A stretch of 64,000 nt of DNA from Ostreococcus lucimarinus (taxonomy: Eukaryota), in NCBI GenBank assembly GCA_000092065.1, contig CP000585.1. One strand, given 5' to 3'. The translations under genes were made by a program, and so were the position numbers. The notes below the pieces were generated by a model that was not told the DNA's origin, ran no database searches, and was given only the letters and a program-made list of their open reading frames with translations. Of this stretch, positions 1 through 64,000 are shown one piece after another (the first letter of the stretch is position 1; each line of letters begins with the position of its first letter).

Positions 1-321
1 TTGTCGGAAGGTCAACAGTCCCGTCTCGTGTTTGCCATGATTTGCATGCAGCGTCCGAACTTGTTGCTTCTCGATGAGCCGACGAATCACTTGGATTTGG
101 AAGCGATCGATGCGCTCGCAGAAGCCATCAAGCGATACAACGGTGGGCTGGTGCTCGTGTCGCACGATTTCCGTCTCATCGACCAGGTCGCGGACAAGAT
201 TTGGGTGTGCGAGAACAAAACGGTGCGCGATTGGAAAACGGATATCAGAATGTACAAGAAGCACTTGAGCGACAAGGCGGATCGCGAAGCGCGCGAGCGC
301 AAGGCCAAGGTTCGCAAATAG
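1..321 (+). CDS. ABC-F family ATPase (ABCF2/GCN20-like), C-terminal fragment; 5' part lies outside the window
   Basis: Translation [53 protein letters not shown] carries the ABC signature-proximal and D-loop region typical of ABCF proteins. The ORF runs to the window edge and stops at 319-321. Confidence 0.8.
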
Positions 322-482
322 ATGAATTACTTTTACGGCGTTGACGTTGATACTACACCATTCATTGAGAAATTTTAATACTAATCCCATTCTAGTTCCT
401 CCACCTTTGATTCGCGCGTCACCCCGCCGCCGCGCCAACGCCGAATTTCGCCGCCACCGCCGTCTTCATCGCCACCAACCCC

Positions 483-1757
483 ATGTCCGTAAACCCTAAA
501 AATAGCGTCAGCGCCGTCATCCCCAAAATCACCGCCACCGCGTTCGACGCGATCGCTCGCCACGTCTTCCCAGACGTCAGCGGCGCGGTCGGCCACCGCA
601 ACAGCGGCGTCACGAAGCTCAAATTCTCCGGCTGCTGCGCCATCCACGCCCGCATCGCGCGCGCGGCGTACTCCGCCAACGACTCCTCTCGCACGTCGTC
701 GTCGTACGCGCCATCATCGCGCGCCAGCGCCTCGCGCGTCACCGTTCGCGTCACCGTTCGCGTTCGAAGCCAACCCGCGGCGTCGAACGCCGTCACCGCG
801 CCCCGCGCCGCGCGCGCGCGCCGCCGCGCCGTCGCCGCACCGCTCGACGCGCGCGCGACTCTCGAAGTCGCGCGCGCGCGGATCGTCGCGCCGCACCGCG
901 TCGACGTCGTCGCCATTCGCCGCGATGTGCGGTACCTCAGAATGTCGCGCGGCGTCGCGCGCGCGCGCGCGGCGCCGGCGCCGGTCGCGCGGTTCCGCGC
1001 GCGGCGTCGCGCCGGTCGCGCGGTTCCGCGCGCGGCGTCGCTCGGCGTCGACCTCGAGCCCTGGGCGCGCCCGCTCGAGCGCGCGCTCGACTTTCGACGC
1101 GATGGCGCCGGAAGCGCGTCGAGCCGCGCCGCGTCGCTGTTCACGACGGCCGTCTTCGCGCGCGCGTACTGGCGCGGGTATCGACAGCTGTTCAGGGCGC
1201 TCGGGTACCCGGGAGCCGCCGCCGAGGCGTCGCTCGCGCTCGGGACGCTGCGGGACGGCGGCGCGATGCTGGACGTGTCGTGCGGACCGGGGCTGATACT
1301 CGACCTCTTGGCGCGCCATTCGGCGCGCTCGGGGAAGTGGGAGCGCGTGGTTGGTTTAGATTTTTCTCGAGAGATGGTGACACTGGCGCGCGAGGCGTGC
1401 GGCGAGCGCGCGACGGTGGTGGTGGCGGACGCGTGCGATTTGCCGTTCGCCGATGGCGCATTCGACGTCTTGCATTCGAGCGCGGGGGCGCATTGTTGGG
1501 GCGATTTGAACAGCCGTGGCGTTCCCGAGTCGGCTTTTCGCGAAATGTATCGAGTTTTAAAACCGACGGGGGAGATACTGGTATCGACTGTCGTCCTGCT
1601 GAAGCCGACGACGGTTGAGGAGGAGTACTCGCGAACGCCGAACACGCCATTTTTCGACGAACGCGCGGTGTGCCGGATGATTCAAGACGCTGGGTTTCGC
1701 GATGTTGAAGTTATAGCAAAGGATAAGTGTTTCGTGGCCGTCAAGGCTGTTAAGTGA
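483..1757 (+). CDS. Class I SAM-dependent methyltransferase of the plant plastoglobule type (At1g78140/At2g41040-like) with an Arg/Ala/Ser-rich N-terminal extension that looks like a transit peptide
   Basis: ATG at 483. The C-terminal half reads YWRGYRQLF...LDVSCGPGLI...GLDFSREMV...VVADACDLPFADGAFDVLHSSAGAHCWGDL...VLKPTGEILV, which is methyltransferase motifs I, post-I and II in the arrangement of plastoglobule methyltransferases. The N-terminal 200 aa are low complexity, so the true start is uncertain. Confidence 0.7.
   Translation: MSVNPKNSVSAVIPKITATAFDAIARHVFPDVSGAVGHRNSGVTKLKFSGCCAIHARIARAAYSANDSSRTSSSYAPSSRASASRVTVRVTVRVRSQPAASNAVTAPRAARARRRAVAAPLDARATLEVARARIVAPHRVDVVAIRRDVRYLRMSRGVARARAAPAPVARFRARRRAGRAVPRAASLGVDLEPWARPLERALDFRRDGAGSASSRAASLFTTAVFARAYWRGYRQLFRALGYPGAAAEASLALGTLRDGGAMLDVSCGPGLILDLLARHSARSGKWERVVGLDFSREMVTLAREACGERATVVVADACDLPFADGAFDVLHSSAGAHCWGDLNSRGVPESAFREMYRVLKPTGEILVSTVVLLKPTTVEEEYSRTPNTPFFDERAVCRMIQDAGFRDVEVIAKDKCFVAVKAVK
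979..1040. repeat. Perfect 31-bp direct repeat x2 (GCCGGTCGCGCGGTTCCGCGCGCGGCGTCGC) inside the methyltransferase N-terminal coding region
   Basis: Visible at 979-1009 and 1010-1040. It encodes a duplicated PVARFRARRRA peptide. A smaller gtcaccgttcgc x2 repeat sits at about 738-761. Confidence 0.7.
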
Positions 1758-1854
1758 AGAGATGGCGGCGGAGGTGGCGAGGTTACGAAGCGACGCTAGC
1801 GGCGCGATGAATAGAATTAAAAATCAGCAACGAAACGCTTGTGCGCGCGCGAAA

Positions 1855-2976
1855 TCAACGGCGAAGAATCTGCTTCAGCGCTTGGTCGATCCTCTCGTAC
1901 TTGAACTTATAACCCACATCAAGCGCGGTTTTGGGTTGGATTCTCTGCCCTTGAAGAACTAGAGTCGATCCTTCGCCGAGAACTGCGCGCAACGCGAAAT
2001 CTGGCACCGGCAACCAACTCGGTTTCCCTAAGGTCTCGCCGAGGGATTCGCACATCTCTCGCATGCGGACGGGCGTTGGCGCGACGCAATTCACCGGACC
2101 TTCAAGTTTTACGTTTGTCAAGCTCTCCATTATGATCCCCACCGCGTCGTCTCTATGAATCCAACTAAACCACTGCTGACCGTCGCCCAAGGGCCCGCCC
2201 ATGAACGCTTGGAAAGTCGGCACCATCTTCCCGAGCGCCCCACCATCTCGATCGAGCACAATCCCTAATCGCAGCAGCACCACTCTACAATCTTCAACCC
2301 CACTCGCGGTTTGTTCCCACGCCTGGCAGACTTGACTTAAATAGTCCGCGCCTGGCCCGCTCGCTTCGTCGTACGTATCTGTCTCACTCGTCCCGTAGTA
2401 CCCGATCGCCGAAGCGTTCACCAATACCTTAGGTCTCTTGGCGTCGTTTGTGATCGAATTCACGTGTTCGACGACCGCCTTGGTGGTTTTCACTCGGGAC
2501 GCCATGATTTCACCCTTCACCTTCGGGTCCCAGCGCGTGCTGATTGGTTCGCCAGCTAAATTCACCACGTGCGTCGCGCCGAGCAACCCGCGTCGCCACT
2601 TATCCGGAGACACAAACGCGACGTCGCCCTTTGGGAGATTTTGTGGAGAAAGCTTCGCGCGAGCGCGGTTGACGTCTCGCGTGAGCACTCGCACTTCGGC
2701 GCCCCGCTCGAGGAGCGTCTCCACTAGCTTGCTACCCACGAACCCGGTTGCGCCCGTGATGGCGACGATGAGCCGATCGTCGGACGACGCTACGGACAGG
2801 TCGTCGTCCACGCTCGCGGAAGGCGCTAGAGCGCCCCGACGTGCGCGCGTCGAGCGGAAAAGATGGCGACGACACGTCTTATCCACCGAACGGGACGGCG
2901 AGCGGAGGCGCGCGCAGGGCGTCGCATTGCTCGCCGGAGCACGATAAAACGCGTTACAAGTCACTGCTGACGTCAT
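1855..2976 (-). CDS. SDR39U1 / DUF1731 epimerase-family protein (plant GIANT CHLOROPLAST 1 / SulA-like) with a transit-peptide-like N-terminus
   Basis: ATG verified (cat at 2974-2976). Rossmann motif IVAITGATGFVGSKLVETLLERGAEVRVLTRD. C-terminal ...LVLQGQRIQPKTALDVGYKFKYERIDQALKQIL matches the DUF1731 tail of the YfcH/SDR39U1 family. The first 70 aa are Ser/Arg/Ala-rich. Confidence 0.8.
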   Translation of the reverse strand: MTSAVTCNAFYRAPASNATPCARLRSPSRSVDKTCRRHLFRSTRARRGALAPSASVDDDLSVASSDDRLIVAITGATGFVGSKLVETLLERGAEVRVLTRDVNRARAKLSPQNLPKGDVAFVSPDKWRRGLLGATHVVNLAGEPISTRWDPKVKGEIMASRVKTTKAVVEHVNSITNDAKRPKVLVNASAIGYYGTSETDTYDEASGPGADYLSQVCQAWEQTASGVEDCRVVLLRLGIVLDRDGGALGKMVPTFQAFMGGPLGDGQQWFSWIHRDDAVGIIMESLTNVKLEGPVNCVAPTPVRMREMCESLGETLGKPSWLPVPDFALRAVLGEGSTLVLQGQRIQPKTALDVGYKFKYERIDQALKQILRR

Positions 2977-4610
2977 CTCGTGGTTTGAAGCTCGCGCCCG
3001 GTGCGCACCGCGTCGTCGACTGCGGCCTCACCAACGACGGCTTGACGTTTTTGCAGGAAACTATGCCGCCGAGCGGCGTCGGGCGTCAACCGTCGAGACG
3101 GATTCCAGTGCAGCGCTCGTAGTAGAAATGCGTTGAACCGATCGTCGTCGATATCGATGACTTTCGTGCGCTTGCTTCGCGGCTTGTGCTTTGAGGATGT
3201 CCGATCGCTACGTTTGTCGTCTCGTCGACTTCTCGCAAACGACGACTCGCACACATGAAAGTCGACTCGGCGATCGGAGTGTGCTGCCGAGCTAAGAATG
3301 CGGCGTGGAGGAGGCCCAATCCGCGAGGTGATCGCGCTTAACTGGCGTGCCTCATCGTCGCCCACAAATAAAGTTTTGCCAGTGGCAAGCTCGGCGAGAA
3401 CGCACGCCAAGCTCCATACGTCAATGGGATGGCCGTAATCGATTCCGAGCATGACTTCCGGAGCGCGGTAGAATCGGCTCTGAATGTACGTATACACTTG
3501 TTTTCCCTGAAAACACGCGCTTCCGAAGTCGATGAGTTTGACATCGAACGAGCCAGGATGTTCTAGCAAAATGTTTTCGGGTTTGATGTCACAGTGCACC
3601 ACTTGCATGTGTTTGAGGTACACGAGCGCATCCACCATTTGCCGAGCGATATGGCGGACGTGTTGAATATCTAACTTCGCGAACGCGCGGGCTTCCAAGA
3701 ACTCGTACAAGTTGATGTGAAGCAGCTCAAACACAACGCACAATCGACCGCGAAACTTTAAATGCTCGAACATCTTCACTACGCGACTCGAACCACCTTC
3801 GACACGTTTGAGCACCGAAACTTCCACGCGAGCTTGACTCGCAAATGTTTCGTCAGGAGAAATCAGTTTAAGTGCCACTTCGCGCTTATATTTATGGTCA
3901 AAGCAACGCACAACTTGACCGAAATTTCCCGCGCCGAGTGAATTGAACATTTCAAATCGAAACGCCACGTGCTCGCCCTTCCTGATGCGAAAGGCATCGT
4001 CCTCGTCACCACTGCTAGCACCGGAACCGTGCGATAGCGTTTGCGTGTCGTCTGAGAGATGTTCTAGAGTCGGCACGTACCACACATGTTTGTAACGCAA
4101 AATATCGTTTCGGTCCATCACTCGAAGCCGCTTCCAAAACTTCTGCATCGCTTCTACGATCGACATTCCGATCGAGTCTCCATGCCTGGACCTATGAGTT
4201 TCCGGTGTCTGTTGGGATTGGTATTTTCGCCTCGCCGTGCCAGGCCGGCCGGTGGCGCCCGCGCCGTGTCGTCGACTCGAGCGCGCGCTGAGCGGTGGTA
4301 TGGTTGGTGTGAACTTAGGGGTCATGGCCGTTTCGTACGACGATGTCTGCTGGACCACGCCGAAACAACCATTGCAAGTTCCATATTTGTCGTCGGTCAC
4401 TCTGGCGTTTGCGAGCGCGTGCGAACGTAAACGAGTTTGAGTCACGGTCGCAGTGGCAAGTCTTCTCGGTGGAAGTTCGGTCAACGCGTCCACGCGGCGA
4501 GGAGCCGTAGAAGGCATACGACATCCTTCGCCGCCCGGTTTAGCGACTGGGTCAATTGTGAGGGTTGGGAAAATGCGCCTACGATCGTTTGTCGCATCTC
4601 GAGTCCGCAT
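2973..4610 (-). CDS. DYRK-family dual-specificity protein kinase
   Basis: ATG verified (cat at 4608-4610). Kinase subdomains include HCDIKPENILL, DFGSA, and activation loop YTYIQSRFYRAPEVMLG, the DYRK-type Y-x-Y. Its stop codon overlaps the start codon of the downstream gene in ATGA. Confidence 0.85.
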   Translation of the reverse strand: MRTRDATNDRRRIFPTLTIDPVAKPGGEGCRMPSTAPRRVDALTELPPRRLATATVTQTRLRSHALANARVTDDKYGTCNGCFGVVQQTSSYETAMTPKFTPTIPPLSARSSRRHGAGATGRPGTARRKYQSQQTPETHRSRHGDSIGMSIVEAMQKFWKRLRVMDRNDILRYKHVWYVPTLEHLSDDTQTLSHGSGASSGDEDDAFRIRKGEHVAFRFEMFNSLGAGNFGQVVRCFDHKYKREVALKLISPDETFASQARVEVSVLKRVEGGSSRVVKMFEHLKFRGRLCVVFELLHINLYEFLEARAFAKLDIQHVRHIARQMVDALVYLKHMQVVHCDIKPENILLEHPGSFDVKLIDFGSACFQGKQVYTYIQSRFYRAPEVMLGIDYGHPIDVWSLACVLAELATGKTLFVGDDEARQLSAITSRIGPPPRRILSSAAHSDRRVDFHVCESSFARSRRDDKRSDRTSSKHKPRSKRTKVIDIDDDRFNAFLLRALHWNPSRRLTPDAARRHSFLQKRQAVVGEAAVDDAVRTGRELQTTR

Positions 4611-4743
4611 CGGCTTGTGAGGTTCGCGTTGGCCAAATATAGGTGGCAGCCAACAAGTAAACTGCTCATCTAATTTTCAAACCTTGATTTTCTAGCTAAC
4701 CACTCCGGAACACGTCCCGATCATCCTAACGTTATTTCCGACA

Positions 4744-5655
4744 CTATTTCTGCGCTTCCGCGCGTTTCTTTGCCTGTTCCAGCGCTTCTGTCAATTTCTT
4801 CGCGGCGGCAACTTCCTTCAGGAGTGCGAAGACCAACGGGATATAATTGTGCCTACGTCGTATATTATCGTTCCTCCATTCAGCCACTTTAGCCTCTTCG
4901 ACTTCTAATTCGCGCTGCAAATGCGCGATCTCATCCGCGGCGCCAGTGCTCGACGACCGTAGTTCCTCGAGTCGCTGTGAAATTGCGATTCTAGGATCCT
5001 TCGTAACAGCCATGAGATTAAACTTGATCTCATTCGACGCGAATGACGCGATCTTCCGTTGAATCGCCGGAACCGCTACGTCTAACCAATGCCCGTCGCC
5101 AAAGCTTCCGTGATTGATCGGCCCTCTCTGCAAACCATCGAGTTCGAAGACGGAACCGCCTCTTGGTACGTAGGCAACAAAGTGAAACACGTCGTCGTCC
5201 TCTTGCGCAGGCCTAGACTGCAAGACGATTGGTTCTGGACGCGCGAACGAGTTATGTGCGTCGCGAATGATGTCCGAGTTGGAGATACTCATCCCTTTCG
5301 TTTCAGCATCGAAGTCGAGGGTGAACTCCCTTAGCGTTTGGAGCGTCTCGCCCAACTCAACTTCTTGTTCGGCGTTCAACAACACGCTAAGCACCGCTTG
5401 CGTGGCGCACGCGTTGTGAATCACTTGCGACGCGAAGAACAAATCTTGCGGTGGGTTTTCATCGACCTCAACTGCGCTCGAGCTGTGACCGCCGCGCCAC
5501 TTGAACAAAAATATGAGTCCGTAGATTGGTTCGTTACGACGAAGTTCATCAACGTCTAGCGAGTAGAGTTCTGTGAATGCGACGCCACGCGCGCCGATTC
5601 GATGGACCAGCTCGCCGAAGACCCCGGGATCGCTCTCGATGAGGCACCAGTCCAT
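4744..5655 (-). CDS. Ubiquitin C-terminal hydrolase, UCH37/UCHL5-like (peptidase C12 with C-terminal ULD/coiled-coil tail)
   Basis: ATG verified. N-terminal WCLIESDPGVF, Cys box QVIHNACATQAVLSVLLN and His box HFVAYV are present. C-terminal NYIPLVFALLKEVAAAKKL resembles the UCH37 tail. Confidence 0.85.
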   Translation of the reverse strand: MDWCLIESDPGVFGELVHRIGARGVAFTELYSLDVDELRRNEPIYGLIFLFKWRGGHSSSAVEVDENPPQDLFFASQVIHNACATQAVLSVLLNAEQEVELGETLQTLREFTLDFDAETKGMSISNSDIIRDAHNSFARPEPIVLQSRPAQEDDDVFHFVAYVPRGGSVFELDGLQRGPINHGSFGDGHWLDVAVPAIQRKIASFASNEIKFNLMAVTKDPRIAISQRLEELRSSSTGAADEIAHLQRELEVEEAKVAEWRNDNIRRRHNYIPLVFALLKEVAAAKKLTEALEQAKKRAEAQK

Positions 5656-5801
5656 CGAGTGCGCGCGCGTGAGTGTGCGGTTGAACTTCTTAGGGGTCGT
5701 GCTCGTCGGTGAAGGGCGAACGAACTTTATTCAATAAAGAGTTTGTATAATTACAGCAGTTGGCGTGCTAAAGTGCGCGCCGCGTTCGTCTTATCGCGAT
5801 A

Positions 5802-8800
5802 CTATTCCATGATGTCGTCGACAGCGCCACCGAAGCGGCCCCACAAACCAGATCGGCGAGCGACGGGCTGTTCGGGCTCTTTCTCAGGTTCATCATCGAG
5901 GACGCTCTCGTCGACGGATTCTCCGGGTGCAAGCGCACGGCTCTCGACGATTATTTCGTTGCCGTCAGAGTCATACTCGACGATTTCAAGAATCTCTTCC
6001 GTCTCTTCAAGGTAACCAGGTTCTTCTTCCTGCTCGCCGTCTTCACTCGGTTCATCTTCAACTTCTGTGTCGTAGGTCGTGGCGATCTCGACGCGCGAGC
6101 CATACCTGCGCTCCATCGATTCTTCCACGTCGTACACGACGGTGGGTTTGGATGTAGGTGAAGGCGCGCTTCGAATCGGTTCTACTGGCTCCGGCTCGGG
6201 TCGCTTTGGAATTTCCGGCATCTCGAACGTTGGCTCGTCGCCCAAGTCAAAGTTCACCGTGGTCGAACCGACGTTCGGATCTGCCATCTTTGGCTCGGGT
6301 CTAGCCATGAGCTTGTCCCGTTCCGATCTCAACTCGTTTAGCTCCGCCAGCTGAGATTTACAGGTTTCGTGACACTCATCGAGAAGCTTCTGCAGTTCTG
6401 CGGTGCCGTCGTCATGCGGCTGTGATTTCGCAAGCACCAATGCCCTCTTAAGCTCCGCGATCTCCACCTTGAGTGTGATTAGGAACTCTTCAGCGCCTTG
6501 AGCGCGTTTGTCATTCATTCTAGCCCAGTTCTCGGCGTACTCGACGGCCTCTTGGCTTGACTTGATCTCGTCTTCCAACGTGGTGACTTCTTCTCGCGTG
6601 GACGCGAGTTCGATTTCAAGGTCGTGAATTTTAGCCCGAGTTGCAGCCGAATCGCCTGTCGCACCAGCGGCTTCGAGCTTCGCGGCCGCAATAGCCTTTA
6701 CAGACTTCTCGCGTTCATCGCTCAATTCATCTTCGAGATCACTGATTCGCTCTTTGAGTGCAGCCAGCTTGCCACGCAAGTCTTCTTCGTACTCAATTCG
6801 CACATTCGAAAGCTCGCTGCGCAACTTCGTAATCTTCGCGTCGCTCGCCTTTTGGATGCGCTGACTTTCAAACATAAGTTCTTCTTGCTCGGCCGCGTAT
6901 TCTTGGACTTGCGCGCGAAGCTTAGCCAATTCAACTTCGGCGTCGTTTAACTGTTCTTGTGTACGTTCGAGCTTCCGCTGAATCAAGTCAGCATTTTGTC
7001 TGGCTTCAATCTGGAAGAAGTTGAACTCCTTCGTGATAAAGTCCTTGGCGACACGCAAACGTTCGAGCTCGGCGAGAGCCTCGTCGAGTTCCTCCTTGAG
7101 AGATACATTTTCGTCGTTCAGCTTCTTGCCTGCGCTGATGAGGTCGGCACTCTTTGAGCTCACTCGTTCGGCTTCAGCGCCGAGCTCATTCTGAGTGCTC
7201 TCGTACTCAGCCTTGAGTTCCTTCACCTGCAACTCAAGACGCTCAATGAGCGTGGTTTGCGAGGTGATCTTTAAATGCAGTTCTTTCTTCACGCGCATAG
7301 TTTCCTCTGAAGCAACATTCGTCGCAGTCATCGCGGCAGTTGCCTCACGTTCTCGCGAGGACAGCTTCTCGCGTAGCGCGTGGACTTCACGTTCTCGCTT
7401 GGTGCGCTCCGTTACGAGTTCTGTTTCAAGATGTTCAACCTTCGTTCTGAGCACGTGAATCTCTCGCAGAAGATCGGGGTCGTTGCTTGATGATGCTTGA
7501 GATTTATCCTTCGCACCTCGCTCGAGCTCGTCCAATCTAAGACGGAGTTTCATCATGTCAGAAACAGCGACGTCACGCGAATCCGTCATTTCAACAAGAT
7601 CGCCCTCGAGATCTTCGATGATTCTCGCATAATCCCGCGCCGCGTTTTCGCGATCCTTGATTTCTTTACCTATGGCGAAACTGTGATCGGAAATGATCTT
7701 TTCAACTGCCGCGGCATGTTTGCGCTCGATCGAGATGATTTCTTGCTCGAGCTCTGAGATGCGCTGTCGCAGCGTTTTCACGAGTTCATCGTTCACACCT
7801 GTATTTTTCCCCTTGACGCGTTCGGCATCACTCAACTGTCGACGCAGCAAATCAAGCTCTTTCTCCAAAAGTTCTTTTTCCGAAACATGCTCGGCGGATT
7901 TCGCTTTGAGCGCGTCCAGCTCAGACTGCAACGAGGGGATGATCGACTGTTTCGCTTTCAGCTCGGCGAGCTTTTCTTGCAAAGCGGCAAGTTTCGTCTC
8001 CAACATCTTTCGTTCCTCATCGGCATTTGCCGACGCAGGCACTTGCTTTCTCAGCTCGTCCAAATCTGCTTGCAAAGTATGAATTGTTCTTGTCGCAACT
8101 TCACCGTGCACCTTTAATTCCGTTTTGAGCGACCCTGCGAAAGAAGAAGCCAGAGACAAAAGTCTCTTGTTACGAACATCACGAATCGTGCATCGTAACA
8201 ACGCCGCCCAGCGTAATTGTGCGCGTTCGGACTTGTTAAGGCCATATTGCTTGCCCTCCATATCTGCAAGTCGCTTCGCTGCAGACGCTGCGTCGGCCAT
8301 CGCTCGAGATTGCAGATCGTTGAAATCTCGCTCGAGTCGCTTAATCTTTTCCTGAGCGGCAGCATTTGCCGACGCAGGCACTTGCTTTCTCAGCTCGTCC
8401 AAATCTGCTTGCAAAGACTGAATTGTTCTTGTCGCAACTTCACCGTGCACCTTTAATTCCGTTTTGAGCGACCCTGCGAAAGAAGAAGCCAGAGACAAAA
8501 GTCTCTTGTTACGAACATCACGAATCGTGCATCGTAACAACGCCGCCCAGCGTAATTGTGCGCGTTCGGACTTGTTAAGGCCATATTGCTTGCCCTCCAT
8601 ATCTGCAAGTCGCTTCGCTGCAGACGCTGCGTCGGCCATCGCTCGAGATTGCAGATCGTTGAAATCTCGCTCGAGTCGCTTAATCTTTTCCTGAGCGGCA
8701 GCTAGGCCAACGCTTTGCTCGCCACCAGTGAGAAGCATCTTCTCCAAATCAGAAATCGTCTCATCTCGCTGCCCGATGATAGCTTGAGACTTTGTCATCT

Positions 8801-11800
8801 CGTACGAAACTCGGATCTTTTCCTTTTCGAGCTGTGAGATCTTCAACTTGAGATTAATAATCTCCTCCTGCAACGTGCGCTCTCGCGCCTCTGAGGACGC
8901 TTCAGATTCAGTGGCACCGGCGAGGCGCTTCTGCATGCCGTCGAGCTTATCCTGTAACGAATGAATGGTGATCTGGGCGGTGTTTCTGTGCGCAACGAGT
9001 TCTCGCAATGTCGCCTTGCTGTGGCCGAGAGCAATATTAAGGAAACGTCGATGGCCTTCCTTCACTTGCAAGATGCGGCACGTCGTGCGCCAACGAAGCG
9101 CGGCACGTTCTGATTTCGTGTGCATCATTGCATCATCGTGCGTTCTCTCCAATGAGACACATCTCTTTCGTAAAACATCCAACTCCTGCTCAAGCCGCTG
9201 AGCGACGCGAGCAGCATCTTCTGCGTCTACAGCAGACTGAGCCTTGAAGTCCTCGTACTGCATTCGCAACTCAGACAACTCGCGACGCGTAGTAATGGCG
9301 TCTCCCGACATCGAAGACTTCGACTTCTCCAACTCTGTTTCATGCTCCAGTAATAGCCTTTCGAGCTCCTCAACTCTTGAATCGCGAAGTCCCAAAGTAC
9401 TAGCGTGACGGAACTTGAGCACAGTGAGTTCCTTCTTCTGAATTTGCACGAGATCGGCAATTTGCTGCTCAAAGTCGGCGTGCGCTTGCTCGGCGCGTTT
9501 CGCAGCGTCAGCGGCTTCAGCGCGCATGCGCTCTCTCAATTCTCCAAGTTGCTGCTCGAAGTTCGCCACCATAAGTTGGTATCGAGATTCAGAATCTTCA
9601 GCATCCGATGCTGCTTTCGCCTTGTGCCGAGCAGACAGACTTTCGAGTAAAGTCTTAAAGTTCGCCTGCGCTTCAAGTTCGCGTTCAGCCGCTTCATCCG
9701 CCGCCGCGCGCAGTTGTTGCTCGAAATCCGCTTGCGATTGCTGCGCGCGTGCTTCAGCGCTGTCAGCATCAGCTTTCATGCGCTTGCGTAAATCCTCGAG
9801 CTGCTTCTCGTACTCTTCCTTCATCTGCAGGAAACGAGCGTGTTCAAACGTTGCATCGGACTTTGACTTATTCTTCAATCGCTCCGCCAAGTCATCGAGC
9901 TGATTTTTGAAATCAACCTGCGCTTGGTGCTCGCGCGCAGCACTTTCATCTGCGTCTATACGTGCGCGTGTGCGAAGATCTTCGATTTGCTTGTCATAGT
10001 CGGATTTCATGCTTTGGGCTCGACTCTTCGCCTTTTCCGCGTCAAGCTTGAGTTGATTCTGGAGGTCGTCCAATTGCGCAACAAGGTTCGCCTTTTCGTC
10101 CTGAAGACGCTGCAACTCCGAAGAAGCGGTGGATTTCGTGGAATCCATCGAGGACTGTGCCTCTTGAAGCAAGAGTTCAAGCTCGGCGACGCGTGCGTCG
10201 CGCACGCGTACAGTCTCGTCGAGATCTTCGAGCGCCTTCAGCTTCGCTTTCACTTCAAGCATCTGGTCATTGAGCGAGCGAATCGTCTTGTCGGACGTCG
10301 CCGCCCAGCTGCGTGCCTCGACGAGCTCGGCGGACGTAAACGATTTTACGAGTGCGACATGACGCTGGTGCAACCTTCGTGCGCGCAAGACGCGGCACAT
10401 CCAGGACCAGCGCAACGACGTTCGTTGAGACAAAGCACGCGCTTCCGCGTCTACGAGAGCCTTTTCAGCGGCTGCAAGTTGCGAGCGGAGAGCATCACCG
10501 TCATTTGAAGCCGCGCTGGTCTTCAATGATAACCCTTCCAACTCGGCCCGCAGCGTCTCAATTGTGCTCGCCAACGTCAACTTTTCTTCGGAGGAAACTT
10601 TCAGTAACTCCTTCAGATCGCTAACAGACTTCTGAAGCGCGGTTATATCATCAGCCGCTCGACTGTTTTCACCCTTCGCCGCTTGCAAAGCAATTTTATA
10701 ACCATTGACATCTTTTTCGAGTTCAATGATTCGCGCGACTCGCTTTGCTTCTTCATCCGCGCTCCATTGTGCTTGGAGAGTTTCAATTTGGCTTCGCGAC
10801 TCGGCGAGCTCGCGGCGTAAAGTGATGACGTCCCCGGTAGAAGTAGACTTCAACGCCTCCCAATCGTTCTGTGATTCAAGTAACAGAGCCTCGAGTTCGT
10901 GAATGCGTTTGTCACGAAGTCCCATAGCACTCGCTTGACGGAACTTGACAACCGCAGAATCCTTCTTGTGAACTTCAGCGAGATCAGCCAGTTGTTGCTC
11001 GAAATCCGCTTGCGATTGCTGCGCGCGTGCTTCAGCGCTGTCAGCATCAGCTTTCATGCGCTTGCGTAAATCCTCGAGCTGCTTCTCGTACTCTTCCTTC
11101 ATCTGCAGGAAACGAGCGTGTTCAAACGTTGCATCGGACTTTGACTTATTCTTCAATCGCTCCGCCAAGTCATCGAGCTGATTTTTGAAATCAACCTGCG
11201 CTTGGTGCTCGCGCGCAGCACTTTCATCTGCGTCTATACGTGCGCGTGTGCGAAGATCTTCGATTTGCTTGTCATAGTCGGATTTCATGCTTTGGGCTCG
11301 ACTCTTCGCCTTTTCCGCGTCAAGCTTGAGTTGATTCTGGAGGTCGTCCAATTGCGCAACAAGGTTCGCCTTTTCGTCCTGAAGACGCTGCAACTCCGAA
11401 GAAGCGGTGGATTTCGTGGAATCCATCGAGGACTGTGCCTCTTGAAGCAAGAGTTCAAGCTCGGCGACGCGTGCGTCGCGCACGCGTACAGTCTCGTCGA
11501 GATCTTCGAGCGCCTTCAGCTTCGCTTTCACTTCAAGCATCTGGTCATTGAGCGAGCGAATCGTCTTGTCGGACGTCGCCGCCCAGCTGCGTGCCTCGAC
11601 GAGCTCGGCGGACGTAAACGATTTTACGAGTGCGACATGACGCTGGTGCAACCTTCGTGCGCGCAAGACGCGGCACATCCAGGACCAATGCAAAGCTGCG
11701 CGCTCTGACTTGGCTTGCACGAGCGCCTTTGCGCGCGTCGTGTTGGATTCGTCGAGCTGCTCGCGAAGAATTCTGAGCTCGCCGTGCAAGCGCGAGACTT

Positions 11801-14800
11801 GACCGGAGGATGAGCTCCTCGCTGACTCAAGTGAAGTTTCATATTCACTTATAGCGGTCTCCAGACGCTGGCGTTCGAGCTCAAGTTCATTGATACGGGC
11901 TTCCTTCTCCTCAATTTCATCCTTGTGCGTGTGACGCGCAGCAGTGAGAAGTTTTTCGTGCTCGTCGATGGAAGCTTCGAGGCGCTTGACGAGCGCTTCC
12001 AATTCAGTAATACGGCGCTGATCGACGTCCTTCTTCTTCAACGATTCAAATTTCGCGCGCAATTTTTCAACCTCGGACTTGTTCTTTTCATCCGTCTTTC
12101 GAGCTGACCTATTGGCATTGTCGAGTTTTTTCTCGAGATCACGTATCGTTTCTCGCAAGGCATCCGCTTCTCTTCTGGAAACCTTCACAGCTTCGTCATA
12201 CCGCTTTTTCGAATCCTTGTCCAGCGTGTCGAGATCCCTGTTCAGTTGCTTCGCGAGTTTACCACTCTCGGAGAGTTTCTCCTCCAAATCTTTGACTTTC
12301 ATCCGCGCTTGCGACTCATCCGAAGCCATCTTACCCTTTAACGTAGTGATTTCGTCTTGATGCGCTTCTTCCTTCTTCGCGGCGTCGTCAGCGCGTTGCT
12401 TCAGTTTGGCGTTGGATTCATTCAACGACGTAATCGTGCGCTGAGTGAACTCTACGTAGAGTTTATGATCAGCTCTCATGCCACGAGTGAAGTCCTTTGA
12501 GGTATCGAAGAACCTGTCATGACGATCTCGCTGTTTGACATTCGTAAGGAGTAGTCTCCATCTTGCCGCCGCGAGCTTCGCGGATGATGTCTCCTGGAGC
12601 CCGGCATAAAGTGAACTCGTTTCGTCGAGGCGGTTACGGAGCGTCGCGCACTCCGATCTCAATCGCGACTCTTCTGAGGAGAGTCGCGCTTTTGTTGATT
12701 CCGCGCTCGACTGGAGTTCTTTCATGCCATCCTCCAAGGAGGCGATGAGCTGTTGAAGCTCCTCAATTCGAGCTTCCGACGCCTTCTTTATCCCCAGATT
12801 CTTTGCGACTTCATTTTCGAGTTGCTTCTTAAGATTACGAATTTCGTCGTTCAGAGAGTTGATCGTTCGCTCGCTTTGCTTTTCAATTGAGGCCCGATTC
12901 TTTTCCGCTTCTTCAAACTGCTTCTTCATGACGTTCAAATTGTCATCGCGTCGCTTTCGCAACATCTTGAGCTCTTCGTCAACCTTTGATTTGCTCTTTT
13001 TACTTCCTTCCAGGTCATTCTTTAGCGCCGCAACCGTGTCACCGAGCGAACGAACCGTCTTTGTCGATGCCTCCGCGTGAAGACGGTATTCAGTCCTCAT
13101 CGACTTGACAAAGTCGCGAGCTGTGTGCGTAAATCGGATGCCACGATTTCTTAGACGAAGCTCGTTGGCCAACATCGACCAGCGAATACGGACACGATCC
13201 CTCTTCGAGGCTACGTGAGCTTCCGCTTCCGCTTTCCACGCGTCTCGGATGTCTTTGATTTCCTGCTCGAGGGAGCGAGAATATGCCGTCTTCGTTTCGT
13301 GTAACGAGTTCTGATAACTTTCGACCATACCTTCGAGCACCCCAATGCGCTCGTCGCGCGCCTTCATAGCGCCGTCGGTCTGGAACATTTCGCCTTGCAT
13401 CTGTTCGATTTGCGTCTCAAATTGCTTGGATTGCTTATGCATTTCCTTCAGGTCCGTCTTCGACTTTGCTATAGTACCTTCGAGCGACTTGTTCTTGCTT
13501 ACCATATCAGCGAGCTCCTTCTTTAGCGCTGCTATTGTGTCACCAAGCGAGCGAACTGTTTTTGTCGTGCCCTCGGCGTGAAGCCGATATTCAGTCTTCA
13601 TTGACTTGGCAAAGTCCTTTGAAGTATTCAGGAATCGAAGGTGTCGCTTACGCGTGCGAAGGAGCGAGCACAATGCAGTCCAGCGGCTCGTCGCGAGTTC
13701 ACTCTGCAAGACATCGATACGCTCTCGCAAAGTTGAAATTTCGCCTTCAAGTTCACGGGAATACCGCGTTTTTGTTTCGTGCAGAGATTCCTGATACTCA
13801 CTCACCATCTTTTCAAGCGCTTGAATACGATTATCGCGGGCGGCCAACGCAAGTTCATTATTGAATTTGAATGCGTCACTCTCACGGACTTCGTTCTTCA
13901 ATGCTGCCGCAAACTGTTTCGAATTCTGGAAGAATCGATTATGCCGAGCCTTGAATGTAAGGAAGCGCGCAAAGTGAGACCAACGAAGCGTGGCCAGCTT
14001 CGATCGATGCTCGCTGTCGCCTTCTGCAAGACGCTTTTCTAACTCGACAACACTTTCCGCCAGCGATTCTTTACTTGCCATCATATCGCTGAGGTCCTTT
14101 TCAAGCCTTTTGATCGTCTTGTCACTCTCACGGACTTCGTTCTTCAATGCTGCCGCAAACTGTTTCGAATTCTGGAAGAATCGATTATGCCGAGCCTTGA
14201 ATGTAAGGAAGCGCGCAAAGTGAGACCAACGAAGCGTGGCCAGCTTCGATCGATGCTCGCTGTCGCCTTCTGCAAGACGCTTTTCTAACTCGACAACACT
14301 TTCCGCCAGCGATTCTTTACTTGCCATCATATCGCTGAGGTCCTTTTCAAGCCTTTTGATCGTCTTGTCAAGGGACCGTATCGTTGCCGTCGCCGCGGCA
14401 GCGTGCTGCCTATATTCCTCCTTCATGGATCTGGAGAAGTCCTTTGAAACAGCGTAAAATCTGGCGTGCTTTTGAATGATTCGTGATTTGCTATACATCG
14501 CGGCCCATCGCAATCTTGCCCGTTCACTCCTTCCGTTCGCGATCGCTGAAGCGTGCGCAGCCTGTTCCGAGGTCAGCCTGCTTTGAAGGCGTGCAACTTC
14601 GCCCTCGAGGTCGCGGGAATACCTCGTCTTTGTTTCGTGCAATGAGGATTGATACTCCTGCAACATTCCTTCGAGGGTCACAATGCGCTTGTCTCGAACA
14701 TCCAAGCATTCCGCGTGATCTCCCCTGAGCTTCGCAATAATCGCTCGCAGTTCATCATTGCGCTTCGTGAGTTCGGCGTTTGTTGCTTCGGCTTTGTCTT

Positions 14801-17670
14801 GCAGAGACAAATATCTTCTGTTGATCGATTCTGTACCTTTCACGGCTGAATCCAGTGAACTACGCAACGTGTCGTTCGCTTGAGCCATGTCTCGCTCTCT
14901 GGTCGCCGAGAATTCTGCATTGACGTTGTACTGATGCTTGAGAACGCTCAATTCGTCAGCAAGTGCCAGTAATTCAGACTTAGCACTGTCGCGCGATGCC
15001 GTCATGTTAAGCAAATCATTCTGCAAAAATTCAACCTTTTGCTGCCATTCCTTGACGTTCGCTGCGTGACTTCCGCGAAGTTGTCTATCCCTGGCGTCGC
15101 TCTCACTCGTCTTAAAATCAAGCTGAAGTCTGAGTTCGGCGATTTGAGCCTGAAGCTGCTGCGCGCTCACATCAGCGGCGCGCGTCTCCACTGGCCGCAT
15201 CGATTCGACATGTTGAATCTTGATGTGCTTCTCTTCAAGAATCTGGCAGCGCTGCGTAACCTCACGAATCGATTTGGTAACTGAGACCTTGTGCTGCTCG
15301 GCCATCAAAGTCGACTTGGTGGATTCGGATACCGCAACTTCAAGCTGCTTGCTCTTAATATCGAGCCTGCTCAGATCCACGGATTGCGTGTTGATGATGT
15401 TGTAGGCTTCACGCAGCTTAGCGGCCTCGTTCTGCTTCACCAATGTGAATTCCTTGTCCTTTTCGCGCAGAAGTCGTCTGTACTTGGCGACATCTTCTTC
15501 ATTCTTCGCACGCAACTGCTTACACTGCTTCTCAAGCTGAGCCATTTTCAATTGATCCGCCTCGCTCATCGACGGCACCGCGGCTGTCTCGCCATCGGTT
15601 GCACGTACCGGATATTTTTTGGCAATTTCGTTCTCAAGCGCTTGAACTCGTCGCTGATCCTTCTCACGAAGCTCGCAGACAGTCTTCAATTCAGTCTCTG
15701 TGTTAGTGAGCTTTACGAGTAGAGCGTCGTACGCGTTCTTGAGGCTTGTTCCGCGAATGGACGCGCGCCATTTTGCAACACCGAGCGCGGCGCGACGGTC
15801 GGATAACTCGGCTGTTCTCGACTCGAGTTCGCGTTCAATGCCCGTGATTTGATCGCTAAGACTATCGATCTTCTCGTCTCGGCTACGAAGGTCACGAATG
15901 TACGACGCGTGATCCGTTTTCAATTCGAGGATTTCTGCATCTTTACTCTTTAGTGACGATTCGAGCAACCCCAAAGAGTCCGCAGCGGCTTGCTTCTGAC
16001 TCTCCATCGACGCTTGTGCGGATTTGAATGCCTCAGTGCTGGAGTGTTTCAACTCTTGGAGCGCAGCCTCACCGTCGGAGATCTGCTGTCGCAGTTGCGC
16101 AATGATAGTATTCGACTTGATGACGTGCGCGCTGTGCGCCTGTTGAGCCGCCGAGTGATCAGCGTCGAGTTTCTCCGACGCATCTCGAAGAGTCGCGATT
16201 TCCTTACGTAACTCATCGATCAACGCGGCGTTTCGCTCGTTGTCGCGGCTTTGTAACTCCTCTTTTGACTTGAGCTGCACTTGAGACTCAACTTCATCCT
16301 TCCGTAACTTTTCTATGGTGTCCAAATACTCAAGCATGCGCGTCTTGAGCGCAAAGTTTTGCATTCGCGAAGTTAAGTGCGCGAACGTCAATCCGGTTCT
16401 CCGCTCGATCAACGTTCGTTCAACGTCCGGCACACCCTGATTGGAATTGTAGTGAAGTGTGTGACGGTCGCTTGTCATCAAGTCACGGATTTTCGCACGG
16501 CAAACTTGAAGTTCTTCCTCTATCAAATGCTTGCGGCCTCGGACACTTTCTTCGCGCGATTCCGCTTTGGACAAGAGACGCATCAGTCGCGAAATCTCGG
16601 CGCGTAGATTCGTCCGATCCGTGTCAAACTTAGTGCGATCTCGCTTGCGCGACTTTTCACTCTGCGTGATCTTCGTGCGAATAATGGTCGTCTCGCGTAC
16701 GTGCGACTCAATGCTCTCCTTCAACTTGCGCTCAATCACCGTCGTCGTGCTCTGCGACTGCTCCAACTCCTTCGTTAGAAGCTTGATTTCTGAGGTGAGC
16801 TTCTTCGAAGTGGTTTGAAGTTCTTTCGTCGCGCTGTCGCGCTCGCCCGTCACAGCGTTGATCCGCACTCTTAAAGCATTGAGTTCATCCTTCAGGCGAT
16901 CGACTTCTTCGGACTTGCCATCGAGGCTCTTCTTGAGAGCAGCGTTTTCGATTTCAAGTTTGTGTTTGTCATCTTCCAACTTCGCGAAGGCCTCGTTGGT
17001 TGATATAGAGATGTTAATCGACGACTTGATGTCATACGAGCTCTTTAACTCGATTTCAAGCTTCGAAATGCGCTCCTGCGCGTTCGCGTTGATTTTCTCG
17101 AGCTCGATGATGTCCTTCTTCAACTTGGCGTTCAAGTCGTCGAGTTGATCGCGCTTGCGGCGTTCGTCGAGCGCATTTTGCTTAGTCACTCGATTCGCGG
17201 CCTCAATAGCAGCCTCGAGAGAGCGCTTTGCCTTTACTCGATCCTTCTCCGCGTTTGCAGTCAGTTCTTGAATCTTCTTTTCCATATGTGCCTTGAGGTC
17301 GTTCAACTCTTGCTCGAGCGCGGCCTTCGCCGAACGCTCCTCGCCGAGCCAGCGCGTGTGCTCCTCGAGCGCGGCTTCTGCGGTCGCGCGTCGCTTGTGA
17401 CAGTCGCCACAATCATTGCGCTCTGCACGAAGCGCTTCTTCTGCACGTAACGCTCGAACGCGCCAACTATCATCGACAGTCTTGACTCCGCCGTCTGTGC
17501 CTCGCCATGCTTCGAGCAGGGCAAGCGGTTCAACACGAAAACTCACCCCCATGGGGTTATCGACGCGTTTAATGAGCGGACTCGTGCTCAACTCGGGTTC
17601 ATCGTGCACGTCAGACCCATTCGTTAACCCATCCAACAGTCGAGAGATGGCGCTTGCGGAATCTTCTTTT

Positions 17671-17711
<41 letters not shown>

Positions 17712-17981
17712 TGCCTTGGGCTTGGGCTTCTCTCTCTTCGGCCTTGGCGACGGCGAGCGCCTCTCTCTCGCCTCGCGCGGCCGATTTATGAAATCATCCC
17801 GACTTTGTCTGGTATCGACCCCCAAAAGCATCCCTTTGAAGAAATTCACTGATTTCCCGTTCGCCTCCCCGTTCTTGGCCCCCGTCCTCGTCTTACCGTC
17901 CGTCGGCGGAAGTTCGCACCCTTCGCCGCCGAATCGGCACTCTGCGCGCGCGCGAGCGATCATCGCACCATCGTCAATCAT
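5802..17981 (-). CDS. Giant (about 4,060 aa) coiled-coil protein with an N-terminal poly-Pro tract, at least 11 copies of a Trp-containing ~45-aa module, and an acidic C-terminal tail
   Basis: A single uninterrupted 12.2-kb ORF. The track start at 17987 is a TTG; the first ATG is the third codon, at 17981-17979. Heptad-like E/K/R/L/Q-rich sequence runs throughout. The module (K)SERAxLRWxxxxxxxRxxxRFxxxSKDFxxSMxxEYRLH...KTIRSL recurs. It ends in the acidic EDEPSEDGEQEEEPGYLEETEEILEIVEYDSDGNE. Undetected introns cannot be excluded. Confidence 0.7.
8024..8700. repeat. Intragenic tandem duplication, 2 x ~339 bp, near-identical, inside the giant coiled-coil gene
   Basis: The sequence from gcatttgccgacgcaggcacttgctttctcagctcgtcc through to cttaatcttttcctgagcggca occurs at about 8024-8360 and about 8361-8700 with only a few mismatches. 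The track shows identical 76-aa antisense ORFs at 8125..8355 and 8464..8694. It duplicates a 113-aa protein segment. Confidence 0.9.
9706..11693. repeat. Intragenic segmental duplication: two near-identical ~710-bp copies (9706-10415 and 10984-11693) separated by 568 bp (copy starts 1278 bp apart), inside the giant coiled-coil gene
   Basis: Identical strings such as ttgctcgaaatccgcttgcgattgctgcgcgcgtgcttcagcgctgtcagcatcagctttcatgcg begin at 9721 and 10999. Identical antisense ORFs sit at 9924.. and 11202... The duplication covers an approximately 235-aa protein segment. More diverged paralogous copies of the same unit exist elsewhere, for example about 9390-9480 against 10925-10990. Confidence 0.9.
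13875..14370. repeat. Intragenic tandem duplication, 2 x 246 bp, near-identical, inside the giant coiled-coil gene
   Basis: The sequence gtcactctcacggacttcgttcttcaatgctgccgcaaactg... occurs at 13875 and 14121. The track shows identical antisense ORFs at 13990.. and 14236... It duplicates an 82-aa segment. Confidence 0.9.
17673..17712. repeat. (GGC)13 microsatellite encoding the poly-Pro tract (P14) of the giant protein
   Basis: The run ggcggcggcggc... is visible. On the minus strand the CCG frame gives PPPPPPPPPPPPPP. Confidence 0.9.
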
Positions 17982-18808
17982 CGTCAATCGCGGTCATCGC
18001 GCGCGTTCCGATTCGCGCGCGTTCGCCTCGCCTTCGCTCGCCTCGCCTCGCCTCGCCCGCCGCGTTCAACCGCACGTACTCGCCAACCATTCAAATTTAT
18101 CGCTCCGCATCGACGCCAACGTCTCATCCGACCCCTTCGTCGTCCTCGCCCAATCCTCGCGTCCGATCGGCGTCGTCGGTCGCGCGCTCATCGCGCCTCG
18201 ATCGCCTCCGCGCCGGTCTCACGCGCGCGAACGCGACGCGATTCGAACGTTCGTTGATTCGCAATCGCAATCGCGATTCGTTCCGTGGGACGACCGTCCG
18301 CGCGGTCTCGTTCGCGTCGTTCGCGTTCGCTCGCGGTGCGCGCGCGCGTGCGTTCGCTCGCGCTCGCGCTCGCGCTCGCGCTCGCGTCGACGGCGCCGAA
18401 CACTGCCGCGCGCGCGCCTTCGGAATTGAATTCCCGAATCGAGGCCGACGCGTCATCCTCGCGCTCGACGAGTCACGACCCGTCGCGAGTGGATTTCTCA
18501 TAATACACACACGGACCGTCGCCGCCGCGGCGCCGCGCGAAGGGTCGGTCGCGCGAGTGCGCGGCGCGGACCTCGCGCGCGCGTCGAGCGACGCGTTCGC
18601 GCGCGCGCGGATCGACGCGCGCGAGCGCCCGAAGCGTCCGCGCGGACGCGCGACGGCGTCGACGCGAAAAAGCGGCGACGCGCGGTGGAATCGCGACGAA
18701 AGGACGCCGAACGGACGGACGCGGAGAATCGAACGAGCGACGGCGTGACGCGCGAGCGGACGCGCGCGCGCGCGAGTGGACGCGCGTCGGACGCGAGCGT
18801 CGAAGACG
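17982..18808. promoter_or_regulatory. Divergent (bidirectional) promoter / 5'UTR region between the giant coiled-coil gene (-) and the ACT-domain kinase (+); contains simple repeats
   Basis: The two ATGs face away from each other. The region contains (GCCTCG)n at about 18033-18058, (CGCTCG)n at about 18355-18400, and a cgcaatcgcaatcgcgattcg near-palindrome at about 18258. The inference is positional. Confidence 0.4.
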
Positions 18809-20536
18809 ATGAGTCGGCAGAGAGAGTCGAAGGAGGAAGTCGCGCGACGAGCGTTGGCGGAGTTTAGTTCGCAGATCGAAGAGGTTACGCGGAGCTCGGG
18901 GGACGCGACGACGAGGGCGCGGGTGGAGCGACATCTGACGCGATTGCCGAGGCAGTACTCGCTGGACGTGAACTATCTTGAGGATATTCTCGCGCACGCG
19001 GATATTCTGGATAAGGCGGCGACGGATGATCGCGAAGGGACGGGGGGGCGGAGGTCGGGGGTATGGTGCACGTGTCGCGAGGTCGACGTGTCGAGAAAGA
19101 ATGCAGAGGTCGTCGACGCCATGGATGCCGACGATTCGACGTCGATGGATCATAACTCGCGCGGCGTGGATATTCTACGTCATGGAAGTGGGTACGGGGG
19201 ATCACACAGCGGGTCGACGAGACCCAATTTGCGCGCGCCGACGTTTGGTTCGAGCTTGACGTTGACGATGCTCGGCAGTACGGCGGATCCTCGACAGGTG
19301 GGGATGTACGAGATCGCGGTGAGCGCGGGGAACAAACCACGTTTACTCTCGCGCGTGTCCGCCGTTTTATTCGACGTTGGGTTGAACATTGCCGAAGCGC
19401 ACGTTTTTTGCACCGACGATGGTTACGCGTTGGATATTTTCATAGTCACGGGTTGGCGACAAGGAGACGCGGCCTCGGTGCAATCAGCCGTACAGACAGC
19501 ATTAGATGCCGCGGACTTTAGCGATTTACCGGCATCTTCGAAAGGAACGAACGCGATCACCTCCAGTCAAGGATCTGAGGGCAGGATGTCGAACCCCTCT
19601 GGCGATAGGTCAAACTCAGATTCCATCTCCATAGACGGCGGCGAATGGGAACTCACTGAAAAACAGCTCGTGTTTAACGAAAAGATCGCTAGTGGAGCGT
19701 TTGGGCTTTTGTATAGGGGGAGCTACTGCGGCCAAGAGGTGGCCATCAAAGTCCTGAAGAGCAACGCCGCGGAGGGCTCGGGGGCCGAGACGTTGCGCGA
19801 ATTCGCGCAAGAGCTCAACATTTTGCGACGTGTTCATCACAAGAACATCATACAGCTCATCGGAGCGTTGACAAAGCAAAAAACGATGTGTCTAGTCACC
19901 GAATTCATGCACGGTGGGAACCTTCTGCAGTACGTGCAAGAGCACGCGCTCAAGCTTCCCGAGCTCATTCGGTATTCTCTAGGAGTCGCCATGGGTTTGG
20001 ATTACTTGCACAAGATTAACATCATCCATCGCGACATCAAGACGGCGAACTTACTTTTGGATGAAAATAACGCGGTGAAGATCGCAGACTTTGGCGTCGC
20101 GCGCATCCAGCCCACGGATGGGTCAACCATGACGGCGGAAACCGGCACTTACCGATGGATGGCGCCCGAAGTCATCGCGCATCAATTCTATAACGAGAAA
20201 GCTGACGTGTACTCGTACGGTATCATGGTTTGGGAGCTCGTGAGTGGCGGCGAAGTACCTTATCCCGGCTACACCCCCTTACAAGCCGCTGTCGGCGTCG
20301 TGCAGCGCGGGTTGCGACCGACGATTGCTCCGTCGTGCCACGCCGTCATCGCGCAAGTGATGCAGTACTGCTGGCTCGTCGACCCCAACGCCCGCCCTGG
20401 TTTCGAGCAAATCATCTCGTTGCTAAAGCACGTCGACGTTCCGCGCGAACAAGAGGGCAAGCACGGGTTTTTCGATCGTTTGAGATCGGTGAGCTTCAAG
20501 TCAAAGAAAAAGGAAGCACAAACGCGCAGCGGTTGA
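18809..20536 (+). CDS. Ser/Thr (dual-specificity, TKL/STY-type) protein kinase with an N-terminal ACT domain
   Basis: The track start at 18776 is a GTG, and the first in-frame ATG is at 18809 (MSRQRESKEE). The ACT-like segment is VGMYEIAVSAGNKPRLLSRVSAVLFDVGLNIAEAHVFCTDDGYALDIFIV. Kinase motifs present are GSGAFGLLYRG, VAIKVLK, HRDIKTANLLLDE, DFGVAR and GTYRWMAPE. Confidence 0.85.
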   Translation: MSRQRESKEEVARRALAEFSSQIEEVTRSSGDATTRARVERHLTRLPRQYSLDVNYLEDILAHADILDKAATDDREGTGGRRSGVWCTCREVDVSRKNAEVVDAMDADDSTSMDHNSRGVDILRHGSGYGGSHSGSTRPNLRAPTFGSSLTLTMLGSTADPRQVGMYEIAVSAGNKPRLLSRVSAVLFDVGLNIAEAHVFCTDDGYALDIFIVTGWRQGDAASVQSAVQTALDAADFSDLPASSKGTNAITSSQGSEGRMSNPSGDRSNSDSISIDGGEWELTEKQLVFNEKIASGAFGLLYRGSYCGQEVAIKVLKSNAAEGSGAETLREFAQELNILRRVHHKNIIQLIGALTKQKTMCLVTEFMHGGNLLQYVQEHALKLPELIRYSLGVAMGLDYLHKINIIHRDIKTANLLLDENNAVKIADFGVARIQPTDGSTMTAETGTYRWMAPEVIAHQFYNEKADVYSYGIMVWELVSGGEVPYPGYTPLQAAVGVVQRGLRPTIAPSCHAVIAQVMQYCWLVDPNARPGFEQIISLLKHVDVPREQEGKHGFFDRLRSVSFKSKKKEAQTRSG

Positions 20537-20765
20537 CGAACGCCGCGACGACGCCCGTGCGTCGTAGTCTTAGCTACACGAATTACGCGATGTATGACCG
20601 CGTGTCTGTTATTCAAAGCGAGTCACTCGTCGCTTTCTCGAACAACCACTCCGTCCCGCGTCCCTCGTGCCGCACACCGCCGCTCGCGCTCGCGCGAGCG
20701 CGGTTTCGATGTCCGATCATGGCTCTCGCCCTCCTCGCCCAGGCAGCACGCTTCTCTTCAGAATC

Positions 20766-20948
20766 ATGAACCCCGAACTGTTCTACACCGTCCCCAAGCC
20801 CGTTCTCGCCGTCGGCGCCGCCGTCGTCGCCGTCGCGTGCGCCAACACCGCCCGTCTCGTCCTCACCGCCGACCGACCCGAGCGCGACGCCGCGCGCGCG
20901 CGCGAAAACTTCGTCGACGACGACGACGGCGACGACGCGCAGCCGTAG
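20766..20948 (+). CDS. Candidate small single-pass membrane protein (60 aa: MNPELFYTVPKPVLAVGAAVVAVACANTARLVLTADRPERDAARARENFVDDDDGDDAQP)
   Basis: An ATG-initiated ORF in the 600-bp gap between two plus-strand genes. It has one hydrophobic helix plus an acidic tail. I recognise no homology, and in GC-rich DNA it could be spurious. Confidence 0.25.
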   Translation: MNPELFYTVPKPVLAVGAAVVAVACANTARLVLTADRPERDAARARENFVDDDDGDDAQP

Positions 20949-21135
20949 CCGTAGCCTTAGCCGTAGAATCCCAGCCCGCGTTCGTCCCAGCCGCGCCGCG
21001 CCGCGACCGCGACGCGTCGCGGTCGCGCGTCCAACACTATTAGTGTTACACTAAACGGTAACGCTCGACCGATCGAGCGACGCGACACAGCGCGACACAG
21101 CGCGACGCGCGCGCGACCGGACGCGCGCGGTCGTC

Positions 21136-24100
21136 ATGGACGTCTCGGTGTTCGCGACGATCGACGCGCGATCGGGCGACGGCGGCGACGCGGGCGCGGC
21201 GACGCGCGCGCTGGCCGTCGTCGATGACCGCGCGGATGCGACGGACGCGCGACGCGCGCGCGGCGTGGCGATGACGCGCGGTGGCGCGCTGTGGAGCATG
21301 ACGCAGGTGTACGCGATGTTGCTCGTCGTCGTCGTCGGGTATAACGCGACGGCGAGCGCGTTTCGGGGACGGCGATTGGATCTGAGCCCGGAGGGGATGA
21401 TGTTGGCGGGCGGCGTCGACCCGGCGACGGTGGCGAGGTATAACGCGACGCACGGCGCGGCCTTTGGGTACGGAGCGAACGCACAGAGAACGAGCGCAGT
21501 CGCGACGCGGTGGCGACACGTGACGCGGTACGCGATTCGAGGTTCGTTCAACGCGGCCGCGGGGGCGGCGGTCGGCGCCGTCTCGCAAAGCGCGCGTTTG
21601 GCGCGAGGAAGCGTGCGATTACTCGTGCCCGCGCTCGAACGCCTGGGGCTTGGCGCGATCGTGGACGCGGTGGCCATTGTGAGCTCGACGGCGACGTCGT
21701 CGGTGAGGAATATGGTGTGGTTGGTGATGTTCGCGTCGACGCCCGTCGTCGATTTCACGCTTTTGCCGCTGTACGATTTCGTCCTCGACGGTCTCGAGCC
21801 GTTGTATCAGACATTCTTCACGGGTACGATGGATTTCTTCGAGGACATGACGTTTAACCTGGAGCAAAATCTTGCGACGGTGCTCGACGCGCGTTTGCTT
21901 TCGGTGATCAGGCGACCGATGCGAATATTCTTGAACCCGTTCAAGTGGCCGAGGGCACTGTATGACGCCTTTATTCGTCCCGCGTACGAGTTTTGCGCCT
22001 ACCCCGAGCTCTTCGACGCGCTAGACGAGCCCGTGCGGCCCATCGTGAAGCGTACGTACGGTGATAGATGTCGAGCCAGCGCGTGGGGGGATTGGACCAA
22101 GTGCAGCATGCAATGCGGTAGCGGTTTCAGAGTGCGCGTAAATCACTGCGGCAAAAAGCAGTACGAGCGATGCGTCGGCGCGGGCGTCGTCGGCTGCGAC
22201 GGCGTGTGCGATAGCGGCTTGCGAACCGACTGCAACGGCATGTGCGGTGGCAAAGCACTTCTCGACAAATGTGCGGTTTGCGGCGGTAACAACGCCGCCA
22301 TCGGCTGCGATGGCAAGTGCTTCAGCGGTATGCGAGAAGATACAGTCGGTAACTGTTGCCACGCGGCGACAATCACCGCGAGCGGCATGTGCGGAGAAGG
22401 CGACAACTTACCCGCGCATCTTAAGGCGGCAGCGGCGGCGGCTCGCGCGAAGGCGACGTCCGCAAAGAAGAATGTCTCCCTAGTGCGGCGGTTCATCAAC
22501 TTCGTGAAAGCGACGCTGCGTTTTGCGTTGAAGGCGGTCCTCGCCGTCCTTCGCGTCGTCGCCTTCGCCATTCGATTTGTTTCGGCGACGGTGACTTTTA
22601 CGCTGCACACTCTATTTTCTTCGGCCAGTCTGAAATTGGTCGGAACGCTCACTGCGTGTTACATGGCGATTGGGGTAGTCGATAAGAAGGCTCAAAAGAA
22701 CGTTGGGCAGTTTATTCGCGAAGTTGTCCCTTTCATGGATGAAGACGCAAAGGACGAGAGTCGAGTCGTCGGCGCATTCTCGAAAGCCCAAGCGGCGAAG
22801 ACGCCCAAGGAAAAGATTGAAGTCTTCGTCAAGGACCTCATTGAGAGCTTTAAGCGCGCGGGCGACGTTCCTGGTTCGATCGCGCACTATCTATCTTGGC
22901 TATGCAAGCGCTTGTACGGCGTAATCGTCGTTGTATCGCCTTTTATTCTGCAATTTCTTCGAGATGCGTCTTACGAAAACGTCGTGAGCGCACGGGCGCA
23001 GATGGCCAAAAAACATGAAGAGGCCGAAAACATTAAACGACAAAACGAAGAGCTTGCGAGGCGAATCGAGCAAGAGGTGCGCGCTGATGAGGAGCGCGAG
23101 AGACTCATGAGCGAAGCGGCAAAGGTGCGAGAAGAAGCCGCCAAAGCTGAACGTGAAGCGGCGGAGCGAGAGCAAGCGCGTCAAGAAGAAATGGCTCGCC
23201 TCACGGAAGCAGAGGCTCAAGCAAAGACGCAATTGGAAGAAGAACGAAAGAGAGCCACCAATATACTAGAACAAGAACGTGCTCAAGCGAAAGCTCGCCT
23301 CGCGGCGGAAGAGGCTCGTTTGAAGGAAGAAGCTGAACGGATCAAGCGAGAAGCGGCCCTGAAACAAGCAGAGCTGGAGCGTGAACGACAAGCGGAGCGA
23401 GAGCGCCTGGTGCGTGAAGAAGCCGAACTCAAGGAGCGTCTCGCTGAAGAGGAAGCGAAAGCGAAATCACATAGATTTGATGAGGAGGAGGCACTCAAAG
23501 TGCGCCTTGCGGAGTTGGAGGAGCGAATGAAGGAGCGCAGTGACGTCATAAAGAGGCTCGAAGCGGCGGATGTCGAAGTCAAGAAAGCCGAAGTCAGTCA
23601 GATGACGAATAGGGCTACTTCAGCTGCAGTACGTTTGGAGACGGCCGAGAACGAATTAGACAGCATGGCCAAACGCATAATCACGTTTGAGAAGGCGAAC
23701 ATGGGTAAAAAGTACGCACTCCAAAGCAAGCGCGCCATGGCAGACGCCAAGGAATACTGCGGGCTGCTTTCTGACTTTTTTGTGAGGAACGACGAACACC
23801 TTAAAGCGGAAGAAGAACTATCGATAATCACGAAATACCGAGACTTATCGAACGACGCGCCGGCTGCCCTCGTGGCCCGCTTAGAGGACGTCTCCGAGGT
23901 TCCCATCGCGATTTCGAAGCGGTTCAACTTTTTGCTCAAATACCGTGCTCGACGCAACGCCATCATCGTCTTGTCGAAACTTTCGGCGAGGCATCCTGAG
24001 GATGCGGTCAGACGCAAGTGCTTCGCCGCGTTGAACAAAATCACGCGGTCGTCGACGTTTGGTCTTATCGTCTCGGCGCGTTGTGCAGCGCTTCCAAACG

Positions 24101-24627
24101 CTCTAATGGCGATGGTGGAATGGGCGAGCTTGGGCGAAGAACGTATAACGGAGGACAACGCGCCGTGGGAGGCTATGGAACTTGTTCATAATCTCGTCTC
24201 CAGTCGACGCATGAAGCGCTCGGAAGTTCTTAGGCGCCATCTCGCCGGTGGGCTCTTCGGTCGCTGCATCTTGGCCGTGGTTAAACTCGTTCCACACATT
24301 CCCAGTTTTCAAGGAATGATCTTGGGAACGCTTTGGCAGCTCATGCGTGCCTCTGGTTACGATGCGACGCTGCAAAACGCCCTCGTCGCTGACGGCATCA
24401 TCCGCCACATCCTGGACTGCAAATCGTACGCCAAACAAAACAGTGAAGTCGCGCGCGTCTTCTGCGGCTGCGCTCTCGCGCTCGCCATGAACAACGAGCC
24501 GGTGCAAAAGCAAATGTTTGACAAAAAGTGGCCCGCGCGCATCGTCAAAATTTTAAGCCTTCACCAGGCGATCGATTACAAAGGCGAGTTCACCACGCTC
24601 AACGACTGGCTGTCGTCGAATGCGTAG
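21136..24627 (+). CDS. Large (1,163 aa) membrane-associated protein with a thrombospondin type 1 repeat, Cys-rich CxxCGG modules, transmembrane helices, a Glu/Arg/Lys-rich charged coiled-coil region and a C-terminal armadillo-like region
   Basis: ATG verified at 21136. The TSP1 signature is WGDWTKCSMQCGSGFRVRVNHCG. Cys-rich repeats are CDGVCDSG...CNGMCGG...CAVCGGNN...CDGKCFSG. Hydrophobic stretches include LKAVLAVLRVVAFAIRFVSATVTFTLHTLF. The charged region reads EEARLKEEAERIKREAALKQAELERERQAERERL. Confidence 0.7.
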   Translation: MDVSVFATIDARSGDGGDAGAATRALAVVDDRADATDARRARGVAMTRGGALWSMTQVYAMLLVVVVGYNATASAFRGRRLDLSPEGMMLAGGVDPATVARYNATHGAAFGYGANAQRTSAVATRWRHVTRYAIRGSFNAAAGAAVGAVSQSARLARGSVRLLVPALERLGLGAIVDAVAIVSSTATSSVRNMVWLVMFASTPVVDFTLLPLYDFVLDGLEPLYQTFFTGTMDFFEDMTFNLEQNLATVLDARLLSVIRRPMRIFLNPFKWPRALYDAFIRPAYEFCAYPELFDALDEPVRPIVKRTYGDRCRASAWGDWTKCSMQCGSGFRVRVNHCGKKQYERCVGAGVVGCDGVCDSGLRTDCNGMCGGKALLDKCAVCGGNNAAIGCDGKCFSGMREDTVGNCCHAATITASGMCGEGDNLPAHLKAAAAAARAKATSAKKNVSLVRRFINFVKATLRFALKAVLAVLRVVAFAIRFVSATVTFTLHTLFSSASLKLVGTLTACYMAIGVVDKKAQKNVGQFIREVVPFMDEDAKDESRVVGAFSKAQAAKTPKEKIEVFVKDLIESFKRAGDVPGSIAHYLSWLCKRLYGVIVVVSPFILQFLRDASYENVVSARAQMAKKHEEAENIKRQNEELARRIEQEVRADEERERLMSEAAKVREEAAKAEREAAEREQARQEEMARLTEAEAQAKTQLEEERKRATNILEQERAQAKARLAAEEARLKEEAERIKREAALKQAELERERQAERERLVREEAELKERLAEEEAKAKSHRFDEEEALKVRLAELEERMKERSDVIKRLEAADVEVKKAEVSQMTNRATSAAVRLETAENELDSMAKRIITFEKANMGKKYALQSKRAMADAKEYCGLLSDFFVRNDEHLKAEEELSIITKYRDLSNDAPAALVARLEDVSEVPIAISKRFNFLLKYRARRNAIIVLSKLSARHPEDAVRRKCFAALNKITRSSTFGLIVSARCAALPNALMAMVEWASLGEERITEDNAPWEAMELVHNLVSSRRMKRSEVLRRHLAGGLFGRCILAVVKLVPHIPSFQGMILGTLWQLMRASGYDATLQNALVADGIIRHILDCKSYAKQNSEVARVFCGCALALAMNNEPVQKQMFDKKWPARIVKILSLHQAIDYKGEFTTLNDWLSSNA

Positions 24628-24659
24628 GCACGCATAGCATCGCGCGACGCGTCATCTCA

Positions 24660-24664
24660 TGTAA
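24660..24664 (+). terminator. TGTAA putative polyadenylation signal 33 nt downstream of the TSP1-gene stop
   Basis: TGTAA is the polyadenylation signal used by chlorophyte algae. It is positioned just after the stop at 24625-24627. Confidence 0.4.
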
Positions 24665-24805
24665 ATTAATCACGAAATCGTGCCCCTGACGAGCTCGACG
24701 ACTAGCTCGCGCGAGCGCTCCCGCGCGGCGCGCCACTGAACCGTACTTCCACGCGCGCGGCGCCGTCCACCCGTCGCCGTCGCGAAGTCTCGAGTCGCGT
24801 GTTAC

Positions 24806-26482
24806 ATGCCACTCGAGCGCGGCGACGTCGGCGACGCGATGGTGCGCGCGCCCGCGGTGCCGGCGTCGTCCTCGCCCCGCGCCGACGCTTCGGCTTCGTC
24901 ATCTTTCGTTGACGTTCGTGAGGACGTCTCGCGAGACGATACCGATGCCGTTCGCGCGCCGAGCTCGCCCGCGCGTAGCGGGAGTAAATTGTGGGGCATC
25001 GCTCGCGCGCGGGTTCGAGACGACGCGGATGTCGCGAGAGGACGCGTCCGGGACGCGCTGCGGGACGGCGAGGACGCCGCCGCGGCGAACAAACCCGCGC
25101 GACGAGGACGTCGACGGATGAGCACGGAGTATGAAAATTATTTGCGACCGATCTTAGATAGAATGCCGGTGAAGCCAGAGCGCGTGAGTGCGGTGAATGG
25201 GCCGTTGATGAACGTCACGAGGATTGACGACAAGACGCTCGACGTAAAGATGACGACGTCGTTTCGAGCGCACTTTGGAGAATCGTTACCGAGTATTGGT
25301 CGACGCTCGTTGGCGCTTCCAGAGAGCGAAGGCGATGGGCAGAAAATCGTTGCGATCGGAAACAGCGGATGGATCGATCAAAACGCGGGCGGTGTGCAGA
25401 TTTCGGAGTTGGACTCGGGAGACTTCGTGCCGGGACGCGGGGGGCGGTATTCGGTCATGACGCCGGAGGATAGCTGGGGTGCGACCGAGCTTCGCGCGCC
25501 TTCACCCGCTATTGGATGGTACGATGATAATGAAACAACGAGTGATTCGCTTCAAACGGAGTTTCTGATCGACCCCGAGGACGTGCGATTGCAGGAGCGC
25601 ATCGCCGTCGGCGGTTTTGCCGAGGTGTTCAGAGGCACGTGGCAAGGGACCGTGGTTGCCGTGAAGCAGCTTTTAGAGCGCTCGAGCGAGGTAAAGACGA
25701 CGTTAGAAAGGGAGGTTGAGGTGTTGGCTAAGTTACGTCACCCAAACTTATTGCTGTTCATGGGATATTGCGTCGAGCCGCCGTTGATTTGCACGGAGTT
25801 TATGCGACGTGGATCGTTGCACACAATTTTAAAGTCAGGAAACGTGTTAGAACCGGCGAGGAACCATGCGGTCGCCATCGCAGTCGCGCGTGGGATGTCG
25901 TACTTGCATTCGCGATCTCCACCAATACTACATTTGGATCTGAAGAGTCCGAATATTTTGGTGGACGAGAAGTGGCGCGTGAAAATCGCTGACTTTGGCC
26001 TCGCGCGCATGCGCCAAACGACACAAGTCAGCGCGAAGAGCGAGTTTCACGGCACGCCAGAGTGGATGGCCCCAGAGATGCTGCGTGCTGAAGACTTCGA
26101 CGAACGTGCGGACTCGTACTCGTTCGGCGTCGTTTTGTGGGAACTTCTCACGGCGCGAAAACCGTGGATGGATTTACACCCGATGCAAATCGTCGCCGTC
26201 GTCGGTTACTCCGAACGCAAGCTCGAACTTCCACCCGAGGGCGTACCCGCCGCCGATCACGACTTCACCATCCTCCTCTCTGATCTCTTCCGCGCGTGTG
26301 CTCAAAAAGATCCGACAAATCGTCCGCTCTTCCCCGCCATTCTCGACGCTTTGGAAACCGCTCGCAAGCGCGTCGCCGCCGACGGCGCGAGCGCCGCCGC
26401 CGCCGCCGCTCCCAACCCGTCCGAGCGTTTGGGCGTCCAATTAGAAATCTTAGACCTAGCCAAAGACCGCGCGAGCGGCTGA
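24806..26482 (+). CDS. Raf-like (EDR1/CTR1-type, TKL) MAPKKK-family protein kinase with a long low-complexity N-terminal region
   Basis: ATG verified at 24806. Kinase motifs are IAVGGFAEVFRGTWQGTVVAVKQL, HLDLKSPNILVDEKWRVKIADFGLARM, GTPEWMAPE and SFGVVLWELLT. The N-terminal ~100 aa are Ala/Arg/Asp-rich, so the start could be a later Met. Confidence 0.85.
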   Translation: MPLERGDVGDAMVRAPAVPASSSPRADASASSSFVDVREDVSRDDTDAVRAPSSPARSGSKLWGIARARVRDDADVARGRVRDALRDGEDAAAANKPARRGRRRMSTEYENYLRPILDRMPVKPERVSAVNGPLMNVTRIDDKTLDVKMTTSFRAHFGESLPSIGRRSLALPESEGDGQKIVAIGNSGWIDQNAGGVQISELDSGDFVPGRGGRYSVMTPEDSWGATELRAPSPAIGWYDDNETTSDSLQTEFLIDPEDVRLQERIAVGGFAEVFRGTWQGTVVAVKQLLERSSEVKTTLEREVEVLAKLRHPNLLLFMGYCVEPPLICTEFMRRGSLHTILKSGNVLEPARNHAVAIAVARGMSYLHSRSPPILHLDLKSPNILVDEKWRVKIADFGLARMRQTTQVSAKSEFHGTPEWMAPEMLRAEDFDERADSYSFGVVLWELLTARKPWMDLHPMQIVAVVGYSERKLELPPEGVPAADHDFTILLSDLFRACAQKDPTNRPLFPAILDALETARKRVAADGASAAAAAAPNPSERLGVQLEILDLAKDRASG

Positions 26483-26659
26483 CCGCGCGATCGTGTCAGA
26501 ACAAAAGTTCCTTCCTCGTCGTTCCCGCGCGCCGCCTCGCAAGTTCTGAAGCACCTCTGGAAAAGTGAACGTTTTCGATGACGCGCATTCTCGTCATCGC
26601 GCGTCGCACGCGAGCGCGCGCGCGCGCCGTCGGCATGTCGGGAAACGAGCGCACGAGAG

Positions 26660-28384
26660 ATGAATCAACGTTCCTCGCCGGTGCGCGCGACGAACGCGAC
26701 GAACGCGACGCGTCGAGCGATGAATTCGCGCGCAATTAAACGTGTGACGACGACGACTGACGACGACGGAAACGACGCGGAAACGACAGACACGACGCCC
26801 GTGTACGCGACGTTCGCGGAAGACGTGACCGGGTTCTTCGGAAAGTGGAACTTGCAGCCGAACGCGCCGCGGTCGAAACGACTCGGGTCGCCCGCGCGCG
26901 ACGGCGGCCGCGGCGGCTCGGGACGCGCGGTCGGGACGTCTTCGCCGCCGCCGCGCGAACCGAAGTGGACGGACGAAACGGATGAGGACGATGAATATTT
27001 ATTTAGTGATCACGACGCGGTGACGCCGGCGGCGAAACGGCGAGTGGTGTCGTTCGAGAGGGTGAGGAGCGTGCCGGGGGCGCGCGCGGCGCGCGGCGCG
27101 GGGAACGCGGCCAAGTTGGCGGCGAAAAGTTTTAAGCGGTTCACGAGTCGGGCGGCGCGAGGCATGGTCGGGGTTCTGAGCGATCGCTCGAGCGTGTTCG
27201 ACTTTAAGATGTTTAAGCTCTTCACGTTCGTGTTGAACGTGACGCTGAGCACGTTTGAGATCCCAAGGCAGTTGATTTTGATTCCTCTCATCGTGGGCAG
27301 TCGATTGGCAATGGTGCCGGAGTGGCTGCTGAGCGCGTTCGAGTATGATTCGTGGGAGATGCCGAGAGCGAAAAAGAAACGCCCCAAGTTAAGCACCGAT
27401 TTTAAGTTCCCGACGCTTCGTTGGAATGCTTTGAAGACGTGGGAGAACGCGATGCAAGCGGGGAGAGAGAGTTTACGCCGCGTCGAGTCGCAAGTGCGCA
27501 CCGAGCCGGGTGAGACGCCGGAGATGAGAGCGGTGATTGATAAACTTATCGAGGAAGGTTTGGCGTACGACAAGGCGTGCGATAGCCAGAAGTCGCAGGC
27601 TGCGTTTGAGCGCGCGCTCGAGCTAAGACCGAAAGATCCGGTCGTGATGATTTCTTTGAGTAAGGAACTCAGCGACCGCGTCTTTGATCACGAAATTTTC
27701 CACAACAAGCCGCAGGCGAGACAGCTTGCGTCGAGAGCCGCTGATTTAGCATCGGAGGCGATCGAACTCGCACCTGAGAACGCACAGTGCTACATCGCGC
27801 TGGCCGTGGCGAACGCGCGGTTGAGCATGTTCAGCGACGCGCGGCAAAAGGTGGAACTCACGCACTCGATTAAAGGAAATTTAATGAAGGCGTTGGAAAT
27901 CGAGCCCGAGAGCGATTACGCCTATCACGTGCTGGCCAGATTCGAGCACACCATGGCGCACATCGGTGGATTGATGCGGTATTTAATCAAGACAATATAC
28001 GGCGCCATCGAACCGGCGACGATCGAGCGGGCTGAGGAGTACTTCAGGCGAGCGATTGAAATCAATCCAAAGCGCCTGATTCACGGCGTTGAGCTCGCCA
28101 AGCTTCTGTACGAAACGAAGCGATATGACGAGTGCAAAGAATTGTTGGTGCCATCGATCGAGCTAGAAATCGAAGACATCAACAGCGTGCGGACGAAGAA
28201 GGACGGCGAAGCGTTACTTAAGAAGTTGACCAACAAACTCAACAGGACGCCGAGTCGTCTCTCGATGTCTCGCACACCGTCCAAGCATCGTCTTCCGCGT
28301 ACCTCGTCCTCGTCGCACACTCCGATGTCGCCGTTGACACCGATCTCACGCAATAACTCCAAGGGCAGCGGGCTCTTTGATTAG
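26660..28384 (+). CDS. TPR-like repeat protein with an N-terminal hydrophobic anchor (architecture reminiscent of RMDN/FAM82-type proteins)
   Basis: ATG verified. The C-terminal half has TPR-like helical repeats (AAFERALELRPKDP..., AYHVLARFEHTMAHIGGLMRYL..., EEYFRRAIEINPKRL...). A hydrophobic segment LFTFVLNVTLSTFEIPRQLILIPLIVG is present. The family assignment is tentative. Confidence 0.55.
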   Translation: MNQRSSPVRATNATNATRRAMNSRAIKRVTTTTDDDGNDAETTDTTPVYATFAEDVTGFFGKWNLQPNAPRSKRLGSPARDGGRGGSGRAVGTSSPPPREPKWTDETDEDDEYLFSDHDAVTPAAKRRVVSFERVRSVPGARAARGAGNAAKLAAKSFKRFTSRAARGMVGVLSDRSSVFDFKMFKLFTFVLNVTLSTFEIPRQLILIPLIVGSRLAMVPEWLLSAFEYDSWEMPRAKKKRPKLSTDFKFPTLRWNALKTWENAMQAGRESLRRVESQVRTEPGETPEMRAVIDKLIEEGLAYDKACDSQKSQAAFERALELRPKDPVVMISLSKELSDRVFDHEIFHNKPQARQLASRAADLASEAIELAPENAQCYIALAVANARLSMFSDARQKVELTHSIKGNLMKALEIEPESDYAYHVLARFEHTMAHIGGLMRYLIKTIYGAIEPATIERAEEYFRRAIEINPKRLIHGVELAKLLYETKRYDECKELLVPSIELEIEDINSVRTKKDGEALLKKLTNKLNRTPSRLSMSRTPSKHRLPRTSSSSHTPMSPLTPISRNNSKGSGLFD

Positions 28385-28517
28385 ACCTATTATCGCCGAC
28401 GGTGAACCCAGCGAGGCGTATGTAATAAAGCACCGACTAGTGAGCAGCATCAGACAAACAGAATCCACTTTCTTCAGACACCAGCGCGCATCGCGTCGCG
28501 TCGCGCGAATCGTCGCC

Positions 28518-30497
28518 ATGGCGCCGAAGAAAAAGTCTGCGCACATCGCCCGCATGGCGGCCAGCGCGCAGAAGCGCGAGCGCGGTGACGTTTTGAGCGG
28601 CATTCGCGCCGCCGCCGAGGAACACGCCGCGGAAGACGGACGCGTGGACGCGCGACGAGGCATGGCGACGACCGTGTTCACGGTCGAGAGTCTCGGGTTA
28701 AAGTCGACGAAGACGCGGGCGAGCGAGAAGAAGCGCGGGATCGGTAGCGGCGGAGCACACCGAAGAGGGGTGACGACGGTGCTCGCGGCGGAGGCGAGCT
28801 ACGACGTGGAGCGACGCGTTCGAGACGGCCGACGACCGTTGATGAGCGAGCCGAGAGGGTACGACGAACGAACGCCGGACATGTTTCAAGACGACGCACG
28901 GTCGTTGAGGTTGATGCCGGCGCGGCCGAAATGGGATTATGAATTGAAAAGAGGACGGTTGCACGCGAGAGAACGAAAGGCGTTCGTGAAGTGGTTGCGA
29001 TCAGCAAAGGAGGCGATGATCGAGGCTGGGGGGTACGCACCCGCGTTTGAGCAAAACATAGAGGTTTGGAGACAGTTGTGGCGGGTGTTAGAGCGCTCAG
29101 ATGTGGCTGTGGTGGTCGTCGACGCGAGGAATCCGATGTTGCATTTGCCGCCAGCGTTGTATGCGCACGTGACGCGGCGATTGTGCAAACCTCTCGTCGT
29201 GGTGTTAAACAAGACGGATGCGGTACCGATGCGTGCGATCGATGAATGGGCTGCACATCTTATGGCGTCTTTGCCGGGAATCGACGCAGTTGTCGGTTTT
29301 TCTTCCCGCGACGAAGCACCCGAGGACGAACGGTTTTGGGATCGCAAGGACAAAAATCACGAGGAGCGAGACAACGCGTCAGTGCGCATGCACCGTCAAT
29401 CGAGTATTCCCATCGGACGCGACGCGTTACTGCGCGTGTGTCAAGAGCTCGCGCGTTCGGGCAAACGTTTCGACGCGGCGATGGAAGACACGATGGAAGA
29501 CGAACATGATGGAAACGACGACGGCGAAGAAGAAGGGGAAGAAGAGGAAGAAGAAGAAGAGGTGGACGAAGAGGGCGAAGCGTACGTGCGGCAGGCGTTG
29601 AATCAAGAGCGCGAGGAAGCAGAACGAGTGAAAGCTGAAGGCCGAATAATGATAGGACTCGTCGGGCACCCCAACGTGGGTAAGTCTTCGATGGTAAACT
29701 CTATTCTTCGACGTAAAGCGGTGAGCGTGAAGGCGACGCCGGGACACACGAAGACATTGCAGACGCTCATTTTGGACGATCACACGTGCTTGTGCGATTC
29801 TCCTGGCCTAGTATTTCCCCGCATCGATATTTCTCCCGCGGAGCAAATCATCGGCAATCTCATTCCTCTTCCAGTCGTCCGCGAGCCATTCAGCGCTATT
29901 CGTTGGATCGCCGAAGCAAAGCTCGTCGGTGCGGAGCGGTGGCAAGCGATTCAGCGCAAGTTCAGTGGGTCAAGTGATGGTAAGCTCGCGGCATCGCTCG
30001 CCGCGCCTATTACGAGCGTGCTGAAAGTTCGACCATCGAAGGAGTTCGATCCTGAGACGCTCGAGTTGCTGAACAACGAAGATTTGACAAACGACGAATT
30101 GCCGTGGTCGCCGCTCTCGCTGTGTCAAGCGTATGGCAAGATGCGAGGATTCGTGAAAACGCGCGGCGTCGACGTCCAACGCGCGGGGCAAGTCATTCTG
30201 AGCATGGTTTACGACGGCAAGATTCCGTACGCGATTCCGCCGCCGACCGGCGCGCCTGTGATGCGTTCGAAGGCGGATGTCGTCCAAATCGAAGAAGACA
30301 ACTTAACCGACGACGAGTCGGATGACGACGAAGTCAACGTCGTACGCTCTGGGTTCTCCGCGCTCGCCATGGATTCGGACGAAGAGACAGCGGCTCAGCA
30401 GTACGCTTACAGCTCGGACGAGGACACGAGAGGGACATTCATTTTGAGCCCTGAAGATCTCAAGGAATCCAAACGAGGCCAGCGCGGTAAAAAGTAA
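28518..30497 (+). CDS. LSG1: Large-subunit GTPase 1 (Lsg1/GNL1-like, circularly permuted YlqF/YawG GTPase)
   Basis: The start is taken at the ATG at 28518 (MAPKKKSAH, Lsg1-like), because the track start at 28377 is non-ATG and overlaps the upstream gene. Motifs appear in the permuted order G4 VVLNKTDAV, then G1 GHPNVGKSS, then G3 DSPGLVFP. The conserved segment is FEQNIEVWRQLWRVLERSDVAVVVVDARNP. An acidic (GAA)n-encoded poly-E insert is present. Confidence 0.85.
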   Translation: MAPKKKSAHIARMAASAQKRERGDVLSGIRAAAEEHAAEDGRVDARRGMATTVFTVESLGLKSTKTRASEKKRGIGSGGAHRRGVTTVLAAEASYDVERRVRDGRRPLMSEPRGYDERTPDMFQDDARSLRLMPARPKWDYELKRGRLHARERKAFVKWLRSAKEAMIEAGGYAPAFEQNIEVWRQLWRVLERSDVAVVVVDARNPMLHLPPALYAHVTRRLCKPLVVVLNKTDAVPMRAIDEWAAHLMASLPGIDAVVGFSSRDEAPEDERFWDRKDKNHEERDNASVRMHRQSSIPIGRDALLRVCQELARSGKRFDAAMEDTMEDEHDGNDDGEEEGEEEEEEEEVDEEGEAYVRQALNQEREEAERVKAEGRIMIGLVGHPNVGKSSMVNSILRRKAVSVKATPGHTKTLQTLILDDHTCLCDSPGLVFPRIDISPAEQIIGNLIPLPVVREPFSAIRWIAEAKLVGAERWQAIQRKFSGSSDGKLAASLAAPITSVLKVRPSKEFDPETLELLNNEDLTNDELPWSPLSLCQAYGKMRGFVKTRGVDVQRAGQVILSMVYDGKIPYAIPPPTGAPVMRSKADVVQIEEDNLTDDESDDDEVNVVRSGFSALAMDSDEETAAQQYAYSSDEDTRGTFILSPEDLKESKRGQRGKK

Positions 30498-30581
30498 AAT
30501 TCATTCATTGACGTTAAAAATGTCACGGAAATCGGCGCGCTCGTGATTAGCTATGGTGTTCGATGGTTGTGAAACAATGTT

Positions 30582-30660
30582 TGTAACGTTTAAGATTGTG
30601 TAAACGTGTAAAGAATGAATTCATTCATCGTCGATTTGTAAACGTTTAAAGAATGTGTAA
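30582..30660 (+). terminator. Cluster of five TGTAA motifs (3' end region of LSG1, overlapping the 3' end of the convergent downstream gene)
   Basis: TGTAA occurs at 30582, 30599, 30607, 30637 and 30656, within direct repeats gtaaacgtgtaaagaatg and gtaaacgtttaaagaatgtgtaaaag. This is an AT-richer island. Confidence 0.4.
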
Positions 30661-31497
30661 AAGCTTGAGCGCAATGGTGCCACTGACGAGCGCCAGCGCG
30701 GTCACCTTGAAGTACTTGCCGACGACGGAGACAACTTCGCCCACGAGAATTCGCAACATGACGCCGCCGAACAAAATCATGAACGCGACGAACGCGGCGT
30801 GCGAGCCGGCGTCTTTGACTTCTTCCGGAAGCAGATTCACGACTTGTCCCAACGCGCCGGCGACGAGTCCCAACGCGCTCGCCACCGCGCCCGCGTCCTG
30901 CGCCACCGCCGAAGGATCGATTTCACTCGCCTTCGTCGTCAGCGTCTCCACGGCTTTCACCAGCGCCTCTTGGCTCAACTCTCCCGTGGTGTAATACGTG
31001 TACCCAGCGACGACCGCCACCGTTCCCAGCGCCGGCGGCCCCCATCCCAGCGTCGGCGGTTTCGCCGCCGGCACCTCCCCCGTCGCGTTGAACGACTTCA
31101 CCCCGATCTCTCCTCCCGGGAATCCTCCCGCCATTCCCCCGAAGTCCTTCTGCAGCCGCACTTCCCTCGTTTCGCGCCGCTTCGCCTTCGCCTTCTCCAG
31201 CGCCTTGGCCGCGTTCGTCGCCGCCAATTCGTCCCGGTACGACCACAAGCCTCTCTCCCCGCCCGCGAACCCGCCGGTGAACGCGTCGTCTCGACCCGTC
31301 TTGCTCACCAGCCCTCGGTCGTCCTTGATGTACTTGCCCTTTCCCGCGTAGTACTCGCCTCGCGGCGCCGGTTTCGCCGCGCACGAGACGCGCGCGACGA
31401 CGCGCGCGCGACGCGTCTCGCCGGGACAACCCTCGGCGCTTATCCGTCCGCGCGCGCGCGCGAACGCGCCGGCGCGCTGCGTCAGCGACGCGGACAT
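30646..31497 (-). CDS. Hypothetical organelle-targeted membrane protein: Ala/Arg/Ser-rich transit-peptide-like N-terminus, Gly-rich middle, two C-terminal transmembrane helices
   Basis: ATG verified (cat at 31495-31497). The N-terminus MSASLTQRAGAFARARGRISAEG...VSCAAKP is typical of a chlorophyte transit peptide. C-terminal segments AAFVAFMILFGGVMLRILVG and VTALALVSGTIALKLLHIL are hydrophobic. I could not assign a family. Confidence 0.5.
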   Translation of the reverse strand: MSASLTQRAGAFARARGRISAEGCPGETRRARVVARVSCAAKPAPRGEYYAGKGKYIKDDRGLVSKTGRDDAFTGGFAGGERGLWSYRDELAATNAAKALEKAKAKRRETREVRLQKDFGGMAGGFPGGEIGVKSFNATGEVPAAKPPTLGWGPPALGTVAVVAGYTYYTTGELSQEALVKAVETLTTKASEIDPSAVAQDAGAVASALGLVAGALGQVVNLLPEEVKDAGSHAAFVAFMILFGGVMLRILVGEVVSVVGKYFKVTALALVSGTIALKLLHIL

Positions 31498-31589
31498 CGA
31501 GCGCGCGCGCGCGTCTCGGCGCTCGACGGCTCGAGCGAGGCGCGCGGCGCGGTGTGCGGCGCGCGCGAGATCGCGACGCGCGGTGCGTC
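31498..31589. promoter_or_regulatory. 92-bp divergent promoter region between the hypothetical membrane protein gene (-) and DNAJC17 (+)
   Basis: The two verified ATGs are at 31497 (-) and 31590 (+). Confidence 0.4.
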
Positions 31590-31670
31590 ATGGCGGACGT
31601 CGACGAGAACGCGTACGCCGCGCTGGGACTGGCGTTCGAGGACGCGCCGAGCGAGGCGACGATTAAAAAG
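31590..31670 (+). CDS. DNAJC17: DnaJ homolog subfamily C member 17-like (J-domain + RRM protein), exon 1
   Basis: ATG at 31590. It encodes MADVDENAYAALGLAFEDAPSEATIKK, the start of a J domain, and is followed immediately by GTGCGT. Confidence 0.8.
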
Positions 31671-31813
31671 GTGCGTCGAGCGCGCGACGCGCGCGACGCG
31701 CGACGCGCGGGGCGACGCGACGCGCGCGACTCGACGATTTCGCATTCGCATTCGCATTCGAAACGACGACTGACGACGACGACGACGACGACGACGCGCG
31801 CGAAAACTCGCAG
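31671..31813 (+). other. DNAJC17: Spliceosomal intron (143 nt, GT..AG, phase 0) splitting the J domain of DNAJC17
   Basis: Donor is AAG|GTGCGT at 31671. Acceptor is ...aaaactcgCAG| ending at 31813. Splicing joins ...ATIKK to AFRKLALKCHPDK, restoring the invariant HPD motif. The intron contains (CATTCG)3 and (GACGAC)8 tracts. Confidence 0.8.
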
Positions 31814-32677
31814 GCGTTCCGAAAACTCGCGCTGAAATGCCACCCCGATAAGCGGCCGGCGTCGGAGCGCGAGCGGGCGGAGAAGGAGTTTGACGCGCTG
31901 CGACGCGCGAGCGACGCGCTGCTCGACGTCGACGCGCGACGCGCGTTGGATGATTTCCTGCGCGCGAAAGCGGCGCGAGCGCGCGCGCACGCGGCGCACG
32001 GAGCGAAGAGAAAACGAGATTTAGAGGATCTGGAGGCGCGGGAGCGGAAGGCGGCGAGCGCGGGGGAGGTGGGGGCGGAGCGCGCGGCGCGAGAGCGGTT
32101 GCGAGGCGAGTTGGAGCGTTTGCGGCGTCGACGCGAGGAAGCGACGCGGGGGGGGAAGGCGCGAGATGGCGATGGCGTGGGGACGGCGGCGACGACGTCG
32201 ACGGTGCCGGAGCACTTGTATCGAGCGCTCAAGGTGGTGTGGCGACGCGACGGCGACGCGGACGACGACGCGTACTCGGCCAAGGAGCTGCGGGAGATTT
32301 TTGAAACCTTTGGTCGCATCGAGGACGTCGTGATTCGCGAGGGGAAGAAGAAGAAAGGCAGCGCGCTCGTCGTGTTTGCAGACGGCGACGCGTGCGCCAC
32401 GGCGTCTGGGGCGACGTGTGGGCGGTCGAGTAATCCGTTGGTCGTCGCGCGCGCCGCGATTCCTCCGAAAGTCGACGCGGGGGAACCGGCGAAGCGACGG
32501 GACGACGCGGCGTCGGGAGGCGTTTCACCGGCGCCGGCGAGCGAAACGACCGCGGCTCGAGCGCCGAGCGTCGCGAATCTAGACTTTGAGAGCGTGGTGC
32601 TGGAGCGATTGAAACGCGCGCAAGAGCGCGCTCGGCTCGTCGCAGAGGCGGAAGCGGAAGGCGACGACGAATCGTGA
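31814..32677 (+). CDS. DNAJC17: DNAJC17-like, exon 2 (rest of the J domain, Arg/Glu-rich coiled coil, C-terminal RRM)
   Basis: It encodes AFRKLALKCHPDKRPASERERAEKEFDALRRASDALLD...LKVVWRRDG...ELREIFETFGRIEDVVIREGKKKKGSALVVFADGDACATA, which is RRM-like. It is in frame with the track ORF at 31946..32677. Confidence 0.8.
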   Translation, partial: AFRKLALKCHPDKRPASERERAEKEFDALRRASDALLDVDARRALDDFLRAKAARARAHAAHGAKRKRDLEDLEARERKAASAGEVGAERAARERLRGELERLRRRREEATRGGKARDGDGVGTAATTSTVPEHLYRALKVVWRRDGDADDDAYSAKELREIFETFGRIEDVVIREGKKKKGSALVVFADGDACATASGATCGRSSNPLVVARAAIPPKVDAGEPAKRRDDAASGGVSPAPASETTAARAPSVANLDFESVVLERLKRAQERARLVAEAEAEGDDES

Positions 32678-32851
32678 TTTTTTATAGCGTGGTAGACACA
32701 TCGTGTCGCGTGGCGCGGCGCACAATCTAGTAATCATTGCAATACCGAACATTTCGTGATCGCATCGCGCTCTGAAAGAGTGCTAGAAGAAGTCAAGAGC
32801 GACTGCGTCCTCGAAGGCGAGGTCGCGTCTCTTTGCTAAGAATACCCGTCC

Positions 32852-33271
32852 TCACTTGGCGTACTTCGCCGTCCACTCTCGCGCCGTTTGCAGCGCTCCG
32901 TGTTCGTCCGTTTTCCAGTGCTCCGCCACGTTCTCTCGCAAAGGGTCATCTGGGTTCGGCGCGCTCATCAACGCCTGCACGCTGAGTAAAATCGTACGAA
33001 TCTGCAGCGCCGGAGACCACTTATCCTTCAACACGTCCAAACAGATGCGCCCAATCTTATCCGTGTTCGGGTGATAAATTTTCGTCCTGAAGAACACCTC
33101 CGGCGGCGCCATGGGATAATCCGCGGGTAAGAACAGCTCCAACTTGAACTTCCCGCCCTCGTACGCCGTTCCCCGCGGTCCCTCCACGACGACGAAAAAG
33201 TGTCGCAGGTTCGTCTCGCTCACCTCCACCGCGATCCCCGGAATCGGTTCCTGCTGCAATCGCTGCGCCTC
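32852..33271 (-). CDS. UBE2N: Ubiquitin-conjugating enzyme E2 N (Ubc13), exon 2
   Basis: It encodes [32 protein letters not shown]...[60 protein letters not shown]...EWTAKYAK. This is near-identical to human UBE2N (…[60 protein letters not shown]…). Confidence 0.9.
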
Positions 33272-33496
33272 CTGCGTCGTCATCGCGCGTCGCGCGCGTC
33301 GTTTCGTCATTCTCGCGTCGTCGCGTCTCGTCGCCTTCCCGTCTCCCGTCTCGCGCGCGCCGTTTTCCCGCGCGTCGCCTTCGCCGCGGTCCGCCGTCGT
33401 CGCGCCCGATTTCACCGCGTCGCGCGTCGTCGTCTCGTTCGTCGTCGTCGTCGTCGTCGCCTTCGCGTCGTCGCCTTCGTCGCGCGTCCGCCGCAC
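33272..33496 (-). other. UBE2N: Spliceosomal intron (225 nt, GT..AG, phase 0) in UBE2N, in frame and stop-free, and therefore masked inside a long ORF
   Basis: Minus-strand donor is AAG|GTGCGG at 33496 and acceptor is acgacgCAG|GAG ending at 33272. Splicing gives [26 protein letters not shown], which aligns with human MAGLPRRIIKETQRLLAEPVPGI. The intron has a (GACGAC)n tract that encodes poly-T if left unspliced. Confidence 0.85.
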
Positions 33497-33535
33497 CTTG
33501 AGGATCCGTCGCGGGAGCGACGACGCGTCCGCCAT
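33497..33535 (-). CDS. UBE2N: UBE2N (Ubc13), exon 1 (13 codons, [13 protein letters not shown])
   Basis: ATG verified (cat at 33533-33535). The 53 in-frame codons the track places upstream ([11 protein letters not shown]...) are not coding. Confidence 0.85.
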
Positions 33536-33669
33536 CCTCGTCGACCGGCGTCGCCGCGTTCGCGCGCGCGCGTCGCTCGCGTCGCGCGCGTCGCGCGCGT
33601 CGCCGCCCTCGCGCGCTCTCGCGCGTCTCGCGCGCGCGCGCTCGTCGTGCGTCGACGCCGCGCGTCGCG

Positions 33670-34683
33670 ATGTTCGGTCGCGTCGTCGCGGCACTCGCGC
33701 GCGCGATGGCGCCGACGCGCGTCGCCGACGCGCGTCGACGCGGGCCGCACGCGCGCGGGGTCGCGCTCTTCGTCGCGCTCGCGCTGCAGTACGCGTCGCA
33801 GCCGTTCCTGCGCGCGCGCTACGCGGCGAACGCGCGCGCGTCGGCGCTCGTGCTGAGCGTCGAGATCGCCAAGGCGACGCTGTGCGCGTGCGCGCTGCTG
33901 CGACGACGCGAGACGCGAGGGGCGCTGCGACGGGCGTCCGCGCGGTCGCTGCTCGCGTCGGGCGCGCCGGCGGCGGTGTACGCGGCGCAGAACGTGCTGC
34001 TGCAGAGGGGCGCGCGCGCGCTGGACGGCGTGACGTTCAACTGCCTGAACCAGACGAAGCTCGCGAGCGCGGCGGCGTTTCTGTGGCTGGGAGGGGCGCG
34101 GCAGAGCCGAGCGCAGTGCTTGGCGCTGGTGGGGACGCTCGCGGCGGCGGTGAATCTGTTCGGGGGGGAGACGGCGGCGAGCGGCGGCGGCGGCGCGGCG
34201 AGCGCGGCGGCGCGCGCGGCGGGCGCGACGAGCGTGTTGGTGGCGTCTGCGCTGTCGGGATTGTCGGGAGCGATGTGTCAGTTCGCGCTGCAGGGGAGCG
34301 AGAAGCTTCCGGCGATGATGACGCTGGAGATGGCGATCACGGGGGTGCCGATGGTGTTGCTCGCGGAGCGCGTCGCCGCCGGCGACGAGTTTCGCCTGAG
34401 CGCGGTGTACGAGTCGTGGACGGCTTGGGCGCTCGTTCCCGTGCTGTCGAGCGCGATCGGTGGGATACTGGTGGGGGAGATCACGAAGCGATTAGGTTCG
34501 ATCGCGAAGGGGTTCGCCGTGACGTGCGGTTTGGTGCTGACGGGGGTGTTTCAGAGCGTCTTCGCGGGCGCGGCGCCGCCTCGCGCGCACGTCGTGAGTT
34601 TGATCGTCATCGTCATCAGCACTTGGGTGCACACCGCGTTTCCGCCAGTCGAGAAGCGTAAGAAGAAGCGCAAGACGGGTTGA
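33670..34683 (+). CDS. Nucleotide-sugar transporter (SLC35A/UDP-galactose-CMP-sialic acid transporter family)
   Basis: A multi-pass membrane protein. The motif region is [40 protein letters not shown], and it has a C-terminal basic tail KRKKKRKTG. My hand-indexing of the start is within 1 nt of the track value. Confidence 0.75.
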
Positions 34684-34777
34684 GCGAGGGTGTGTCGTAG
34701 CGATAGCATTCGGTTGGAATAGTATTTGGTAGTATTTCTAAGCGCCGAGGGCGCGTGCCCGTTGAGGGCGCTATGCG

Positions 34778-36328
34778 CTATCTTCTATAATCTTTCCACG
34801 ACTCGCGAGCGGTCATCGCGCGCATGAGGCTTAGAAATAAAATACTCAGCACGCTTCCCGTCATAGCGGCCACGTTGAACGTCATCGAAAAGTCTGGCGT
34901 GGGAAGAAGCAGGAGGAGACTGTTCATGTACAGCGTCTCGGGAGCCACTGAGGATGCTCGAAGTTTATCGAGAAACGCGCTCGCCTGCTGCGTACGAGGC
35001 ACACGTGTGTCGGCGTGGATGACACGGAACGCATCGAATCGAGCCGGAGGTAAGTCGAACCCACGGTTCGCGTCCGGAGGAAACTCTTGCGCTCGAAGGA
35101 AACCTTTGTCGAAATCAAGGCGCAAGCGAAGCATCGAGGCGTTCGCTGGAAGCACCATTTGTAACTCAAGCAATGAAGAACGCACGCGATCTTCTGCGGG
35201 CACGAAGTGCATTTCATCCAACACTTCGCGCGACACCGCGACTCCGTCCAGCTCGATAGAAAGCGTGTGCATGTACAGCTTCACGAACCAAGGAAGCGGC
35301 TGGAACAAACGAGCACGTATGGGCGGCGACGAGTTCGCGCTCGATTCCAGCGCCGGCCGCTCGATATCGATCACAATACCACCGAACTCATTCCCAGTGC
35401 CCGTCAAGAACCGTTCGACGTACAGCGTGGGCGTGCGATGGTTGACTCCGAGAGCGTCGGCGTCGAACGCCGCCGACGACGACAAATTGAAAGTCGCGAT
35501 ATCATCTCCATCGCGCGCGTGAACGTACGAGCCATCGGCGGCGACGCAGACGTCACTCGCCACTCGCTGGATCGTTCCGATAATTTCAGCGTACGACTCG
35601 CTAGCATCTGGCAACACCATCATCAAAGTTTGCTCGGATCGCGTGTAACCGTCGCCATCCTTGGACAACCTCACGCCGAACGTCAAATGTCTCGCGCTAA
35701 ACACTTCGTGCGCAGTTTTCAGCGCCTTTGCCAATCCCGCTCTATCGCGACAAGGCAACTGCTTCAACCACGGCGCTAAGTTCTCCACGCACACCGCCTC
35801 TTGCGGTAAACTCGCGTGCTTCACCGTCGCGGCGTCGCTCGCCCGTCGCGCCGACGACGCCTCCCCATCCCAAGCGTTAAATCCCAACACCGGTGACGTC
35901 ACCGCCGTAGACGTCCCCAGCGCGCTCAGAGACGCGCAGAACGTCCCGCCGAGCGCCGTCGTCGCGTCTCGCCACCCTCGCTCGGCGTCCTCGTCCGCGC
36001 GCCACGTCCCGAGCGCCTCCGCGCCGATCGGTTTCGCCACCACCGGCGGCGCCCCCCATCGCCGCGCGTTCCAACGCCCGCGTCCGAACCACAGTTCGAG
36101 CGTTTCTGCGCGTGATTTCGCGAGCACCGCGCGCAGGGGCTTGGCCATGACGGCGGAGTGTCGTTCGAGCTCATGCTCGGTGGTGGTGAAGGTGAACACC
36201 AAGGCGACGGCGTCGTCGCGTAAACGCTCGATGAGGACCTCCTCGACGAAAGATGCGCGCGCCGCGACGATGGGGATCATCGCGGCTAACGCCAGGAAGA
36301 CGGCGCATGGGAACGCGCGCGCGCGCAT
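34778..36328 (-). CDS. PIGT: GPI transamidase component PIG-T (Gpi16)
   Basis: ATG verified (cat at 36326-36328). It has a signal peptide. Several blocks align with human PIG-T: [30 protein letters not shown] against ...[38 protein letters not shown] against [31 protein letters not shown] against PWYLRLYVHTL; and [12 protein letters not shown] against [12 protein letters not shown]. A C-terminal transmembrane helix is present. Confidence 0.9.
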   Translation of the reverse strand: [516 protein letters not shown]

Positions 36329-36369
36329 CGCGTTCTGCGGCGTATAGTGTTTGATGATTCGTCAACTGG

Positions 36370-38291
36370 CTAGAGTGGAAATTCGCGTCGAAGAGCGCCG
36401 ATGTCGTGCTTGTCGACGTGTTCTAAGAGATCTAATCGTCCGGTGCAACCAAGACTGATGCGGACGTAGCCCCAGGTCGGACTTTCGGGGTTGGGATTCA
36501 TCGATAACGCGCGAATGTAATAAGGCATCGACTCGGCGTACCGGCCTTGGTTGGCATAACTGATGCCCATGTTTGACCACGCGCGAACGTAGTTGGGTTT
36601 GATGGTCAGCGCGCGGCGATATGCCCCTACTGCGTCGGCACTCTCGGCGCCGTTCGCCTGCGTGGCGCCGATTTTGTTCCACAATGAATGGTCGTCGGGG
36701 CGCAAATTGGCGGCTCGTTGAAAGGCGTTGACTGCGTCTTCGTAATTCCTCGTCAAATGCGCCATGACACCGAGCACAGTTTGCACGTCAGCGTCGTTCG
36801 GTGCTTGTCGAGCGGCTTCTCTGAACATTGCCATGACGTTTTCGGGCGTGTGTGGCGCTTGTCCGGCGGCGATGTGTTTGAAGCGCTCTTGACTTCCGAG
36901 CCACTCACACGCGTGGCCGAGGGCTTCATCCTGGTCCAGCTCGTTCGCGTGGCTCACAGCGAGGGCGAGTAGAACATTTGGATTTTGCGGGTTCGCCTCG
37001 TACGCTTTTGACATCGCCGCGATGGCTTGCTGGTCATCGTCATTTTCCGCTTGGATGCGTCCCAGATGGTACCACGCTTCGCTGTTGCTCTGATCTTGAC
37101 GCACCCACGCCTCAGCGGCGAGGGCAGCTTCGGCGAGTACGCCCGTCTTTGCCAATTCCATCGTTTTCTCTTGCAAACCACTTTGACCGAGGTATGGGTT
37201 CGGGTCGGTGAATTTGTAGTTGCTCCGTTCTGAAAGCGGATTTTGTTGCATTTCGTCCCAAACGTTTTGCATCCATTCTGGGTTGTTGCGCTGCATATCT
37301 TCAAACTCGCTCGCCCACTCGCGCGGTACGTTCTTGAACTCTTCTGCCCAATCGTCGACGTTTGACTGCCTTTGCGATTCCATCTCGCGCTGCGAGAATT
37401 GCTGCGCCCACGCTTGGCTCGTCGGATTTTGACGCTGCATCTGCGCTGTAAACTGGTCCGCCCATTGAGGTTGCGGTTGCTGTGTTTGCTCGATGAACTC
37501 GGCCGCCCATCGCTCACCTTGGTCCACATGCCGCGCCTGAGGTGCCGCGTTTACCTCCTGCAAACCGTCTTCTCTCACGACGACTTGCCCGCTACCAAGT
37601 TTGGACATGAGTTGCGCGAATTTAGAATTCGCAAACTTTGGATCGGCGTTCAACGTCGCCGCAAGCTCACTACTTTGTTTCGCAGTTTGTGCCGCAACGT
37701 CAGTAAGCGGTGCTTGCACATCACTGGCGTGTTGTTGTGAAAACTCGTCCGCCCATCTGTTTTGCGCCGCGCCAAACTCCTCGCCCCAGCGCGTGCCTTG
37801 ATTTGATCTGTACTCTTGCGCCCACGCATCGGCGCGCGGTGGCGCGTGCATCGTGTGTGGCGGCGGCGGGTGGTTGTGAAACTCGTTTGCCCACTGCGCG
37901 TGCCTTGAAGTCTCAACATTCGCGAATTCTTCCGCCCAGGAACTCGGCGACGCCTGCGCGTGAAGTGGTTGCTGAAATCCGCGCGCCCAGCGGTCGCCGC
38001 GCTGCATCTCGCGAAGCATCGCCGCATTATGCGCCATCTGCGCTCGGGCGCTCATCTCAGCGTCATCCATGCGCATGCGCTCGAAGCCGTCTTCCATCTC
38101 CCCCTGCGACTGCAAATGTCTCGCCATCACAGCGCTCCTATTTCGAGCGAACGACTTCTCCAGCGCCGACGCCCCGCGCGCGTCCAACCTCGCATCCGGC
38201 ACCATCTGCACCGGTGCCGCCGCATATCGACCACTCGCACGCATCGTTCCTTCACGCACGTCTTCCACACCGTCCAACAGCCCCTCTCTCG
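36370..38291 (-). CDS. PEX5: Peroxisomal targeting signal 1 receptor PEX5 (plant-like), exon 2: ten WxxxF/Y motifs plus the C-terminal TPR domain
   Basis: The TPR domain is almost collinear with Arabidopsis PEX5: LGRIQAENDDDQQAIAAMSKAYEANP, HSLWNKIGATQANGAESADAVGAYRRALTIKPNYVRAWSNMGISYANQGRYAESMPYYIRALSMNP...ALRREFPL. The WxxxF/Y motifs are WAEEF, WANEF, WAQEY, WGEEF, WADEF, WAAEF, WADQF, WAQQF, WAEEF and WASEF. NRSAVMARHL matches the plant RSSIMARHF. Confidence 0.85.
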
Positions 38292-38419
38292 CTAAATGTA
38301 ACCCATTCGCCGCGTTCGCCGCGCCTCGCGCGAGTTGGTCTGCGCGCCGAGTCCAACCGTCAGTCACGTCGTCTCGCGCGTCGTCTCGCGCGTCGCGTCG
38401 AGCGTCCGCGCGCACGAAC
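38292..38419 (-). other. PEX5: Proposed spliceosomal intron (128 nt, GT..AG, phase 1) in PEX5 that joins an out-of-frame first exon to the main ORF
   Basis: Minus-strand donor is CGAG|GTTCGT at 38419 and acceptor is TTACATTTAG|CG ending at 38292. The 1+2 phase joins ...QRASER to A-REGLLDGVEDV... in the main frame. That an intron exists is near-certain because of the frame change, but the exact acceptor is a model. Confidence 0.55.
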
Positions 38420-38588
38420 CTCGTTCGCTCGCGCGCTGTATCTGTTGTTCGCGCGCGCGCGTGCCTCGATCGCCGAGTAAGACGTCGGCGACGCGCGCGA
38501 TTGGATTCGCGGCGCTCGACGGACCGGCGCCGTCGCTGGGTTCGCACGACGCGCCGCCGGTCGCGAGATCGCGCATGAACCTCGACAT
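38420..38588 (-). CDS. PEX5: PEX5, exon 1 (MSRFMRDLATGGASCEPSDGAGPSSAANPIARVADVLLGDRGTRAREQQIQRASER)
   Basis: ATG verified (cat at 38586-38588). MRDLATGGASC...NPI matches the conserved PEX5 N-terminus (Arabidopsis MAMRDLVNGGAAC...NPLGAL). It lies in a different frame from the 776-aa track ORF, whose first ~150 Arg-rich residues are therefore not coding. Confidence 0.8.
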
Positions 38589-38704
38589 CGCGCCGCGGGT
38601 TCGAGCGTGCGGTCGGCGCGGTCGCGCGGGTCGAGTTGTAACGTAGGCGTCTGCGTTGGGTTGCGTCACGTCGCGTTTGGTATTGCAATTGACGGCGCAA
38701 GGAA

Positions 38705-40282
38705 TCACGTGAGCACGAGGGCGATCTCGCTAGGTTCTAAATCTTCCAATATCCGCCAGTTGTAGAGGTAATAGTGCAAATTCCCGTCGCCGATGCCGAA
38801 ATTGAGCGCGCTCAGGAAGGATTCGTTTTCCATCAAATCGAGCGCGTTGAAGACGTCGAATGCGTTGTTTCGCGCCAAAATGAGGGCGTCTTCCATGAGC
38901 TTCACGAGCGGCATGGACGTCGCGACGTTGTAATACGAGTACGCCGCCTTCAGAGTTTTGTGCTTGGTTTTGCTGTGAATGATTTGCGACGGTAAGTTGT
39001 AAAAGCTGACGAAGTCGGTGATCTTGTTCGTCTTCTCGTCCTCGACGACGTATGAAAACACGACGTCCTCGCGCGGCAACAACCAGTGCCGAACTTCGGC
39101 CTCATTCATTATGGGCGCCACGGCGAATCTAGTCAAATATTTGCTCAACAACGCCGTCACGCGTGGAACGTCGGCCTCGGTCATGTGACGCAACCCTTCC
39201 GATTTTGGCTTCGCGGCAAGCTTGAACATCTGCACCGCGCGTGACATCGAGGCGTCGCGACCCAGGCGCGTGAATCCGATGTCGACGAGCTTTTTAATAT
39301 CCAAACTCCGATGCCAATAACGCGCTTTCGATATCGGCTTCGGCAACAGCACTCCCGCGGTGTACGTCGCTTGCCACACATCTTTCGCGTTGACCCGTCG
39401 CGTAATCTCCTTGATGAGCGTCGGCGCGATGCGCTTCGAGCGCAACTTTTTATGAATGCACAAGAAATTGATCTCCGCCAAGTCGATTTCTTTCCCCTTC
39501 ACCCTGAGTTTCGCCGGCACGCCCGTGATGAACGCCACGAGCGTCTGCGTCACCTTCAACCGCACTCCAACGTGCCAATCACCGTGATACTCCGGCGGTC
39601 GCAGCGCCCACTTTAAAAACTCTTGCGAGTATTGAAATCGAAACATCGCGTCGTCGTCCTCCACGTAGTTGTTCGTCAACAGCTCGTACACCTCCTCCTG
39701 CGTCCTCGAGTCCGTCATATCGCACGAGCACCACTCGTACCCCGGCGGCAGCGCGCCTCCGCTCTCGCTCGTCTCACTCGCGAGTTTCGGCGGGTCGATC
39801 GGTCCTTCCCGCAGCTCCGCGCCGCGCGACGTGTCCTCGCCGAATTGTCGCACGGGTTGCGTCTCCCAGAATTCGTGCGACGGCATTCGCGACGTCCGCT
39901 TCCCTTCGCGTTCGGCGAGGTGATGCTTCACGAGCGCGTCGACCACGCTCGACACCGTCGGCGCGTCGCCGTCGCGCGCGCGATCGACATCGCCTTCGAC
40001 ATCTCGTCCGCGCACCGCGTCGTTTCGCGCGTCGCGCGCGTCCGACGCGTCGGCGCCGACGACGCGCGCGTTCGCGTCGGCGCTCGCGGCGCGCGGCGCC
40101 GCGTCGGCGTCGGCGTCGGCGCGCATGTCGCGTCCAGCGCGTCGGAGTGCGGGCCGACGCCGTTCATCGGCAGAGCGCGACGCGTCGGCGAGCGCGCGAG
40201 ACACCGAGTCGGCGCGCGAGCGCGCGCGAGCGATCGACGCGTCGACGCTCAGACGCATAGACGCCCGGACGCGTCGAGACAT
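38705..40282 (-). CDS. NMT: Glycylpeptide N-tetradecanoyltransferase (N-myristoyltransferase)
   Basis: ATG verified at 40282. Conserved blocks are FWETQPV, EINFLCIHKKLRSKRIAPTLIKEITRRVN and YYLYNW. The N-terminal ~140 aa are Arg/Ala/Asp-rich, and the true start may be a downstream Met. Confidence 0.85.
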   Translation of the reverse strand: MSRRVRASMRLSVDASIARARSRADSVSRALADASRSADERRRPALRRAGRDMRADADADAAPRAASADANARVVGADASDARDARNDAVRGRDVEGDVDRARDGDAPTVSSVVDALVKHHLAEREGKRTSRMPSHEFWETQPVRQFGEDTSRGAELREGPIDPPKLASETSESGGALPPGYEWCSCDMTDSRTQEEVYELLTNNYVEDDDAMFRFQYSQEFLKWALRPPEYHGDWHVGVRLKVTQTLVAFITGVPAKLRVKGKEIDLAEINFLCIHKKLRSKRIAPTLIKEITRRVNAKDVWQATYTAGVLLPKPISKARYWHRSLDIKKLVDIGFTRLGRDASMSRAVQMFKLAAKPKSEGLRHMTEADVPRVTALLSKYLTRFAVAPIMNEAEVRHWLLPREDVVFSYVVEDEKTNKITDFVSFYNLPSQIIHSKTKHKTLKAAYSYYNVATSMPLVKLMEDALILARNNAFDVFNALDLMENESFLSALNFGIGDGNLHYYLYNWRILEDLEPSEIALVLT

Positions 40283-40404
40283 CGAGGCGCGCGCGCGCCG
40301 CGCGCGCGAACGCGTCGAACGCGCGCGCGGAAGACGCCAGGTGGTGACGAGAACGGCTTTGACGACGCGCGCGAGACGCGAGACGCGCGAGACGGAAGCG
40401 CGCG
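40283..40404. promoter_or_regulatory. 122-bp divergent promoter region between NMT (-) and the TMEM184 gene (+)
   Basis: The two verified ATGs are at 40282 (-) and 40405 (+). Confidence 0.4.
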
Positions 40405-41547
40405 ATGAAGTGGTACCTAGGGTATACCACCGCGCACCACGTCACGGGGTTCTTAGCGTGGACGAGCGCGATCGTCGCCGTCGCGCTCGTCGCCATGCAC
40501 GTGAAGCACTACACCATGCCGCGGGTGCAGCGACACATAAATCGAGTGATTCTCGTCGTGCCCGTGTTCTCGTTGCTGAGCTGGATCTCGCTCGTGATCG
40601 AAAATAATAAGGCGGAGTTCTACATCGAGGTCGTGCGAGATTGCTACGAGAGCTGGGTGGTGTACAACTTTTTGAATCTTTGTCTGGCGTACGTCGGCGG
40701 ACCGGGCGCCATCGTGAACGCCATGGCTGGGAAGGAGATCAAAGTCGGTTCTTGGTTGCGCGGGACGTGCATCTTTGATCGTGATTTAGTGGTAGATGGG
40801 AACTACATTCGGCGGTGCAAACAAGGATGCTTGCAGTTCGTGTTTATCAAGCCGATTTTGTCGGTTATAGAAATCGTGCTGCAAGCCAAAGGGAAGCTCG
40901 GCGACGGACAGATCAACTTTTTGAAGGCGTACGTGTACATTCTCTTCGTGTATAACATTTCATACACACTCGCTTTGTACGCGCTGTGGATGTTTTACTT
41001 GGGCGCACACGACCCACTGGCGAAGTACAATCCGTTACTCAAGTTTATCATCGTCAAGAGCGTGATCTTTTTGAGCTTTTGGCAAAGCTTCTTCACCGCC
41101 ATGGCGGTGCGCACGGGAAGTTTGGATAGCCCCGAAGAAGGTCGCGCGGTGCAGGACGTACTTATTTGCTGCGAGATGTTCGTCGTATCGTTGATGATGT
41201 GGTTCGCGTTCCCATACACCGATTTCGTCGACCCAACGGGCGCCAAGCGTGGCTTCGTCTCCAACGTCGTCAACTTTGTCTCTGTGCGCGACGTCTTTGA
41301 CGATACGGTGCATCAGTTTGGGGCGACATATCAAGACTACACGCTTCACGGTGACGGAGAGACACCGGATAGGACGGTGAAGATGCGTACATTCGTTCCT
41401 ATGGGTCGTTCGAGCGCACCCGAGCACGACACCGCGAGCCTGTCGGCGAACGCGTCGGTGTGGGACGACCTGGAAGCGGCGGCAAACGCGCCCCCGCTTC
41501 GAAGCGACGCGCCTGAACACGAGTTGGCGACGATCGGCGAAGAATAA
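40405..41547 (+). CDS. TMEM184 / OST-alpha family (DUF300) multi-pass membrane protein
   Basis: ATG verified. The seven-TM core reads ...YESWVVYNFLNLCLAYVGGPGAIVNAM...FLKAYVYILFVYNISYTLALYALWMFY...LLKFIIVKSVIFLSFWQSFF, typical of DUF300. Confidence 0.8.
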   Translation: MKWYLGYTTAHHVTGFLAWTSAIVAVALVAMHVKHYTMPRVQRHINRVILVVPVFSLLSWISLVIENNKAEFYIEVVRDCYESWVVYNFLNLCLAYVGGPGAIVNAMAGKEIKVGSWLRGTCIFDRDLVVDGNYIRRCKQGCLQFVFIKPILSVIEIVLQAKGKLGDGQINFLKAYVYILFVYNISYTLALYALWMFYLGAHDPLAKYNPLLKFIIVKSVIFLSFWQSFFTAMAVRTGSLDSPEEGRAVQDVLICCEMFVVSLMMWFAFPYTDFVDPTGAKRGFVSNVVNFVSVRDVFDDTVHQFGATYQDYTLHGDGETPDRTVKMRTFVPMGRSSAPEHDTASLSANASVWDDLEAAANAPPLRSDAPEHELATIGEE

Positions 41548-41618
41548 AATTAGGAATGAGTTAGCGGATGAGTTGTTAGTACCAGATATAATTACATGGA
41601 CGGAAATACATGCCAGCG

Positions 41619-42545
41619 TCAATCCAGATAGAACAAGGTGACGAGCTTTCGCATAGTTTTCGCGTTGCGGCACGTTTCGAGCAAAAGTCTGGAATCGTGA
41701 AAAGCGAAGACGATGATTTGTTTCACCTTACTCACGATCGTGTCGTTGCATATCCTCGACGCCTCTACGAGAGGCATGCCGTCGTTCTCCGGGGCTTCGA
41801 CGATTTGCGCCACGCCCTCCAACAGCTCCCTCGATTCTCGCGGTTGCTTGGCCAGACTTTGCGGTAAAACCACTGTGAGCAATTCGGGCTGCTCGGCGCG
41901 AAGCGCCCCTCTGATCACCGCCGCGTTCGTCCCGGTGGCACCACTCGTGTATATGTGATTCCCCGTCAAACAAAGCGCGTACGCCAAAATTTCAATCAAC
42001 TGCTGGTGCATGAAACCCATATTCCTCGTCCCGAAGAAGCCGATTTCCTTCGGGCAGTCCTCTTGAATCGCGATGAGCTCTTGCAAGTAATCCACATCCA
42101 GCGTCATCCCGCTCGGTTTATCCTCAACCGCGGCCACACCTTTCACGACAGCCTCACCTTGCGTCGACAGCCCGTCGCCCGAGTAATCCGCGCCGAACAA
42201 ACCCTCCAAATCTTCTCGCGGTCCGCCGCGCGTCGTCTCGCGACCCCGGTCGCCGACGTCGCCGGCGTCTCGCGACACCGACGTCTCATCCCGCGCGCCC
42301 GCGCGCGCCCGCGCGTCTCTCTCGCGCGCTCCGCGCGTCATCGTCGTCCGCGACGCGCGCGTCATCGCGTCTCCGCGCGTCGCGCGTCGCGCGTCGTCGC
42401 CGCGATGATCCCATCGCACCGGTGCCGACACGCGTCGCCGTTCGAGCGTCGCGACCGGTCCCGCGCGCGCGCCGGCGCCGCGCGCGCGCGCTCGAAACGC
42501 TCGCGCGTCCCCCACCGCGCGCGTCGCGCCGCGCATCGTCGACAT
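41619..42545 (-). CDS. DprA/Smf-like Rossmann-fold protein with a long Arg/Ala-rich (transit-peptide-like) N-terminus
   Basis: ATG verified at 42545. The core IGFFGTRNMGFMHQQLIEILAYALCLTGNHIYTSGATGTNAAVIRGAL...LTVVLPQSLAKQPRESRELLEGVAQIVEAP follows the DprA pattern (GSR..s..G......la..La..g..vvSG.A.GID.aAH.gAL...T.aVL..Gld..YP..n..L). The assignment is from memory of the family profile. Confidence 0.5.
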   Translation of the reverse strand: MSTMRGATRAVGDARAFRARARGAGARAGPVATLERRRVSAPVRWDHRGDDARRATRGDAMTRASRTTMTRGARERDARARAGARDETSVSRDAGDVGDRGRETTRGGPREDLEGLFGADYSGDGLSTQGEAVVKGVAAVEDKPSGMTLDVDYLQELIAIQEDCPKEIGFFGTRNMGFMHQQLIEILAYALCLTGNHIYTSGATGTNAAVIRGALRAEQPELLTVVLPQSLAKQPRESRELLEGVAQIVEAPENDGMPLVEASRICNDTIVSKVKQIIVFAFHDSRLLLETCRNAKTMRKLVTLFYLD

Positions 42546-42636
42546 CGCGCGCGCGTCGCGATCTCAAGTTTCGACGCCACCATCGCGCGCGCACGACGCC
42601 CGTCCCGCCGCACTGCGCGACGCGCGGTCGGCGGAG
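42546..42636. promoter_or_regulatory. 91-bp divergent promoter region between the DprA-like gene (-) and USO1 (+)
   Basis: The two verified ATGs are at 42545 (-) and 42637 (+). Confidence 0.4.
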
Positions 42637-45519
42637 ATGCACCGCCTCGGCGCCGTGGCGTCGTCGTTCAAGCACGGCGCGTCGAGCGTGGCGAAAAACA
42701 TCGTCTTCGGCGCGCCCGAGGACGATTCGGGCGCGGGCGCCGAGCCGTTGCTGGACGAACTCACCGAGGGCGTCCTCGGCGCCGATCGCATCGCCGCCGC
42801 GGAAGCGCTGCGACGGTTGATCGAAAAGGATGAACGCGCGCGGTCGTTCGTCGCCGAGCGAGGGCTGGTGAAGATGTTCGAGACGCTGCGGGATACGAAC
42901 GATGACGACGGTTTGGTGCGCGCGACGCTGGAGACTATGCGAGCGGCGGCGAGCGGAGAAGCGAGCGAAGGACGCGAACGGGCGCGAGAGGTGATCACGG
43001 GAGACGTGAATAACGTGAAACAGTTGGTGAGTGAGCTTAGGGGGGTGGATTTTTATTCAAAGCTGCACGCGGCGCAGACGCTGAGCGAGGCGAGCGAGAC
43101 GCGAGGCGAGGCGATGCGAGCGGGAATGTTGGCGGATCCCACCGCGGTGCCGACGCTGATGGATGCGATGAAGGAAAATGAAGTGATTCGTAATGAAATA
43201 CTATTGCTTCTTGTGTCGCTGACGAGAGGAAACGAGGAGTTGCAAAAGATCGTTGCGTTTGAGGGCGCGTTTGAGCGCGCGTTCGCCGTGATGCGAGAGG
43301 AGGGTGGCGTCGACGGCGGCGTGGTCGTGCAAGACTGTTTGGAGTTGTGCAATAACTTACTCAGGGATAATCCTAGCAACCAGACCTTGTTTCGCGAGAG
43401 CGGGTTTGTGCGCAGCGTTCCGGGCATGGCGGCGGTGGAGCGTGAGATTGGTAATGCCGGCATGCAAGGAATTTCGGCGCAAAAAGCAGCGAATACGTTG
43501 TGCGCGCTCGAGACGGTGCATCTACTGGTTAGCCCTGATGAAGAAAGTGGGAAACGTAAGCACTTGAACAGAGATGACGAGCTAGATGCGATGATGAAGC
43601 AGCAACGCTTGCAGGGTTGTCGAGCGAACCAAAGCGAATTGGCCAAGCACGGAACGGTGGAAATTCTTGTGCGAGCGGCATTGGGAGATTCAGCGGTGAA
43701 CGCCGTCAGTGTGCGCGTCGCAGCCTTACGCGCATTGGCGGCGCTCGTGCGCGACCATGAAGGTAACCAGACCGCGTTGTTTAGCGCCACGGCTGATCGT
43801 GCGGGCACGGTGACTGAACCAGCGCTGTTGTCGTGCGGCCGAGCGGCGCTACATAGCGAATCGCCAGCTGAGCGCAGTGCCGCAATATTAGTTTTAGGCG
43901 CGGCGATGCTCGGAAATCCCGATGGTCAGCTACTGCTCGTATCCACGCTCGCACCGACTGGTCTAGGAGCTGATGACAGGAGTGAGGAGTCGTCGCTTGG
44001 TGGGTTACTTGCCCGAGCTCTTATGCAGAAGGGCGGATCGAGCGTGGCGTTCGACGAAGCCAGCACAGCGGCGGCGAGTGTTCTTCGCGACATGCTGCAC
44101 AAAAACGATCAAAGTAAACTCAAAGCACTACGGGTAAACTTGGAACCACTGAGCTCACGCTCGAACGCGTCTGAACTGTTGCTTCCTCGTTGCGTGCGCC
44201 AACTCGCGGTGACGCACGCTCGGGAAGAGGATGAAGAAAAGGTGGAAAAGCTGCAGTCGGTTCTCTTGCGGCTTTTGATCGTGTGGCTATACGAGTGCAA
44301 GGCGGCGGTTGAAGCGTTTTTGTCGTCCCCGGGGCATCTTCCCGCCATAGCCGATCTGGCACGAACTGGCGGAAGCACAGAATCGCCCCATGTCGCCGCG
44401 CTCGCATGCGTCGTGTTGGGATGCTGCTTGCTCGAAAACTCTGGGAGCGTGCTCGACGTCGTCTCTGCCCGAGTGGGATTGCAGAATTTCTTCATGAAGT
44501 GGGAGACGATGACGAAGTCATCGCTGTACGCCGACGCGTCGAGAGCACCCACGTTGCCAAAACCTTTGACGCGAGCGAATGCGGCGAAGTTCGCGACGCA
44601 GAGTGAGGGAGCGGAGGATGTCTCACCCGGTGGAGGATTGTACGATCACGACATTACAGTGTTCATCAACGAGTTAGAAGAGCGCGTGAAGTCGGCAATA
44701 ATGTCACTGTATGCGAAGCCTTCGGGCGCTGGAGATGAGTGTGCGGTGTCGAGCGTGGCTAAACGAGAGGACGAAGACGACGTCTCATACGCGCGGCGCT
44801 TACAAGAGGCACTTCAAGCGAGTGAGTCGGAATTAGCGGAGGTGCGCTCGCGAAACGCCGTACTGGCAGAACAGATTTTGGGCGTTGCACCGACATCGGC
44901 AAACGCGAGCGATGATCCATCCGCAGTGGCGAAGAACGGCGCGCGTCACGCGTCCGCCGAAGCCCTTCACGCCGCCGTCGAGGCGGCGAAGCGAGCGAGC
45001 GCCCAAGAGATCGCATCCCTAACTTCCGAGCTTGAGGAAGTCAAAAAAGTGGCCGAAGAACGTCAGGAAGCCCTCACGTCATTGAGCACGGCGTATAACG
45101 GTTTAGAAGCGGAGGTGTATCGTCTCGAAACTGAAGCCAATGGCTTGCGCGAAAAGCTCCACGCGTCTTCGGAATTTGGCGGCGGCGCCGCGCCCGAGAC
45201 CTCATCTTTAGACATCGCGCGAGAAGCCGGCCGCGAAGAAGGTCGCCGTCTCGCTGAGGCTGAAGCAGAGTTACGCATCCGTGACGCCGTCGACGCCGCG
45301 CTCGTGGACGCCGATTCTCGCCTCCGCGCCGCCGTCGAAGCCGCCGTCGCCGACGCTCGCGCCGCCGACGAAGCAGAGCTCAACGATCTTCTCGCCTGTC
45401 TCGGGCAAGAGGAAGCGTCCAAGGAGCACTTGCTCGCTAAACTCATCGCCGCGGGCGAGAGCGAGGCCGCGCTATTGGACGAGCTCGCGTCCATCGTCAT
45501 CGAGGACGTCGACGCGTAG
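42637..45519 (+). CDS. USO1: General vesicular transport factor p115 / USO1 (plant golgin candidate 6-like): armadillo N-terminal domain, coiled-coil tail, acidic C-terminus
   Basis: ATG verified. Strong match to the p115 armadillo region: VIRNEILLLLVSLTRGNEELQKIVAFEGAFERAFAVMREEGGVDGGVVVQDCLELCNNLLRDNPSNQTLFRE against human IRNDGVLLLQALTRSNGAIQKIVAFENAFERLLDIISEEGNSDGGIVVEDCLILLQNLLKNNNSNQNFFKE. The C-terminus is a coiled coil plus IEDVDA. Confidence 0.85.
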   Translation: MHRLGAVASSFKHGASSVAKNIVFGAPEDDSGAGAEPLLDELTEGVLGADRIAAAEALRRLIEKDERARSFVAERGLVKMFETLRDTNDDDGLVRATLETMRAAASGEASEGRERAREVITGDVNNVKQLVSELRGVDFYSKLHAAQTLSEASETRGEAMRAGMLADPTAVPTLMDAMKENEVIRNEILLLLVSLTRGNEELQKIVAFEGAFERAFAVMREEGGVDGGVVVQDCLELCNNLLRDNPSNQTLFRESGFVRSVPGMAAVEREIGNAGMQGISAQKAANTLCALETVHLLVSPDEESGKRKHLNRDDELDAMMKQQRLQGCRANQSELAKHGTVEILVRAALGDSAVNAVSVRVAALRALAALVRDHEGNQTALFSATADRAGTVTEPALLSCGRAALHSESPAERSAAILVLGAAMLGNPDGQLLLVSTLAPTGLGADDRSEESSLGGLLARALMQKGGSSVAFDEASTAAASVLRDMLHKNDQSKLKALRVNLEPLSSRSNASELLLPRCVRQLAVTHAREEDEEKVEKLQSVLLRLLIVWLYECKAAVEAFLSSPGHLPAIADLARTGGSTESPHVAALACVVLGCCLLENSGSVLDVVSARVGLQNFFMKWETMTKSSLYADASRAPTLPKPLTRANAAKFATQSEGAEDVSPGGGLYDHDITVFINELEERVKSAIMSLYAKPSGAGDECAVSSVAKREDEDDVSYARRLQEALQASESELAEVRSRNAVLAEQILGVAPTSANASDDPSAVAKNGARHASAEALHAAVEAAKRASAQEIASLTSELEEVKKVAEERQEALTSLSTAYNGLEAEVYRLETEANGLREKLHASSEFGGGAAPETSSLDIAREAGREEGRRLAEAEAELRIRDAVDAALVDADSRLRAAVEAAVADARAADEAELNDLLACLGQEEASKEHLLAKLIAAGESEAALLDELASIVIEDVDA

Positions 45520-45627
45520 TCGCCGACGTCAAACCAACCGTCGCCGAGTTGTAATCCACGCGCACTTCCCCCCGCACACCGCACCGCGCGCGCGAGCTCG
45601 CGCCCACACACCGCGCGCGCGCATTCG

Positions 45628-46818
45628 ATGGGCGCCGCCGCGGCCAAGCTTCGCGATCTCCGCGCCGGCCCGCTCGACGCGTCCGAGTGCGCCGAACTCA
45701 AACCAGTCTGGGGCCCATTCGTGGACACCTTCGTCGCCACCTTACACGCCCAAGGCGCCGCCGTCGCGCCCGTCGACGTCGACGAACGAACGCCGCGATC
45801 GCCCGCGACGCCGTCGGCGGCGCACGCGTCGACGTCGACGTCGTATCGACGCCCGAGCGTCGAACGATTGGTCGCCATCGGCGACGTGCACGGAGACCTG
45901 GCGAAGACGCGCGAAGCGTTTCGCGCGGCGAAACTGACGAACGCGCGCGACGAATGGGTCGGAGGGACGACGACGTGCGTGCAAGTGGGCGATCAGCTCG
46001 ATCGAGGGAAGGACGAGGTGGCGATATTGCATTTTTTGGAGCGGTTGCGAGGCGAAGCGCGAGCGGCGGGGGGCGAACTCGTGGTGATGAATGGAAATCA
46101 CGAGACGCTGAACGTGAGCGGGAGGTATAGGTATTCGTTAGCGGAGGGTAACGCTGATTTCACGCGATGGCGGGCGCGACAGGACATTGGGAAGGTTTTG
46201 CGAGCGAATTGCGGGTTGGCGGCGGGCGTGTGCGAGTCGCGCGCTGGCGAAGCGGCGAAGACGGATACTCTACCGAGTTTCGTGAAAGAGGGCGAGGGTG
46301 ATCGCTGGCGCGCGCTCGCTCCGGGAGCACCGTTGGCGCTGAGGTTTTTGGCGCACCAGCCGGTGGTGGTGGCGATCGGGAGCACTTTGTTCGTGCACGG
46401 CGGTGTGTTACCAGAGCACGTCAAGTACGGCTTGGATACGCTCAACGAAGAGATCTCGCAGTGGATCAAGCGGGGTAAAATCAAAAGTGCGCCGCCGTTA
46501 AGCGTCCAAGGGCGAGATTCGGTGGTTTGGGCGCGCGATTACTCGCACGTGCAAGAACATAAGTGCGATTGCGACTTACTAGAGGAGACGCTTCGGATGA
46601 TTCCCGGCGTCGAGCGCGTCGTCGTCGGGCACACCATCCAGCATCCGCACGGAATTACCTCCGCGTGCGACGGTAAAGTCATCCGTATCGACGTGGGTAT
46701 GTCGAAAGGGTGCGTCGACGCCAAACCTGAGGCGTTAGAGATTTTAAAGGACGGCGAGTCCATCGCGAAAATGAAGCTTGGTGACGACGGCGAAACCGTC
46801 GAGACGACGACGTTGTGA
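45628..46818 (+). CDS. Shewanella-like protein phosphatase (SLP; PPP-family metallophosphoesterase)
   Basis: ATG verified. Metallophosphatase motifs GDVHGD, GDQLDRG and GNHE sit in an SLP-like context (LVAIGDVHGDLAKTREAF...VQVGDQLDRGKDEVAILHFLERL...VVMNGNHETLNV). The N-terminus is MGAAAAK. Confidence 0.8.
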   Translation: MGAAAAKLRDLRAGPLDASECAELKPVWGPFVDTFVATLHAQGAAVAPVDVDERTPRSPATPSAAHASTSTSYRRPSVERLVAIGDVHGDLAKTREAFRAAKLTNARDEWVGGTTTCVQVGDQLDRGKDEVAILHFLERLRGEARAAGGELVVMNGNHETLNVSGRYRYSLAEGNADFTRWRARQDIGKVLRANCGLAAGVCESRAGEAAKTDTLPSFVKEGEGDRWRALAPGAPLALRFLAHQPVVVAIGSTLFVHGGVLPEHVKYGLDTLNEEISQWIKRGKIKSAPPLSVQGRDSVVWARDYSHVQEHKCDCDLLEETLRMIPGVERVVVGHTIQHPHGITSACDGKVIRIDVGMSKGCVDAKPEALEILKDGESIAKMKLGDDGETVETTTL

Positions 46819-46959
46819 GCGCATCGCCGCACGCACCGTTGACGCAGTAGTATTTGTAAAAGAATATTCTCTCATCTGATTCATATTCACAAGCTTCGCC
46901 GATGCGAATTTCTAATTTTACTGGGACAACGAGAATGCTATGAAAAGAAAGAAGTCGCC

Positions 46960-47337
46960 TTACGCGTTCATGCAAAGGGTGGCGCACCCAGACTCGGGAA
47001 ACCCGATCGGGTTGTTCGTAGTGCTCGTACTCGTCGGCACGCACGTGTTGACGAACGAGCTGCACCCAGACATCGCCGCCTTCACCCACGGCAAGAGCGC
47101 CGGCAAAGTCGTCGGCGCCGTCTTCGAGGCGTCGTTCCCGACGTAACGGAACATACCCAAGTATTTCGGCGGCAAGTGACGGTACGGCGCGTGTCGCATA
47201 CCGGTCGTGATGAAAATCAACGCCGCGTAAATCCCCGAGAAGAACGTCCAGAGACAAAGGATGTACACCGCGAGCTTGGCGATGTTTTCCTTGCTCATCT
47301 CGTACCCCGGTTCCACCGGCGCCTTTTCGACCACAAC
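46960..47337 (-). CDS. Small single-pass membrane protein (conservatively 46960..47298 from ATG MSKENIAKLAVYILCLWTFFSGIYAALIFITTGMRHAPYRHLPPKY...); possibly exon 2 of a two-exon gene
   Basis: The ORF has one clear TM helix. The track start at 47334 is a GTG, and the first ATG is at 47298. A 7-codon candidate first exon at 47602-47622 (ATGGCGGCGAAGAAAGAGAAG|GTGCGC) could splice to GTT at 47337 via acceptor ACGTAG at 47338-47343. This is a speculative model. Confidence 0.35.
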   Translation of the reverse strand, partial: VVVEKAPVEPGYEMSKENIAKLAVYILCLWTFFSGIYAALIFITTGMRHAPYRHLPPKYLGMFRYVGNDASKTAPTTLPALLPWVKAAMSGCSSFVNTCVPTSTSTTNNPIGFPESGCATLCMNA

Positions 47338-47752
47338 CTACGTTCCGTCGCGTCGCGTCCATCGTCAGTCGCGCGTTCCGATCGTCGATCGATTTTTCAT
47401 TCACCGCGCGCGCGTCGTCTCGTCCCCGCGCGTCGTTCGCGCGCGCGTCCGACGCCGTCCGCGTCGCGCCCGCGAGAGGTTTTCGCCGTCGCGTCGATCG
47501 CGTCGCGCGCGCGCCGCGCGACGTCGATCGCGCCCGCGGCGCGCGCGCGATCGATGTCGAGCGACGCGTTCGCGCCGTCGCGCGCGTCGCGCGTCGCGCA
47601 CCTTCTCTTTCTTCGCCGCCATCGTCGCGCGTCGTGTGGCGTCGACCGCGGACCTTTCGCGACGGCGGGGTCGACCGACCGCGGTCCGCGGGGCGATGGC
47701 GCGGTTTTAGGGCGGGCCGTACTGTTTGCGCATACGATTGGAATGTGATGCT

Positions 47753-48724
47753 TTAAAAGAGCGTCTTGGACAGCGTCGCGACGGCGGCGCGGAGGACTTT
47801 GGCGTCGCCGCACGCGATGACCTCGCCCTGGAATTCGCCGGACTCTAGAGACGCGCGATCGGCGGTGAAACGCAAGGCGTTGCCCTTCCAGTCGGTCATG
47901 TAACCGCCCGCGCCCTTGACGATGGGGACGAGCGCCATGTAGTCGTACGGCTTGAGGTCGGCTTCGACGACGAGGTCGGCGAATCCCATGGCGAGTAAAC
48001 CGTAGGCGTAGCAGTCGCAACCGTACATTGGAATCTTAACCTTACGCGCGAGGGTTTCGTAACGCGCGGCGTTCATGCCTTCGAACATTAACGGCGTGGT
48101 GCTGTACATGTACGCGTCGCCGACGCTCTCGCACGGCTTGACGGATATCGGCTCGCCGTTCATCGTGCTCACGCGTCCACTGACCCCTATCCATCGCTCC
48201 TTGAGCACGGGTTGATCTAAAATCCCAAGCACGGGCTCGCCGTCGTGCAAAAGCGCGATTAACGTCCCCCAAAGTGGTTTACCCGTGATGAAACTCTTCG
48301 TCCCGTCGATTGGGTCGAAGACCCACGTCCACTCGCTCGACCCGCCCGCGCCGAGTTCGATCCCGTGTTCCTCCCCGAAGATCGCGTGCGTCGGGTACTC
48401 TCGCGTCACCATCGCTCGCATCACCGCCTCCGCCTGCTGATCCGCGATCGTCACCGGCGACGAATCCTTTTTATCCTCCACCTCGACGCCGCGCGCGCGA
48501 AAGTACTTCGTCGTCGTCCCGCCCGCGGCGTCCGCGAGCGCCTCCGCGAATCGCACGTACGCCTCCGGCACGACGACGCGCGGCACATCGCTCGCATCGC
48601 CCATCGCCGCGCGCGCGGTCGCGCGCGCGCGCGTCGCGCGTCGCCTCGAATTCGCGTCGCCTCGAATCCGCGTCGACGCCGACGCGCTCGCCGCGCTCGC
48701 CGCGCGCGCGTCCGCGGCGCGCAT
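47753..48724 (-). CDS. Histidinol-phosphate phosphatase of the inositol-monophosphatase family (plant IMPL2 / HisN-type)
   Basis: The track start at 48835 is a GTG, and the first in-frame ATG is at 48724. IMPase motifs are FGEEHG, WVFDPIDGTKSFITGKPLWGTLIALL and YGCDCYAYGLLAMGFADLVVEADLKPYD, with a HisN-type C-terminal WKG. The pre-sequence is Ala/Arg/Ser-rich. Confidence 0.8.
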   Translation of the reverse strand: MRAADARAASAASASASTRIRGDANSRRRATRARATARAAMGDASDVPRVVVPEAYVRFAEALADAAGGTTTKYFRARGVEVEDKKDSSPVTIADQQAEAVMRAMVTREYPTHAIFGEEHGIELGAGGSSEWTWVFDPIDGTKSFITGKPLWGTLIALLHDGEPVLGILDQPVLKERWIGVSGRVSTMNGEPISVKPCESVGDAYMYSTTPLMFEGMNAARYETLARKVKIPMYGCDCYAYGLLAMGFADLVVEADLKPYDYMALVPIVKGAGGYMTDWKGNALRFTADRASLESGEFQGEVIACGDAKVLRAAVATLSKTLF

Positions 48725-48884
48725 CGCGCGCGGGACGCGCGACGGAACGCGACGCGCGACGCGAGCGCGCGACGCGAGCGCGCGACGCGAGCGCGCGACG
48801 ACGTGTGCGGTCGACCGAAGCGGCTCGGTCGACACATTTGGTCGTCACAGAGCGACGCGCCTCCGCGTCACCGCGCGCGCCGCG

Positions 48885-49002
48885 ATGGCGGACACGAACC
48901 GAATCATGAAAGAGCTGCGCGAGATCGCGAGCGACGTCGCGTCGCAGGTCAAGGTGACGCAGCACGGGGACAGTTTGGTGCACATGAAGGGCACCATCGC
49001 GG
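48885..49002 (+). CDS. UBE2K: Ubiquitin-conjugating enzyme E2 K (UBC core + C-terminal UBA), exon 1
   Basis: ATG verified at 48885. It encodes MADTNRIMKELREIASDVASQVKVTQHGDSLVHMKGTIAG, matching human UBE2K (MANIAVQRIKREFKEV...IKVDLVDENFTELRGEIAGP). Confidence 0.9.
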
Positions 49003-49070
49003 GTGCGTGCGCGCGATCGCGACGCGGCGAAACGCGTCGCGAGAGACTGACGGGCGACGGCCGCGCGCAG
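49003..49070 (+). other. UBE2K: Spliceosomal intron (68 nt, GT..AG, phase 1) in UBE2K
   Basis: Donor is G|GTGCGT at 49003 and acceptor is gcgCAG| ending at 49070. G plus GA reconstitutes a Gly codon, giving ...TIAG-PSETVYEGGTF..., which aligns with human ...EIAGPPDTPYEGGRY.... The length is not a multiple of 3, which explains why the two exons fall in different track ORFs (48885..49157 and 48365..49531). Confidence 0.9.
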
Positions 49071-49531
49071 GACCGAGCGAGACGGTGTACGAGGGCGGGA
49101 CGTTTCACATCGACATACAGATCGGGGCGTCGTATCCGTTCGAACCGCCGAAGATGAAGTTTCTCACCAAGGTGTGGCATCCAAACGTGTCGAGCCAGAC
49201 GGGGGCGATTTGCCTGGACGTGCTGAAGGATCAGTGGTCGCCGGCGTTGACGCTGAAGACGGCGCTGTTGTCGTGTCAGGCGCTGCTGGCGGCGCCGGAA
49301 CCGGACGATCCGCAGGACGCGCAGGTGGCGCAGATGTACACGGAACGACGAGGGGAGTTCGACGAGACGGCGAGGACGTGGACGAAGAAGTACGCCACGG
49401 AGGATCAGAAGGATCCGGTCGTCGGGGAGTTGATGGAGATGGGGTTCAGTGAGGGTGCGGTATTGAAAGCGCTGACGAAGTGCGGTGGGAATAAGGATCG
49501 CGCGGTCGAGGAGCTGTTGGGGGGGGCTTGA
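49071..49531 (+). CDS. UBE2K: UBE2K, exon 2 (UBC fold remainder + UBA domain)
   Basis: It encodes [69 protein letters not shown]...ELMEMGFSEGAVLKALTKCGGNKDRAVEELLGG. This closely matches human UBE2K ([69 protein letters not shown]...LCAMGFDRNAVIVALSS). Confidence 0.9.
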
Positions 49532-49637
49532 ACGCCGCCGTCGATTCGGTTTGCGCGAACGATGAACGTCGAAACGAACTACAATAGCACAGCACAACGC
49601 GCTTCGAGGCGCAATAGCGGATACGTACGATAAATAA

Positions 49638-50279
49638 ATGACACATAATGATCGCATCCAATTTATTCCCAAGTGGCACGTTCTGCTCGTGATTTTGTGC
49701 GCGTTCACGTCGTCGTACGCGGCGGCGGAGTCGGAGGCGAGGGCGCGAGCAACCGCGGCGCGAGTTCGCACCGCCGATGTCCGCACGTGCACCGGTCGAC
49801 CGGTAGACGCGCTCGTCGTCGGGCAAGCCATATGCTTGCGACAGCAAATCGATACCGCTTTGATTCAACCGCTTCCTCTGAGCGACGTGGACGTGGACGT
49901 AAAGGTGCTCGTCGGCGACGTCCAACAGCCTCTTCGAGGCGAACCTGTCGTCGACGCAGCGACGGATTCTATCACGTTTACATTCGTGCCGACGCGCGAT
50001 GCACGAAGCGGACGACTAAGTGTGGAGACTAGTGTGCAGCCGTCGAGCGATCCTCGCGTGAGTGCGGGGTATTACGATGTCATCTGGTACGAATTGAGTG
50101 TTGTGTGGCCAACATTTTTCTCGTATCGCGAGGTGGATGTGGCGCCGTCGACTGTGGAAGAGGAAGAGGAAGAGGAAGAGGAAGAGGTCAAGGCGGAGGT
50201 GGAATTCAACCCATTCCCCTGCACGTGGTTTCTCGGCGCCGATTATTTGTGCAACTCCACGACGTGGATATCAGGATGA
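49638..50279 (+). CDS. Hypothetical secreted protein candidate (signal-peptide-like N-terminus, poly-Glu tract), next to an unusual AT-rich island
   Basis: ATG at 49638 inside the AT-rich stretch ataaataaatgacacataatg. The N-terminus is MTHNDRIQFIPKWHVLLVILCAFTSSYAAAESE, and EEEEEEEEEEE is encoded by (GAAGAG)n at about 50150-50195. No homology recognised; it may be non-coding 3' region of the convergent UBE2K/helicase pair. Confidence 0.3.
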   Translation: MTHNDRIQFIPKWHVLLVILCAFTSSYAAAESEARARATAARVRTADVRTCTGRPVDALVVGQAICLRQQIDTALIQPLPLSDVDVDVKVLVGDVQQPLRGEPVVDAATDSITFTFVPTRDARSGRLSVETSVQPSSDPRVSAGYYDVIWYELSVVWPTFFSYREVDVAPSTVEEEEEEEEEEVKAEVEFNPFPCTWFLGADYLCNSTTWISG

Positions 50280-50324
50280 CTACTTTAAGATTGTTGAAAT
50301 GTACAGCTCTACATCTACGATTTT

Positions 50325-52931
50325 CTACTCGGCTTTTCTTCGTCGCGGAGCTCGCTTCGACTTAGGACCAGACGTCGCGTTTTCTGACGACAGCGTGCTC
50401 GAATCTTTTATATTCGCATTCACTGCCTTAGCTTTTCGCAGTGGAAGGGGTAGCAGCGCGTCGGAACCCGTGACTTTTGCGATGAGATCGCGAGACTTCT
50501 CAATTCTGTCTCTCGGCGTGCCTTCTCGCTTCCGCGTCGGCGGCGGAAGATCAACCGCAACTCGAGCGCCCCAATCGGTTTTACTTTTCCCACGAGACGT
50601 ACGTGATGTTGCCTTACCGCGCGAAGTCGACGGTATCGACACCGAGCGCTCCGGTTTCTTCGATCCAGTGAGCATCGCCGAGATACTGTCGAGCAAAAAC
50701 GAACGCCTCGCCGGTTGCGCGCTCTGCCCAAACCTTCGGCGCTCGCGCGCGTGACACAACATCAACTTGCGCTTCGCACGTGTGATGCCGACGTAAAACA
50801 GGCGAACTTCTTCATCTTGGTCGTCTTCACTATCGCCGTTACGCACAAAAGGAATCAACCCTTCCTCGACGCCAGAAATGAATACGCTGTTGAACTCCAA
50901 ACCTTTACTCGCGTGCATGGTCATAAGTTTGACCGTGTCTCCTCCTTCTTCTTCCTTGCTCTCGGCACTCGTGAGTAACGATATGCCTTCCAAAAACGAA
51001 CCTAAAGCTTCCAGGCCAACGCGATCCTGGATGGTTTCGTCAATGTCTTGCGGTGGCTCTTTCGCCAAGTTGATGAGCTCCTGCACAAACGCCCAACGCT
51101 CGTTGCCATCGTCGGCATCTTGCACGAGGGTGTCGTAACCCGTACATTTGATAATCGCTTCCAGCAGTTCGCCCGGTGTCGAGCTTTTCGCCTTCTCTCG
51201 GGTTTCCGCCATGAGCTGTGAAAATTTTAGTACAGCAGATCTCGCGCGCGTCGTCAATCCCATTTCCTCCGCGCTCGGCAGCAGTTCGGTCTGCCCTTCG
51301 TCGCCTTTGGTTCTCCAAGCGCCGTTGAACAGGGCGTCGCCGATTGACGGTGGAACGCCATCTGTTTTCGGAAGCGTATCAATCCATGCGCTGAGCTTTT
51401 CGATGGTTGAGTTCCCGATGCCTCTCGTTGGCGTGTTGATGATTCGGTTCAGACTCACCGTGTCCGCCGAGTTGGACACCACGCGCAGGTACGCGATCAT
51501 ATCTTTAATCTCCTTACGACCGTAGAACGATGTGTCGCCGATAACTTTGTGCGGTACGCCCGCACGAATAAACGCTTCCTCGAGCACTCGAGCCTGCGAG
51601 TTGGTTCGATACAAGACAGCGATTTCTGAATACCGTAAATCCGGGTCCTCCTTGACTGACTTGCGCGCCTCTAAAGCTATGAATTCGGCCTCTTCGCGAT
51701 CGTCATTTGCCTCGACGATCGCGACGTCACGTCCACCCGGGGTGTTCGCGACGAGGTCCAATGGCGACGGGAAAGCGCTTTCCTTGATGACTGCCTGCGC
51801 CGCCTCGACGATGGTCGCCGTACTTCTGTAATTCGTCGTCAGCATGTGCGTCTGGACATCCTTGAAGTCTTCATCGAACTGCGTGCGAATGTTTGCGACC
51901 TCGGCGCCGCGCCAACCATAAATAGCCTGATCGGCGTCGCCCACGACGAACACTGAACCTTGCGGCTGAGATAATTTTCTAATCAACTCGTACTGCGTCG
52001 TCGAAGTGTCTTGAAACTCGTCAACGAGTACCTGGCTCCATCGATGCTCATAATACGACCGTACGTCCGGGCACATCTCCAACATCGCCACTGTCGCCGA
52101 AAGCAAGTCATCAAAGTCAAATGCGTTCGCTTGCCGCAAACCGAGCTCGTACTCGTCGTAACACTCCACGAAGCGCTCGTGCGACATCGGCGGTATGGGC
52201 TTGTGCGCGTCCAAAAGTGCCCGCAACATGTGTGACCCATTCAACCCGACCGAGTGTTTCACGCACGACTTCGACGTACTAATCCAGTTTCTCATCGGTC
52301 CCGGCTGCGCCGTCTTCTTCGTCTCCCCAAACTTGTTCACCAACACGCCCTGCACGATTTGCTTGCTGTCGTCGGCGTCGTAAATCGTAAACTCTCCCGT
52401 TCGTCCTATGCCCGGAATTCGATCGCCGTGTCGTCGCAGCATCCTCGCCGCGACGGAATGAAACGTCCCTGCCGTGATCTCTCGCGCCGCGGCGTCGCCA
52501 ATCTTATCCCTCAATCTTTCTCGCAGTTCGCGCGCCGCCTTATTCGTAAACGTGATGCACAAAATCTCCCTCGGCGGCGTCTTCAGCTCGTGAATCAGGT
52601 GCGCGACGCGTCCGATGAGCACGTGCGTCTTCCCGGACCCCGGACCCGCGAGCACGCGCGTCGCGCCCACGGGCGCGAGCACCGCGGCGCGCTGGTCGTC
52701 GTTCAAACCGCGCACGTGCGGCGGTTCGAGCGCATCAACCGTCGCTTCAGCGCCCCACGGCGCGGCGGTGTACGTCCTCGCGCGCGCGCGCGCCTCGGGA
52801 TCGACCGCTCGCGTCACGCGCGACATTCCCGCCGCGCGCCGCGCGCACGCACGCGCGCACGCGCGCGCGCGCGTCCCGAGAGACGCGCTCGATGGCACCA
52901 TCGCGTGCGGCGTCGGCGCGCTCGCGCGCAT
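50325..52931 (-). CDS. UvrD/PcrA/Rep-family ATP-dependent DNA helicase with an Ala/Arg-rich (organelle-targeting-like) N-terminal extension and a basic C-terminal tail
   Basis: ATG verified (cat at 52929-52931). Walker A is AGPGSGKT. Motifs Ia FTNKAARELRERL and II VLVDEFQDTS are present. The C-terminal motifs are MTMHASKGLEF and VGITRAKRKLML. Confidence 0.85.
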   Translation of the reverse strand: MRASAPTPHAMVPSSASLGTRARACARACARRAAGMSRVTRAVDPEARARARTYTAAPWGAEATVDALEPPHVRGLNDDQRAAVLAPVGATRVLAGPGSGKTHVLIGRVAHLIHELKTPPREILCITFTNKAARELRERLRDKIGDAAAREITAGTFHSVAARMLRRHGDRIPGIGRTGEFTIYDADDSKQIVQGVLVNKFGETKKTAQPGPMRNWISTSKSCVKHSVGLNGSHMLRALLDAHKPIPPMSHERFVECYDEYELGLRQANAFDFDDLLSATVAMLEMCPDVRSYYEHRWSQVLVDEFQDTSTTQYELIRKLSQPQGSVFVVGDADQAIYGWRGAEVANIRTQFDEDFKDVQTHMLTTNYRSTATIVEAAQAVIKESAFPSPLDLVANTPGGRDVAIVEANDDREEAEFIALEARKSVKEDPDLRYSEIAVLYRTNSQARVLEEAFIRAGVPHKVIGDTSFYGRKEIKDMIAYLRVVSNSADTVSLNRIINTPTRGIGNSTIEKLSAWIDTLPKTDGVPPSIGDALFNGAWRTKGDEGQTELLPSAEEMGLTTRARSAVLKFSQLMAETREKAKSSTPGELLEAIIKCTGYDTLVQDADDGNERWAFVQELINLAKEPPQDIDETIQDRVGLEALGSFLEGISLLTSAESKEEEGGDTVKLMTMHASKGLEFNSVFISGVEEGLIPFVRNGDSEDDQDEEVRLFYVGITRAKRKLMLCHARERRRFGQSAQPARRSFLLDSISAMLTGSKKPERSVSIPSTSRGKATSRTSRGKSKTDWGARVAVDLPPPTRKREGTPRDRIEKSRDLIAKVTGSDALLPLPLRKAKAVNANIKDSSTLSSENATSGPKSKRAPRRRKAE

Positions 52932-53278
52932 CTACCACCGTCGACGACGCGACGCTCGACGATCTCGCGCGCGCGACGATCGGCGATCTCGATCGCTGTG
53001 CGTCCACGCGCGCGCGACACGTCGGCGTCGGCGTCGACGCGCTGTGCGGCGGCGAGTGCGCGCGTCACGATGACGAGGACCAACACCCACGATTTCGAGC
53101 GACACTCTGCCGCGCGTCCACACGCGATCGCACGTCCTCGACGCGAATCGCGGCGGAGGAAACGATCTAGATCTCGCGTTTTCGACCGCTTGATCGACGT
53201 GTGCGCGCGCTGCGTTGAGCGCGAGACGCGATCTTGATCGCGATTGTGAATCGTGTCGGAGGCACCGGAACGCGGAAA

Positions 53279-54829
53279 ATGGCGGTGATGCGCGCGAGAG
53301 CGAGCGCGAGAGCGAGCGCGATTGCGTTAACGATCGTCACGTTCGTGGGCGTCGCGGCGACGGCGCGAGCGGAGATGTTTAACCCGTTTCAGAGGCCAAA
53401 GACCAAGGGCAAGGTGAGCGAACACGAAATCATTGCCGAAGCGCCGACGGATGATCACGTGTTGAAGCTCGATGCGAGCATCTTCGACAACGAGTTGAAA
53501 AAGTCGAAATATAACTTCGTGATGTTTTACGCGCCGTGGGATGGGCACTCAAAGGCGTTCATGCCGCGTTGGATGTCTTACGCGCAGTCGCATAAAATGG
53601 CGGGCACGGAGATGACGTTTTCGCTCGTGGACGCGACCAAGGAACGCGATTTGGATAAGCGATTCGAAATCGAGGAATACCCGACGCTCATATTGTTCCG
53701 TGATGGTGTGCCGAAGAGGTACGTGGGCGATCGATCGCCGCAACACTTGGATAAGTTTGTTCGAAGAAACTTGCTCAAGCCGGCGCGTTGGCTGGAAGGC
53801 ACGGACGACGTCGAAGTTTTCTTGATGGGTCGCGACGTCACCGTTATCGGGTTCTTCGATAACAAGGATGATTTGGACGTGTACCACCACGCCGCGGCTG
53901 AGTTTGATCTCGACTTTGGCGAGACGAAGAGCAAAATCGCCACTGAAGACTGGAAAGCGCCGTTCCCGACCATCAAGATGTGGCGCGACTTTGACAAAGA
54001 ACCCGTTAGGTACCCCGGCGACGTGCGCGATTTGGATGCTATCAAGTCCTGGATCGCCACTGAAATGGTCCCACCGATCGTGAAGTTCGAAAACAAGAAG
54101 CAACTCGAGCGCCTTTTCATGGGTCCGATCGCTGCGAACATCTTCGTATTCTTACCCGAAGACGCGACCGAAGCCGAGAAGATGTCGAAATCTTTAGAAA
54201 GTGCGGCCAGACAACTTCGTGGTAAGGTGCACATCATCACCGTCGATGCCAAAGAAACTGTCATGCATGACTACTTCTCTCTCCGCGAGAGCGACGGGCC
54301 GACGATTCGCCTTCTCTCGCATGACTTGAAGTATCAATACAAGGGCTCATTGGAGGCCGCCGAGATCTCAAACGATGTCGTGCACTTTTTCAAGGAATTC
54401 GAGGCGAAAAAGCTCGTGCCGTTGCTCAAGTCGCAAGATCCGCTCCCCAAGGACGGTGACGTTCTGCAAGTTGTCGGTAAGACGTTCCAGTCGTTGCTCA
54501 TGGATAACGACAAGCACGTCTTTGTTTGGTTCTACGCGCCGTGGTGCCGCACGTGCAAGGCGATGAAGCCGGTGTGGGATAAGCTCGCCACGCTTTACAA
54601 GGATGAGAAAGACATCATCATCGCCAAGATGGATGCGACGAAGAACGAGGCGAAGGATTTGCACGTTCGACACTATCCGACCGTGTACTACTATCATTCC
54701 GGTGATAAGCCCAGACACGAGGAATACGACGGACACATGGAAACGGATGCGTTCACCGATTTCCTCACCGAACGCACGGGCAAGAGTCCGCACAAGAGAC
54801 GTCGCCGAACGCCGCACATGGAGCTTTAA
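53279..54829 (+). CDS. Protein disulfide isomerase-family protein (signal peptide; first thioredoxin-like domain lacks the CxxC, later domain has CRTC active site)
   Basis: The track start at 53234 is a TTG, and the ATG is at 53279 (MAVMRARASARASAIALTIVTFVGVAATARA). The first thioredoxin-like domain has YAPWDGHSK in place of WCGHC. The C-terminal domain has FYAPWCRTCKAMKPVW. The C-terminus is ...PHMEL. Confidence 0.8.
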   Translation: MAVMRARASARASAIALTIVTFVGVAATARAEMFNPFQRPKTKGKVSEHEIIAEAPTDDHVLKLDASIFDNELKKSKYNFVMFYAPWDGHSKAFMPRWMSYAQSHKMAGTEMTFSLVDATKERDLDKRFEIEEYPTLILFRDGVPKRYVGDRSPQHLDKFVRRNLLKPARWLEGTDDVEVFLMGRDVTVIGFFDNKDDLDVYHHAAAEFDLDFGETKSKIATEDWKAPFPTIKMWRDFDKEPVRYPGDVRDLDAIKSWIATEMVPPIVKFENKKQLERLFMGPIAANIFVFLPEDATEAEKMSKSLESAARQLRGKVHIITVDAKETVMHDYFSLRESDGPTIRLLSHDLKYQYKGSLEAAEISNDVVHFFKEFEAKKLVPLLKSQDPLPKDGDVLQVVGKTFQSLLMDNDKHVFVWFYAPWCRTCKAMKPVWDKLATLYKDEKDIIIAKMDATKNEAKDLHVRHYPTVYYYHSGDKPRHEEYDGHMETDAFTDFLTERTGKSPHKRRRRTPHMEL

Positions 54830-54835
54830 CAATTG

Positions 54836-54865
54836 TGTAATGTCATCCGCGCTGTATCTATTACA
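54836..54865. terminator. Back-to-back TGTAA polyadenylation signals serving a convergent gene pair whose stop codons are 37 bp apart
   Basis: TGTAA on the plus strand at 54836-54840 follows the PDI stop at 54827-54829. TTACA at 54861-54865 is TGTAA on the minus strand, after the DUF445 stop at 54867-54869. Confidence 0.45.
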
Positions 54866-54866
54866 A

Positions 54867-56252
54867 CTATGCGAACGCTAAGAAATACTGCGCTACGCCC
54901 GTCAAAGCGCCTAATACCCCACCCACGACGATGAGTTTGATTTCGTCTTGCTCGAAAACCGGATGCAAAACGCGCTCGAAATCCTTTGCAGGAAGCTTTT
55001 GCATTCGCTCGCGCACCGTATCCTCGATGCCGAGCGCTTCGTTTTGATAATCGTATGTCACGGGCACGCAATCGGGAATCGAAGCAAAAATCATGTCTAC
55101 GATGGTGCACTTGATTTCGTCATACTTTTCCGCGCCGATGATGAGCTTTGCCGTCGTCACCGAGCCGATGGCTTTATCAAAAAAGTTTTCGGCGTTTCGT
55201 CGCACGAGGGCTTCAAACTTTTCCTTGTACGTTCCGTTCATCATCTCTTCCCACAAGTTCTCGGCGTTGCAAAAGTGAAGTTGATTCAAGCGCGCAAACT
55301 CTTCGCTCACTTCGTTTTGGCGCCTCAAAAACACGCCGTGCAACGTGACGCCGCACACGCGCTTTGGCTCGATTGGCTGGAAAATCACCTTCAACGCGAC
55401 GAAATTCGTGAGGTAGCCCACGGCGAATCCGAAAAATGGAAGCAACCACACTCCCTGCTCCGGAGCATGCTTGTCGACAAAGTAAAACACCACCATCTGC
55501 ACCAAACCAAACGCAAAACCAAAGTAAATCCCGCTCCGCTCGATGAATACGAACTCATTCGCGCCGACTTCTCGAAACATGTTGACCACCTTGTCCTTAT
55601 TATTCACCGCCAGCGTCACCACCATCGTCTTCAAATCCAGCACGTCGTACACATTTTCCATCAAATCCGCGATTATGTCTTCCAACAACCCACTCGATTG
55701 CGCCATGGCCTCCGCGACCATCTCCTCCCGCACCACTCTCGGCAATCCTTGCCAAAACGTCGGCGCCTCCCGCGCGAGCACCGTCTCAAATATATCCTCC
55801 GTCACGCACCGCATCTCGGGATCCATGATGCTCGCGAACGTTTTCGGCTCCAACCTCGTGAAAATTTCCTTGATATCGATCAATTTCTTCGTCATGAGAT
55901 CGACCAATATCTCCGCCATCTCTCCCGCCTTGCTCGGGATGATCCCTTGCCATCCGCCGAGCGCGCCGAACGGCTGCCCTTTCACTTGCGCAAACCTCAA
56001 GAACCCCGGGAAGAACTCGAGCGGATAGAACGTCATCTTCAGCGCGACGACGTTCGTCCCCCAGCCCACGGCGGCGGCGATGAACGGGATGAGCGCGTAT
56101 CGCCAGAGCGGCGTGGTCGAGTCAGCGGCGAGCAGTCGTCGCCGGAGACGCGTCGCGCCGTCGTCGTCGTCGGTCCAGCGCGCGAGCGCGAGCGTCGCGG
56201 CGACGTACGTCGTCGCCGCGAGCGTCACCGCGCGCGGGAATCGCCGGCGCAT
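54867..56252 (-). CDS. DUF445-family (YheB-like) membrane protein
   Basis: The 841-aa track ORF is coding only in its 3' part. The ATG at 56252 (MRRRFPRAVTLAATTYVAATLALARW...) fits, with hydrophobic N-terminal helices followed by GWQGIIPSKAGEMAEILVDLMTKKLIDIKEIF...LPFFGFAVGYLTNFVALKVIFQPIEP, a DUF445-like sequence. Everything upstream is antisense to the Deg protease gene. Confidence 0.6.
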   Translation of the reverse strand: MRRRFPRAVTLAATTYVAATLALARWTDDDDGATRLRRRLLAADSTTPLWRYALIPFIAAAVGWGTNVVALKMTFYPLEFFPGFLRFAQVKGQPFGALGGWQGIIPSKAGEMAEILVDLMTKKLIDIKEIFTRLEPKTFASIMDPEMRCVTEDIFETVLAREAPTFWQGLPRVVREEMVAEAMAQSSGLLEDIIADLMENVYDVLDLKTMVVTLAVNNKDKVVNMFREVGANEFVFIERSGIYFGFAFGLVQMVVFYFVDKHAPEQGVWLLPFFGFAVGYLTNFVALKVIFQPIEPKRVCGVTLHGVFLRRQNEVSEEFARLNQLHFCNAENLWEEMMNGTYKEKFEALVRRNAENFFDKAIGSVTTAKLIIGAEKYDEIKCTIVDMIFASIPDCVPVTYDYQNEALGIEDTVRERMQKLPAKDFERVLHPVFEQDEIKLIVVGGVLGALTGVAQYFLAFA

Positions 56253-56327
56253 CGCGTCGAGCGCGCGACGCGGCGGAGAAGTGGCGTCGTCGGCACAGGG
56301 AGACGCGCGGTCGCGGTCGCGTCCGTC
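56253..56327. promoter_or_regulatory. 75-bp divergent promoter region between the DUF445 gene (-) and the Deg protease gene (+)
   Basis: The two ATGs are at 56252 (-) and 56328 (+). Confidence 0.4.
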
Positions 56328-57650
56328 ATGGCGTCGCGCGCGTCGATCGCGTCGCGCGCGACGCCGGTTCCGCGCGCGCGCATCGCGCGGACGCGCGGAC
56401 GCGCGGGCGCGCGCGGAGGCGACGCGACGCGCGCGACGCGACGCGACGACGACGACGACGCGCGTCCGCCTCAACCGTCGACGCCATCGACGACGCGACG
56501 ACGCGCGCTGGCGCTGGCGCTCGCGTCCGCGACGACGCCCGCGATGGACGCGCGCGCGGCGAACGTGCCGACGCCCGCGATCGCGTCGAGCGGCGCGCTG
56601 GGCGCGCTGGAGTCGCAATTCATCGACGTCTTCGGACGCGCCGAACGCGCGGCGGTGAACGTCGTCGACCTCACGGTGCTGAATCAGAGTGGGAATCAGA
56701 GCGCGTTCGCGGGAGCGATCGTGGCCGAAGGGAACGGCACGGGAGTGGTGTGGGACGACGAAGGACACGTGGTGACGAATTATCACGTGCTGGGAGGCGT
56801 GCTCGCGAGCGCGCCGAAGGGGCGGAAGCTCGGCGAGGTGGCCAAGGTGACGATACAGACGAATGAGGGGAGTCGGACGTTCGCGGCGACGCTCGTGGGG
56901 GCGTCGAAGGAGAAAGATTTGGTGGTGATTAAGGTGGACGCGCCGAAGGAGTTGCTGAAGCCGGCGGTGGTGTCGTCGTCGTCGGAGGGCGTGCGCGTCG
57001 GGCAGGCGGTGTTCGCCATCGGTAACCCGTTCGGGTTCGATCACACGCTCACCACGGGCGTCGTGAGCGGGCTCAATCGAAGCATTCAGTCGCAGGTCGG
57101 GAGCTTGATCACCGGGGCGATCCAAACCGACGCGGCGATCAATCCTGGGAACAGTGGCGGACCGCTTTTGGATTCGCGCGGACAACTCATCGGCATCAAC
57201 ACCGCCATTTTCACCCCCACGGGGACGTCCGCGGGCGTCGGATTCGCGATTCCGATCGACACCGTCAATGCCGTCGTGCCGCAGCTCATCGCGAACGGCG
57301 AGGTGGTGTTCCCATCGTTGAACATTAAATTCGCCAACGCGAGCGTTGAACGCGATTTGCAAGTCCCCGTCGGTGGCGGCGCGCTCATTCAATCCTTCAT
57401 AGGCGACTCCGCGGCGTCAAAAGCGGGTTTTCTCGCCACTCGTCGAGGTATCGCCGGTATCGCACCCGGAGACGTCATCATCGCCGTCGACGGCGCGCCC
57501 TGCGGCGTCGCCGCCGACGTCGTCAGAGCCATCGAGCGCAAGCGAGTCGGCGACGACGTTCAAGTCACCGCCCTTCGCCGCGCCGCCGTGGGCGACGCCA
57601 AGCCCGAAAAGGTCACGCACACCATTCGCTTAGCCGCGGCGAACGCGTAG
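56328..57650 (+). CDS. Deg/HtrA-family serine protease (trypsin-like domain + PDZ) with a bipartite pre-sequence that includes a twin-arginine motif (thylakoid-lumen Deg1/5/8-like)
   Basis: The ATG at 56328 is the first Met upstream of the protease core. The pre-sequence is MASRASIASRATPVPRARIARTRGRAG...TTRRRALALALASATTPAMDA|RAAN, an RR motif plus a hydrophobic stretch plus AxA. The protease core has TNYHV, ...D..., and GNSGGPLLDSRGQLIGINTAIF with the catalytic Ser. A PDZ domain is GALIQSFIGDSAASKAGFL...GDVIIAVDG. The N-terminal 460 aa of the 900-aa track ORF are antisense of DUF445 and are rejected. Confidence 0.85.
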   Translation: MASRASIASRATPVPRARIARTRGRAGARGGDATRATRRDDDDDARPPQPSTPSTTRRRALALALASATTPAMDARAANVPTPAIASSGALGALESQFIDVFGRAERAAVNVVDLTVLNQSGNQSAFAGAIVAEGNGTGVVWDDEGHVVTNYHVLGGVLASAPKGRKLGEVAKVTIQTNEGSRTFAATLVGASKEKDLVVIKVDAPKELLKPAVVSSSSEGVRVGQAVFAIGNPFGFDHTLTTGVVSGLNRSIQSQVGSLITGAIQTDAAINPGNSGGPLLDSRGQLIGINTAIFTPTGTSAGVGFAIPIDTVNAVVPQLIANGEVVFPSLNIKFANASVERDLQVPVGGGALIQSFIGDSAASKAGFLATRRGIAGIAPGDVIIAVDGAPCGVAADVVRAIERKRVGDDVQVTALRRAAVGDAKPEKVTHTIRLAAANA

Positions 57651-58120
57651 TCGCCCGTTCATCGTGTAACGCACAATCCTTCGCGCGTCGTCCCGCGTCG
57701 GCTCGTCGCCAGCCGCGCCGCGCGCGTCGCCGCACATCGGCGCACTCGATCCGCGCAGACATGGGCGGCCGCCGCGCGCACCACGAAAACGGCGATCACC
57801 CCATGTGTTCGTTCGCGGCGTGCGTGCCGCCCAAGGAGTGGAGCGCCGAGCGCGTGAGGTGCGTCGCGACGCGCGCGATCGTCGCGAGATAACGACCTCG
57901 AGATATCGCTTGAGTTTCGTTCGAAACGCGCTCGCGCGACGCGCGCGCGCGACGCGGGCGGGCGACGAGGGATGCGACCGAAGCGAACGCGCGAACGCGA
58001 CTGACGAACGACGCGCGCGCGACGCACGAACGCAGGACGTGCGTGGATGAGTGCTTTGAAAAATTGCCGAAGACGTACTACAAGGTGGAACGACGCGAGT
58101 GCGGCGGATTGGCGCGGTCG

Positions 58121-59206
58121 ATGACGCACAAGGTGAAGTTTGCGAGCGGTAACTCGTATGAGCTGGCGCTGGTGAGCGATACGCTCGGGGCGGAGGAGGT
58201 TGGGAAGAAGTTTGAGGCGATTCGCGAGGAGCACGCGGACCTGCGCGAACGGTCGCTGGCGTTGAAGGCGTATTTGAAAGAGTTGAGCGGCAAGCATAAA
58301 TTTTCGTTCGTCGTGATCGACGATACGACGAAACGTGTTTTTGCCGCGGCGACGCAGTTCAGCGCGCCGTTGTCGTTCGGCCATTCGAAGGATGGGATGC
58401 TCGTTTTGTTTTGCGGCGCGGGGGGGAAGTCGGTGGCGACGCACTGGCCGCTCAACGAGCAAGAGGTGACCCAATGCGCGCAGCACGGCGAGGCGGCGCG
58501 ACGTCGAAGCATTGATGTGAGAGATCGTCCACCCGCGAACGCGGCCGGCGGCAGTAGGCGAAGCGTGGACGGCGGTAGGCGAAGCGTGGACGGCGGCAGG
58601 CGAAGCGTGGACGGCGGTCGCCGCAGCATCGACGAAAAAGCAGTCTTCACGTCTGAAGTCGGCTGGGTCGATCCGGGCGCCACCGTGCCAGTGGATTTCA
58701 CTCACAACAGGATCGTGCTCACGCATCTCCCAGTCGGGCGCTTCGTGTACGGGCACGGGTACCTACAGCCGTACGAGTTCACCTCGTTTTGGAGCAGCGC
58801 CCAGAGCAACCGCGCCGGCGTGCCCGAGCGGGCGTTCCACAGCGGCAATGACTGGTCAAAGGAGTCGCCCAACAGCAGCCGAAGAAGTAGTTTCGACGTC
58901 AACAGCGCCGACGGCGCGCCTCGACGTTCCAGCATCGACGAACGTCATCGCAAATGGGAAAGCACCAATTCAAAGTGCGACACCGAGGCGAGTTGGAAAA
59001 AACCCGCCGCAGAAGCGAAGCGCCCGCTCCCACCGCGTTCGCCGATAAAAAGCCAAGAACCCATCGTGCCTTCGCTCGAGAAATTATCCGTCAAGGACGG
59101 CGAGAAGAAAAAGAGCTCGCTCGGGTCAAAAATCCGTCGAAACCTGTCTGTCGAAAGTCTCAAAAAAGCCTTCGGCGTCGCGGGCAAGAAATCCGAAGAC
59201 GCGTGA
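58121..59206 (+). CDS. Hypothetical Ser/Arg/Lys-rich protein containing a 4x tandem heptapeptide repeat (GGRRSVD)
   Basis: The track start at 58043 is a GTG, and the first in-frame ATG is at 58121 (MTHKVKFASGN...). The composition is protein-like (K, E, F, Y), unlike the antisense ORF at 57659..58756. No family recognised. Confidence 0.4.
   Translation: MTHKVKFASGNSYELALVSDTLGAEEVGKKFEAIREEHADLRERSLALKAYLKELSGKHKFSFVVIDDTTKRVFAAATQFSAPLSFGHSKDGMLVLFCGAGGKSVATHWPLNEQEVTQCAQHGEAARRRSIDVRDRPPANAAGGSRRSVDGGRRSVDGGRRSVDGGRRSIDEKAVFTSEVGWVDPGATVPVDFTHNRIVLTHLPVGRFVYGHGYLQPYEFTSFWSSAQSNRAGVPERAFHSGNDWSKESPNSSRRSSFDVNSADGAPRRSSIDERHRKWESTNSKCDTEASWKKPAAEAKRPLPPRSPIKSQEPIVPSLEKLSVKDGEKKKSSLGSKIRRNLSVESLKKAFGVAGKKSEDA
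58553..58636 (+). repeat. 21-bp tandem repeat x4 (GGYAGKCGAAGCGTGGACGGC-like) encoding GGRRSVD x4
   Basis: The run ggcagtaggcgaagcgtggacggcggtaggcgaagcgtggacggcggcaggcgaagcgtggacggcggtcgccgcagcatcgac is visible. Confidence 0.85.
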
Positions 59207-59463
59207 CGCGAACGACCAGATATTCCGCCCCGCGCTCGCCTCGCGCCATTGTATTCTTAAACGCCACCCCATCCGCCTCGCCACTCGCCTCGCCGCTCAC
59301 ATTCCAGCATCGTCGCGTCGTGATACGCGAGGGTGTTAACCACCTCAATCAATCCAGTCATCCCGCGCGACCGCACACGCGCGCGTTTCGTCCGCGTCGA
59401 GCCGTGCGCATCGCGTGCGACACCGATCGACGCGTTTCGTCGAGCGGCGTCGCCGGACGCGTC

Positions 59464-59529
59464 ATGGGCGCCGAACCGACGGCGCGATCGGTCGTCACGA
59501 CCGCGAGCGGTCGGTTGACGACGGTGAAA

Positions 59530-59560
<31 letters not shown>

Positions 59561-62500
59561 TGAAAACGGCGCAGGGCGATGGCGAGAGCCCGTCGAGCGT
59601 GGCGTCGCCGTCGTCGTTCGGACTCGACTACCTGTTCGGTGTTTTTCGCGGAGGCTCGACGGCGAGCGAGGACGCGCCGGACGCGCCGGACGCGGACGCC
59701 GAGCCGAGGGACGACGACGCGAAGGCGGATGGCGTTCACGCGAAGGTCGGCACGGTGGTGCGAAGGTTTCAGGATGTTTACGATCAAGCGGAGGTGCGGA
59801 TGAGCGCGGCGCAGATGGTGTTTGAACGCGCGGCGACGGAGGCGACGACGGCGCAAGAACGCGCGGCGGCGGCGAAGAAGAGCGGACTGCCCGGAGCAGC
59901 GCAAGTCGCGGATGCAGTGCTGAAGCAAGCGAATATGAAACTGGAGCGCGCGTCTGTTGACTTTCAAGAGGCGGAGAAGGAGCTCAAGAGAGCAGCGGCG
60001 ACGAAGCGCGACGCGGAGGTGGAGCTCGCGGCGAGCGACAAGGCGCGGCGAGCGCGCGAGCGTTTGTTCGAGGGCAAAGGAAGAAAGGGAGGTTACGATG
60101 CAGACGTGGATGTCGAGGCGAAAAAGCTTGCCGCGGTGATTAAGCTCCAGCGTGCTTGGCGCCGATACGCGGAGCGGAAGCGAGCGAAACATCCGGATGC
60201 AATCGCGAGGACCATCGTTCGGCGTATTTTCTCTCGCGAAAGCGCCTTCGCAATTCTCGTCGCCTTTCTCGTTTTCTCCGGGTCGTTGTTCGCTGACGAC
60301 GCCGTGGGCGTTGGACAAAAAGGAGTTGGGATGATGGAAGCGATCCGCACGTTCTCGGCGCTCGATCACGGCTATCTGGCCCGCGGCGTCACCTCTGGCA
60401 CGGTCATGGCTGAGCTCACCGTGTTGCGAACGCGGCATGAAAATCTTCTCAGCGATGTCGACGAATGCGAGGCATCTCTAGACGCCCTGCGTCGTGGTGA
60501 GAGCGATGGCTGGGGAGGCGCTATGAAATCACCGCTCGCGGGCTCGTGCAGTTACAAACTACGAGAGGCCGAAAAAGAGTTGGCACGCCTGAAAAAGAAC
60601 AGCGAAGTCGACTCTGCGATCGCTGTGGATAAGCAAATCCGGCTTCTTCGCGCTGAGCTCACGCTTTCGAGACAACAATTCGAGCACCAGAAGTTCAAAC
60701 ACGAAGAGGATGTTGCGTATTTAACCGCCGTTCACGAGGCCGAGAACGAAAAGCTCATGGCGCACGCACAGGCAAACATCATGGACGCAAAGCACGAGGG
60801 AGCGCGATGGTTGCGTAAATCCCAACTCGAGCTCGAAGACGCGCAGATGGAGGTTTCTACGCTGCAAGATCGAGTGCTGGTCTATGAAAGAGAGCTTCGA
60901 GGTGATCCTTCCAGTTCAACGAACTTGCTCAAACAACACGACGCGCTAGTCAAGAAGCTCAAGAAGAAGCACGCCGCCGCCATTCAAGCGCTCGATTCGG
61001 ACTTCCGCGCCAAGCTGTCCGAAAGTAAAGCTGAAAACGTCAAATTTAAGAATCGCGATATCGACAGTCTTGAAAAGCTCAAGGAGAAACATGCGATCGT
61101 GCAGCGAAGCCTTGAGGAGACGATCAAACTTGCGAATGAACATGCGAATGCTGCAAAGGATCAAGTGTGCAAATCAAAGAAATCAAGCACCTTGACTTTC
61201 CTCGTCTACCCGCTCATCGCCGCTGTAGGTCTCCTGTTGGGTGTCGTAGCGAATTCAAACCACCAAACCGTCTCGAGTACGTCGAAATCAAAAGAACCTA
61301 CCGTGGAACCAGTTGTAGGCGTGCCAGTGTGCAAGCGATGCGAAGCCGCCGAAGCGCGGAGTAAGCAAATGCAGACAAGATGCGAATTCGCGGAAGACGC
61401 TAGTGCGAATCTTCGAAAAGAAATCAAGACACTTCAGGAGGACAACGCACGTGTGACCAAACGTTTGTCGCAACGCGTTGTTGTCAAGACCTCGAAGCTT
61501 GAGGGTAGTGAAGCACGAGAGCACGCCGAAGACGAGCACGGGCTCGAACAAGAGAACATTAAACTCACGACTCGAGTACACGAAGCGCAAGCGCGAGCGT
61601 TAGAGCTTACCGAGCAGAAAGAAATGTTGACGGTACGCGTTAACACAATTCAAAAGAAGTTGATTGAAGAGGGTGGGGTCATCAAAGAGCTTTCAGACAA
61701 ACTCGTTCACTCCGAGAAGGAGAATTTTGAGCTTCGACAAGTGGTTGAAGAATCTCGCGCGGACACGGCATCAGCAGAAAAGCGAATGGCCGATCTTATC
61801 AACTCACTCGATAGCACTGGTAAAGAGCGAGGTGGCCTGCAAAACGAGCTCGAGAGTGCAAACAAAAGGCTCAAAGACGCCGCGGCGCAACTCACCAAAT
61901 CCTCGGCGGCAGCGAAACAAAAGGATGAAAAAATTGAGACACTTCTTTCATCGAAGGAAGACGTCGAGAAGCAGCTCACGTTGGTCGCAGAAGATTTGGC
62001 TATTTTCAAAGAGCGATACGCCGCCGGTGAGCGCACCAAAGCGCAGCTCGAGGCGCATAATGCTGATTTGCAAGCACAACTGCGCAGATCAAAGTCGATG
62101 CACGAAACTCAAATTACGCAGCTTCAACAGCGACTCAGCGAAATTGATTCTGATCGCGAAGGCTTGAATAATGAGCAGGAGCGTCTCCTTGAAGAAGTCG
62201 TGTCCAAGCAAGAGGAAGTGGATCAACTGATGGCGCAAGTCATTAAGCTCCAAGACAGCGACGAGGCGTTGGGTGATGAGCTCGCTGATTTGATCAAGAT
62301 CAACGAATCCATGCGAGAACGATTGGAAATGCAAGAAGAGCTCCTCGCGCAGTCGCGCGAAAAGGATTTGGTCATCGTCGAGCACGAGTCTAACTTGGAT
62401 GCCCTGAATTCGCGATATGAAAAGACAAAGTCCAAGTTGAAGGCGTGTGAAATTTCGCGTGACGAAGGAGTTACTCAGCTTCGCAACCGCGATACTCGCA

Positions 62501-63918
62501 TCGAATTTTTGGAGGAGGAGCTGGCGTCAATTCGAGAGCTGCAAGGAGCCAATAGCGCGCGTCTTTCTGATCAGCTCAAACGTCTGGGTGAACTCGAAAT
62601 GGACGCTGGACGAAAGAAAGCGGCGAAGGAAGCGGCGGAATTGAAACTTGAGCAATCAGAGGCTGCGGCGAGAAAGACTGTGGCGCATTTGGAAGAAGAA
62701 ATTTCCAACTTACAAAACCAGCTCGCGAGCGAAAGGACGGCCGCAGAAATTTCGAGAGCGTCTGGTGACGTGAACGCTGCGAGACTTCGTCAAGAGACGC
62801 GCCAGCTGCAGGAGAAGATTGACGCGTTGAACGCTTGCGAAAGCGAAAAGGCGCAAATGAGTCAAGAGATCGCGCGACTTGAACAAGAGATGGAAGAGCT
62901 ACGCAGCCGGTTGGCTGAGCTTTTAGCGGAGTTAAGCGATATGAAACGAACTGGACAAGCTACTTCGCCCCTTGAAGTCGTGCAAGTCGAAGAAGAACGT
63001 CAAACGTTGGTGTACGACGAAGCCGCGGATATGCTACGAGGATTGAAACGAGTCTCCTTATTCAATCTCCTGTACTCTGTGTCTTTTGCCAAGGTTAGGG
63101 ATCAACGACAGTGGAATTCGTTGACGCTCAGTGCTTTATCTACTGCCGTGCGTCCGATCCCAACGCCACGGAAGCGCGACGCTGCGTATTACGCAAAGAA
63201 GCGCTGCGCCCGCGTTTTGGTTCACTTGGCGACGACGCCGGCTCATCACAACATTCCCCGCTCCGGCTGGCTCGAACACGAACAAGGGTCGATGTCGAAA
63301 GCGGTTGGCTGGCACGATGCCGAGGACGTATGGACATGGGCGACGCGCGCGCTCGCCGCAATTTCTCGCGTCTTCCAAGGACCAAATGCGCATCAAATGT
63401 ACCAACTCGGCGGCTTGCAAACCGCTTTGGAGTTGATGCGTCACGCCGAGTCGGCCGTAGATATTCAGCTTCACGGAGCAAGATCAATCAGCGGATTGAT
63501 ATCTGGCGAGCTTGCGTTTTTCGGCCGCGACGCTCCTCAAATTGTCAGCGGCAGCGCGCTCGAGACGCTCGCGGTGACCCTGCGCACGTTCCCACTCGAC
63601 GTTCGAGTCGTTCGTGCAGCCGCCCGCGCAGTGTGGGTGTGCATCCACCTCGGTGGTCAATTCGGACAGCACACCTTTGTGCAACAACAAGTCTACGAAC
63701 CGCTCATGTTCGCCATGAACTGTCACCTTGGGGATTTGAAAGTCGTGGAATCGTGCTGCGGCGCCGTCCTCGCGGCAGCGTCAGCCAATCCTGACACCCA
63801 ACAGAAACTTGCGGACTCGGGTGTTCGTGATGTCGTCCGCGACACGTTACAAACTATCAGCGAAGTGTCGTTCAGTGGCGCGTTTACCGACCTCAGTGAT
63901 TGGCTTTTCGAAGCGTAG
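59464..63918 (+). CDS. Second giant coiled-coil protein (about 1,480-1,650 aa): basic N-terminus, poly-Thr tract, IQ-like motif, one transmembrane segment, long coiled coil, C-terminal armadillo/HEAT-like region
   Basis: One ORF spans 58954..63918. The ATG at 58954 overlaps the upstream gene in another frame, so an in-frame ATG at 59464 (MGAEPTARSV) is preferred. The IQ-like motif is AAVIKLQRAWRRYAERKRAKH. The TM segment is LTFLVYPLIAAVGLLLGVVANS. Coiled-coil sequence is extensive (EEL..., LQ...). The C-terminal 270 aa are non-coiled and helical-repeat-like. Confidence 0.6.
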
Positions 63919-64000
63919 CCGCGCTTTCGTGTAACACTGCGTTTTCTAAAACTTTTACACTTCAACACTCTCCGACACGAGCTTCATAGATCGGCGCTCG

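Follow-up and report, generated by a model that had tools for sequence, protein, structure and literature searches.

The plus strand of the 64,000-nucleotide stretch of Ostreococcus lucimarinus DNA analysed here (contig CP000585.1; hereafter the window) carries two partly overlapping ORFs that each contain a portion of a ubiquitin-conjugating enzyme (E2), raising the question of whether they belong to one gene interrupted by an intron, to two separate genes, or to one reading frame broken by a frameshift. The original prediction, made from the letters alone, had favoured a UBE2K gene of two exons in different frames, and both of the ORFs on which it was built were located as described:

48885..49157, plus strand: 90-aa ORF, which starts with MADTNRIMKELREIA...KGTIAG and later turns Arg-rich
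48365..49531, plus strand: 388-aa ORF, in a frame different from that of the 90-aa ORF

In its longer form the opening of the 90-aa ORF reads MADTNRIMKELREIASDVASQVKVTQHGDSLVHMKGTIAG, with Arg-rich sequence beyond, and the 388-aa ORF consists of ~235 residues rich in Arg and Ala followed by PSETVYEGGTFHIDIQ... up to the stop, its final ~152 aa comprising the E2 core and a UBA domain.

A spliced E2 gene and its predicted product

Direct splicing of the window sequence yields a coding sequence of 579 nt that encodes 192 aa and has a single, terminal stop; the original prediction had put the product at 196 aa, its only slip. The parts of the model are as follows:

48885..49002, plus strand: exon 1, 118 nt, from the ATG through the first base of the Gly40 codon
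49003..49070, plus strand: spliceosomal GT-AG intron, 68 nt, 76% G+C
49071..49531, plus strand: exon 2, 461 nt including the TGA stop

Exon 1 codes for residues 1-39, MADTNRIMKELREIASDVASQVKVTQHGDSLVHMKGTIA, together with the opening G of the codon for Gly40. The N-terminal helix of the UBC core and its first strands come from this exon, whose length of 118 nt puts the intron in phase 1. Exon 2 begins with the two remaining bases of the Gly40 codon and continues through residues 41-192 to the TGA stop, and thereby encodes what is left of the UBC core, the linker and the UBA domain. We put the probability of this reading, a two-exon E2 gene with a 68-nt spliceosomal intron and a product of the UBE2K/Ubc1/UBC27 family, at about 97%. 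It rests on the completeness of the UQ_con domain after splicing, on the invariance of G40 and P41 and on the existence of contigs that lack the 68 nt, each of which is presented below.

According to this model, one nuclear O. lucimarinus gene gives rise to a pre-mRNA with a single U2-type GT-AG intron in phase 1 of the Gly40 codon, and splicing links 48885-49002 to 49071-49531. The appearance of two ORFs in different frames is then a consequence of six-frame translation across an intron whose length, 68 nt, is not divisible by 3: retention of the intron would shift the frame and produce the 90-aa ORF ending at 49157, and spurious ORFs run long in the six-frame translation of a G+C-rich genome. 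The third-position G+C of the spliced coding sequence (84%) and the G+C of the window (58.7%) both fit the O. lucimarinus genome. On the opposite strand, a 328-aa ORF (48845..49831, minus strand) covering the whole E2 gene was considered as an antisense gene and rejected, as it has no Pfam match; it most probably arises as a side effect of the G+C-rich third codon positions on the sense strand.

In the spliced product, and only there, the Pfam domain UQ_con (PF00179) is complete: residues 6-143 match profile positions 1-139/140 (E 3.3e-45, 153.5 bits against a cut-off of 27). A UBA domain (PF00627) follows at residues 157-186 (E 7e-08, 32.6 bits against a cut-off of 22.4), and UBA_7 (PF22562) is also matched (27.7 against a cut-off of 27). 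The two functional segments map to the window as follows:

49178..49213, plus strand: active-site stretch, from the HPN motif His76-Pro77-Asn78 (49178-49186) to Cys87 (TGC, 49211-49213)
49421..49510, plus strand: C-terminal UBA domain, residues 157-186, with an MGF motif at residue 163

Comparison with PDB sequences returned a Plasmodium E2 with a UBA domain (2pwq, E 2e-56), human UBE2K (1.4e-52) and yeast Ubc1 (1tte, 1.9e-51), in alignments that span residues 5-189 and are ungapped at the exon junction, whereas UBE2D/Ubc4-type E2s matched over the core only (~1e-41). Across the junction, the predicted ...TIAG-PSETVYEGG... aligns without a gap to human ...geiagppdtpyegg..., the active-site stretch aligns to the human segment whpnissvtgaicld, and the UBA domain to those of UBE2K and Plasmodium 2pwq. 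Residues 5-189 of the algal protein correspond to 8-199 of UBE2K, and it is the algal sequence that shows short gaps in this alignment, close to the N-terminus and in the linker between core and UBA; the algal protein has 192 aa against the 200 aa that the original prediction gave for the human one. Plant and algal UBC27-type proteins are 57-65% identical to it, and homologues bear source names such as 'huntingtin interacting protein 2', 'E2 27' and 'UBC27'. Alignment of 10-11 full-length or transcript-derived orthologues from green algae (other Mamiellales, Cymbomonas, Pycnococcus), a flowering plant (Amborella), a pelagophyte (Aureococcus) and a diatom (Phaeodactylum) showed G40, P41, H76, P77, N78 and C87 to be invariant, and no gap was opened at the junction when the spliced model was aligned to UBE2K/Ubc1 orthologues.

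The Pfam and PDB matches and the names of the homologues thus bear out the UBE2K identity first proposed. Judged by its domain order, a UBC core and then a C-terminal UBA domain, the predicted product is a class II E2 of the UBE2K/yeast Ubc1/plant UBC27 family; human UBE2K (E2-25K/HIP2), yeast Ubc1 and plant UBC27 share this arrangement and keep the HPN motif and the catalytic Cys. Family membership suggests that the enzyme would form a ubiquitin thioester on Cys87 and build ubiquitin chains.

The same gene is already in the databases. An exact-sequence look-up found the 192-aa spliced product to be identical at every residue to XP_001417769.1 / ABO96062.1 / UniRef100_A4RXK6 of O. lucimarinus CCE9901, the deposited protein that the predicted exon-intron-exon arrangement yields exactly. 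Gene, intron and product therefore stand in GenBank/RefSeq with precisely this structure and nothing in them is new; the deposited labels are 'predicted protein' (GenBank) and 'E2 ubiquitin-conjugating enzyme', and the family name UBE2K/UBC27 is somewhat more specific than the former. A literature search for the Ostreococcus UBC27 gene specifically found nothing relevant. The gene, which encodes a housekeeping E2 and has a single canonical intron close to the 5' end, is of very little importance for biology; what the locus does illustrate is that a correct eukaryotic gene model is recoverable from raw sequence by a first-stage reader.

Splice signals and conservation of the intron

Three elements can be read within the 68 nt:

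49003..49009, plus strand: 5' splice site GTGCGTG, in the context G|GTGCGT, with its GT at 49003-49004
49045..49052, plus strand: branch-site motif GACTGACG, with the presumed branch A at 49050
49068..49070, plus strand: 3' splice site CAG, read in the sequence, the acceptor of intron 49003-49070

The donor at 49002/49003, the CAG acceptor, the length and the phase all agree with the original prediction. The intron has the GT and AG ends of the U2 type and a CTRAY branch motif shortly 5' of the acceptor; A49050, which sits 20 nt 5' of the 3' splice site, is the probable branch point. EST-confirmed O. lucimarinus introns outside chromosome 2 are known to have an atypical 5' splice-site consensus, GTGCGTG, and to carry ACTGAC in 87.2% and the extended GACTGACG in 66.5% of cases, and the median length listed for all introns of the species is 111 nt (Irimia and Roy, PLoS Genet 2008, PMC2483917). 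With its GTGCGTG donor, its GACTGACG motif and its position near the 5' end of the gene, the E2-gene intron resembles these canonical non-chromosome-2 introns; although its 68 nt fall below the median, it is typical otherwise, a standard example of the splice-signal class published for O. lucimarinus in 2008. Splice motifs as the sole evidence for an intron were dropped, because the loose pattern GTGCGT..ACTGAC..YAG is not strongly enriched: it has 5 matches at 3 loci in the window against ~2 expected from first-order Markov random sequences that use the window's dinucleotide transition frequencies.

The position of the intron is shared by relatives. Orthologous loci were found in three of them, all within Mamiellales (O. 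mediterraneus, L004/L005; a further Ostreococcus clade, L008/L009; and a Bathycoccus-like taxon, L006/L007), and in each a phase-1 intron interrupts the Gly codon just before Pro after the first of its three bases. The lengths are 118 nt, 134 nt and 177 nt, respectively; all have the donor GTGCGT, with ACTGAC or ACTAAC as the branch motif and CAG or TAG as the acceptor, and the interiors of the orthologous introns share no sequence beyond these splice signals. The position, common to several Ostreococcus clades and the Bathycoccus-like taxon, is ancient. The spliced product of L004 equals an O. mediterraneus MMETSP transcript (P0140), and spliced forms are available for the other lineages as well (P0003, P0020).

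We also considered whether the intron could be an introner or other repeated element. Introner elements, which form repeated intron families in Micromonas and other algae (PMC4540971), are likewise short spliceosomal introns of Mamiellophyceae nuclear genes. Unlike them, the E2-gene intron is single-copy in the window, occupies an ancient position and is unrelated in its interior to its orthologues; a search of the 64-kb window for a second copy returned only CG-rich matches of at most 18 nt, and the idea was rejected.

Contigs that lack the 68 nucleotides

Assemblies of three public runs contain the locus minus exactly 68 nt (L001, SRR28369019; L002, SRR17229556; L003, SRR17229566), and each encodes the 192-aa protein as one unbroken ORF. 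By BLAST, the three contigs are 99-100% identical to the window on either side of the precise deletion, with the exon 1 stretch 100% identical, and at 49002|49071, where the original prediction had looked for junction reads, all three independently assembled contigs read CATCGCGG|GACCGAGC (...ATCGCGG|GACCGAG...). We infer that they are RNA-derived, which would make them direct evidence of splicing; a search for papers mentioning the three run numbers found none.

L002 and L003 are ~1 kb long, and their matches to the window are confined to 48870 or 48861 through 49632 or 49592; 5' of the match they enter unrelated sequences that differ from each other. Both are chimeric assemblies, which fits transcript contigs of a metatranscriptome assembly. 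The unrelated parts are 1-373 and 1069-1097 (a 29-nt tail) in L002 and 1-300 in L003, and by eye the 5' part of L002 resembles a lower-G+C eukaryotic topoisomerase II. The L003 match start and the L002 match end would set lower limits of 24 nt for the 5' UTR and 101 nt for the 3' UTR, giving putative transcript bounds:

48861..49632, plus strand: minimum extent of the mRNA, from the transcript-like contigs

Such chimeras among Logan contigs call for caution in UTR mapping. L001, in turn, is 2526 nt long and comprises four transcription units colinear with window positions 47510-50116, a span that is unusual for a transcript contig and plausible as a merged assembly given how compact the genome is.

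It is L001 that gives some substance to the reading that the three contigs are not RNA at all but genomic DNA, either of an intron-less allele, that is, a presence/absence polymorphism, or of a processed retro-copy. The colinearity of L001 extends through the intergenic DNA between the divergent inositol monophosphatase and E2 genes and is genome-like, so that L001, and perhaps L002 and L003, would come from a natural O. lucimarinus-like population with a precise loss of the conserved intron. If true, presence and absence of the intron would be segregating in a genome that is among the most compact of eukaryotes. Several observations make it very improbable. L002 and L003 are joined at their ends to eukaryotic coding sequence that is unrelated, as happens in misassembled metatranscriptomes, and the deletion fits the GT-AG boundaries exactly. 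Among the 241 million records of JGI metagenome contigs, an exact 32-mer across the spliced junction has no match, against 8 contigs with the exact 32-mer across the exon 1/intron boundary, and hundreds of genomic contigs with exon-2-only gene calls (197 for P0122 and 287 for P0133) imply that the intron is present. Were the contigs genomic, the evidence for splicing would become purely indirect, yet homology and the sister-species transcript P0140 would still uphold the gene model.

The possibility of two independent genes without splicing, one for the 90-aa peptide and one for an N-terminally truncated E2, draws on the fact that prokaryote-style gene callers applied to metagenome contigs do call exon 2 alone (P0001, P0122, P0133). 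The product of such a call is missing roughly 35 positions at the start of the UBC fold, and exon 1 provides exactly those; full-length orthologues and transcripts all keep the junction residues, contigs without the 68 nt exist, and neither what remains of the 388-aa ORF nor the end of the 90-aa one has a protein-family match in Pfam. We regard this reading as effectively refuted already. The same holds for an assembly frameshift error or programmed ribosomal frameshifting in place of an intron, which would account for two coding parts in different frames just 68 nt apart, since the sequence with the intron recurs free of indels in the 8 independent metagenome contigs, an insertion of ~22 residues at the junction cannot be accommodated in alignment with homologues and the interval bears the complete set of O. 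lucimarinus splice signals. Over the 647-nt gene these 8 contigs differ from the window by 0-2 substitutions, and 3 of the 5 substitutions lie inside the 68-nt intron.

Mis-calls in protein catalogues and the surrounding window

The mis-calls of the E2 gene seen in public metagenome catalogues, which arise because gene finders built for prokaryotes disregard the intron, include the exon-2-only proteins of 148 aa named above as well as products of 181-192 aa (P0005, P0141, P0142) and 252-254 aa (P0011, P0154). Some mis-called products begin inside the intron (MESVCGHLSAR...), and in the Bathycoccus-like taxon the in-frame 177-nt intron is read through, inserting 59 spurious residues. Metagenome catalogues from prokaryotic gene callers thus systematically mis-call this E2 gene, as exon-2-only proteins of 148 aa or as read-through chimeras of 181-254 aa, and those who use them for picoeukaryotes should bear this in mind.

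The order of genes around the E2 locus (window 47753-52931) is kept in the relatives (L004-L009): inositol monophosphatase (minus strand), E2 (plus strand), a small ORF and a UvrD-type helicase (minus strand). In a Pfam check of the neighbouring window genes the small ORF had no family; on the Bathycoccus-like contig this ORF lies on the opposite strand. In the divergent intergenic/5' region between the inositol monophosphatase and E2 genes there is a 13-nt tandem repeat, ACGCGAGCGCGCG, with 4.2 copies at 48747-48800 inside a wider CG-rich array (48608-48800). L001 has exactly one ACGCGAGCGCGCG unit fewer, and the copy number therefore varies in natural populations.

The other two loci matched by the loose splice-signal pattern are also on the plus strand. 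An intron of the same signal class occupies 31671-31813 (143 nt, GTGCGT...ACTGAC...CAG) in the gene 31590-32677, where splicing at 31670|31814 restores a J domain, MADVDENAYAALGLAFEDAPSEATIKK|AFRKLALKCHPDKRP...; the C-terminal part of the same gene is RRM-like, and it may be a DNAJC17-like gene. The third match is a candidate intron from 57820 or 57859 to 58035, within 57761-59206, that lies immediately 5' of a 387-aa ORF (58043..59206); both candidate donors hold an upstream ATG (57761 or 57803) in frame.

The composition of the window is uneven on a larger scale. Between ~4000 and 18000 (14 kb) the G+C is 0.50-0.55, compared with ~0.60-0.68 elsewhere, the AT skew is strongly negative (to -0.25) and the GC skew is negative, which suggests one or more very long minus-strand genes or a compositionally distinct segment.
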